Positions 1-64,000 of a stretch of DNA of 64,000 bases are shown piece by piece. The stretch spans positions 8,494,001-8,558,000 of the forward strand of contig OX597830.1 in assembly GCA_951406725.2 (NCBI GenBank). Direction: 5' to 3'. Under the pieces are notes generated by a model. That model was not told where the DNA came from. It saw nothing but the letters and a program-made list of their open reading frames with translations, and ran no database searches. Within the stretch, counting starts at the first letter, position 1. Every line of letters starts with the position of its first letter. The position numbers and the translations under genes were made by a program. This DNA comes from Octopus vulgaris. Its lineage: Eukaryota.

Positions 1-3
1 TAT

Positions 4-1066
4 GTTTCAAAGGCTGCAAATTCCCTAATTCGGATTGAATAAGGAGACCATTTTGCAGCTTTCTCTTCAGGAAAATCCAGGAACTTAAATCTCCAAACAA
101 ATGCGCAGCAAGCTTTTCGACAAACGCTCTCTAGGAGCCCATGGTATGAATGGCACAAAACTGTCTCTCAATATGCGTTGACGTCAGGGTGGGTGAAAGC
201 CGACGAAAAAGTCCGTTGAGATAATTCGAGGTCAAAATCCGGTTAACATTGGAGAGGGGAAGAATTACAGAAAACCAAAGAGTGTGAATATATTCTGTAT
301 AACTAGTGTTAATATTCGAATTGTTTTAAGAATGAAAGCTATCGTATTTGGGTGTGAGAAACTACCTACATGTATGTGTGTGTGCGCCTATGTATGTGTG
401 GCAGTATGTTTAGGAAGCAGCTAGGGAGAAATATATAACAGCTATTGATGGTCAAGCAGCTGATAAAAACCTGTGTCTGTGTGTTCGTCTGTGACCAGTT
501 TATAGAGAGATGACTTGTCAACAAGGGGAGTATAATCCCTGATAGTGTTTCTAAATAAGTAGCAGATCATACGCTAAAAGGGGAGTAATTTTCCTTTCAA
601 ATTTAATTCAAAATTTTTTCAAAATTTTTTTTCAAAATTTTTTCCTTTCTTAGGACAACAAGGTGTTAATTATCTTAGACTTCAATTGTATGCTAGAAAT
701 GTATGCCGCCTCCAGTGGGGACATCTAAAAGAGTTTTGCAAAATCGAGTTAACTAGTTGCCCTCGGGCGAACACAGAATATATTCACACTCTTTGGTTTT
801 CTGTAATTCTTCCCCTCCCCAATGTTAACCGGATTTTGACCTCGAATTATCTCAACGGACTTTTCGTCGGCTTTCACCCACCCTGACGTCAACGCATATT
901 GAGAGACAGTTTTGTGCCATTCATACCATGGGCTCCTAGAGAGCGTTTGTCGAAAAGCTTGCTGTGCATTTGTTTGGAGATTTAAGTTCCTGGATTTTCC
1001 TGAAGAGAAAGCTGCAAAATGGTCTCCTTATTCAATCCGAATTAGGGAATTTGCAGCCTTTGAAAC
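4..1066. mobile_element. Fold-back element with ~295-bp inverted arms (4-298 / 773-1066), Penelope-like remnant
   Basis: Arms are near-perfect reverse complements; right arm runs into a type I HHR; (TA)n follows at ~1134. The Penelope assignment is inferred from HHR plus inversion; no RT or GIY-YIG domain seen. Confidence 0.6.
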
Positions 1067-1079
1067 TTTTGTAGAAAAT
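994..1079 (+). ncRNA. Type I hammerhead ribozyme motif, intact core
   Basis: attttc-CTGAAGA-gaaagctgcaaa...tttgcagccttt-GAAA-cttttg-TA-gaaaat: 6-bp stem I, 11 of 12 positions paired in stem II, GUA site. Confidence 0.8.
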
Positions 1080-1130
1080 AATAAAAAGGAATTTTGTAAA
1101 ATCTTCGTTCAGCTCCATTTCTTCCCTCAC

Positions 1131-1181
<51 letters not shown>

Positions 1182-1194
1182 ATCTATCTCTCCC

Positions 1195-1283
<89 letters not shown>

Positions 1284-1600
1284 ATATGTATATATATATA
1301 TATATCATCAATATCATCATCACTATTATTTATCGTCTGCTTTCCATGCTGACATGGGTTCAACGGATTGACTGAAAGCTGGTAAGCCTGGGAGCTACAC
1401 CATGTTCGAGTGTGATTTGGCAGGAACTATTGTCGGCCAGGAACTTTTGTTTGAAAGCGCATGGCAAGGTGTCACACACGCACACCAAGAACAAGAGATC
1501 CCCACCAAGTACCTATAACATAAAAGTCTGAAAACATTGAAGATAACAAATATAGATAAATATTTATGTATCATACATTGTAAATGAAAGGATCCTATTT

Positions 1601-1638
1601 CCAGTACTCCGAGTTGCTTATTTCGAACCATCAGCAGG
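1601..1638 (-). ncRNA. Degenerate type I HHR remnant
   Basis: cctg-CTGATGG-...-GCAA-ctcggag-TA-ctgg; core mutated at two positions. Confidence 0.35.
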
Positions 1639-1828
1639 TAAACTAAGCCAGGTTCTTTTGAAAATCCTCTGGCTGAGTATTTTTAGAAATCTGAAATGAA
1701 AGTTTGAAGGCACCTTTCATCTTGTTGTTCTTTCATTTAAAAAACCTTTGTGAATGACACGTGCGAAAATGGTTGCTCCAAGCTCACGCTTTGGATTCCA
1801 TTTCTGGTTCACGTGGAAATATTATAAA

Positions 1829-2182
1829 CTAGCAGTATTGCCCGGCGTTGCTCGGGTTTGTTTCGACCCTTTAGGATGAGAATTTTTGAAAAGTAAAACT
1901 TTTGCATTATGTAGTTTGTTATTCTCTTTAAGTGAGCATCTTTCTGGTTGAAATACACCGAAAAATGGCGACACAGCAGCCAAAAAAATTGTAAAAGATA
2001 GGGATTTTCATAGAAAAAAAGCACCTTTTTGATGTAAATAATTTTTGGTCTTAACATGATCGGATTCTATCATACTCTCAATTTTGGTCAACTTGCACCT
2101 CAGGGTCTCGGAGGAGATAGTGTTAGTTGAAGGCTACCAAACCTGCCATACACAGACAACTTCAACTTTATATATAGAGAGA
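1829..2182 (-). mobile_element. Non-autonomous Helitron
   Basis: Minus strand starts TC and ends with a GC hairpin (1841-1856) followed by CTAG; inserted between A and T with no TSD. Confidence 0.75.
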
Positions 2183-2241
2183 TGTCATAAACTTCGTACA
2201 ATCGAAGTCATGAAATTGCGTTGCAGTTTAAGCAATCTTCC

Positions 2242-2348
<107 letters not shown>

Positions 2349-2835
2349 ACAAGAAATAATTTTTGACTCTTTTTATGGAAACAAAAGGGTTTATAGGACT
2401 GCAAAAAAAGAAGTGCTCAAATGTAATTGAGACAGAGATAAAGAAACAACATTGATCATAGAACAGACATCAAATTCGAGTCAACGACTTTATATATAAC
2501 ACCACACCCCCAAACATATGATCATGTATAAATATTACCATGGTCCTTAAATATATAAAAATACACATATAGAAAAACACAGAAAGTAAAAATATTTATG
2601 CGAATAAAAATACAGATATCGAACGGCCAATCAAAAAGGTAAATAGAATCGAATAAAAATTCTAAAACATGTCATGCTACTGAATAGCTAAATAAAATAA
2701 AAAAATTTTATTATCGACTGAAAAAATTTTCTTACTCCCCTCGAAGTAAAGAGTACGTCAAAAAAGTTCAATTCATAAAAACCATGGTAGGTTAGAGTCC
2801 CGGAGCAAAAAGAGTTTCACAAAATCAAGTCAAAC

Positions 2836-2920
2836 ACACCTATGGCCATTTCGGGAGTTCATTGCCGCGGTTCGATTACAGTTAAAGTGCATCTCGGCAA
2901 TGACACCCTCATCAGGAAGA
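2836..2920 (-). ncRNA. Type I HHR motif, intact core, weak stem I
   Basis: CTGATGA-ggg..tcattgccg...cggcaatga..ccc-GAAA-tggcca-TA; palindromic stem III; stem I pairs only ~2 bp. Confidence 0.55.
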
Positions 2921-2946
2921 ACAAGAAACTGAAACCATGTATATAC

Positions 2947-3108
2947 ACGACGGGCTTCTTTTAGTTTCCGTCTACCAAATCCACTCACAAGGCTTTGGTC
3001 GGCCCGTGTCAATAGTAGTAGACACTTGCTCAAGGTGCCACGAAGTGGGACTGAACTGGGAACCATGTCGTTGGGAAGCTAACTGCCTACCACAATGCCA
3101 AGCCTGGG
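2947..3108 (-). mobile_element. tRNA-type SINE family B, 5' half
   Basis: Reverse-complement match to 5941-6100 (GGTTCAGTCCC B-box-like, CCTTGGGCAAGTGTCT CORE-like segment). Confidence 0.75.
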
Positions 3109-3196
3109 TCTGTATATATAAATCAAAGCTATTTTATTACTCAATGCTAGAAATATAAAATAAAGTTTAAAAACCTATCCCAGTGAATTTTCGACT

Positions 3197-3242
<46 letters not shown>

Positions 3243-3404
3243 CAAAACAAAAATGGGACAAGAATGCAAAACATCCAGACAGTTAGGTGATACAAAAAAG
3301 GGACAAAAAAACCACCCAGAGAGACGATACAAAGAAAACAAGGACGAGTCATTCGAGTTTTCTTTCCTCAGTCGAGTTCCAGATTATCTTTGGAATTTCG
3401 GCTG

Positions 3405-3448
<44 letters not shown>

Positions 3449-3485
3449 AAATCTCTTAACGAGATATAAACAGTAACTGCTCGAC

Positions 3486-3644
3486 AACGTAAGGGGGATC
3501 AGCCATCTGAATGTGGCTAGGGACAGGGCGGGGTGGTAGGGGTGTTACTGATGCTTTTAGCCGCCTGGGGCTAAAAGCATCAGTAACACCCTACCACCCC
3601 ACCCTGTCCCTAGCCACATTCAGATGGCTGATCCCCCTTACGTT
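3486..3644. repeat. Near-perfect fold-back, ~76-bp arms, 6-nt loop
   Basis: 3486-3562 vs 3569-3644; lies between (TA)n tracts. Confidence 0.9.
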
Positions 3645-3926
3645 ATATATATATATATATACATACAGAAAAAGAAAATGGAGATTGGGAAATATATATA
3701 TATATATATATATAGATCAAATGTATAGAAAAAAAAAGACAAAGACATGTGAGGGGACGACAAGCAGGTATATTAAGTTGACGCTCGAGAAGGATGGAAA
3801 AGTCTTTGATGTTTCGAGCCTACGCTCTTCGATAGAAAGGGATGAAAGGAAAAAAATAGAGAAAAAAAGACAGAGATAAAATGTGTTAGGATTTATGGTT
3901 TAACATGATACACACACGCACACACA

Positions 3927-3975
<49 letters not shown>

Positions 3976-4067
3976 ACACACACATATATATATATACATA
4001 CATGCATATATATGTGTGTGTGTATGTGTGTGTGTGTGTGTGTGTGTCAATCTACCTACCTACCTAC

Positions 4068-4132
<65 letters not shown>

Positions 4133-4708
4133 AATCTCTTTCTCTTTGTTTTTCTTCCCACCCTTCTCTTTGCCCCCCTCTCTCTATCAATCTATCTTTT
4201 TATCCATTAATATATGTCTGTCTGTCTGTCTGTCTGTCTGAATGTATGTATACCTGTATGTACATATGTATAACTGAAAGTATTTGTCAATAGGTTTGTG
4301 TATATATACGCATATGTGAGCGTGTGCCTATGTACATGTACGTGGATATGTAGGCGTATGGGAGTGTGTGCAGATGTATGTATGTACGTTTGCATGTATG
4401 TATGTATTTATTTATGTGTGTGTTTGTGAGTGTATGTATGTGTATACATGTATCATTTGTTGAGTTGTAACTTCCTAAACCCATTTAACAAATGTAAATG
4501 CCCGAAAATTGATTGAAAACACTTTCGACTTTCACGCACATACGAACATGCAAATACACACACACACACACATGTATACACATACAAACACATATGCACA
4601 CATATATACACATACACACAGGCACGCATACAACAAAACGGTAAGAGCTACATCAAAAGCAACAACAGAAAGCAACACTAACTACTGTTACCTTCCACCT
4701 CCTCCTCT

Positions 4709-4795
<87 letters not shown>

Positions 4796-5621
4796 TAATA
4801 ATAATCGTAGCAGCAATGGTAGTGGTGGTGGTATTGGTGGTGGTGGTGGTGGTGATGGTGGTGGTGGTGGTATTGGTGGTGGTGGTGGTGGTGGTGATAG
4901 TGTTGTTGGTATGTAACAAATTACCATAATATGGCGAACGTTCTGTCTTTGATGCAGAACTTTTTCGTTACTTCTTAGACAGAAGAGTTTATAAATTGCA
5001 GGGAGACAACCACGAGGTTTTGACAGCCGTGGTCTGACGGAGGCGTTGATAAATTCTCCTCTTCGTTCATATTGGAACGATCTTATTTGATCGTGAAACA
5101 GCGAAGATTGCCATGTAATGGGATAGGATGGACGAGATGGGGGTGTCGGAGATGTGATGGAGGTGGAAGAGAGAGAGAGAAAGAGAGAGAGAAAGGTAGA
5201 GAGAGAAAGAGGGAGAGAGGAGAGCATTTGAGAGTGTTGTGTGAGTGTGTGTATTTCTGACTGTGAGTGTGTGTGTTTGTATGTGTTTATGTGAGTGTGT
5301 GTATGTAATGACGACTGTCAGTATTCTGTATACGGATGTAGAGAATGTGTGTAAGTGTGCGCGTACGTGCATATCTATGTGTGTATGCATTTATATATGT
5401 ATGTATGTATATATGTATGTATGTATGTGACTTCCGAGACAAAGAATGTATGAGTGTGTATGTGTGTAAAGCTGGTGGAGTGTGTGATTGTGTATGTGTG
5501 CATGGTTCTGTTGTCCATGATAGTATGGTATTATGTGATATATATATATATATATACATACAGAAAAAGAAAATGGAGATTGGGAAGTTGATAAATATTC
5601 TTAACAGTAAATTAATCATCA

Positions 5622-5696
5622 TCCTTTACAGCTGTTTCAATTAATATTCAGAAAATATTAAATTTATATGACCTGAGCATAATATCTTCAGAGGGA
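5622..5696 (-). ncRNA. Type I HHR motif
   Basis: tccct-CTGAAGA-AT-rich stem II-GAAA-cagctg-TA-aagga; one mismatch in stem I. Confidence 0.6.
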
Positions 5697-5940
5697 GAAA
5701 AATATACCCTTGGATGTTTTATATGTGCTTATGGATCCATTATAGCAGACACATATATATATATATACCAGTGTATATATAGATGTATGTGTGTGTGTAA
5801 ATGGATGCATCTAGATACTTAGATAAGTTCCGACTAGTATTTGCCCAGGTCACACGTCTACATGTACATATACATACATACATACATACATACATACATA
5901 CATACATACATACATACACATACACGCATACATACGCAAA

Positions 5941-6097
5941 AGTGGCTGTGTGGTAAGAAGCTTGCTTCCCAACCACATGGTTCCAGGTTCAGTCCCGCTG
6001 CGTGGCACCTTGGGCAAGTGTCTTCTGCTATAGCCTTGGGTCGACCAAAGCCTTGTGACTGGATTTGGTAGATGGAAATTGAAAGAAGCCTGTCGTC

Positions 6098-6142
<45 letters not shown>

Positions 6143-6345
6143 GTCTGTATTTGTCCCCCACCCAACCATCGCTTGACAACCGATCCTGGTGTGTTTACGT
6201 CCCCGTAACATTAGTGGTTCGGCAAAAGAGACCGATAGAATAAGTACTAGGCATACAAAGAAAGAAATCCTGGGGTCGATTTGTTCCAATAAAGGTGGTG
6301 CTCCAGCATGGCCGCAGTCAAATGACTGAAACCGGTAAAAGAGTA
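5941..6345 (+). mobile_element. SINE family B, near full length, bipartite with internal (TA)n
   Basis: A-box-like TGGCTGTGTGG, B-box-like GGTTCAGTCCC, CORE-like CCTTGGGCAAGTG, tail CTCCAGCATGGCC...CTGAAAC. Other copies or halves at ~6781-6960, 9720-9820, 11705-11900, 17100-17610, 33870-34155, 42890-43250, 46270-47270, 48800-48935, 62220-62405. Confidence 0.85.
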
Positions 6346-6369
6346 AAACAGATATATGTACATACACAT

Positions 6370-6592
6370 AATTCTGTAAATAATAATTATAATCTTAAAG
6401 CTTACAAGCGATTACAGTGTATTGACTAAAGAAAGTAGACTAATATTGGGGCAGATAAGACCTCGACGGTAAAAGTCCCATGCATACTAACAAAAACGTT
6501 TTTTTTTTTCCGTCGTAGGCTTATATGCTCTAATATTAGTCAGAGCCCGGTGATCGCGTTTAAGCTTTTAACTTAAAACTATTTACAGAATT
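6370..6592. repeat. Old imperfect fold-back (MITE-like); related sequence at ~44580-44700
   Basis: aattctgtaaata...gactaatattggggca...cgacgg vs ccgtcg...tgctctaatattagtc...tatttacagaatt. Confidence 0.5.
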
Positions 6593-6607
6593 GTCACTTC
6601 GTTATCA

Positions 6608-6656
<49 letters not shown>

Positions 6657-6667
6657 TAGCTGACCCC

Positions 6668-6735
<68 letters not shown>

Positions 6736-7036
6736 GTGCGTGTGTGTGTTTGTGTGTGTATGGATATGTTTGTGTGTTTGTGTTTGTCCCATCATCGCTT
6801 GACAACCGATGTTGGTGTGTTTATAACCCTGTAACTTAGCGGTTCGGCAATAGAGCCCGATAGAATAAGTACTAAGGCTTACAAAGAATAAGTCCTAGGG
6901 TCGATTTGTTCGACTAAAAGCAGTGCTCTAGCATGGCCGCTGCCAAATGACTGAAACAAATAAATGAATAAATGAACACATACATACATACATAAGGGAT
7001 CTAATGCGCTTGGCTTAGATTTCCCTTGGGGGCTGC

Positions 7037-7112
7037 CCAGATCGGAGCAATCTCAAGATTAATCAGCCGAAATTGCGAAGATGATCTGGTTCTTGACTGA
7101 TGACTGAGGGCT
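7037..7112 (+). ncRNA. Reverse-order (scrambled) HHR-like motif, family X
   Basis: gcaa-TC-tcaaga ... agcc-GAAA-ttgc ... tcttga-CTGATGA: stems III and I pair perfectly; flanking helix ccagatc/gatctgg. Confidence 0.55.
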
Positions 7113-7195
7113 TCGAATGTCCCGTCCTGTGGTTCTTGTGTCGTCTCTTTGGTGTTTCTTGTTCTTGTCCATGTCTGTATTTATTTATTTTTTAC

Positions 7196-7255
<60 letters not shown>

Positions 7256-7518
7256 AATATATATATACAAATACATAAAAACACTACGCTCATTATTATA
7301 TTAGGAGATTATTATTAATATTGCTAATTGGCAGAATTGTTAGCATTCCGGCATTTCGTCTGTCATTATGTTCTGAATTCAAATTTCGCCAAGGTCGGCT
7401 TTCATCCTTCCGAGGTCAATGAAATAAGGATCAGTTGAGCATTGGGATCAACGCCGTCAACTGGACCCTGCCCCTAATATTTAGCCTTGTGCTAAATATT
7501 AGCACAAGACGCACATGC

Positions 7519-7591
<73 letters not shown>

Positions 7592-7737
7592 AAAAGCAAT
7601 AAAGATTCAAGTTAATTTAAATGAATTTACTTGAATATGGTACCTAACTTAGATGCACCAAAAAAACTATACTGATTTAACAATACAGTAATGTGGGGTG
7701 ATTATAAGCGAGAATGAAGCAACAAGAATGGATAGGT

Positions 7738-7827
7738 TTTTAGTACAATCGTTTCATACAAGGACAGGCTTTATTAAAAGTTGCAAAATTACAGCATATA
7801 AACGTGTCCCGTACTCATCAGCTAAAA
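7738..7827 (-). ncRNA. Type I HHR, intact core
   Basis: ttttag-CTGATGA-gtacgggaca...tgtccttgtat-GAAA-cgattg-TA-ctaaaa. Confidence 0.8.
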
Positions 7828-8299
7828 TACATGTGAGTTCTCTAGACATCCTAGTGGTTGAGGCTATACTCATGAAGTAATGTAGATAATTAAGTAACAT
7901 AAACAGATTTCAAAAGTTCATTAAAGTTCTTTAAAGATGATGTACAGTCTTATCACAGAATTTTAAAAAGTTTTAATAGCATCACAGAGAAGGTGACCTA
8001 ATCCATAGTGCACATATGAATTTCCAGAGATATGATGAGGGAAATTCATATGTGCACTATGGATTAGGTCACCTTCTCTGTGATGCTATTAAAACTTTTT
8101 TAAAATTCTGTGATAAGACTGTACATCATCTTTAAAGAACTTTAATGAACTTTTGAAATCTGTTTATGTTACTTAATTATCTACATTACTTCATGAGTAT
8201 AGCCTCAACCACTAGGATGTCTAGAGAACTCACATGTATTTTAGCTGATGAGTACGGGACACGTTTATATGCTGTAATTTTTGCAACTTTTTAATAAAG
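7769..8299. mobile_element. Fold-back element with ~257-bp arms and 14-nt loop, Penelope-like remnant
   Basis: 7769-8025 vs 8040-8299, nearly identical; overlaps the HHR; right arm ends at a family A SINE. Confidence 0.7.
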
Positions 8300-8465
8300 A
8301 TTAAGTCGATTACATCGACCCCAGTGCGTAACTGGTACTTATTTAATCGACCCCGAAAGGATGAAAGGCAAAGTGGACCTCGGCGGAATTTGAACTCAGA
8401 ACGTAGCGGCAGACGAAATACCTCTAAGCATTTCACCCGGCGTGCTAACGTTTCTGCCAGCTCGC
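8299..8465 (-). mobile_element. tRNA-type SINE family A
   Basis: GAGCTGGCAGAAACGTTAG head, GAGTTCAAATTCC B box, GCCTTTCATCCTTTCGGGGTCGAT body. Further copies at ~7325-7495, 11942-12122, 30204-30322, 39872-40320, 41122-41340, 50458-50657, 54000-54420, 55329-55470, 63931-64000. Confidence 0.85.
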
Positions 8466-9029
8466 ACACATATATATACACACACATGCATACTTTCATA
8501 TATACATATATACATATAAACTTAAAACATGCTCTTCACCATTATCGACCAAATTCCTGTCAAGTGGCATTGGTTAACTGGAGATTTTAGTACAAGACAC
8601 TTGTTCCAAAGCTCCAAAGTTCCACTTAGTGTGATCGAACCGTGGAACAATATGATTGCGAAACAAACCTTTGAAATCTAACTCTCTATATTCGCCATCG
8701 TAATTATTTGGCATGGTGTCAATCCAAGGAATAATTATTAAAAATATTTAATTATTTTAGAGACAATCAAATTCCATGTTGATTAGCAGATTCTGGGGAA
8801 GAACTGAGCACGTTTCTAAGACTAAATGGCAGCGGGCCAATTCCTTAGTAGAAGACTGTTAGTTGGCACCGAACCAAATATTGTAATATACCAAACCGGA
8901 CTATCATCATCAGAATTGGAACTGTCGACAGCGACCACCAACAACACCAGCAGCGGCAGTAGCAGCAGCACCGGCGCCGCCCCCACAATCTATTCACCGA
9001 GATTGATACTGTCATCAACAATGACATAA

Positions 9030-9235
9030 CTATCACCATCACCATCACCATCACCACCACCACCACCACCGCCGACACCACCACCATCACCACCACCACC
9101 ACCACAAGCACCACCACCACCACCACCACCACCACCACCACCACCACCACCACCACCACCACCACCACCACCACCACCACCACCACCACCATCACCACCA
9201 CAACCCCCATTGATACCTCAAAAACAACCACCACA
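9030..9235. repeat. (CAC)n microsatellite
   Basis: Direct inspection; similar degenerate tracts at 29308-29865, 33110-33520, 60085-60600. Confidence 0.95.
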
Positions 9236-9491
9236 AACCTCACCCCTTCCAATACCACTCCCCCACCCTCCAGCGGTCATGCTGTCATCATCCATGATAT
9301 AATAGCTTTCATAAACATCATCATCATAACCAACAGCAACAAAAACAACATTTGCAACTGCACAGTATGACACACAGACACACAGACACACAGAGGCAAA
9401 CGTACAGTTTCATGTATGAACCAAAATGTTATAGGCCTCCTTTTGTCTTTGACACATTGATAGTCATCTGTCTGTCTGTGTGTATACATGC

Positions 9492-9523
<32 letters not shown>

Positions 9524-10445
9524 ATAAATGCCACAGGTATGGAGCATTTACATCCAGGACTGAGTCTCTGTTCCGTACCTGTGTGTCATTTCATAAATTT
9601 ACTCCTGTATTCCCAACGATGTTCAGATCCACTTATTTTTATTGTTACATGCGTGGTTTCTCCATATTTATTTATCTATCTATCTTTCTATCTATCTATC
9701 TATTTATCTATCTATGAGCACCAGGCTTAACGAAAACAGTACCGGGGTTGATTTCGTCGACTAAAGCCGTCAAGCCATTGCTACAGCATGGCCGCAGTCT
9801 AGTGACAAACACGCAAAAGAATAAATAATGTGTGTGCATTTGTGAGTGTGTGTGTGTGTGTGTGTGTAGTAGTAGTAGTAGTAGTAGTAGTAGTATGTCT
9901 GCATCAGAGACGGGATTGTCACGGTTGGAGCCCCTTTTATCATAGGTCAACTAAATAAACATCAACAACATACCGTTAAAGCAGCCAATCATCTATTTAG
10001 GGTCAGCGCCCCTAAATACCCACAAGTAACCCACCCCTCAATCTATGCTGAGGAGCAGCAGTTCGAGGGCGACGGAGTCGGAATGATAAGCCGTGGCTAC
10101 TTTATGGTAAGTTATCACGGATTAAGATCCTAATTGCACGTGGCAGGCTGTAATTAATGTGTAGTCAGATGGACTTTGGCGGTAATTGGAGGAAAATGAT
10201 CTGGTTGCGATGGACAGGGGCTCTGGACATGGCTTTTGCTACAGTCACTGATTTCTAACTGGGTGGTAAACGGGTGTATATATGGCTACCCGTACACAGG
10301 CACACAGACAACTGGGTTTGTTGTAAATAGATCGAATGACTGCTATAGACAAGGAACTCCGATGTAGAAGATATATATACTGGTAAATAGTGCTATATAT
10401 ATATATATATACACACACAAATAACTGTGTGCGAATGTGTATGTA

Positions 10446-10522
<77 letters not shown>

Positions 10523-10610
10523 ATAATAATAGTGATTGTTTCTTATTAGGAACAAGAGAGTTAATAGGACTGCAAGAGAAGTGCTCAAGCAAATGAGACG
10601 AGTTTAACAA

Positions 10611-11040
10611 ACTTTGGTTGTAGAACAAGCAACAAATTTAAGGTCATCCACTTAAAAGATCACATCTCGAACATTTAATCACGTATAAAGAGACATAATG
10701 CCTTTTCTTATACATAGAATACGGATGCACAAAATCACAGAAGATGAAACAATATTTCATTCAGACAAGCGTATAAAAGAAATGAGTACAGTCTATCGCA
10801 ATATAAAAAATTAAAAGATTTATACTTCAGCATCTAAAAATTATTTTTTACATTTTAAAACCTTGAATAATAAATATACAAGAAACATACAAATACATAA
10901 GGTATAGATAAAAAGTTCATCGATTAAGAATTTTTTACGATTAAAAGTAAAAAAATTCTTAATCGATGAACTTTTTTTCTATACCTTTTGATGAACTAAG
11001 TGGATGACCTTAAATTTGATGTTTGTTCTTCAACCAAAGT
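10611..11040. repeat. Nested inverted repeats (10611-10653 / 10997-11040 and hairpin 10899-10987)
   Basis: Reverse-complement matches; element lies between (TA)n tracts. Confidence 0.7.
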
Positions 11041-11302
11041 GTGTTTATATATATATATGATTAAGATTCAGTTGAATTAGGTACTCAAATTGAGGAAGCT
11101 TGCTTGTTCGGTATAATCTGCACACCCCAACAATATTATTTCTCTATTAAATATCGAGACTCCGTGTAGGGGTGTCTGTACACAATATTCCTGTCGTGTG
11201 TGCAGACAACGACACCCATCTAAGTGAAGATATCCGCTCTTGGTAATTCAGACATGTACTTTCTATAGTATTTCCGAAGTGCAGATTCCAAGTTAGGTGT
11301 TC

Positions 11303-11353
<51 letters not shown>

Positions 11354-11515
11354 AAAAAATATAAGAGAAAAAAATCTATCAGAAAGGAACTCTATCTCTC
11401 TAAAAAAATATCTTTTGATAAGCATAACAAATGCGCAACCGGTAAAAAGTACTTTCACCTAATTAAATACACTCTCCCTTACTTAAATTATTTTGTCAGC
11501 ATTTTCTTCATTTCC

Positions 11516-11546
<31 letters not shown>

Positions 11547-11629
11547 TAGTCGAATACTTTTTTTTAAACCTGGTACTTATTAAGTATTTATGGAATTTTG
11601 ATTTACTGTCGAGTGACTTTTTGCCAACC

Positions 11630-11706
<77 letters not shown>

Positions 11707-12400
11707 TTTTGTGCTTGTGTTCGGGCTCCACAACCGCTTCACAATCGGTCTTGATAATTTAGTTGCTCGGCAAAAACGCTGATAGAAAGGCAAAAAAGGG
11801 TTTAAACAGTAAAATTGCTAGGGTTGATTTCTTCGACTAAACCCTTCCTGACGGCGCCCCAGGATGGCCACTGGCCAATGACGGAAACAAGTAAAAAAAT
11901 AAAGCGATATATGTATGTATCTGTCTATATTGGTATACAGGAAGGCGGCGAGCTGGCAGAAACGTTAGCGTGACGGGCGAAATGCCTAGCAGTATTTCGT
12001 TTGTCTTTATGCTCTGAGTTCAAATTCCGCTGTGGTCGACTTTGCCTTTCATCCTTTCGGGGTCTATAAATTAAGTACCAGTTGCGTCCCCCAAAATTTC
12101 GGGCCTTGTGCCTAGAGTAGAAATGTATATTGGTATACAGGCATATGTATATGTATTATATATGTGTGTGTATGTGCGCCAGTGTCTGTCTGTATGTATA
12201 GGCCTAATAATCATAAATTGAAATACACCGCAGGCGTTTCATTCCATATCACCTTTGCTCACCTTGCTCCCATTTAAAGGTACGGGATCAATCTGAAGAC
12301 TCTTTGCCCTCAAACAATATTTCTTTGAACATTTACTAATAGATAGTTGGGTAAATTGAATGAGAGAAATACCCACTGTCAGATCACTATTAACCAATCG

Positions 12401-12690
12401 TGAAGGTGCGTGGCTTGATGATTAAAATATCAGGTTTACGTTGTGTCCTTGAGCAAGATAATTTATTTCATGTTGTTCCAGTCCATTCAGCTGGTCAAAA
12501 TGAGTCGTACCTGTAAATTCAATGGGACCAGTCTTGTCACATTCTGTATCACGCTGCATTCCACTAAGAACTACGTTAAGGGTACACGTGTCTGTGGAGT
12601 GCTCAGCCACTTGCACGTTAATTTCACGAGCAAGCTATTTCATTGATTGGATCAACTGGGACACTCGTCGTCGTAACCAGTGGAGTGCCC
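12401..12690 (+). mobile_element. Decayed tRNA-type SINE, third family
   Basis: GCGTGGCTT head and GTGTCCTTGAGCAAG...CCAGTCCATTCAGCTG core-like segment. Confidence 0.5.
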
Positions 12691-12799
12691 ATATTAACCG
12701 ATCAGTTCACCAAACTGGCAGAAATAGATGGTAGATCAAAATGAAGAATATTCACTGCAAGACCAATATTGATAGATCAGTCTACTGACTACATGACTT

Positions 12800-13072
12800 C
12801 TTACTGTTGGTACATAAAACGTACACTTACACATCCTGTTGGTACGCTATATAAATATTTACTGTCAATACACTACATAAAGACGTACTGTTGGTACACG
12901 ATATGAAAAACCTACCGTTGGTGCACATTATAATGAATAACTGTTGGTACACTTGAATAATAATAATAATGTTGGTACACTAAAGTCTTTACTGTTAGTA
13001 CGCTACAATATTATTTACTTTTGGTACACCCTTATTGCTGGTACACTACATAATGACTTCTTGTTGGTACCC
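12800..13072 (+). repeat. Degenerate ~26-bp minisatellite with conserved ACTGTTGGTACAC core (~11 copies)
   Basis: Cores at about 12803, 12836, 12861, 12887, 12914, 12940, 12968, 12991, 13017, 13034, 13060. Confidence 0.8.
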
Positions 13073-13149
13073 TTGGTGATGATTATTTAAACTTTTTCCC
13101 ATCTGCTTTTTTCAACCTCATCGTCTTTCGTATCTAATCTCCTTCGTTC

Positions 13150-13182
13150 CATCTCTCTTTCTTTCCATCTTTCTTTCTTTTT

Positions 13183-13222
<40 letters not shown>

Positions 13223-13225
13223 TCC

Positions 13226-13290
<65 letters not shown>

Positions 13291-13630
13291 TCCATCTTTC
13301 GTTCCATCTTTCGTTCTTTCTTTCTTTCTTTCTTTCTTTCTTTCATCCTTTCGTTCTTTCTTTCTTTCCATCTTTCGTTCCATCTTTCGTTCTTTCTTTC
13401 TTTCTTTCTTTCTTTCTTTTTTTCGTTCTTTCGTTCTTTCTTTCGTTCTTTCTTTCTTTCTTTCTTTCTTTCTTTCGTTCTTTCGTTCTTTCGTTCTTTC
13501 TTTCTTTCGTTCTTTCGTTCTTTCTTTCTTTCGTTCTTTCTTTCTTTCTTTCTTTCCTTCTTTCTTTCTTTCCTTCTTTCGTTCGTTCTTTCTTTCTTTC
13601 GTTCTTTCTTTCTTTCTTTTCTTCTTCTCT
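13150..13630. repeat. (TTTC)n pyrimidine tract
   Basis: Direct inspection. Confidence 0.95.
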
Positions 13631-14164
13631 TCATTCATATGCACATCTCTTCTTTGTGCTTCTTCCTTCGCCAATTGTTTAGGTTCAGGCTACAAGAAAT
13701 AGCAGCCAAGTCTTCTTCAAATCAGAGTCTACAGTTCTAACATAAAAAAAAACTTAAATGGGGAAGACATCTTGGATAATAAATACAGTGCGAGGAATAT
13801 AACTCAGAGAAAAATAATAAAGCTGGATGGTCACGCGTGGAATGCCTTTGATCATACGTCTGCTAATCATGACTTTCACGGGGTAACAACCACCACCCAC
13901 CATCACTACCACCACCACCTACCCCCAGCCACAACAACATTCATTCATTTTCTTCCTTCTCTCTGTTTTATTCTTCTCTTCCCATCTTCTTGCCCCCTTT
14001 TTGTCCCTTTATTTCTTCTTTCTTACACCCACACCATCCTATCCCTTCCTCCCCCCCTCTCACAGTGATGTAACACCAATAGTTGTGCCGAACACACAGC
14101 ATAACGTAAAACCTGACCACCAACAGCTTCCCACACGCATATACATGCATAAACACACACACAT

Positions 14165-14204
<40 letters not shown>

Positions 14205-14249
14205 ACACGCAGAAGCGTACATACAGGCATGTGTGCGAATACATAAATG

Positions 14250-14299
<50 letters not shown>

Positions 14300-14504
14300 C
14301 ACATGCATGTATACACACATACAAACTTATATATATATATGTGTGTGTGAATGTGTGCGTGTATATATATATATATATATGTATTTTTTTTCATACATAT
14401 GAATGTATGCATGTGTGTATATAGCAATGTATATATATATATGTATGTATATATTTATATACGTATATATGTGTGTTTGTGTATGAGCAATTGTATATCT
14501 ACAC

Positions 14505-14547
<43 letters not shown>

Positions 14548-14951
14548 AATATATACACTCATTCTCTAATATACATTTGCATGTGGATATATATCTATCA
14601 TATACGTATATAATACATATATATACACACATGCAAACGCATATTAAAGAATGGAAAAAAAGGGAGATGGAGAGGGAGGGAGGGGGGAGAGAGAGTGAGA
14701 GAGAGGGTGGAGGAAAAAGGTGATTATCCGTGGTTTAAGCCGTACAGACGCCATCATGCCGTGCTGACAAAACTTTTAACAGACGTCACTGTAACAATGG
14801 CGGTCGAGACTAAAGTTTATGTTACAACACAGCAGGAACCTCTTTTTTACGTGTACGTCATACCTTACACAATAACATATACGAGTACAACGCCACCTCC
14901 ATACATACACACATACATACATGCATATATATGTATGTGTGTGTGTGTGTG

Positions 14952-14993
<42 letters not shown>

Positions 14994-15116
14994 TATGTAT
15001 GTATATTACGTACATAAGTACACACGCTACACAGTCTCCTTCGTTACATACACGCATACATATATATATATATATATGTATATGCATATATATATATTTC
15101 TGCATATGTGTATAAC

Positions 15117-15185
<69 letters not shown>

Positions 15186-15264
15186 TTATCTACTCTTCTG
15201 TCGGTCTGTCTGTCTGTCTCTGTATCTGTGTGTCTGTACGCTGTTTGTATGAACATATGAATGC

Positions 15265-15354
<90 letters not shown>

Positions 15355-15528
15355 GTAAGAACACATGCACTCCCGTGTGACACTAGTAAAATTGATTACA
15401 CACGCGCATATACACACATATACACACGCACATACACATATGTGTCTATGTATGCTGAGGTTATGTGTATACATAAGTACTTACACACACATACACAAGT
15501 TTATCTATCTATCTATACATACATACAA

Positions 15529-15559
<31 letters not shown>

Positions 15560-15983
15560 TATATATACATATATATACGTATACGCGTGTTTGTATAGGT
15601 GTGAGTGTATATGTAATAGCTACATTAGGTGTGCAACGTCAATTAGGCGGTTTGACAGGTGAGCTCAAATATCACATGACTCAGTTATCGTCACTATTAG
15701 CTTTTGTCTTCAACACTGTTGGCACCCAGAATAAATAAGACAAGCCATGCTGCTGGTCGAGGCCCTGGTCTCGCTTTCATTGTCTCCTTCTCTCCACCCC
15801 TCCACCTGCCCACCCGTTCACCCGTTCTCTCCGCCTCTGGGTGGCTATGTCGCTATTCTCTTATACCATTCATGCGAAGGGCGGGTGATTTCCAGGACCC
15901 GGGCTGACCAGAACGACACGACAGCCAGGAAAAATAAAAGAAAAAACTCTCATTTACAAATGTTTAACTTTGTAGGCATCTCC

Positions 15984-15984
<1 letters not shown>

Positions 15985-16014
<30 letters not shown>

Positions 16015-16136
16015 TGTATGTATGTATGTATGTATGTATGTATGTATGTATGTATGTATGTATGTATGTATGTATGTATGTATGTATGTATGTATGTATG
16101 TATGTATGTATGTATGTATGTATGTATGTATGTATG
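15985..16136. repeat. Pure (TATG)n microsatellite
   Basis: Direct inspection. Confidence 0.95.
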
Positions 16137-16715
16137 CATTTATGTCATTATTCAGTTTTATTTCAAGATTTCTTGCCAATAGGGAAAGAGCCGGTTTCTA
16201 ACCTAAATCCAAAGTCCCTTCATTGGAATTTCAACATCATGTATGTAGGTGCAGATTTGTATGCTCTGCTTTATGTATGCATTCTCATGCATATACCTGC
16301 ATATCTAGACATGCTCATATATATTGAAATGATAAACCCCTGGAAAGTTTTACAGATTTTTACAGCTCCAGTGGTGGCTTGGATCTGTAGTCTTAGAATC
16401 AGCTTTCTCCTTTCTGATTTTGAGGAACCCTATTTCTCAAGATTGGCATTTACGTAGAATGTATGTATGTATTTATGTATTTATACATGTATGTATGTAT
16501 GTATGTATGTATGTATGTATGTATGTATGTATGTTTGCATGTATGTATGTATGTACGTACGTATCTATGTATGTATGTATCGTTTGTCTTTTACTTTTGT
16601 TCCAGTTATAGGACTGCGGCCATAATGGAGCACTGTATTATATAATTTAGGCCTGTGGTTATCAAGCATTTTTGGACATCTTTGAATTCTACTGGACCTC
16701 CATATCCATTCGATG

Positions 16716-16754
<39 letters not shown>

Positions 16755-16777
16755 GTATGTATGTATGTATATGCATG

Positions 16778-16926
<149 letters not shown>

Positions 16927-17914
16927 TAAATAATCCTTCTGTTTTTTCATTGTTAAATATTATTTTTAGGAATTGTGTCAAGAAAATTGAAATATTTTTT
17001 GTAGTGTTAAAGCATAAGCGATTTATTGTAAATAAATTTTGATAGCAAAATCTTATATGCCTCCCCCAAGGGCCATATGGTCCCAGGTTGAAAACCAGTG
17101 GTTTAGTCGAACAAACCTATCAGGGTACTTATTTATAGGCCTGGTACTTATTCTATCGGTATCGTATGCAGAACCGCTTAGTTTATGCAGACATAAGCAA
17201 AACAACGCCAGGTGTCAAGTGATGTGGTCTAGAAACACAAATACACATATACATATATCATAATGATATGTATTCTCCGATTTGAAGCGACAATTTTTGA
17301 ATATAAATAAATGACTGAAAGATCAGGAAGAATCGAACTCACAAGTCGATGCTTTCTTGGTTCCTTGCGAATCTGATTGGCCAAACGCTCACCCATCAAT
17401 TTCAGTCAAATTTAGTTATATATATATATATGTGTGTGTGTGCGACAGGCTTCCACACAGTTTGTATTTACCAAATTCACTCACGAGGTATTGAGCAGCC
17501 TTGGGTTATAGTAGGAGACCTTTACCCAAGCTGTCGTGCAGTGGGACTGAACCTGAAACTACGTGGTTGCAGTAAAAGCTTCTTAACCACACAACCAATT
17601 CTGCGCCTATTATGTATGTTCGTATGTTGTTTGTTTGTATGTTGTTTGTTTGGGATTTATTTAAAATCGTTTCCTTTGCAGTATTCAAGTCGATCCCTAA
17701 GCAAGAGTCAAAGTTCCTTTGTTTACGTCAAACATTCCTTGGGGGTTTTTATATGTAAAGTTACTCATATGAATACATACATACCCACTTACGTACCTAC
17801 AATAAATCAGAGTAACGGTGAAAATTTGCAAAATATATATATATACACATCTACTGTCTTATTCTTCTATGTACTGTGAATTCTCTATCTGTAACTTTCC
17901 TGCATGCACACCTC

Positions 17915-17978
17915 GTCTCTGATGAAGGAATATCCAGTGAATGGGTGTTGACACATTACCCAGAAACAACTGTAAGAC
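17915..17978 (+). ncRNA. Type I HHR motif
   Basis: gtct-CTGATGA-...-GAAA-caactg-TA-agac; base of stem II imperfect. Confidence 0.65.
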
Positions 17979-18265
17979 ATTGTTTACTTCTACTTCTTTT
18001 TTGATTCACCTTTACTATGATTAAATATTCTAAATATCCTGAGATACTTGTCCTGCCTTGATTTTGTTTTCCTTTTCCTTGAATATATACCTGCTAACTC
18101 GGAACCATACAATAGACCCCTAGCTCCAGCCTCAGCTGTGAGCTTGGAACCTAGCAGATGATTAATTATACCACTTGCGCAGCGCACTTATTGGTTTAGA
18201 TAACCAACGAACTAAGCACCTCATATTCTTTACACACACACACACACACACACACGCGCGCGCAG

Positions 18266-18317
18266 AGGGTAAATCGCTGGTTTAATCGCATATGCGATTA
18301 ATCGAGCGATTTACCCT
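18266..18317. repeat. 52-bp imperfect palindrome centred on GCATATGC
   Basis: agggtaaatcgct...agcgatttaccct. Confidence 0.85.
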
Positions 18318-19391
18318 ATTCTAGCCGAATTGATTTGTTTTAATTATAGTAACGAGTAGTAAACCCTGACCACACATAACAACATTTTATTTATTTATTT
18401 ATTTTACCAATTTACGTAACCCAGATTTATACCGTATATCGCACTTAAACTTTTAAGAGCGTCCTTAATATTTTACTAAGGTATTATTTGCAATCATAAG
18501 GACTTATCTGGCAGTCTCAAATAGCGTTATTTGTTACGATTAATGATACTGGATGTTACTACCAGGTATAACTCTTCCGACTAATACCACCGGTCAACTG
18601 ATCATTTTCCCCACTCACTGCTCCATTCATCTACCTGAAGCAACTGTATACATGCGTGCCATCTTTTAAGGACATAAAAATGAAAGCCTAAAGACCTAAC
18701 GAACATTTTCCTTTTTCCCTTTTTTCCTTTTCTTTATTTCCTATTTTCTCTTGTCAACCTTCGATCTCCTGTCAATATTCCTCTGGTAAAGTTCAAATCA
18801 TTCTGATGATGCTTGTTACATGGAACGAGAGAAACGCAAGTTTACCTCAAAAATAAACTGAAAGAGTTGTAAATGTTATATTAACCATAATTAAACTATG
18901 ATCTTTCGTTTTTGGATTTGGTTTGCAAGATTCTTTATATGAGTTCGTGTGTTGAAGCATATTCTGTTGTGTCTGGGGAGAGTCATTTTCTCTTTGAGCC
19001 TTATAATGAAAAAAAAATTGAAAAGACTTGAAAAGACTATTGAAAAGGTTGCAAGACGCAACGAAAATTTTAGGAAAATAAGAATAAGAAATAAGTGGAA
19101 ATTTTGCCGGTGAGTGTGTTATATTATAAGGCACAGAAAGAAAAGGACTCTCGCCAGACACAACAGAATAAACTATAATCATTCAATACTAATGATCAAT
19201 TTCGAATTGTTAAATGTTGCTCCATTTCTTCTCTTGTCTTATCTGAATATGTTAAACCACAGTTTACCCTTAAATTACCAACTACTGTTAACCTTACAAC
19301 AAGGCCTATACATAGTCAGGTAATGCACCAGTAGTGCCTACGGATATATTTATCCCTTAGACAGTTGCATAACATCAAACTCATAATATAT

Positions 19392-19466
<75 letters not shown>

Positions 19467-19688
19467 TATATATATATATATTTATATATATGTTAATAAA
19501 ATAGAACATATGCGTATATATAAACATATATGTACGTACCTACCTCTACATGTACATATACACGCATATATGTGTACAGGACACCAAAAAGACGTCGAAC
19601 ACATAGAGAGACGAAAAACATAGACACAAACCAAGGAACAGGACAAGCAAAAAAAAAAAAGGATACAAGACAATTAGCACAACGAAAA

Positions 19689-19765
19689 ATCCCCTTCTTC
19701 AGTCGCTAAGGTTTCATCTACTCTACGTTTCGAAGGATAAAAGCGAGACGTATCTTCGAAGAAAC
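19689..19765 (-). ncRNA. Reverse-order (scrambled) HHR-like motif, family Y, copy 1
   Basis: tacg-TC-tcgct-ttt-atccttc-GAAA-cgta-...-agcga-CTGAAGA-aggggat. Confidence 0.6.
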
Positions 19766-20573
19766 TTCCTTCCTGCGAAAAGCAAATCAATTAAAATTCT
19801 GAGATCTTTTCGCAGAGGGGTAAAAAATGGGGAAAAAAAAAAAAAAAAAAAAGCAAGACGGTAACGACAGTACAAACATATAAACAGTAAAAAAATATAT
19901 ATAAACAGTGGGAAAATAAATATATAACAGTGAGAGACAGGACAAGGAGAACAAGATAAGAAGGGCTGTTTACGCCAGACGAAAAAAGTATTGCAAACGC
20001 TGGATTATAGTGGACGACGAGAGAGCAGGAATGTCGACCAGTGGCCTTAGAAGGCGGGCGAGAAAAGACAGGATAGCAGTTACGACGGAAGTATCGTCGC
20101 AGATGGACGACGGGAATGGGGGAGGAGGAGCAAGAGGAAGAGAGAGAAGAAGGGGAATGGTGCGAGGAGACCATGAAGAATGGTGAGGGGGAGAGAGAGA
20201 ATGAAGAATGAGAGAGAGAGGAAGAGACAAGTTAAGTGAGGAAAAAGGCGAAAAAGGGAATGGGATAGAAAGAAAGAAAGATGCAGAATCGCGTGAGAGT
20301 TAATATCAAGGCTAACTTGATAAACAGAACAATCTTACTTAATAGGGTGCGTGCGTTTAGTCGTATAATATGTTAATAAAATAGAACATATGCGTATATA
20401 TAAACATATATGTACGTACCTACCTCTACATGTACATATACACGCATATATGTGTACAGGACACCAAAAAGACGTCGAACACATAGAGAGACGAAAAACA
20501 TAGACACAAACCAAGGAACAGGACAAGCAAAAAAAAAAAAGAAAGGGATACAAGACAATTAGCACAACGAAAA

Positions 20574-20650
20574 ATCCCCTTCTTCAGTCGCTAAGGTTTC
20601 ATCTACTCTACGTTTCGAAGGATAAAAGCGAGACGTATCTTCGAAGAAAC
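20574..20650 (-). ncRNA. Reverse-order (scrambled) HHR-like motif, family Y, copy 2
   Basis: Identical to 19689-19765, 885 nt away. Confidence 0.6.
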
Positions 20651-20966
20651 TTCCTTCCTGCGAAAAGCAAATCAATTAAAATTATATTTATATAATTAAA
20701 ATATATTTATATAATTAATATATATTTATATATATATATAAAGTAAGGTATATTCCGTTAGGAACCTAGCAGAGTGCAAGTTAGATCTCGCTCACCTTAA
20801 CCATTACCATTACCAAATAACGGATAGTATTACTAAATATTTCCAGTCTATGTTTGGGCATTTTTCGTGTGTGAAATTAAAATTGAATAAGATCGAGTCA
20901 ACAAGAAGATGGATGTATTAGCATTGAAGTCGAAGGTTTTGTAACTAACGGGAACAGCAGTTGTAT

Positions 20967-21072
20967 ATAACCAGAAGAAGTACAACTGGATTCCCTTATA
21001 CAGGTAAACTGTTGCATAATTTAAATCCTGTATATATGAAGATCTATGTTGTATGGAAACGTGTGTAGTAAT
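20967..21072 (+). ncRNA. Degenerate type I HHR
   Basis: ataac-CAGAAGA-..tacaac...gttgta..-GAAA-cgtgtg-TA-gtaat; U4A change in the core. Confidence 0.4.
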
Positions 21073-21785
21073 TACTAAATAACTGTCTAACCGTACTCCT
21101 TCCTGTTGTTTCTATCTTATTCAATTATCTATCTATCTAGGGATATAGCAAATATCCTGGAAATAGCTGTAAGACCTTCTATCTATAAATGTTCTAAAAT
21201 CTACACAGCCTTGGGTTTTTTTTATCTCATTACGAAAGAATTTTTTTTTTATATACACACGCTGACAAATGACCAACGTGGAAGCCCTTATTCGCATAAT
21301 CACCGAACCTGGAACTTAACTACGGTCCATCTATAGCACTTACTCAGCATTACTTGACACCTTTGGGTGTCAATGACCCCATTACCTCTCATAACCTCCT
21401 ATATATATATATATATATATATATAAAGAGTGACATCGTTAAGTAGAGATGTGTATAAATACAAACCTGTTACCAGTTCAAGTATGCTTGAGGCATAATC
21501 GAACTGGTACTTAATTTTTCGATCTCGCATCCTCGACGGAACTTGAACTCAGAACCTAGTGCTACAATTCATCCATGTCGCTGCCTTAAGTCTTGTGGCT
21601 GTATGAAAAAAAATAAAATTCCTAATTAGCTAAGTCTAAGTCGCAATTAACACACTTTCCTTTCAAAATATCTCCAGAACATAACTCCTCTCCTTATAAA
21701 ACATTAATGTAGGCACCTAATCCCTCTCTTACAAATGAAAACATATGTATCTAGATATGAGACTATCCCCAAGTATAACAACATG

Positions 21786-21943
<158 letters not shown>

Positions 21944-22015
21944 CATATATATATAGACATGATATATATATATATTAGACATATATATATATATATTTAC
22001 ATATATGTGTATATA

Positions 22016-22052
<37 letters not shown>

Positions 22053-22723
22053 TAGTCTTTTCTTTCTTTTATTGCTGCGATCTGTCACATGATGAAACTC
22101 GTGTCATACATATATACGTGTATATATATGTGTGTTTGTGTGTGTGTGTATACATGTACATAAATACACATACATGTATATGCATATATTTATGTGTGTA
22201 TATATATACACACTCACACACAGACACACACATATATATATACATGTATAAAAATGCATGTACATGCATATATACATATATGTAGTCACATGTATGTAAA
22301 TACATACATGTATACACACACATACACACACACACATACATACACACACACACACACATACACACACAGAGAGCATACACACACGCATATATAAAACGGA
22401 GAGGAGGCAGCAGTTAAATTAGGCAGGTTATGTTTCAAATAATTTACGATTTATTCACTAGATGGCGCTGCAACGGCTGCGTGTAAAAATAATTTTGTAG
22501 CAATTTCTACCGAGTGACCGGATAAACGGATCAGTTTGAAAGACTAACCCAAGTGTAGCCACTATAAAGAGTAAACGGAGATTTTTGACGCAACACTCTG
22601 GAAGTATGTCAGGGTTAGTATGACTAAGATAAGAACAAAGAAGGGGGTGGTGGAAGGGACACCTATTTAGAACAGGACCTAGCAGATTAGAAAACGTCGT
22701 TAAATGAAGGACAGGAGGGGGAG

Positions 22724-22920
22724 GAAGAAGAAGAAGAAGAAGAAGAAGAAGAAGAAGAAGAAGAAGAAGAAGAAGAAGAAGGTGATGATGAGGATGAAGA
22801 AGAAGAAGACGAAGGTGATGATGATGATGATGAAGAAGCATATGAAGAATAAGAATATGAAGAAGAAGAAGAAAAAGAAGAAGAAGAAGAAGAAGAAGAA
22901 GAAGAAGAAGAAGAAGAAAA
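22724..22920. repeat. (GAA)n/(GAT)n microsatellite
   Basis: Direct inspection. Confidence 0.95.
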
Positions 22921-22964
22921 GGAGTAAGATTATGAGAATACAAAACACACACACACACACACAA

Positions 22965-23000
<36 letters not shown>

Positions 23001-23153
23001 TCACATTTGTGGAAGGGAGAGGCTAATGTCGGGGTGGTATAAAAATTGTTAATGGGTCAATAAAAGTACAATTGTAGCAACGAGGTGGTTTCGGGTTCAG
23101 TTCCCACTCGTGTTGCCAGATTCCTGATATGAAACCGCGTGTTGAAAGAGATT

Positions 23154-23509
23154 TTGTTGTATTTCGGGGTGATCATTTTATTTTACCAATAAACACACGC
23201 TCTATATATTCATTCTTCACTCGTTTATTACTGTCCTTATTCTAACCCATGTCCATTGTCCAGAAATTTTTCGTCACTCATCTGTGACCTCCTCAGCGAC
23301 ACTTTCCGTCTTCGTGTGCTCTTGCTCAGCTTGTTCAATGGAATAAGCAGAGCAAGAGCACACACGAAGACGGAAAGTGTTGCTGAGGAGGTCACAGGTG
23401 TGTGACGAAAAATTTCTGGACAATGGACATGGGTTAGAATATGGACTGTAATAAACGTGTGTTTATTTGGCAAAAAGAAGAAAAAAATGACCATCCCGAA
23501 ATACAACAA
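23154..23509. mobile_element. Fold-back element with an HHR-like motif in each arm (23257-23301 minus, 23378-23422 plus)
   Basis: Arms 23154-23336 / 23341-23509; motif tgtcg-CTGAGGA-g-gtcac..gtgac-GAAA-aatt-TC-tggaca. Confidence 0.65.
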
Positions 23510-23531
23510 TATATATATATATATATGGTTA

Positions 23532-24527
23532 GGGTCATCCCATAGATAATGCGGTTTTTTCAAATGCATGAACTAAAAGTCGGAGGGGGATGGGGGTAAA
23601 TTACCTGAATCAAGTTGCCATAAAAGCAGGTTGTAATTTTACCTTGTCCTTATTCTTAGTGCAAGTTTTGAAGAGTGCAGTTCGATTTTAACAGTTATTT
23701 TGTCAAAGCTATAATGGAAGTGGCAAAGGAGTATATTCGGTATATTTTGCTTTATGAATTCAATAAAGGCAACAACGCAACGGAAAGTGCGAGGAATATT
23801 AATGCAGTATATGGGGATCGGACAATAAGCATAAACCAGTGTCAACGGTGGTTCCAGAAATTCTGAGCCGGAAACTACAGCCTAGAAGATGAGCCTTGTC
23901 ATGGAAGATTCATAGAGCTCGGCAAGAATGTTCTGCAAACCCTTGTGGGACAAAGTCCCATCGTAACTGTTGAGGAACTAGCAGAGAAGCTTGGATTTGG
24001 TCATTCAACCATTCATCAACACCTGCATGCCATTGGAAAAGTCAGCAAATTGGGCAATAGGTTTATCACAAACTTTCCGAGTCTAATCGCGCAAAGATAG
24101 TGAATGTGTGCTCTTCTTTGCTGTCGCATCTCACGAATGAACCTTTTTTGGACCGAATAATGACTGGTGTTGAGAAATAGGTTCTCTATAAAAATGTCAA
24201 GTGCCGACGACAGCGGGTAGGGAAAGGAGAAACACCGGCACCCCAGGCTGAAGAAGGTTTTCAACCGCGTAAAGTGTAATCTGGTTGGTGGGATATGAAA
24301 GGTTTACTCCACTTTGAACTTTTAAACCCAAACCAAACGATAACAAAAGAGATCTACTGCGAACAACTTGAGCGGCTTAAGTCAGCGCTAGAGGAAAAAC
24401 GACGAAAGGTGTTTTTCCGTAAGGATACTACTCGGCCACATAAAACGAGGATGACATTCGAAAGGTTGGAGCAGTTTGAACGGGAAACGATGTCTCATCT
24501 ACCTGATTCGCCGGATATTGCCCCTTC
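23532..24527 (+). mobile_element. Decayed mariner (Tc1/mariner) transposon, 3'-truncated
   Basis: HTH-like N-terminus from ATG 23714 (MEVAKEYIRYILLYEFNKG...QRWFQKF), RIMTGVEK (TGDEKW-like), DTTRPH (DNARPH-like), PDSPDIAPS (YSPDLAPSD-like); stops and frameshifts; TA precedes the probable left TIR. Confidence 0.9.
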
Positions 24528-24774
24528 ACCATTTGTCGGCAATTCCCGACTCCTGGCGGATGACACCTTTACACAACACAGGCAAAACCCTCCAACCTAG
24601 GGGTCTGTTTTGGATGGTCCGTTACTGGTAAGGGTTTTACGAGCTCTAAGTGCAAATTCGGTGATGGCATTTTTATGCCTCCATTTTCAAGCGGTTCGGC
24701 AAAAGAGAACCAATAGAATAAATATTAAACTTACCTTTTATACATACATACATACATACATACATACATACATG

Positions 24775-24829
<55 letters not shown>

Positions 24830-24841
24830 TATATATGTATG

Positions 24842-24898
<57 letters not shown>

Positions 24899-25312
24899 TC
24901 TTTTACGATAACATGGTGAACCAGGTCAGTTTAAGCTGTAAACTTTTTTGAACTTACAATATTCTGTGTGTGTGTATATATATACAGATACAATACCAAT
25001 ATTCCACTGAACTTTTTAATAATTCCTTCTGGAAACTATCTTTAACATTTTCTTGAGAATGTATATATATGTTGTAATTTTTTGTGCCAAATATTTCAAT
25101 GAACTTGTTAAACTTGTTCATATTTTCCCAAGATTTTCCCTTGTAAACTGTTCTTAACATGTTCTTGTTATCAAAGAATGTATATATGTATTGTAGTATT
25201 TTGTGACAACCAGTAACTAACACAACCCAGCTTTTACATGTTACTTTTAACAATCTTTTTCTAAAAAATGAAACCGGTCAAGTAAATAATCAACTTTTAA
25301 ATTTCAAACCTT

Positions 25313-25391
<79 letters not shown>

Positions 25392-25392
<1 letters not shown>

Positions 25393-25822
25393 AAGGAATT
25401 CCAACCTTGTCTGATTTTCACGTTTTATTTACAATCTTATAATGATATAATATAAGATAATATATTATAATAGAATAAAATAAAATGAAATAGTAGAATG
25501 TTAAATGTTCATTCTGATTGAACTAGTACTTTCATGCATTGAATTCTGCAATCTTCGGGTTCATGTAGTAGTGGTGACAGTCATGCTTCACAATTTTTGA
25601 CTGTCAAAAATTGTCAAAAATTGTGAAGCATGACTGTCACCACTACTACATGAACCCGAAGATTGCAGAATTCAATGCATGAAAGTACTAGTTCAATCAG
25701 AATGAACATTTAACATTCTACTATTTCATTTTATTTTATTCTATTATAATATATTATCTTATATTATATCATTATAAGATTGTAAATAAAACGTGAAAAT
25801 CAGACAAGGTTGGAATTCCTTT
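25392..25822. mobile_element. Fold-back element with 210-bp arms, each with an HHR (25519-25563 minus, 25651-25695 plus)
   Basis: Arms 25392-25601 / 25613-25822 appear identical; motif tgaac-CCGAAGA-ttgca..tgcat-GAAA-gtac-TA-gttca; (TA)n on both sides. Confidence 0.8.
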
Positions 25823-25824
25823 TA

Positions 25825-25885
<61 letters not shown>

Positions 25886-26120
25886 GGATGGATGGATGTA
25901 TGTATGTATGTATGTATGTATGTATGACATTTCTTCTCAAATATATATCTATGTACTTGTATATATACTCTCTTGGCTACTTTCAAATATACATTTACAC
26001 TCGCTACTTCAAAAGAAACAGTACAGAAACGAAATCCAAGCACACAGAAGGTCGGTGCTTCACCATGGCCTCAGCCTCCGACTGAAACCAGAAGTTTTTA
26101 TATATATATATATATGTATG

Positions 26121-26178
<58 letters not shown>

Positions 26179-26248
26179 TATATATGTATGTATATATTCA
26201 TACATACATTCATATATGTATGTATGCATACATACATAATACGTGCAT

Positions 26249-26289
<41 letters not shown>

Positions 26290-27052
26290 TGAGAGAGGGA
26301 GAGATAAATTACCTGTAATTTTTCAGGTAACATCTGCTCTAATTATGTCCCATATACACATAGACATATAAACACACACATACTAACATACTAACATGGG
26401 CACATATACCAGTTGCTTACACACACACGCACACACACACACACACTCAATCATTAATTCAGACAGTTTATAAGTTATTTTGTGCGCCATTAATACAATT
26501 AGTAACGTAATTAGAGAAAATTAGAGTATCAAGAATACTCCTCAAACATACACATGCATGTTTATATATGTGTGTATATGCGTGTGTCTGCAGATATGTC
26601 AATGTGTGGTATTAGGTTTATATATATGCATATTTATATATATATGTTTATATATATGTATATACAATTGCATACTTACATATGTGTATATATATTTATA
26701 TAGTTATATATGTATTGAGTATATATATATGTGTGTGTGTGTATATATACAGTTATATATGTATAATGTATATATATGTATGTGTGTGTATATGTATATA
26801 TACATGTATATGTATATACATAGTCATACGTACATACATGCTTGCAAACACACAAATTACACTACACTATATACACACACGAACACACACACATATATAT
26901 TCTTATCCGTATATACGTGTACATACATACGTTCAGATTGATATCCATGCATACATATCTACAATATATTTCAATAAGCTCATGAAATTTTATGTATATA
27001 TGTACATATATGCGCCTTCTGAGTATGTGTGCTTGTGTGTGTGTGTGTGTGC

Positions 27053-27103
<51 letters not shown>

Positions 27104-27469
27104 CCTTTGCGAGAAAACTCCCTCGATACTAGACGTGGATGTGTTAGTAAAGACTGCAACCTGTAAATTAAAAAATGAATAAACCAAAGCAATTTAATAT
27201 CCTCGGTGAATCATTATATTCTTCAAGCTGATATTTCATAATTAAAAATAATTAATTGGTGTCTTCTGCTTGATATTTCTGCTCATTGATAACACCGTAT
27301 CGGACTCGTAATCTAGCCTCGATCCTTGAAAAGTTTGTTATATAAACAAGTTAATAGATCTATTGGTGGTATCGAACTGAGGCTCGCATAGTTACGAATC
27401 AAGCAGTTTAACGACCCGGTCAAGTTTCCTTTTTCTTCCTTCAACATTGAAGAGCTTATAAAGGTGTCA

Positions 27470-27850
27470 ATCTGGCAGAATCGTTAGCACGCCGGGCGAA
27501 ATGTGTAGCCGTTCTGAGTTCAAATTCCGCCAAGGTCAACTTTACCTTTCATCCTTTCGGGGTCGATAAATTAAGTACCAGTTACGCACTGGGGTCGATG
27601 TAATCGTCTTAATCCGTTTGTCTGTTCTTGTTTGTCTCCTCTGTGTTTAGCCCCTTGTGGGTAGTAAAGAAATTAGGTAGTAAAGAAATAGGTATTTCGT
27701 CTGCCGTTACGTTCTGAGTTCAAATTCCGGCGATGTCGACTTTGCTTTTCATCCTTTTGGGGTCGATAAGTACCAGTTGCGTACTGGGGTTGATGTAATC
27801 GACTTGACCCCCTCCCCCAAAATTTCGGGCCTTGTGCCTAAAGTAGAAAA
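27470..27850 (+). mobile_element. Family A SINE dimer with two different 3' tails
   Basis: First unit ends ...CCCCTTGTGGGTAGTAAAGAAAT, second ends ...GGGCCTTGTGCCTAAAGTAGAAA; same dimer at 37265-37662 and 45443-45813 (minus). Confidence 0.8.
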
Positions 27851-28330
27851 AAAAGCATTGGAGAGTTAGTTTATCAATCTGTGATATCGAACTGACAGCT
27901 TTGTAGTTACGAACCGTGTTGTTTAACCACCCGGTCACGTCTCTTTTCTTCTTCGTTCAACATTGAAGAGTTTATTAAGTAAACAAGTTAATAGATTTTT
28001 CAGTCGTGAACCGAAGCAGAGAAGTATTAACGCATTAATGAGCAGCCGTACCACCGAATAAACATACTTACCTGTGGGGAGTGTGCGTGTATATGTGCAC
28101 GCGTGTCTGTATCTTTGCGTGCGTGCGTGTGTGTGTGTGTGTGTGTGCGTACGTGTGTGCGCACGTGTGTACGTGTGTGCGCACGTATATATATATATAT
28201 ATATATATACATATATATACGTGCATGTGTGTGACCGTATATACGCGTGTGTGTGTATGTGTGTGTAAAAGTATATATGTATGTATGTATGTATACATCT
28301 TCTGTCTCTGTCTCTGTTCTCTCTCTCTAA

Positions 28331-28420
<90 letters not shown>

Positions 28421-28428
28421 ATACATAC

Positions 28429-28486
<58 letters not shown>

Positions 28487-28499
28487 CATACATATATAT

Positions 28500-28546
<47 letters not shown>

Positions 28547-28676
28547 TACATACATACATATAATATATATACAAGTATGTATGCAAACCTATATGTGTAT
28601 TTATGTACATGTATATGTTTAGATAGACGATAGACATAGATACATGTATTGTATATGTATATATTCACACCTACAA

Positions 28677-28714
<38 letters not shown>

Positions 28715-30644
28715 ACACACACATACGCATACTTACAGACACAATCCTTTCCACACATACACACGTCTCAAACCGGGGGTTTACATTTTTATATGTCTCA
28801 TTGACGACACAAGGCTCTCTTTGTCCTGCTCTTTTTTATCGGCTGACAGCCCCCCACCCCGCTCCTCTTTGCAAACAAAGCACACACATAAACAACAACA
28901 ACAACAGCAACAATAACACAGATGACAATAACACATACAACAATATCAAGACGATCTGTAAACAGTAACAAGAACAATAATTTAAATACCAATTCGGTAA
29001 AGCTAGCCATGTCGGTGTGACAAAGAATGTGTGTTATTTGCTTGTATATATATTTATATACACCCACCTTTTGTCTATTGTCATAGCTGTCGGACGGAGT
29101 ATTGTAGAATAAGAGGTAAGGTCTCGCCGTGACCATCCCTCTCGATACGCTGTGGGATATGCTTTATTTCACAGACGCTGGCTGTTTGAGGAGGGGAAAG
29201 ACAAAATGGTGGATGATCCATGATCGTCAAGACTTCGGGTTTTTTAAAGCTGGTGGTTTTAATGGCGGGAAGGTTATTGAGATGTGGGTTTAACACCGAC
29301 TATTACCCCCACCACCACCACCACCACCACCACCACCACCACCACCACCACCACCACCGTCACCAGCACTGCCAACTACAACAACAATAATAGCACCACC
29401 ACCACTAACAACAACAACAAAACCACCACAACTATCATCAGCACCACCACTGCCACCCGACAACGACGACCGCAATCACCACCACCTAGACCCCCCAGAC
29501 CACCGCCACCACCAAGACCACTGCCACCATCACCACCACCAAGACCACTGCCACCATCACCACTGCTGCCACCAACACCACCATCCCCATCACTACTACC
29601 GTCACAACCATCGTCACCGCCACATTTACTACCACTACCAACATAACTACCATCGCCACTACCACATCTACGACCACCGTTACCACTAACACCACCACCA
29701 CCGCCGCCACATCCATCATTACGACCAATACCAATACAACTATCATCATCACCACCACCATCACTTTCACCACCACCACCACCAAAACAACCACCAACAT
29801 ATCCATCATCACGACCACCATGGCCACCACAACGATGACGAAGACAACCACCACCACCACCACTGTCCTCACAATTAATACCTGAAGACCATCCCTATCC
29901 ACTGTTCTCTCTCCACTGACGGTGTCCATCTAAACATTAACCTAATGATGTTCAAGGTTGCCGTCATGACCCCGCACCCCACCTCCATCTTGCATCAACC
30001 CCCACCCATTCACTCTTTTCTGTTTTATATCATCCATGATTTGAGTTCAAATTTTACGTAGATTGGAAAGATTTAATTAACCATTTCGACGTACCACGCG
30101 TACCTTTCGAAGAATACTTTGGCCACCATAGGTAATGCCAAGAAACATGGCACTCATGCAGGGAGCAGGCGTGGATGTGTGGTAAGAAGTGTGTTATTAT
30201 TAAAGCGGCGAGCTGGCAGAAACGTTAGCACGCCGGGTGAAATGCTTAGTGGTATTTCGTCTGCCGTTACGTTCTGAGTTCAAATTCCGCCGAGGTCCTC
30301 TTTGCCTTTCATCCTTTCGGGGTAACATACTTTTTTACGAAGGCAAAGAGAAAAACAATGAATCAACACGTAAAAAAGCATGTTACTTTTCTTAGAGATT
30401 CTTACAGTAGTAGAAAAGGAATTTTTAACTGCTATTTCTAAATTCGGTATGTGGTGAAGCAATTAGCTGAACCCTAATTATAATTATGTTTACAATTATA
30501 AAATATTGGTATAATTTTACCTATAAAGCTTATTTTAACGTACTGATCTACTTGGTGAAATTATTAATTAATTCATTGATTAATTAATTAATTTAATTGA
30601 TAAATTTTACCCTTTTATTATTAATTTAAAATTATATACATATA

Positions 30645-30710
<66 letters not shown>

Positions 30711-30713
<3 letters not shown>

Positions 30714-30938
30714 TTGAAATCATCAGAAAATGTAGAAAACTTTAGATCAACAGACGAATGAATTGGACCACATCTGTAGCTTATTATTTAATACAAAACA
30801 TGACGTAACGTAATATTTATGTGACGTCACATAAATCTTATGTTACGCCGTTTTGTATAAAATAATAAGCTACAGATGTGGTCCAATTCATTCGTCTGTT
30901 GATCTAAAGTTTTCTACATTTTCTGATTATTTCAACTT
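30711..30938. repeat. Loopless palindrome (~114-bp arms) centred on GTGACGTCAC
   Basis: Reverse-complement arms with a few mismatches near the centre; abuts (TA)n. Confidence 0.9.
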
Positions 30939-31096
30939 GATTCCTGATAAACTTTTGTTTATTCTGTTGTTACCTGTACTCTACGAGCATAGGGTGCGTG
31001 CATATCCATGCCCAGAGATAACACGGGTTACTGATGCCGATAGTAAATACTACGGGTATTTTATTCCATAGTCGGTTACTATAACCGCTAACTCTG

Positions 31097-31167
<71 letters not shown>

Positions 31168-31179
31168 CACGTATGTATG

Positions 31180-31298
<119 letters not shown>

Positions 31299-31482
31299 AT
31301 ATATATGTATATATATTACGGAGATGTACTTGCATAGCAAGTGATTTGATCTGAGATCGTGTGCTGGAACGAAAACAATTGCAGCGTGGAAGGTGTTTGT
31401 AAGCCATTTAAGAAACACACAAAAGCCGTTCGGTTCACTTCAACATTTAAGTTTAATTTGTCAAAAATTGTCACATATATAA

Positions 31483-31585
31483 AATATGTGACAATTATTC
31501 GGTAGCCATGATAAAACTCCGAGTTTCGGATGTCGGGGCGGAAACTCGGAGTTTTATCATGGCTACCGAATAACTGTCACATATT
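31483..31585. repeat. Hairpin with ~45-bp arms
   Basis: Arms contain GAAA-ctcggag, resembling the 3' half of an HHR. Confidence 0.85.
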
Positions 31586-32065
31586 ATATTTACAGATAAA
31601 TTCCTTTATTTACATAATATCGATGTCTCTTTCATTCCAACTCCAACCAGGCCTTTCGCGACATCCCTAAAACTGGGAGCTTTTCAGCATATAATAGTGT
31701 GTTATCTGTCATATGATGTGTAATTTAAAAAGTACACTTTTGCTGCCCTGAGTAGCATCAGAAAATATGGCATACATAAAAATAATTACGTTTTAACTTT
31801 TATCAAATACATTTCTTGGTGCTTATACAAAATCAAATTAATGAGTATTTTTAAAAGAAAAATATTTATTACCTTAAAATGAAATGAAACGAATTTCTCA
31901 TTTGCATATTTGCAATAAATAGATGATATGTTAACATAACCACAATCTACTCTATCGAAAGCCTATTTCTGCAAAATTTCATTTTAAAAAATTGCGTATT
32001 TTTCAGAAATTTTAAAGGATACTCATCCAGCACCTCTTATATTAGCTCTTTGTGTAGGTCCCTTT

Positions 32066-32104
<39 letters not shown>

Positions 32105-32419
32105 TCTTTACGATGTTAAGCATGACTGGAATAGTCCAGCCATTATTAAATTGAGATTTTTGTTGTCACTTTCAGAACCCAAACGCACTCTTTACATAGT
32201 TTAACACCTAAGTGGACTTGGCCATTGAATGTTTAAGTGTCTTGAATCGATATCAATATTTCAAATGACGGTGATCTGATTAGAAACCTCAACCATTTGG
32301 TCTTTAGCTTACCTCTCCGTTCACAAAGTCAACCATAAACTAGCATCATGCAAAAGAGAGAATTGCAGATATAAATATAATTCGAAGGGGGCTGGTCAAG
32401 ATGGCAGAAAGCATTGGCA

Positions 32420-32930
32420 CGTAAAATCTCGTAAAATCTCATAGATTGAGCTTTAGATAGCGGAGCCCCGTCGAGCAAGACGAAATCCTTGATTCAGGCA
32501 GTTTACGACGTTCTATCGAGGCCATCCATCTTGTTCTACTGCGGAAAGTTGGAGTGACCAGCTATCTTCTTGTGTCTAAGGAAAGGGATACTGGGGCGCA
32601 TCATCGGTAGATCTCCAAAAGGCTGCTTCAGTCATAAGTATGACCAGGTCCCGAAAGTCATGGCAGACATCATCGCTTTTGTTAAGGCTGCTATGAAGAA
32701 GACACCAGCTGCCAGGTCCACTTCTCTGGGCCTACAAGAAATGGCAAAAGAGTGGGAACTGGAAGTCGGCCTAGAAAAGCAGCGGAACTTCCCAGAAACT
32801 GTCGCCTCAGCATTGTTATGGTGCTGATTTCCAAAGCATCCAAGAGCAGGTGATGGTTAGGATTCTGCATTCCTTTAAAAAAATATATATTAAGGTGAAT
32901 GAGAGGAAGAGAACGGAATACGAAATATGT
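32420..32930 (+). pseudogene. C-terminal fragment of an R2-group (HERO-like) non-LTR retrotransposon ORF
   Basis: Frame-shifted translation LIQAVYDVL...CLRKGILGRI...YDQVPKVMA..AFVKA...WELEVGLEKQRNFPETVA resembles the Zn-knuckle/REL region; clade assigned from memory. Confidence 0.6.
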
Positions 32931-33797
32931 GACGACGGCACCCTTACTGCTTCATAAGGCCCCCATGTCATAACACCTGTCTGTTTGTCTATCTATCTAT
33001 CTATCTATTATCAAGCTGAAGTAATTAATGGGACGTCACTATCTAAAGTAATTAAGATCAATATGATTGACTGAAGCGTTTAAGTTGATGCTCCAGTATG
33101 GCCTCTGCACACCATCACCACCACCAACAACACCACAGCCACTACCTGCACCACTATTTATACTACTACCTGTACTAGAGTCATCACCACAAAGAACAGC
33201 AGCAGCACCACCGCCACTACCACCATCACCACCGCCACTACCACCATCACCATCGCCACCACCATTACTTCAACTATCATCACCTACACCACCACCGCAA
33301 CTACTATTTCTTCTCCCTCAACAACAACAACACCATCATTACTGAAAGTACTACCCCCCCCCCCATCACTGCTACATCCTTCTCCACACCAGAGTAGCGT
33401 CGACAGCAACCCCGCCCCCGCCCCAATACCACCACCGCTATCATTACGGCACCTACCCACCACCACCATCATTACTAGTTCCAACCCCTTACCCCCCCAG
33501 TACCGTCGACACCACCACTAGCCATCCACCCGTATATCCATCCCTTCCCCACTCCTAGTCATCTGTAACTCACTGACAAGTTGGCGACGCCACAAACCTT
33601 AATAATTCCATTGAGGTCCGTCTGTGTGTGTGTGTGTGTGTGTGTGAGCATTGTGCATGTGTATATGTGTTTGTGTGTGTGTGCTGAAGTGACCGTTTAC
33701 ATACTGTTTACCGTACATTTCGCACACCACACTCTTATGTACATATACATATATGCATGTATATACGTATATATACATTATATATATATATATGTAT

Positions 33798-33837
<40 letters not shown>

Positions 33838-34211
33838 TTTAGAAAAAGATGCAAATATAGATATATTCTTTTTTTCTTTTACTTGTTTCAGTCGAGCAAA
33901 TCGACCCCAGGACTTATTTTCTTTTGCCGAACCGCTAAGTTACGAGGACGTAAACATACCAACATTAGTTGGGGGGGGGGGAGGCACAGACACACACACA
34001 CATATAAATATACGACGGGCTTCTTTCAGTTTCCGTCTACCACATCCACTCATAAGGCCCGAGGCTATAGTAAAAGACACTTGCCCAAGTGGGACTGAAC
34101 CCGGAACCATGTGGTTGGCAAGCAAGCTACTTACCATACAGCCACACCTGCGCCTATATACACTCACTCCTATATACATACATACATACATACATACATA
34201 CATACATACAT

Positions 34212-34262
<51 letters not shown>

Positions 34263-34380
34263 AATCAAGGAACGGCCATAATAGGCCATTCACCCACTAG
34301 AAATAACAGCCAAAAGCTTTAACCGCAAAATAACATTAATTCCGTAAGCCAGGAGAAAATTGAAAAACATTTACCCTGTA

Positions 34381-34487
34381 ATTTCTTAGACGATGCACCG
34401 TTTCATCTACCGTTTAATGGTAAACTAACCTGATTAAATTAAATCAAGCCAATCCACCATAGGCCCTTAGACTCATCAGTAAGAAAT
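34381..34487 (-). ncRNA. Type I HHR, intact, array copy 1
   Basis: atttctta-CTGATGA-gtcta...tagat-GAAA-cggtgcatcg-TC-taagaaat; 8-bp stem I, GUC site. Confidence 0.9.
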
Positions 34488-34869
34488 AGCCAAGTCGGAA
34501 CAGATATTTTTCACGAGGCATTCCTCTTGCTACCTCGGCAATATCTGACCTAAAATTTTCAAATCGTAGCACTCGCGCCAAATTTATCGGCAGCAAATAA
34601 ATATAAGCCACCGATTCCATTACGGAACTAACCAGAAAATTCATAATTAATCAATATAGGGTGGCAAAAAATTTTGTAGAATTCTTTTGCCACCAGCGGC
34701 CTAGTGGGAAAAAATTAAATAGTCATAAACCATTTTTAAGTTCAACATCACAATCAAGGAACGGCCATAATAGGCCATTCACCCACTAGAAATAACAGCC
34801 AAAAGCTTTAACCGCAAAATAACATTAATTCCGTAAGCCAGGAGAAAATTGAAAAACATTTACCCTGTA

Positions 34870-34976
34870 ATTTCTTAGACGATGCACCGTTTCATCTACC
34901 GTTTAATGGTAAACTAACCTGATTAAATTAAATCAAGCCAATCCACCATAGGCCCTTAGACTCATCAGTAAGAAAT
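34870..34976 (-). ncRNA. Type I HHR, intact, array copy 2
   Basis: Identical to copy 1. Confidence 0.9.
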
Positions 34977-35359
34977 AGCCAAGTCGGAACAGATATTTTT
35001 CACGAGGCATTCCTCTTGCTACCTCGGCAATATCTGACCTAAAATTTTCAAATCGTAGCACTCGCGCCAAATTTATCGGCAGCAAATAAATATAAGCCAC
35101 CGATTCCATTACGGAACTAACCAGAAAATTCATAATTAATCAATATAGGGTGGCAAAAAAATTTTGTAGAATTCTTTTGCCACCAGCGGCCTAGTGGGAA
35201 AAAATTAAATAGTCATAAACCATTTTTAAGTTCAACATCACAATCAAGGAACGGCCATAATAGGCCATTCACCCACTAGAAATAACAGCCAAAAGCTTTA
35301 ACCGCAAAATAACATTAATTCCGTAAGCCAGGAGAAAATTGAAAAACATTTACCCTGTA

Positions 35360-35466
35360 ATTTCTTAGACGATGCACCGTTTCATCTACCGTTTAATGGT
35401 AAACTAACCTGATTAAATTAAATCAAGCCAATCCACCATAGGCCCTTAGACTCATCAGTAAGAAAT
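35360..35466 (-). ncRNA. Type I HHR, intact, array copy 3
   Basis: Identical to copy 1. Confidence 0.9.
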
Positions 35467-35552
35467 AGCCAAGTCGGAACAGATATTTTTCACGAGGCAT
35501 TCCTCTTGCTACCTCGGCAATATCTGACCTAAAATATTCTTCCTATATTGAT

Positions 35553-35600
<48 letters not shown>

Positions 35601-37163
35601 CACACATAAATACATACAGTTATATATATGTATCTATATGTACGTTAGTGTGCATACAACATACATGCATACTCGTACACATATAGATATATATGTGTAT
35701 GCATATATCTTTGTACATACAATAGACAGAGTCACGTTGTCATCTGGCTTGCTTACAACTCACACTGAAGCAGTCCTGCGCATGTGCGTTTATATAAACA
35801 ACTGTATATACATATATGTGTGTTTGTATATATGTGTGTATGTGTGTGTGTGTGTGTGCTAGTAAATATGTATGTCTAAGGGTATGTACCTACGCACTAT
35901 ATATACAGAGAAGAAAATATATATATATATGTTTACATACATGTGTGTGTGCGTGTGTGTGTGTATGTGCATAGATTCACCTTTGATGTATTCCTTCTAT
36001 TTCGAATATTTATGAAAGCTTTTTTGCTCTCTCTTCTTTTTATTCATTACTCATTATTCATCATTCTTATGTTTTGTCTTATATCCTGTAGTTGTTGTTG
36101 GTACTTTAGTTTTATTTGTTGTTTTTCTCTCGCTCGTTTGATTGATTTATATATCTTTGCCTTCCTTTACACACACGCATACGGACACACGAAAACAGTC
36201 AGACACACACACACAAGAAAACACATACTCATACAGATAGAAATCCATGTGTAAGTGTGTTCAGTAAGTATATAATTATACCATACCATGGTTTCGTAGA
36301 GATACCTTAGTCTACAACGATGTTCCACAGCGGCAATTACAGTAACACAATACAAACTTAACTCCCTTGAAATATTCTGTCAATTTGAAAGAGTACTTTT
36401 CTATTTGCTCCAATCTCGTCAAGAGTGCCAGCGTTATTTTGGTCTCAGCACAAGGTTAAGCTGAAAAACACTAAACGAAATCGTTTGACCCCACTAAGAA
36501 TAGGAACCAAATCTCCCTCAATCGAACCAAATCGTTCCTTTTCCAACTTCACTGAAGATAGACATTTCCAGTAATAATGCCACCGAAGATCAAAGATACC
36601 AGAGAGCCAGTTTGGAACGCCATATTCGTAGGTCTGTTCAATCAGATTTGAATAATGGCCAAAGAAGAACAACAACAACGCCGACGACGACAATCTGCCA
36701 ATTTCAATGGTTTATATTCCCTCAACAGCCTCGTGTAACTTCTTCCTTTATAAATGTAAATGTGACCATCTCTTCAAGTTAGTTGCTCCTTTCCTTTATG
36801 CTTAGGATTCGTGCTCGGTTGAGTGTTGTCCAGCATCACAGCACAGTTGTCTGCCATAAGAACATATGCTGCGTTTCACAATCTTCTGACATAACATATT
36901 GTAGTTTAAACAGAGTTTTCTACAGTAAGACATATGTTCCTGCCCAGCAACACTAATCTATTATTTATAATTAACAACTGGTGTCTGTCTTAGTTGTTTT
37001 ATGTTTATCTTCACTGCTATGATATTATGATATCATCATTATTATGTAGAATCTTAAGCAACATGTTTAGTTTATTTGACTATGTTATTTATATTTAGTC
37101 AAAATTATACTTCGAATTAACAGAGGGATAACTCTGAATATAATCGGAGTATTAGCTGATGCC

Positions 37164-37211
37164 AGGCTCCACTGGCTCCACTGGCTCCACTGGCTCCACT
37201 GGCTCCACTGG
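37164..37211 (+). repeat. 10-bp tandem repeat (GGCTCCACT-type), ~5 copies
   Basis: Direct inspection. Confidence 0.85.
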
Positions 37212-38041
37212 TCGTCTGTCCAATACGTCTGGTAGATTTCATTAATTATGTTAAACTAAATAATCCTTTCTACTATAGGCACAAGGCCTGAAATTTGGGG
37301 AGAGTGGGGCCAGTGGATTATATCAATCCCAGTACACAACTGATACTTAATTTATCGGTCCCGAAAGGACGAAAGTCAAAGTCGACCTCGACGGAATTTG
37401 AACTCAGAACGTAAGGACAGACGAAATACTTATTTCTTTACTACCCACAAGGGGCTAAACATAGAGGGTACAAACAAGGACAGACAAATGGATTAAATTG
37501 ATTATATCGACACCAGTGCGTAACTGGTACTTAATTTATCAACCCCGAAAGGATGAAAGGCGAAGTCGACCTCGGCGGAATTTGAACTCGGAACGTATAG
37601 GCTGACGAAATACCACTTAGCATTTCGCCCGGCGTGTTAACGTTTCTGCCAGCTCGCCGCCTTAATGTTATACTAAATAATACCAAAATATGACTATAAG
37701 GTGAATATCTGATCGCTGTTGTGTCTTCGTCATCGGAAAAGACCTCCCCTCTTAAGTTGATGTGTCTTTATAACACTACAGAGTCACTTCCTTTTCTAAC
37801 AAACGCAATAAAATGAAGTCAATATCACTATGGCACCTATGGCACAATATGCCTCACTTCTTACGCAACTCTACTACTGTCTCACTTACACTCCTACTTC
37901 TTCTCCTCTTCTCCTTCCTCCTCCTCCCACCTCACCTCTCTCCCCTTCCCTTCTATGCATGCATACATACATACATATATGTAAACACGTGTGCATTTTC
38001 ACACGTTCATACGCATAACTATACACGCGCATTAAACCTGT

Positions 38042-38089
<48 letters not shown>

Positions 38090-38221
38090 CAAAGAATTCT
38101 CTCCTTGGTGTGCTGATATATACCTCTGTGGTTATACTCTTTCTGTAATGTGTGTGTGTGCGTCTGCCTGTGTGTGTATACACACATATATATACGTACA
38201 TCCACATTCGATACGTCTATT

Positions 38222-38255
<34 letters not shown>

Positions 38256-38267
38256 CGGGTGTGTATG

Positions 38268-38362
<95 letters not shown>

Positions 38363-38899
38363 TCACACGATTTGACTGACTTATTTACACAGAGACATCT
38401 ATCATTGTCTGCCACAAGAGTCGACTGTCCACGCCGCCATTGTCTCCAACGTTTGGCATGCATCTTACGGCAACCCCGTAGACAATATGCTGTCTGTCCA
38501 CTATCGAACATGTACACTGCCACCCGGCTTACACAGCTACCCGGGGTATTCTTTTACTGACACTTGCTACAATACCAGCCAAACTTAATATTTCTACAGC
38601 CACTCTCTCCCCAACCCTTGCCTTTATTACTTTCCTTCTTTTTTTCTTTCTCTCTCTCTTTCTTTCTTCTCTTTATGTTGTATTTATTTCTAGTGATTGA
38701 CAAAATCGTTAGAGCGTCTGACAAAACGCCATTGGGTAGTTCTACCAAACGGGTCTTTACGATCTAAGTTCATATCACGCCGGGGTCGACCTTGCTTTCT
38801 AGCCATCTAGGGTCTCTAGGATCTTTGTGGTTTTCGTCACTGTTTACAATTATCTTTTAAAAAATGTTTTAAGGTATCCTATACATTAGTGTATCAAAT

Positions 38900-39780
38900 A
38901 CAAATATCATATAGATGTAATTTTTGAGCTTTAAATCATCCATGTAAATGATATGATTTATATTTTTATCAAACATTTTATAGTCATATTGTACATCATC
39001 GAGCGAGGTATTAAAGCTTGACAAAAGAAGAGTGGTGATAAAGAGTTAGCTACCTTGGAAAATGCCACATGAAATTCTTACATCTCCAGCATTGAGAGAT
39101 TCATTGTCCCTGTTCAAAGTCAGTGTGGTCCTCCATGATCTCATACTTACAGACAAGACGTTTCGCAGAGTAGGAGCTATTTTATACATTTCTTTTGATG
39201 GGACAGACTTTAGTGTAACTGGTATTTTCCCTATCTTCCTGTAAAACATTTTTGGGCTTATTTTTGAACAAGTCCTTGAAGAATCTAACGCGCTTTTCAA
39301 ACCTTGCTATGTGAGCAGCTTTAGCACATACCTTTTGCTTGATAGTTGTTATGTTGGTATCGATGGTAAGTACAGGTTTTCATATATGTTCTTCGTTAAT
39401 TTTCGGGTTTTTGTTGGTTTGATAGTTTTGTCAAACTTAAGGGTTTTTTAAACATTCTATGTCAGACTTAAGTAGCTGAATTTGGTGTTGAATACACCAA
39501 GTAGGCTTTTTCTGCGAATGTTGTCGTTTTCTGATCTGTTCGCCACATAGAATCGTTGAGATTTTCGCGGATGCATAGTACAGGTGGTTGCGATCTGTAA
39601 TATCAGCATCATTAGCTGAAATTATATCCTTAAGAGCAAGGCAGATTTTACCAATTAATTTCAGGTTTTGGTTAGAATTGCGAATTTTTGGGAGAGTGTC
39701 ACGTTCATTCATACTGGTTTCTTTAATTTTCAGACATCTATTTTCATCTACCTTAGTGATTACGGTTGATTCAGAGAGTG
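38900..39780 (-). pseudogene. R4/Dong-like LINE fragment, N-terminal region plus RT, internally deleted
   Basis: WRTTLTL...GIFQGS*LLSPLL and IYMDDLK (38930-38949) RT motifs; 5' side abuts (TAA)n. Confidence 0.8.
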
Positions 39781-39802
39781 TATTATTATTATTATTATTA
39801 TC

Positions 39803-39861
<59 letters not shown>

Positions 39862-40702
39862 CGTTATTATTAAGGCGGTCAGATGGCAGAATCGTTAGCT
39901 CGCCGGACAAAATGCTTGGCGGCTTTTCGTCCGTCTTCATGTTCTGAGCTCAAATTCCGCCGAGGTCTACTTTGCCTTTCATCCTCTCGGAGTCGATAAA
40001 TTAAGTACCAGTGAAACACTGGGGTCGATGTGATCGACTAGTCCCCTCCCCCAAAATTTCAGGCCTTGTGTCTTTAGTAGAAAGGATTATTATTATTATT
40101 ATTATTATTATTAGATGGCGAGCTGGCAGAACCGTTAGCATGCCGGACAAAATGTTTAGCGCTATTTAGTCCGTCTTTAACATTTGATTTCAAATTCGGC
40201 CGAGGTTGTCTCTGTCTTTCATTTTTTCATAGCCGTTAAAATAAGTACCACTTGAGCATTGACGTCGATGTAATCGACCCCCCATCCCTTCAAAGCTGCT
40301 GTCAAAAATTAGAACCAATTATTATTATCGCTGCTGCTGTGGTTGATGCTATTTGAGTGTAAACAAGAAAAGTTGTAGGAAGTAACGTATTTTATCTTAT
40401 AAAATGTATCCCCTCTTATCCTCCATCTTCATAGACTTAGTTATTGTGTGTCTTTGTACGTGAATATTCCCATGATGGTAACTTCTGTCGAAAATTTAAT
40501 ATTCCAATAATGTTACGTATAATGATTACACGTCTTTGAAGATTTGAAGCTATATAGATTACAACATATAATAATTGTTAATGAAATGTACGTAAGATCT
40601 GATAACTAAGTTTCTGATAAACAATCTCGTGTTTTGTCTTTTCTCTCTCTCCTTCTTTGTTTATAAACACACACACACACACACACGCACACATCACGCA
40701 CA

Positions 40703-40733
<31 letters not shown>

Positions 40734-41611
40734 ATCGACTGATTTATTTACACATCTATCATTGTCTGTCACAAGGTGCCACCGAACCCGGAACCGTGTG
40801 ACTGGGAAGCAAGCTTCTTACCACAATGCCACACCTGCGACGATATAATCTTTTCTAAATTTTATCAACATAGTCAGAATCCGTCGAAGACCTTCCTCAG
40901 CATAATTTTATTTTAAAAATGTGTATTTTCAGAAATTCACATGACAGTCGTCCCAGGCTTTTTATGCTCTTTTGCTCTCTTTTTCTATCTCTCCGCCTGA
41001 CTGGAGAAACCAACCGACCAACCAACTAACCAACCAACCAACCAGCTTTTATATCGCCCGTATATAGACCCAATGCTGTAAGCATAAAAAGAAAAAAACC
41101 TAATAAGAAAAATATTTATTCATTCTTTTCTACATTAGGCTCAAGGCCCGAAATTTTGGGTGAGGAGGCCATTAGATTAGATCGATCTCAGTACGCAACT
41201 GATTGGTACTTAATTTATCCACCCGAAAGGATGACAGGCAAAGTGGACCTCAGCGGAATTTAAACTCAGAACGTAAAGACAGACGAAATATCGCTAAGCA
41301 TTTCGCCCGGCGTGTTAACGTTGTTGCCAGTTCGCCGCTTTAAAATATTTATTCATTGTAATAGTATGTATTTAAGTTACATACTTTAGTATTAATGTAT
41401 TTAATACATAGAATACAAGAGAACGCTAAGTAGAAAAATATTCGTTAAAGAACGGAACACTATTGTTGCAACCTGAATTTGATTATTACAGTAACGATGG
41501 GGGATAACTCTGGATATCTTTCATTCTTATTAAAACTCCTCGGTAAAGTAAAAAGGTACAAATTTTCCAATAATAGGTAGCTTTTCACAATTGTTTTTGA
41601 TCGTTAATTAA

Positions 41612-41840
41612 CTCATTAAGTCCCAGAGTACTTAAATTTCTGAATATTACTTTTAAATTCTTACAGATGATTGAAAATAGGTTAAAATGAAAAAAAACAA
41701 AAAAACTATTAAAACTTCTTTACTTCAAGTAGAAATGGAAATACTCGGTGTCCTATAAATAGGACACTGAGACAATGTGATATAGCTTATTTAATGTTGT
41801 CATCTAGTGTCCTATTTATAGGACAGTGGGACTTAATGGG
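41612..41840. mobile_element. piggyBac-type MITE
   Basis: TTAA on both sides (41608-41611, 41841-41844); 14-bp TIRs C(T/C)CATTAAGTCCCA; internal palindromes GTGTCCTAT..ATAGGACA. Confidence 0.8.
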
Positions 41841-42125
41841 TTAAGACTAATTTCTCTCATTAAAAATTGATAGATGAATAAAGATTAAGTTCAGGTTAGA
41901 CTAACAAATTATTTCCCATTGAGAAATCCAATAACTAGCAGTCCGTCATGATTTAGTCAAACTGCTTGTCATTAAAATTGACATAATTAGTTGAGATAAA
42001 TTAGATAACTTATTATACTGTTATATAATTGCTTTCTACTGCCACCTTGCGACTGTTTAGGAGTTATTAATGGATATTTTGTAAATCATTTTACGACGTT
42101 TACCCACACTTTCAGCTTAACGACG

Positions 42126-42179
<54 letters not shown>

Positions 42180-42180
42180 A

Positions 42181-42273
<93 letters not shown>

Positions 42274-42476
42274 CAAAAGAATTATGTCACTTTGAGAACG
42301 TAAACTAATTCTTTTTAGAAACGGTGAATCTCGAAGCAAATAAAGCTATAAATAAAAGCATGTAGATATTGGGTCATGTATATATATATATATATATATA
42401 TACATATATATATGTAACCACATGTGTATTCTTGGCGATTTTCTTCCTCCGTCTTCCCTTCTTTTGGACTTTCCTC

Positions 42477-42510
42477 TAATTCTGAAGAACTTTGCTCGAA
42501 ACGTAAAATT
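42477..42510 (+). ncRNA. Minimal HHR-like motif
   Basis: aatt-CTGAAGA-actttgctc-GAAA-cg-TA-aaatt; weak stems. Confidence 0.45.
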
Positions 42511-42629
42511 CTCTTTCTTTCCTTTCTTGAGCGTCTGATAATACAGTACTTATACCACGTCCTTGCGTTGTTGTTTTTTTCTCGTTTGTTCTTCTTTGTT
42601 TGGATTCATTATATATATATGTGTGTGTG

Positions 42630-42677
<48 letters not shown>

Positions 42678-42766
42678 GTTGAAATTTACAGAAAAACAAA
42701 AGACGAAGACAGTTGTATAAAAAACAAGCAGGTGTAATAGTTTGACGCTCGGGAAGGTGAGACAGT

Positions 42767-42800
42767 CTCTTACGTTTCGAGCCTACGCTCTTCAACAGAG
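42767..42800 (-). ncRNA. Minimal HHR-like motif (related decayed copy at 3803-3837)
   Basis: ctctg-TTGAAGA-gcgtaggctc-GAAA-cg-TA-agag; C3U change. Confidence 0.4.
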
Positions 42801-43095
42801 AGGAATAACAGGAAAAGAAACAGAGAGAGAATAAAAAAACTTGTGGAGTTAGCGGTCAATCATGGCGACTGGTTGGACAAAGACATTCTTTTATTCTTTT
42901 ACTTGTTTCAGTCATTTGACTGCGGCAAAGCTGGAGCACTCCATTAAAGGTTTTTTTTTTAATCGAAGAAATCGACCCCAGGACTTATTCTTTGTAAGCC
43001 TAGTACTTATTCTATCGGTTTCTTTTGCGGAACCGCTAAGTTACGGGGATGTAAACACACGAACATCGGTTGTCAAGCGATGGTAGGGGGACAAA

Positions 43096-43147
<52 letters not shown>

Positions 43148-43279
43148 CATGTATATATGCCGGGCATCTTTCAGTTTCCGTCTACCAAATCCACTCACAA
43201 GGCTTTGGTCGGTCAGAGGTTATAATAGAAACACTTGCCCAAGTTGCCACACAACGACGTCTCTGCCTATATATGTATG

Positions 43280-43332
<53 letters not shown>

Positions 43333-43394
43333 TTTTATATGTTTCAGCCCCAATGCTCTGGCCATGCTGGAGTATTGCCTCTAACAATGTCGAT

Positions 43395-43515
43395 ATGCTT
43401 TCGGCACTTATGTTTCTCAAGCTGCTCATCCATCTAAGTACTAACTAGGCTCGACACTGCTTAAGTTCGCTCATCAGACGAGAACCATTGCTTTCAGCAT
43501 GATATGGCCATAAGC
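43395..43515 (-). pseudogene. 5S rRNA pseudogene, full length, diverged
   Basis: GCTTATGGCCATATCATGCTGAAAGCAATGGTTCTCGTCTGAT...TTAAGCAG...GTTAGTACTTAGATGG aligns end to end with metazoan 5S; several differences look like CpG decay. Confidence 0.85.
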
Positions 43516-44129
43516 CATAAACACATATATGCATACATATAGATATATGAACTGCATCATTTTTAACAGTGGATCTCGAAGTAGATTAAGATAAATAAAG
43601 CAAGTATGGAAAAGGTAATCTTTTTGTGAACAAGACAGGCATTTTACCATTGGACCAAAGTAAGCTCTCTAATTTTTTCATTTTCAGAATAAAATTTCTA
43701 AAGTCGATAGAGAAATACGAAATATTGCTTTGATCCAATAGTAGAATGCCTGCGATGTTGGCAGGGGTATAGGTTCGAGTCTGATAGACAGCCTTCGACA
43801 TTTTCTATCCAAAGATTTTTCACACAATATTTATGCAATTAGGTAAAAAAGACCGATAGAATAAGGCCCAGACTTTAAAAAAATGAATCTTCATGTCTAT
43901 TTCTGCGACTAAACAATTAAAGATGGAACTCCAGCATGACAACAGGTCAATGACTGAAACAAGTAAAAAAAAAAGCATCATATATATATATACCTAATTT
44001 TCTTTGGGTGTTACCCCGGGAGTTAACCGCATTAATCTCATCCACGGATTCAGTAATTTGAAGATTGTTTTAATATAAACACATGTGTGAAAGTCTATAA
44101 ATATCCGAGGAGTTTTTATAATTACAAAC

Positions 44130-44318
44130 AAGACTGGAGTGTGCGCGAGTCTTTTTAATGCATCAATTTACAATTGTTTCATTGAATTTGATCTCATCAA
44201 TCTTTGCCATATTATGACATTTACTAATCTTGCCAAATTCTGGCAAGATTCATGAGACCAAATTCAAATAAAACAATTATAAATTCATGTATTAAAAACA
44301 CTCGCTCACTCCAGTCTT
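44130..44318. repeat. Old imperfect fold-back (MITE-like)
   Basis: aagactggagtg...ttgaatttgatctcat vs atgagaccaaattcaa...cactccagtctt. Confidence 0.65.
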
Positions 44319-44354
44319 CTTGTTTCTATACACACACACGCGCGCACACACACA

Positions 44355-44394
<40 letters not shown>

Positions 44395-44440
44395 TTTATA
44401 ATTACTGTTTTATTAAAGGCAAAAAAAAAAAAACTTCACA

Positions 44441-44483
44441 AACTGTTACTCAGAGTTTCATGTAACTGTTAGTCAGAGGGTTG
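44441..44483 (-). ncRNA. Degenerate type I HHR
   Basis: CTGACTA-...-GAAA-ctctgag-TA-acagtt; core and stem I mutated. Confidence 0.3.
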
Positions 44484-44496
44484 TGATAAAGCCACA

Positions 44497-44538
<42 letters not shown>

Positions 44539-44907
44539 TGGGTTCGAGTCCCGCACTTACGAGAAAACCTTTTTTTTTTGTCGAGGGCTTATAGGCCCCT
44601 TTATTAGACTATTTTCCTTAGTCATTGCACAGTGATCGCATAAGCTTTAAGCTTATAGGATAAATACCATTATTATTATTATTTACAGGATTGTAAAACT
44701 CGACATTGCTTAACAAAACCATTCGTACACACACACACACACACATGTATGTATGTATGAATGTATGTAAGTATGGAAGATTATAAAGCTCGTCCGCCTA
44801 CAAATTTACCCTGTGCTATTCACTAGTAGTTTTATACGTACTTCCAGGTTTCCAGGGTGTCTGTCGTGTGTGAACAGATAATTGAAAAATTAAGTGTGTG
44901 TGTGTGT

Positions 44908-44975
<68 letters not shown>

Positions 44976-44999
44976 ATAGATAAATTTATCACATAATTT

Positions 45000-45340
45000 G
45001 ATTCTTAAAGAGAATATTGAAGATAGGATAACATGGCTAGGGAAAGTGTCTAATGAAGAAGTGATGACCCGGGCTGCGATGAATAGGGAACTGCTTTGGG
45101 AGAACAGGACCAAGCAATCGAGAATTTTTGGTCATATGACGAGGAAAGAGAGCCTGTAGAATTTAGCGATGACTGGAAAGATTCAAAGGTAAAGAAGTAG
45201 AGAAAGGGGACAGATGATATTGATCTCAAACTTAACGAACTGGTTGTAAGAAAGAGGCATTAAACACCAGAAAGTGGAACTGCTGCAGAGAACAAGGAAC
45301 TGAGAATTCTAGCAGAACATGGTCGCTTATATGCTGAATT
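45000..45340 (+). pseudogene. RTE-clade LINE 3' fragment
   Basis: KVSNEEVMTRA...RIFGHMTRKESL*NLAMTGKIQR*RSR resembles the RTE C-terminus. Confidence 0.7.
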
Positions 45341-46461
45341 CTGAACATGGTGCAAAAGAAGAATACCAATAATTTACTTCTAGTTTGCGCCTTTTATACT
45401 CCCCAATATCAAATATGTGAATACCCACTTGTATATATACTACTCTTTTCTACTCTAGGCACAAGGCCCGAAATTTGTGGGGAGGGGTCAGTCTATTAGA
45501 TCAATCCCAGTACGCAACTGGTACTTAATTTATCGACCCCCAAAGGATGAAAGGCAAAGTCGACCTCGGCCGAAGTTGAACTCAAAACGTAAAGACAGAC
45601 AAAGTACTTATTTCTTTACTGTCCACAAGGGGCTATACATAGAGGGGAGAGACAAACGGATTTAGTCGATCATATCGACCCAAGTGCGTAACTGGTACTT
45701 ATTTAATCGACTCCGAAAGGATGAAAGGCAAAGTCGACCTCGGCGGAATTTGAACTCAGAACGTAACGGCAGACGAAATACCGCTGTGCTAACGATTCTG
45801 CCAGCTCGCCGCCTTAAACTTCTGTCGGTATTCTTTTCTACTCTGGGCACAAGGCACGAAATATGTTGGGAAGGGGGTCAGTCGACTAGATCAATCCCGG
45901 TACGCGACTGGTACTTAATTTATCCACCCCGAAAGGATGAAAGGCAAAGTCGACCTCGGCGGAATTTGAATTCAGAACGTAAAGACAGGTGGAATACAGG
46001 TGAGCCTTTCGCCCGGCATGCTAACGTGTCTGCCAGTTCGCTGCCTTTGAATATATACTATTACAGCTATTTTTGTTAACCCTATATTAGAATAGGCCAA
46101 TACTCACTCAAATGCATAAAATTACATGGAATAATTACTTTCCTAGTAAGCTTATTTCTTAAGCTTTCTGTAAATATATTAATACTGACTTGAATTTAGA
46201 ATATTAAACGGATTTTTTATGACCCCTGTAGTAGCTGGGCCAATACTAATGTATTTTCCTCTTAATATTTTACATGTTTCAGTCCTTGGACTACGGCCAT
46301 GCTGGAGTACCCCCAAGAAGGGTTTTAGTCGAACGAACCGATTCCAACATTTCTTTTCATTTTTTATTAATACTACTCTTTACTCTATCGGAAACTATTG
46401 CTGAACCGCTAAGTGACGTAGATGTAAACACATCAACACCGGTGATCAAGCGTTGGTGGAG

Positions 46462-46536
<75 letters not shown>

Positions 46537-47606
46537 TACATACATACATACGTACACACGCACATATGTCTATAGGAAGGGCTTCTTTCACTTTCCATCT
46601 TTGCTCGGCTCAGGTTTAAAGTAAGCGACTCTTGCCCAAAGTGCCACTTAGTGGGACTGAACTAGAAACCGTGTATTTGGAGGAAAAAAAAATTTTCCTA
46701 CACCACTATGCCTGTATCTCTTATTTTTCATATTTTTCTTGTTGCAGTCATTAGACTACGGCCATGCTGGGGCACCGCTCGCAAGAATTTTGTTGCCGAA
46801 TGAATCAGCTTTTTCTTTTTAAACATGATGCTTATTCTATCGGTCTCGTTTGTCAAACAGCTACGTTATGGGGATATAAATACACCAACACGAGCGGAAG
46901 TACGGGACAAACACAAACGCAATGACAACACACACACATGCATATATGAATACATATATATATATATGCATTTATATTTATGCTTATGTATATATATATG
47001 TATATTCTTTTTATTCTTTTATTCTTTTATTTGCTTCAGTCATTTGACTGCGGCCATGCTGAAGCACCGCCTTTAGTCGAGCAAATCGACTCAAGACTTA
47101 TTCTTTGTAAGCCTAGTACTTATTCTATAGGTCTTTCAATTTCCGTCTACGAAATCAACTAACAATTAGTCGGCTCAAGGTTATATTAGAATATACTTGG
47201 CCAAGGTGCCACACAGTCAAACTGAACCCGGAACCCTATGGTTGGCAAGCAAACCTCTTACTATGCACCATCATTCCTGTATAAATGCATAACATTCCAA
47301 CGAATCGTTACCTTTCTCGTTAGTTTATTTTTTAGTCGACCCCCCATATTAGATGTATTAACCCTGATTTAAATATAGATTATCACTGAGCCTGCATCTT
47401 CTTTAATCCAATTCTCAAATTCGTTTTTCTATTTCAGTGATGGAGCAAAATTATTGATGCGTGTTGGACGACATCTTTGTACGACTTTGATGTCCCAAAA
47501 TAGTTTCGCTGAAGCTCAGATGTTTAACACTTATGACGTCAAAATTCAGGTATTTTTGTGATTACCAGGGAGAGCAGTTTTAATTAACTTCGGATCAAGC
47601 AGTTAA

Positions 47607-47651
<45 letters not shown>

Positions 47652-47659
47652 TGTGTGTT

Positions 47660-47712
<53 letters not shown>

Positions 47713-47740
47713 CATACATACATATATATATATAATATAC

Positions 47741-47779
<39 letters not shown>

Positions 47780-47951
47780 TATATGTACATATTTAATTTG
47801 TATTTTATGTGTCTAATATGGTGGATTTCTGTGTATATGTGGATATGAAGTTTATTGTTGCTGTTGTTGTTTTTAATTATTTGGGATGTCTACTTAGAAG
47901 AAGTATTTCTGGGTCTTTAACGCAACATTAATATCCAGAAACGATACATAG

Positions 47952-47987
<36 letters not shown>

Positions 47988-48946
47988 TATAAATAAATGT
48001 GAGATAATTAGTCTAACAGTTTCAAGCTTATATGCTTGTGTAAGTATTAGTGTGCGTGTGTGTATATATACCATATTTGACAAACTTTGTTCTTCGTATG
48101 TACTTGATTGTATAGTTATTGTCTTTATAATGTATGTGTTCATGTATAGATGTGTAGACAACGGGGTCACTGGTCTCATTCATCCCCCGCATTCTGGCCG
48201 ATGCTAATTCCTGGTTTGTCTGTCGCTGTCCTGTAATTTTTTTCATTCTGCCCAAAAACTTAGCAACGGAATCATTGCTCTCTGTTGATGATATGAATAT
48301 GTTTGAATATTTAACTTGACCTTTATGCTTGAAGTCTATGCGGTCATCTGATGAGAACGGTTTTCTTTGTAATGATGTAATCCTTTCATTGATCAATTAA
48401 AGGTGCTAGTCATACTTTTTGACTCCCCCTCGTATATACATATATATATACACATACATATCCGCATTAACTCACATGCAACGTAAAGATTCGGTTTAAA
48501 TCATAAATTTGACCTAAAGAATGGCGATATTGTTAAGAATATAAGTTTATGCTTATACATGCATTAATGAACATACAGTAGTAGAGACGTTATGTACCTG
48601 TGGATGTTGGAGTCTGACGCGTCGTCTATAAGGTTAAGTTAAGTTAAGTTAAATTTTTGGCTCAAAAAGCAAAAGCAAGGCCATGTAGGGGGAATGTAGG
48701 TTAAGCCATGTAGGTTAAGGCCATGTAGGTCAAGCGCTTTATGGTTGTGAACCCAATGCTCACTCTGTGACTGACCATAAGAAACAACTTTTTAAATCGC
48801 TGGCTTACCAGCCACATGGTTCTGGGTTCAGTCCCACTGAGTGGCACCTTGGGCAAGTGTCTTCTATTATAGCCTCGGGCCGACCAAAGCCTTGTGAGTG
48901 GATTTGGTTGACTGAAACTGAAAGAAGCCCGTCGCATATATGTGTG

Positions 48947-49018
<72 letters not shown>

Positions 49019-49740
49019 ATACGCATATCTCGAAAAAGGTTGCCTATGTTAAATTTAATTTTCCTTAATTTATTGTACCTTTGAGACTTCAGTGTTTCCT
49101 AGAGCAGTGTGACCCGTGTGATGAGCAGCTGTGCCTCATGCGGCCCGCTTCTCGAGAAAGGTTACCTACGCCGCTCATAAATGATAGTTGTGTTTGTAAT
49201 GGCGGTTATGATGTGTGGTGGCGGAATGTTATGACAGGGAAGTGATGCTGAGGTAGTCGTTATGATGCGAAGAAGAATGGAAGTCGTAAAGAGATGGCGG
49301 CGGTGGCGGTGGTTGCCGAAGTGGTAATGGTGGCAGTGATCTTCAATGAAAGACCGCTAAATACGAGGTATGCTGTTCCCCTTAATTTGTCTTTTAAAGT
49401 TGTTGGAGTTAATTTTTCGACGGTTTGTCTCCTTAAATTATTTTTGAGACATTAGAGTATCTTTAAAAGAGGTTTTATCGAGTGAACACCAGAGAAAAAA
49501 ACAAAACAAAACAAATCAGATAGACAGAGGGGGAAAAGGAGGAGGGGAGGAGAAAGAGAGAGTGTGAGGGGGAAAGAGTTAGGGAGAGAAGAGAGTGACG
49601 GGGGAGACGGGGGAAGGCTTGGACTGAAAAGTGAAAATAACAACAATAACAACAAGTTTTACTTGTCCGAAGATCTTACACCAGCATGAGAAATTGACCA
49701 GAGGTCAGACGTCACGACGCCAATCAAGTATTTCGACATA

Positions 49741-49793
<53 letters not shown>

Positions 49794-49853
49794 ATACATT
49801 CTCCTCACTCCCCTCATTTATAAGTATACATGAGTCTGTGTGTGTGTGTGTGC

Positions 49854-49891
<38 letters not shown>

Positions 49892-49964
49892 TTGTGTATG
49901 TGTATGTATATATATATATATATATACTATATATATGCTTATATACATATATGTATATACTTAC

Positions 49965-50018
<54 letters not shown>

Positions 50019-50194
50019 AATACATGTGCATATATATCATATATACATACATATACATATATATATATATGAGTGTGTGTATATAGCATTAAGAATATAC
50101 ATATATGTTTGTATGCGTGAATGTAAATACAGGGTCTGATTGTAGATGTTCAGTGGGTCCACTTGGAGTTGTGTTATTACTGCTGCTGCTGCTG

Positions 50195-50240
<46 letters not shown>

Positions 50241-50724
50241 ATTTAACAGTTGCTTCCGCTTTAGGCACCTAAGGAGTAGTAGGGACCCTGGTTGAGAAAC
50301 GCTGGTTTAGCAGTAAACGTAAACCATTCCATGAGCCCTGGTTCAGTTCTCTTTCATTTCAGCTGCCACATCATTAATGAGCCACAGGATTAGAATATCG
50401 AAGAGTCGAGAGGTTCTCTATTCCTACTCGCGAATATATAACGTATAAACAAATATTTTATTTCTTTACTACCCACAAGGGGCTAAACACAGAGAGGACA
50501 AACAAGGACAGACAAGGGGATTAAGTCGATTACATCGGCCCCAGTGATTTACTGGTACATATTTAATCGACCCCGAAAGGATGAAAGGTAAAGTCAACCT
50601 CGGCGAAATTTGAACTCAGAACGTAACGGCAAACGAAATTCTGCTAGCTCGCCGCCTTTTGACAACTTTGTACTTATTACTTAGTCATATTGGTTCGAAG
50701 TTGGCGACTGGCTCTTACTGCATA

Positions 50725-50776
<52 letters not shown>

Positions 50777-50839
50777 CGTGCGTGGATGTGGCATCTTGGG
50801 CAAGTGTTTGTTTGTTTTTTTACTATAGAAGTGGTTGTT

Positions 50840-51685
50840 TTCTGAAAATTAGTCATGGTTCTGCATATGAAACCATCCACCACAAGTTTCGTTTCCGTAA
50901 AGTCTGTGCGAGAAAGGAACAAAGAGAGATTTCCGAATCTCATAAGTTCAGTCGTGTGAAGATCTGTCAACGCTTAATCGACCGCTTCAACGATGAAGGC
51001 GAAGCTTTTTTGTTTTTTGTTTAGAAAGAATAGTCATAGGAGATGTGACTTTGAGTCCATCACTTTGAGTCTGAATCAAAAGGACAGAGTACAGAATGGA
51101 AAAACCCAGATTCACCAGCAAAACCGGAAATCAAGGCTCCAACTTTCCGCAAAAAATTGATGCTAACTGATTTTTGGGATCCAGAAGGATCTATATCAGA
51201 ACATTACCTGGAAAAGGGGTCTATAGTCACCAGTGTAAGTTAGAGGGAAATGCTGGCCAACAAACTGTAACCAGCGATTCGCATCAAATGCCAAGGTCTG
51301 TTGTGAAAGAAAGTGTTATTGTTGGCCGATAATGCAAACCCACATTGACGAAACCAGTAAAAACTTGGGGTTCGATTTGCTGGAACACTCTGCATACAGT
51401 CCAGATTTCCACCCTTCCGACTATCACATTCTTGGACCGCTCAAACATCCTTTACGAGGTCGTCGATTTGCTACGGACTAAGAAGCGCAAGAAGCGGTTC
51501 ATAAACGGCTGCACGATCAGCCGAAAATCTTTTTTCTCTTATGGAATAATCAAGCTTGTGGACCGCTGGAAGAAGTGCATCGAAAAAACAAGGAGACTAT
51601 GTTTGGAATACGATGTAATTGCTCGAATCTTCCTTTTGTCTTTATAAATTACAAGAACAAGAGTGCGCGATATTTTTGACTTACC

Positions 51686-51689
<4 letters not shown>
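50840..51689 (+). mobile_element. Decayed mariner transposon, 5'-truncated, right TIR present
   Basis: ISHGSAYETIHHK..RKVCAR, RIVIGD, LLLADNANPH, YSPDF..PSDYHILGPLK, KLVDRWKKCIEK; ends ...GACTTACCCTCG followed by TA. Confidence 0.9.
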
Positions 51690-51736
<47 letters not shown>

Positions 51737-51795
51737 GTTTATATATGTATATATATTTTTCTTCCCATATAAATATCTATCTATCTATCTATCTT

Positions 51796-51868
<73 letters not shown>

Positions 51869-52400
51869 GTATGAATAAAATTTAAATAATGAGGGTGATA
51901 AATTGAATATTAATTTAATTAACATCAATTTAAAGCCAGTAGCCTAGCATATAGAAAATTCAGAAAATTTTTTTTGTTCTGGTGTTTGCTGAATTTCTCT
52001 AGAGAACATTCTTTTCTTTGTAGTTAGATCGTAGATGATCTTCTTCTAGCATATTGGATGTCCACTTAGTGGTCATCCCTTATTATACGCATATATATAT
52101 ATATATATTAAAAATAACCGTCGATAGATATGGATGTATAACCGCCCTCGGGCAAGCTGCATGTCGCGAGTACACTCGCTCAAACAAGCATCCACAAAAA
52201 TGTGAGCATACGCTCACGTGAGGTTTGGAGCACTCATGATCACAAATCGTGTTTGTTATCTACTTGGTGTTTATGAGAATGGGAAGGTTAAAAGTAAACT
52301 TAAGCCATCCATAACTTAAAGTAAATTAAATTGCATTAAGTGAACGGTTACTCAAAATTCTCACTTCATTATATATGAATATATATATACATATGGGCGC

Positions 52401-52458
<58 letters not shown>

Positions 52459-52624
52459 GGTGCAGGCGTGGCTGGGTGGTTTAGGGTGGTTTAAAATTTG
52501 CTTCCCAAGTCCATGGTTCTGGATTCAGTCCCACCACGAATTTTATTAATTTAATGCAGTAATTAAGATATTACATCATAATATATAATCCACCATCATC
52601 AGATAAAATTTTCAACAGGTAAGA

Positions 52625-53300
52625 TTTCAGACATCGGCCTCGACATCGTTAATATTCGTTAATCTAGGGCACATTGTGAACGAGTGAATGAAGCTGACCA
52701 AAAAAAAGAGAAGACAAAAGAACACACGAGTTCGTAAGAATGGTTCTTTGGGAAGTGTATGGCAAGCATGGAGTGGACAGAGCAAAGACGTGATATGGGC
52801 TAATCCCCCAGAAGAAGGAAATAATTGAGAATGACATGATAAAGACATTGTGAGATGTAATGATCCAGTGTGATTAGGAAATTGAACATCGAAAGCCGGA
52901 AATAGTGGTTGTGATTAAGGAGGAGGATCAAACCTTGTTTAATCACGGATATTGGATGCCCTGGTGATGACTGAGTATCGGGAAAAAGAAAAAGGGAAGC
53001 AGGCCAGATACGATGGTTTAAAGAGGGACATGAAAAGATATTGGTCGTTGAAGAAGGCAAGTGATAATTGAAGGAGCAACCCATTGCTGTTGGAACCTGG
53101 AGAACAATAAGTACCAAAATCACAAACTGGTTTGAAAAGATAGGAGTAAATTTAGAGATAGGAACAGGACAGGAAAGAGTATTGATTGGATCTGCACGAA
53201 TCCCCTGCAGAATTCTCGAAGTTTGATTGAAGAATGCTACCTTAGTCCACGGGTTGCGGACAGCTGACACTGTCCTTCATTCTCAGCGAAGTAGCTTTTT
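52625..53300 (+). pseudogene. R4/Dong-like LINE 3' end (REL endonuclease region)
   Basis: IENDMIKTL*DVMIQCD*EIEHRKPEIVVV...ITNWFEKIGV...VLIGSARI; runs directly into (AAT)n. Confidence 0.7.
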
Positions 53301-53302
53301 TT

Positions 53303-53351
<49 letters not shown>

Positions 53352-53356
53352 CCCTC

Positions 53357-53877
53357 ATGCAGTACCAGGCAGTGGATTTCATGGCTTCTCATCTTAACAG
53401 ATTGGAAGTGTTATCATGTACATAGTTTTGTCTTAGTATAAAAGATGGGCTACAGCAAATATTCTGCTCAACACCACAGATTTGCTTGTCAGTTGTTTGA
53501 CCTTAACCAGTTGAGCATGTCCCTTGGTGGCTGACGATATGTGCATCTCTGATCATGAGCAGAAGTAGTGGGGGAGCATCATAGCCATGTGTTGAGAGGA
53601 ATTCTTTCGGGTTTGTATAATTCACCTCTGGAACCATGGGTGTTTCGTTCATCATCTTTAAACATCCCTTATTCAGGGACCTTTTGAACAGGATGGATTA
53701 CTCGACCTGAAGAAAATTCTAACTGGACCCCACCTGCAAGGTCATGCGCTGTTTATCTTAATATGAGATCACCATGTCACGCACATATGGTTGCGATGCA
53801 TAGTCATGATGGGTATATTGGGCTTCGTATATTTGTACCCCAGTGTCACTTTGATGACATGCACTGCTCTCTCACTC
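53357..53877 (+). mobile_element. Non-coding ~520-550-bp repeat (family C) embedded in (AAT)n
   Basis: Matches 56802-57349 (minus) and partial copies 55477-55658 (plus) and 58532-58654 (minus); all end CTCACTC at an AAT-type repeat. Confidence 0.85.
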
Positions 53878-53902
53878 AATAATAGTAGTAGTAGAAGTAG
53901 TA

Positions 53903-53969
<67 letters not shown>

Positions 53970-54887
53970 TAATAACAATAATAATAATAATTACTATAGA
54001 CAAAACGCCTGAAATTTGGCAAGTCGATTACATCGACCCAAGTGTGTAACTGGTACTTATTTAATCGACCCCGAAAGGATAAAAAACAAAATCACCTCGA
54101 CAGAATTTGAGCTCGAACGTAAAGCCAGAAAACTTGCTGCTCAGCGTTTTGTCCGGCGTGCTAATGATTCTGCCATCTCGCCATCTTAACAACAACAATA
54201 ATAATATTCCTTTCTGCTATAGGCACAAGGTCTGAAATTTTGAGGGAGGGAGCAAGTCAATTACACCAACCCCTATACTCAACTGATACTTATTTCATCG
54301 AACTCGAAAGGATGAAAGGCAAAGTTGACTTTGGCGGAATTTGAACTCAGAACGTGGAGACGGATGAAATGCCGCTAAGCATTTTGTCTGGGGCTCTAAC
54401 GGTTCTGCTAACTCGCCTCGCTATGCATAAATCGGGGGTATTATAAATAAAGGGGGAAATGGTTTTGTAGGTCTAGACCTTTTCTCACAACCCGTGGTAC
54501 GTTTTCCACTGCAAAACCTACACCAATAAAAGGAAAAAAATGCTGTAAATCTCATATTTCCCCTTTATATACACCACATATGTGTGTATGTGTGCATATA
54601 TATAACGTATGTGTATTTATATACACAGCGTATATGTAAATATATACATGAGCGAACGCATAGCCGTCAACTTTACGTTACGAGAAAATAAAGTAAAATA
54701 GAATAAAATAAACGAGGTTTTGTTGAAGGCGCCCAATTGAAAGAAGGAGAAAGAAAAAAAATCACAGTCAACAGCGAATGACAGGATATTTAATCACATC
54801 TAAATAAATGATTGTGTGTAGGGGGCGTGCGGGGTTGGACGAGGGCGGCGGACTGTGATGCGATTAAAACGGGGTTTTGTTTCGTTT

Positions 54888-54888
54888 C

Positions 54889-54968
<80 letters not shown>

Positions 54969-55049
54969 TAGCAATAGTAGTAAAAATAGCAATGATAATG
55001 GTAATAATAATGATGATGATAGTAATTATGATGATGATGGATGATGATG

Positions 55050-55110
<61 letters not shown>

Positions 55111-55174
55111 GTAATACTACTACTACTAGTGCTACTACTACAACTAGTACTGCTACTACTACTACTACTACTAC

Positions 55175-55205
<31 letters not shown>

Positions 55206-55271
55206 ACTACTACTACTACTACTACTAATAATAATAATAATAATAATAATAACAACATTAATAATAATAAC

Positions 55272-55328
<57 letters not shown>
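54888..55328. repeat. Compound (AAT)n/(ACT)n/(GAT)n microsatellite
   Basis: Direct inspection. Confidence 0.95.
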
Positions 55329-56179
55329 CTTTTCTGCTCTAGGCACAAGGCCCGAAAATTTTTTGGGCGGGGTCTAGTCGATTCCAGTACGAAACAGATT
55401 CTTGATTTATCGTCCCCGAAAAGATGAAGGGCAAAGTCGACCTAGACAGAATTTGAACTCAGAACGTAGCAGAACGTGGGCCCCACCTGCAAGGTCATGC
55501 GCTGTTTATCTTGATATGAAAGCACTATGCCGCGCACATATGGTTGTGATGCATATGCCTAGTGTACCCTTATCAATCGGGTAGTCATGATGGGTATACC
55601 GGGCTTCGTTTATTTGTACCCCAGTGTCAATTTGATGGCATACACTGCTGTCTCACTCAATAATAGTAGTAGTAGTAACAGTAACAACAACAACAACAAC
55701 AAAAATATTGATTGTAATAATAATAAAAATAATTATGATAATGATAGTGATTATAAGGTAGCGTGAAGACGATGAAGAATAGGAGGGAAAAATAATGGCC
55801 TTCACTCTCTCTCTCTCTGGCAAACTGTTTGTCTTGCGGTAAGAAGACATTCGAATACGTGTAATATAGAGACATCCACCTAATGACAACTTATGGAATG
55901 ATGTGTGCACACCTATCTCAACACTTTAGTATATACCTATGTATGTTTACCCTCACGATCACATGGGTAAACACGCTAATTACATGTATATATACATACA
56001 CTCACGCATACATACATGTGCGTGTATGTGTGTGTGTGTTTTGTATTTAGACGTTCAGGCGAGTCGCCCTAAGGCGCTTGATTATATGTGTGTGTGTGTG
56101 TGTGTGTGTATGTCTGTGTGTGTGCATTTGAATATATATATATGTATGTATATACGTATGAACATAAGTATGCACACAC

Positions 56180-56211
<32 letters not shown>

Positions 56212-56324
56212 ACACACATACATATATATATATATATACACCCACATACATATATATGTATATGTATATGTAAATATATATGTGATATATGTAATATATA
56301 ATAATAATGATAATAATAATAATG

Positions 56325-56413
<89 letters not shown>

Positions 56414-56481
56414 AATGTTGATAATAATAATAATAATATAAATAGTATACTAATTCCTTCTATTGAAGCTCTTTTAAACCT

Positions 56482-56527
56482 TCTCTGATGGTAGAGTATC
56501 ATTTATTTCTCTGAAACAGCTGTAAGA
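56482..56527 (+). ncRNA. Type I HHR motif, A9G variant
   Basis: tct-CTGATGG-tagag..ctct-GAAA-cagctg-TA-aga. Confidence 0.55.
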
Positions 56528-56626
56528 TCACCTTTCTATTATTAAATGTCCTAAGAATATCAAATTGCCTTGGCCTGCTCATCTTAGTTCATTTAACACA
56601 CACACACACATACAGCTTCTGGCGTA

Positions 56627-56689
<63 letters not shown>

Positions 56690-56743
56690 TATTATTATTA
56701 CTATTATTATTATTATTATTACTATTATTATTATTATTATTAC

Positions 56744-56801
<58 letters not shown>

Positions 56802-57348
56802 GAGTGAGCGAGCAGAGCATGCCATCAAAGTGACACTGGGGTAAAATATACGAAGCCCAGTATACCCATCATGACTACCCGTCTGATAAGGGTACACCAG
56901 GCACATGCATCACAACCATATGTGCGCGACATGGTGATCTCATATCAAGATAAACAGCACATGACCTTGCAGGTGGGGCCCAGTTAGAATTTTCTTCAGA
57001 TCGAGTAACCCATCCCGCTCAAAAGGTCCCTGAATAAGGGTTGTTTAAGGACGTTGAACGAAACACCCATGTTTCCAGAGGTGAATTATTCAAACCCCAA
57101 AGAATCCCTCTCAACACATGGCTATGATGCTCCCCCACTACTTCTGCTCGTGATCAGAGATGCACATATCGTCAGCCACTAAGGGACATGCTCAACTGGT
57201 TAAGGTCAAACAACTGACAAGCAAATCTGTGGTATTGAGCAGAATATTTGCTGTAGCCCATCTTTTATACCAAGACAAAACAATGTACATGATAACACTT
57301 CCAATCAGTTAAGATCAGAAGCCATGAGAGCCACTGCCTGGTACTGCA

Positions 57349-57349
<1 letters not shown>
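56802..57349 (-). mobile_element. Family C repeat, longest copy
   Basis: Reverse complement of 53357-53877; (ATT)n on both sides. Confidence 0.85.
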
Positions 57350-57408
<59 letters not shown>

Positions 57409-57409
57409 G

Positions 57410-58450
57410 CTAGTTTCTTTAACGGAGCTGCAGTCCAGGGTAAAACAGAGACCGAGAGGGAGCATTTGGCAACTAGAATATCTTCAAGCGTTCACAGCCC
57501 TCTGCCAATCGGAGACTGCCATAGGTGGAACGTCCACTGCAGCTTTTTATAGAGGATTGGCGGGGAAAAAAGTACAACAACGTTCTTGGAGACACTTCGG
57601 GCGTCGAAGAAGATCAACTAGCCGCTCTTTTCTGGAGAACTTTCGGCCCGAGACCGATGGATAATTTCCAAAAATCTCTGGCTTGGCAGTGCTAACGAGG
57701 AGCGTTGTCTATTCGAGATAAACTTTGCAGGCACGGAACTGCAATCAGCTGAGTATTTCCGAGATGCGTGCAGGATGACGAGACGGTCCTGCTTGCACTC
57801 GTTCAGTGCCCGAACATTGCTGACCTGTGGGTTTTTGCTGAACACTTGCTGTCACGCGTGGGACGGATCCGGCTAACAACTGAATCCATCGTGAAGATCG
57901 CCCTACCGCCTTCCTTTAACCGAGAAGGAAATGCTGTGCTTATATGCCTGGTGGCCATGACGAAAGCGGTTGTATGGTGGCCGAGATTGAAGCGGCTGAA
58001 GACAAACATTTTTCTCTGTGGCCAATCCCTGATCAACTTCTTCAAGTTTCACTTGAAAAGGAAATTAAGGGTAGAAAGGGAAGTGTTGTCTTCTAGACAG
58101 TTTGCCGAAAGATAGATGAAAGTGGCGAGAATGGTGTGAGTGAACAGGTCTGCCAGAGTATACGCTCGTAGTTGAAAAAAAAAAAAAAAGGAAAGGGAAA
58201 AAGGCACCTGCCCCAAAAGTCAGGGCACCAGTGGTTGATTAAAGGGTTTTTTGTCCATGAGCAACCCTTGAATGTCTCCTCTCAATTGAAGTCACACATT
58301 GTTGATTTTTTAAAAAAAATGTGTTGGTCTTGTTTACACGCAAAACCCTCACAACACACTCACACTCATACACTCACACGTTCTTTGTTTTGTCTTGTAC
58401 TGTCCCTAATGTTTTTCTTAATGTAAACCCTTGTGGTTAATGAAGAAATC
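57410..58450 (+). pseudogene. Tx1/L1-like LINE 3' end (zf-RVT-like region, 3' UTR, simple-repeat tail)
   Basis: FQKSLAWQC*RGALSIRDKL...PRCVQDDETVLLALVQCPNIADLW...VVWWPR; UTR ends at (ATT)n. Confidence 0.75.
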
Positions 58451-58466
58451 ATGATTATTATTATTA

Positions 58467-58530
<64 letters not shown>

Positions 58531-58855
58531 TGAGTGAGAGAAGTAAAATATAAGAAGCCCAGTATACCCATCATGACTACCCCTCTGTTAAGGGTCACCA
58601 GGCACATGCATCACAATCATATGTGCGCGACATGGTGATCTTATAAATCGAGATATTATTATTATTATTATATAGATTCAAATTTTGGCACAAGACCAGC
58701 AATTTCGGGGGAGCGGGTAAGCCGTATATATTTTGTGTATACATGTATATAAATGTGTATATATGTACAAAATGCACGCGAGCACTCCACACAGACACAC
58801 ACACACACGCAAACACACACACACATATATATATATATATGTATATATTTATAGT

Positions 58856-59550
58856 GTAATAAATAAAATATATGCATACATACAAACATATATGTACGTA
58901 CCTACATCTACATGTATATATACATGCATATATAAATATATATACGTGAGTACAGGACACCACAACCAGACTCCGTTTAAGCCAGAAAAAAGACCTTTTC
59001 GTTGGTTTTTCTCGTTCGTTTTCTTGTTTATTTTGGTTTCTCGTATTGTATTTTCTTTTTATTTCTCGTTTTGTATTTTCTTGTGCATGTATTTTTATCT
59101 TGTATTTTATTGTGCAGTTTTATTGTTACGTCCTGTTTGTGTTACATTTTTTTCTTGCTTGTTTTTACCCCTCTGCGAGGTAATTTTATTTTAATTCTCT
59201 CGCAGGAAGACCTAGTTTTGACGAGTCGTGTCCTGTCTTGCCTTCGAAACACGCTTGAGTCTAACTAGCGACAGCTGATGATTGGGGATTTTTCCTTGTG
59301 TAGTATGTCCTATACTTTGTTTTTCTGTTGTAAAAAAATGTTTTTCCCGTTTCTGTTTCTCGTCCAGTTCCACGTCTCTGTTTTTCTGTTGTAAAAAAAT
59401 GGCTTTTCCGTTTTCGTTTCTCGTTGAGTTCTACATCTAGTTGTGGTGTCCTGTACTCACGTATATATATTTATATATGCATGTATGTATACATGTAGAT
59501 GTAGGTACGTACATATATGTTTGTATGTATGCATATATTTTATTTATTAC
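58856..59550 (+). mobile_element. Family Y element with 111-bp inverted termini (58856-58966 / 59440-59550)
   Basis: Termini homologous to 19488-19590; internal reverse-order HHR-like motif. Confidence 0.7.
59212..59288 (+). ncRNA. Reverse-order (scrambled) HHR-like motif, family Y variant
   Basis: cgtg-TC-ctgtc-ttgccttc-GAAA-cacg-...-gacag-CTGATGA-ttgggga; stems I and III covary with 19689-19765. Confidence 0.6.
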
Positions 59551-59626
59551 CCTATTGTCTGACAGCGCCTTCGCGTCGGGTTCGTTTCGATTCGTCGCTT
59601 CGTTCCGTTTCTTATCCTCCCAGAAC

Positions 59627-59707
<81 letters not shown>

Positions 59708-59782
59708 TACAGACATGTATATTTTAGGCATAATTATGTAGATCAATTAACACATGCCCTTATATGGCTATCTATCTGTCTG

Positions 59783-59855
<73 letters not shown>

Positions 59856-61079
59856 TTATTTATCTATCTGTCTCAGTGTCTGTCTGTCTGACCATGTCTA
59901 TGTTAAAAGACCGCAGGGTGGATAGGATACCCCCTCGTATGTATGTAAACATGAACATTTTCTTGATACCTTAATTCAAGGTATATATATATATATATTT
60001 ATATATATTTATACCGACATGTATGTATAGTCCATGTATACACGCTGTCACACTATGCATAAGCGTACACAGGTATTATATGTCATCGTCAGCACCCCAC
60101 CATCACCATAACAACAGCAACAACAACGCTACCACCGCCAAACTGCAACAAAAAACACTACCCCCCACTGTACCACCACTATATTGAAAATACTAGCAAC
60201 ATTACCACTTTCTTAACACCACCACCACCAACAACAACAATCACCACCAACACCAACGCCACTACAATCCCCACCCCCACAAAACAACAACCACCAACAC
60301 CAACACCACCAAAACCACCAACAACAACAACACCACCATCCATCACCACCAACACCATCACCACCACCACCAACAACAACACCACCACCACAACTATAGT
60401 CACAGCATAACTATCACCACAACCTCTAGAAATACTACCACCGTCACCGCCGCCATCAGCAATGCTACCAGTATCAGAACCACCAACCAGCACCACCACC
60501 ACCACCACTACCACCACCACCACCACCATCATTATCACCGTCGCTCGCACCACCACTATACTTAACACCATCACCACCTCCGCCGCCGCCGCCGTCATCT
60601 TCATCCTCACCGTAACCTCACCCTTCATAGCCACCACCCTGTCCACCCTGCGGTCCCTTAACATAGACAGAAGCCAAGCTATTAACATCAAGTCTTGTCC
60701 CTATAATCAACGATCGGCGGCTCTATAATTAAGGCACGAAACAAGTCATTCCTTCACAGCAGAACAGACTTAGGGGCAGCTGACAACACCCATCTGTCGC
60801 CCTGATTCTTTTACGTCAACAGCCCCCTCGGGGAGACCACGCAGGATCAGCCCTTTATACTCATTCAATATATATATATCCATGTATATATATGCACAAT
60901 AAAACAAACTGAGAAACTATATATATATAGTTTTTCAGTTTATATATATATACGGTTACACACACACATATATATATAGTCCTTAAAATGATGATGATGA
61001 TGATGATGAGATATATATATATATAAAAGTATATATAAATGTATATATGCATATATTTGGGCACACATATATACACATG

Positions 61080-61116
<37 letters not shown>

Positions 61117-61121
61117 CTATA

Positions 61122-61218
<97 letters not shown>

Positions 61219-61408
61219 TAAATAAGGGTAGAAATTGATATTACCTGCAATCGTTTTTTATTTCGTATATTTTCATGTCTTGCTTATTTTTACACTTTGG
61301 TTTTTTGCTGAGATTTTTCTTGAGAACACATTCTCGTGGTAAATGGCGATTTGACGTCTATGTTTAGCATATAAGCTGTCCACTTTTAGTGGTCAGTCCT
61401 CTAAATTT

Positions 61409-61488
<80 letters not shown>

Positions 61489-61570
61489 CAAAGAGACAGA
61501 CAGATACATCACCAAGATGTAGCAATGTGCTGGCGGATGGCTGGATGGTTTCTGGGAACATTTTGAACAA

Positions 61571-61738
61571 GTGACCAGGAAATTATGCTGGTTCTATGCA
61601 GGACATTTGCCCTCAGCCGTCTGCACCCAGAAGATGGCATCAAAGAAACAGTTTAGCTACTGGGAGAGACTAAGATACCGCTCTACTCGACTCTATCCCT
61701 TTGCTACGAAGACGGGAGAAATATGCGGTTCCCACCGC

Positions 61739-61792
<54 letters not shown>

Positions 61793-61920
61793 GGGAAGAC
61801 CCTGGAAGGGCTGGCACCAAACTTTAGCATCGAGAGTTATACCAGATCTCAAACGGGACGCTACTGCCTACTGAAAATGTCACATCCATCCCGTATAGAG
61901 TAAGGACCAGGTACTGCAAT
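61571..61920 (+). pseudogene. CR1/L2-like LINE 3' fragment split by (TA)n
   Basis: FSYWERLR...LY..., then KTLEGLAPNFSIESY..QTGRYC after the microsatellite. Confidence 0.55.
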
Positions 61921-62129
61921 AGGAAAGCTAGGACAACACTGTGTGAAGGAACGTGCGCATTTGTTTAGGTCTTTGAAACCTTTCACTGAAATGCAAACAT
62001 TTGAGAGAGAGAAAGGGAAACGGAGAGAAAGAGGGTGTGGGAGAGAAGTATAGTTATATGAAACATAATTTCTTGATTTGCTGAAATAATCTGCCTCTGG
62101 ATGTGTGATAACTACCACACGTCTGTGTG

Positions 62130-62201
<72 letters not shown>

Positions 62202-62570
62202 TATACATTTATATATATACTGTCCGCTTGACAAACGGTGTTGTGTTTTATCTCCTCGTAACTTTGCGGCTCGGCAAAAGTAGACTGATAGAATAAGTAT
62301 CAGGCTTTTTAAAAAATTACTAGGGTCGATTTATTCGACTAAAATTCCTCAAGGTGGTGCTCCAGCATGGCTGCAGTCACATGACCGAGACAAGTAAAAG
62401 AATAAAATAAAAAATCATAAAGGTATACACGCACACACACACACTCACACACACTCACACACACACTCATACATAAAGTCGTAAGACACCCGCTGTTTTT
62501 GTCCTGTTACTATTGTTATTGTTTTTTGTATTTAGTTTTTCCTCGTAGCTTAGTTTTTCCTTGGGGCTAG

Positions 62571-62646
62571 CCGGATCGGAGCGATCTCAAGATTAGTCAG
62601 CCGAAATTGCGAGGATGATCCGGTTCTTGACTGAAGATTAGAGGCT
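62571..62646 (+). ncRNA. Reverse-order (scrambled) HHR-like motif, family X
   Basis: gcga-TC-tcaaga...agcc-GAAA-ttgc...tcttga-CTGAAGA; flanking helix ccggatc/gatccgg is compensatory relative to the 7037 copy. Confidence 0.55.
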
Positions 62647-62780
62647 TCGAATGACCCGTCCGTTTTTTGTGTCGTCTCTTTGAGTGTTTTGCGTTCTTGT
62701 CCCATTTTGTATTTTTATATATATTTTTTATATATATATACCATACATGTATATATGTATATACAAACACACACATATAC

Positions 62781-62853
<73 letters not shown>

Positions 62854-63479
62854 CACTTATACCTATATATATACATACATGCACACACACATATAGGTAT
62901 ATATGATATATAGTAATATGGGCTGTGAGGATTGTATGAAGAGTTATTCTGATATGTTTGATTTAACAAATGTTTGTATTAATCTAGAAAACTTATTTCG
63001 GAAATTTAAATGTAAGCCTTAAAACTTCTCGATTTAAGAATCATATCATTTATTCAATTTTTATTGAATAAATGAATCTAATATAACACTATTTAATCAC
63101 AAGGGTAATTTAGTGAAATCGGATACTTCCATAATATCTTAATTAGAACATTATTCATCATGTGTTTCTTTGCGCCCAAATTATTATGTGAAACTCTGAT
63201 CAAACTTATGTCAGTTTGAACATACTAATAAGATTCAAAATAAGAAAACCTACATTTTGTCGGTTCACGGAAAACGTGCGATGTGCACCGGTTCCAAACA
63301 TTATGGTAACTAAAAAAAAAAATGAAACTGTATCTACATGAAGACACCCTTATCATCTGCCTAACTTCCTCCGCACCAAACACTGGCCAGGTAAAAAATG
63401 GGAGATTTTTGGGCACATACACTGTAAATGCCAATCAGAAACATCAATATCAGTAATTGGCCAGGTGCCCTCCCTGCGT

Positions 63480-63850
63480 CCAGGAGTCGGTTAGCTAAGA
63501 CTCTCTAGTTCCCTGTGCATGCATAGAATCAGCCAAGCACTTGTTTCCCGTATATTCTTTGATGTTCGTCAAACATTTCTAACGTCCTCTTGTTCTCTTC
63601 TCTCCCACACTTCCTCTCAGGATAGTCTTGGACAGTGACTCCTGGTGCATTATTTGTCCAAAATGTGATCGGTTTTTCAACTTGATTCTCGACAAATAAG
63701 GACTTGGACTTACAGCTTTGTTAGTGCTGCAGAGTTCGTTGCTTTGTCTTTTCAGCATTTTTCTGCTCAATTTGCGAAAGACCCACATCCAAAAGTAGCT
63801 CTCTTTCTTTCCATTATTTTGTATATTGCCCAAGTTTCTGCCTTTTAGAG
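63480..63850 (-). pseudogene. RTE-clade LINE 3' fragment
   Basis: FWMWVFRKL...HFGQIMHQESLSKTILRGSVGEKRTRGR. Confidence 0.7.
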
Positions 63851-64000
63851 ATCAACTGACGCAATGTAACAGTTTACGAGCCTAAGTTTCCAGGAGATGA
63901 AAAATAAACAAATATTAGCTTCTCGCCCTGAGGCAACGAGCTGGCAGAAGCGTTACCGCGCTGGGCGAAATGATTAAGGATATTTCTTCCGACTTTACGT

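Follow-up and report, generated by a model that had tools for sequence, protein, structure and literature searches.

A motif at positions 59212..59288 (plus strand) of a 64,000-nucleotide stretch of the Octopus vulgaris genome (contig OX597830.1; hereafter the window, with coordinates counted from its first nucleotide) has a non-circularly permuted hammerhead fold, which confirms the reversed-order hammerhead described in an earlier note on this DNA. In this copy the cleavage site comes first, GAAA second and CUGAUGA last. The reversed order itself is already published as type SGC (PMC10085705). What sets the octopus motif apart is the partner of stem II, and we consider it quite likely that the motif forms a non-circularly permuted hammerhead, with a strand from upstream completing its stem II, and would cleave itself in cis after C59232.

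Core and stems I and III

Block S (59227..59237; plus strand here and below unless stated otherwise) consists of one strand of stem III (59227-59230/59250-59253), UC (59231-59232) and one strand of stem I (59233-59237/59270-59274). The cut is predicted directly after the UC, at C59232, a placement on which the 5′ ends of copies also bear (see below). Block G (59240..59253) contains a stem II strand ending in C11.1 (59245), GAAA (59246-59249) and the second strand of stem III. Block C, without its stem II arm, contains stem I′ and CUGAUGA (59275-59281) at 59270..59281. All motifs named in the earlier note were found where it had placed them, and the bond that it had predicted to be cut, 59232/59233, is the one predicted here. 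The hammerhead core features CUGANGA, GAAA and the U-H site are present, and three covarying stems surround the core, including the G10.1-C11.1 pair when stem II is formed through the upstream strand.

Covariation of stems I and III had been proposed from a comparison of this element (family F1) with a homologous element at 19488-20683 (family F2). The latter lies on the minus strand, carries two copies of the motif (cut sites 19747 and 20632) and aligns with the present element along the 3′ part. Between the two families, 7 of the 9 pairs were changed on both sides (4/5 in stem I and 3/4 in stem III). Because a plain sequence alignment of the two elements slips by 3 nt in stem I′, two copies alone are no proof of covariation, and the family was tested. 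For this, 35 rows were chosen manually so as to be diverse and to include upstream sequence, and most came from loci of the first 100 pattern matches; the rows are related, and CUGANGA is invariant in 35/35 of them, the rows having been picked on that core. Together with three metagenome loci (38 in total) they were thinned to 25 sequences less than 80% identical to each other (the 25-row set). In this set stem I was 90% and stem III 86% Watson-Crick paired, bearing out the proposed covariation, and sliding the stems by 1-2 nt lowered the values to 12-23%.

The ribozyme fold is not the minimum-energy fold of the present copy in ViennaRNA, which cannot fold pseudoknots. No hammerhead was found among the 150 matches listed of the 373 from an Rfam scan of the window, and those listed were mostly microsatellite-driven miRNA matches. 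The window also contains a 5S rRNA-like match above the Rfam gathering score (43396-43515, minus strand, 55.4 bits), which is probably a pseudogene or a 5S-derived repeat and is also the source of a weak chance S-G-C match at 43519. A long near-perfect inverted repeat (hairpin) at 7981-8066, extending beyond 7870-8200, is unrelated to the motif.

A conventional type I hammerhead would use a core look-alike at 59218-59224, flanked by a 6-bp helix (59212-17/59263-68), and would be cleaved after 59261. In that arrangement, however, C3 is a U, stem I needs an extra base, and closed stems II and III did not form when the C, G, S order was tested. The absence of stem II agrees with the earlier judgement that this is the worse reading. 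The look-alike is also absent from other families, and we regard type I cleavage at this locus as extremely unlikely.

An upstream partner for stem II

Stem II of this copy had been called weak. We found that it is not, as the arm before GAAA (59240-59245) pairs with an upstream strand at 59206..59211, in which G10.1 is 59206, and not with the bases after CUGAUGA. An A at 59210, where close relatives have G in 28/30 matches, leaves five of the six stem II pairs in the present copy. In the 25 diverged sequences (<80% identical), the upstream stem II was 90% Watson-Crick paired, versus 23, 32 and 27% for the strand after CUGANGA with 0, 1 and 2 bulged bases, respectively. Across the 35 rows, G stands opposite C11.1 in 31, giving G-C at 10.1-11.1, and positions 2-5 of the upstream stem II show 3-4 Watson-Crick pair types. 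On average, 4.57 of 5 pairs were formed, compared with 2.96 after the arms had been swapped between families (maximum of 3.37 in 2000 swaps). Since a best-pairing search served to place both the cut site and the upstream strand, the controls, i.e. arm swaps and slides, carry the weight of this result. The pairs were counted on core-anchored positions because the MAFFT alignment displaced the upstream strand between families.

A cluster test was made with 142 copies that have stems I and III intact (75 unique sequences in 20 clusters). The upstream strand was located 21-27 nt before the cut and formed at least 4 Watson-Crick pairs in 17 of the 20 clusters, judged by the best member of each. A contiguous stem II had 0 pairs in 18/20 clusters, so that the uninterrupted block C of type SGC is not present there. 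With the upstream strand as the partner of stem II, the chain is opened between A9 and G10.1.

The motif could also be read as an ordinary type SGC hammerhead, in which the G-rich bases that follow CUGANGA would form stem II across a bulge of 1-2 nt, leaving the upstream strand to act as an inhibitory anti-stem II switch. With a 1-nt bulge, 3-4 mostly G-U pairs do form in some F1, F2 and F5-type copies, the upstream and contiguous helices of the present copy have similar duplex energies of about -3 kcal/mol, and a one-base insertion or bulge between A9 and G10.1 is described as tolerated in viroid and Penelope hammerheads in the available parts of PMC3705267 and PMC4209133. The contiguous registers, however, combine their low Watson-Crick pairing with little compensatory change, and the pairing is absent in other families, in L373 and L375 and in the cnidarian tail. 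Moreover, the tail after CUGANGA pairs upstream instead (helix A, see below), and the upstream strand, with its conserved G opposite C11.1, occupies the same site as stem II of the type CSG motifs of nematodes. An ordinary type SGC hammerhead is thus very unlikely, and the upstream strand is our preferred partner of stem II.

Helices around the opened junction

Helix I (59212..59217/59263-59268, 6/6 pairs), previously described as a distal extension of stem III, is formed between the bases immediately 3′ of the stem II 10.x strand and those immediately 5′ of stem I′, and ends 1 nt before stem I′ in the present copy. In the 25-row set it averaged 6.08 bp versus 3.58 bp in shuffles, with 0/500 shuffles reaching this value. 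The linker at 59218..59226 contains one strand of a 3-bp stem (59220-22/59259-61), GA (59223-24) and the type I core look-alike. On the opposite side, 59254..59269 comprises a 3-nt bulge, GA, the second strand of the 3-bp stem, the 3′ strand of helix I (59263-59268) and a 1-nt spacer.

The kink-turn consensus is a 3-nt bulge followed by tandem G-A pairs. Facing GA/GA steps beside the end of stem III were found in 25/35 rows (3.0 in shuffled sequences), and the canonical kink-turn spacing was found in 13/35 (0.2 in shuffled sequences), the present copy being offset by 2 nt. This conserved kink-turn-like GA/GA loop would probably supply the bend from stem III to helix I.

Two further helices lie at the opened junction. 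Helix A is a predicted pairing, supported by the minimum-energy fold, of 59168..59171 with 59284..59287 in the tail after A9; its family mean was 5.8 versus 4.12 in shuffles. Hairpin B (59173..59205, with arms 59173-59179/59199-59205) ends directly before G10.1. Both helices A and B also exceeded all 500 shuffles, with margins smaller than that of helix I.

The short spacer before stem I′ had led to the proposal that helix I must melt for cis folding, or that a second molecule supplies the CUGANGA strand (a switch or a dimer). Tandem units do exist, minimal Penelope hammerheads have been proposed to act as dimers (PMC4209133, as far as its available text goes), and the linkers of F2 and F5-type copies (window 19750-19765, minus strand) contain a 10-12 nt palindrome between helix I and stem III, which may form a small hairpin or serve as a dimer contact. 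However, all stems can be formed from one copy, so that neither melting nor a second molecule is required. In the accessible parts of Eckert 2023 (PMC10085705), disruption of the stem I-II interaction helix abolished cleavage, i.e. the equivalent helix is required and not inhibitory in SGC-3, and a natural type CSG sequence has its helix I separated from stem I by 2 nt and from stem II by 1 nt. Spacers this short are conserved across phyla. Since natural type CSG spacers have the same 1-2 nt and the helix is required in Eckert's RNAs, no melting, switch or dimer needs to be invoked. By this analogy, helix I appears to correspond to the required stem I-II interaction helix and to be a structural element rather than a switch, and we consider the melting or dimer model very unlikely.

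Host elements and the 5′ ends of their copies

The motif is located in the 5′-truncated body (58972..59555) of a non-coding Penelope-like unit of family F1, which has a tandem monomer of 867-870 bp and 85 exact anchor matches genome-wide. Upstream, at 58851..58970 (minus strand), lies an inverted copy of the element's 3′-terminal 120 bp, 97.5% identical to 59436-59555 in reverse, which is the 5′ inversion typical of Penelope-like insertions. Downstream, 59556..59631 contains an optional 3′ tail, with which the next tandem unit begins, and then (TA)n. Among the 38 F1 3′ ends seen, the tail was present in 13, 23 ran directly into a TA-type repeat and 2 were of another kind. F1 copies have a fixed 3′ end with (TA)n or a short tail beyond it, are 5′-truncated and sometimes inverted, and occur in tandem. 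We rejected a reading of the 120-bp inverted ends as those of a MITE or DNA transposon, since the left arm is missing from other copies, which occur in tandem and differ in their 5′ truncation.

The same fold occurs in two other families of the window. F2 is represented at 19690..19815 (minus strand, cut site 19747) and by a second, 5′-truncated copy at 20575-20683 (minus strand, cut site 20632). F3 is represented at 7000..7120 (plus strand, cut site 7052), with further copies at 62548-62689 (plus strand) and 3316-3407 (minus strand), the last starting about 9 nt after the cut. F2 and F3 behave like F1, and by their tandem units, truncation and inversion, optional tail and fixed 3′ end the hosts of F1-F3 are non-autonomous Penelope-like elements. 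The window families also have the (TA)n insertion bias of the Naiad clade. Reverse transcriptase (RT) was not seen in the F1, F2 or F3 loci, and a tblastn search gave matches to simple repeats only. The ORF of the Naiad clade, with its N-terminal GIY-YIG, CxC and DKA, is found behind the fold elsewhere (L373) but not in these loci, so F1 can be called a Naiad-type derivative at most. Contigs from four presumed-RNA runs cover the F2 unit, and two of them have an 880-base return joint, for which tandem DNA is an equally good explanation.

We then compared the 5′ ends of copies with the predicted cut. The F1 set comprised 83 copies whose anchor lies downstream of both candidate sites, and in 26 of them the 5′ end is located between -99 and +38. 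Nine of these 26 fall within -2..+5 of the predicted cut (P about 1e-5), and three within -49..-3. None of the 83 starts at the rival type I site, +27..+31, which is a weak point against that reading since 0.9 would be expected. In F3, TA-abutting ends were inspected by eye among the matches listed: 18/21 loci had ends at 0..+8 and three at -22..-1, and among 57 further downstream, 33 had ends at +9..+13 and 24 at +14..+35. The density of F3 ends thus rises about 15-fold at the predicted cut and decays downstream. Ends at +9..+13, where TA microhomology is favourable, are as dense as those at 0..+8, so the peak is a step at the predicted cut and not a single base. Stalling of the reverse transcriptase at a knot could contribute to the F3 peak, and microhomology with TA together with polymerase stalling may shape it.

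It is conceivable that the fold is conserved but catalytically dead, or that it is a protein-binding or reverse-transcription stop element, with the clustered 5′ ends arising from stalling and microhomology. The reach of the peak to +13 would suit this explanation, and we found no tested precedent for an opened A9/G10.1 junction in the literature searched. On the other hand, families whose stems are unrelated retain every catalytic residue and a U-H site, and the end density is low just upstream of the cut within the same structure and jumps only at the cut. A dead fold is therefore very unlikely, and cleavage at the predicted bond remains the preferred reading.

Abundance in the octopus genome

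The pattern CGAAA-20..32 nt-CUGANGA, which makes no stem requirement, gave 44,242 matches genome-wide versus 9,241 for the reversed control. Core matches are thus in excess by about 35,000, and the motif is present in tens of thousands of element copies. A strict descriptor applied to 600 kb of random genome in all six block orders gave 2 SGC, 12 CGS and 1 GCS matches; as shuffles gave 0.6 SGC matches, the strict descriptor alone is not significant for this order. The S-G-C block order was confirmed by 100 SGC matches across the window and 90 family loci.

Several families with hammerheads of ordinary order (type I or minimal) are also present in the genome (L093, L100, L117, L124, L127, L129, L159 and L383). 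Locus L075 (minus strand, 2985) is a possible further S-G-C family with weak stems, in which an upstream stem II is not clear.

Relation to Naiad elements

In the accessible text of Craig 2021 (PMC8557442), Naiad elements are reported without canonical hammerheads, with only a 'core' or 'half core' noted, and are described as having (TA)n targets, tandem and inverted 5′-truncated copies and an optional tail. The window elements share these last features. Unlike a Naiad, however, the window element is non-coding, and its likeness to the Naiad tail is one of fold, not of demonstrated sequence homology.

We inspected by eye 13 of the 54 published Naiad consensus tails in the supplement of that paper. 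The opened fold was found in four of the 13 (two octopus, one hydrozoan and one decayed squid) and an intact-core type CSG in two, both from nematodes (Naiad_Ppac and Naiad_Parc); neither form was seen in the other 7/13. The 3′ UTRs of Naiad_Ppac and Naiad_Parc have a 6-bp stem I, a 5-bp stem II, an extended stem III and a 7-bp helix I with spacers of 1-2 nt, and their true stem II is located where the opened form has the upstream strand. The tails of Naiad-1_Skow, Naiad-1_Chem and Naiad-2_Chem, which have no hammerhead, have in common another 3′ motif that looks structured and is possibly a different RNA element.

The octopus Naiad tail pattern had 312 matches in the genome versus 0 in the control. 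The same fold was found downstream of decayed Naiad RT ends in this genome in 13/30 loci (0 on the opposite strand). With unrelated stem sequences, it was also found downstream of Naiad ORFs in 3/11 metagenome loci; in the other eight the motif was not seen, three of these ending at the stop codon. The ORFs behind which the motif lies have an N-terminal GIY-YIG and a DKA-type RT, and one metagenome carrier, L373, has an open frame of 914 aa with an N-terminal GIY-YIG. Among 150 scored matches in the octopus genome no intact Naiad ORF was found, only decayed ones.

The genome also contains a young Penelope-like family (L157, L162 and numerous identical G000 matches) in which an open frame of 781 aa carries a C-terminal GIY-YIG; this family is a candidate mobiliser. 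The SGC motif was not seen in its examined 3′ sequence. Tandem repeats make up the 3′ region of one subfamily, and a minimal type I motif lies close by in a related family.

Discussion

Type SGC order was named, and its cleavage in vitro shown, by Eckert 2023 for HRIMA-1 and variants (PMC10085705; here and below according to its accessible parts). The octopus motif shares with type SGC the S-G-C block order, the core residues, a short stem I-to-stem II linker and the interaction helix. In type SGC, however, block C is uninterrupted, whereas here stem II comes from upstream. Eckert's descriptors specify CUGAUGAG or CUGAUGAUG, then stem II directly, and a linker of at most 15 nt; the linker here is about 16-21 nt, and there are two extra helices at A9/G10.1. 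With type CSG, known in that report from two metagenomic sequences only, the strand order is identical from the stem II 10.x strand to stem III, but in type CSG the stem I-CUGANGA strand precedes and joins G10.1, whereas here it follows stem III. The motif would work like a type SGC or CSG hammerhead but does not have the uninterrupted block C, and it is thus distinct from the published type SGC.

With the minimal type I hammerheads found in Penelope-like elements and in non-LTR retrozymes (PMC4209133; bioRxiv 10.64898/2026.07.22.740005, as far as available) the motif has in common one hammerhead per tandem non-coding Penelope-like unit and tolerance of an extra base between positions 9 and 10.1. 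These hammerheads differ in having the type I order, a short palindromic helix III and a proposed dimeric action. For a Penelope-like element of Anolis, insertion in vitro did not depend on cleavage by the hammerhead (PMC11167929, available part). The literature searched, with subscription papers mostly outside its reach, contained no account of a hammerhead opened in its core, nor of Naiads with permuted hammerheads.

In the model that we propose, the elements would follow one another as helix A, hairpin B, stem II (10.x), helix I, stem III-UC-stem I, stem II (11.x)-GAAA-stem III, helix I, stem I-CUGANGA and helix A. The chain would adopt the pseudoknotted fold of types SGC and CSG, entering and leaving it between A9 and G10.1, a place at which natural hammerheads are described as tolerating a one-base insertion (PMC3705267 and PMC4209133). 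Helices A and B are probably stacked and would hold A9 beside G10.1, while stem III is probably turned back towards helix I by the kink-turn-like loop. The ribozyme would be located near the 3′ end of Naiad-type Penelope-like elements and of their non-coding tandem derivatives. One cut per unit in multimeric or read-through transcripts may yield templates of unit length, and a reverse transcriptase that starts from the (TA)n target would run off at or near the 5′ ends made by the cut.

With somewhat less assurance than for the predicted cis cleavage, we think it probable that this is a seventh natural hammerhead wiring outside Eckert's six, i.e. an active monomer opened at A9/G10.1 with two plug-in helices and a kink-turn; that it is the missing ribozyme of Naiads across animal phyla, of which nematodes keep the unopened CSG ancestor; and that cuts in vivo are frequent enough to set the 5′ ends of new insertions.

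Eckert's scheme of six permutations states the assumption that each of the three blocks, and hence block C, cannot be interrupted, and the core-opened form would break it. The descriptors require an uninterrupted block C, and this accounts for their missing a motif that exceeds its control by about 35,000 matches in a single genome. The SGC RNAs of that report are given there only from metatranscriptomes and environmental data, not from genomes of known organisms, and the present observations move non-circular permutations from environmental RNA into animal chromosomes. For ribozyme engineering, an entry within the core would provide a new position for coupling sensor domains, and for the Naiads the opened fold offers a testable answer to their apparent absence of hammerheads.
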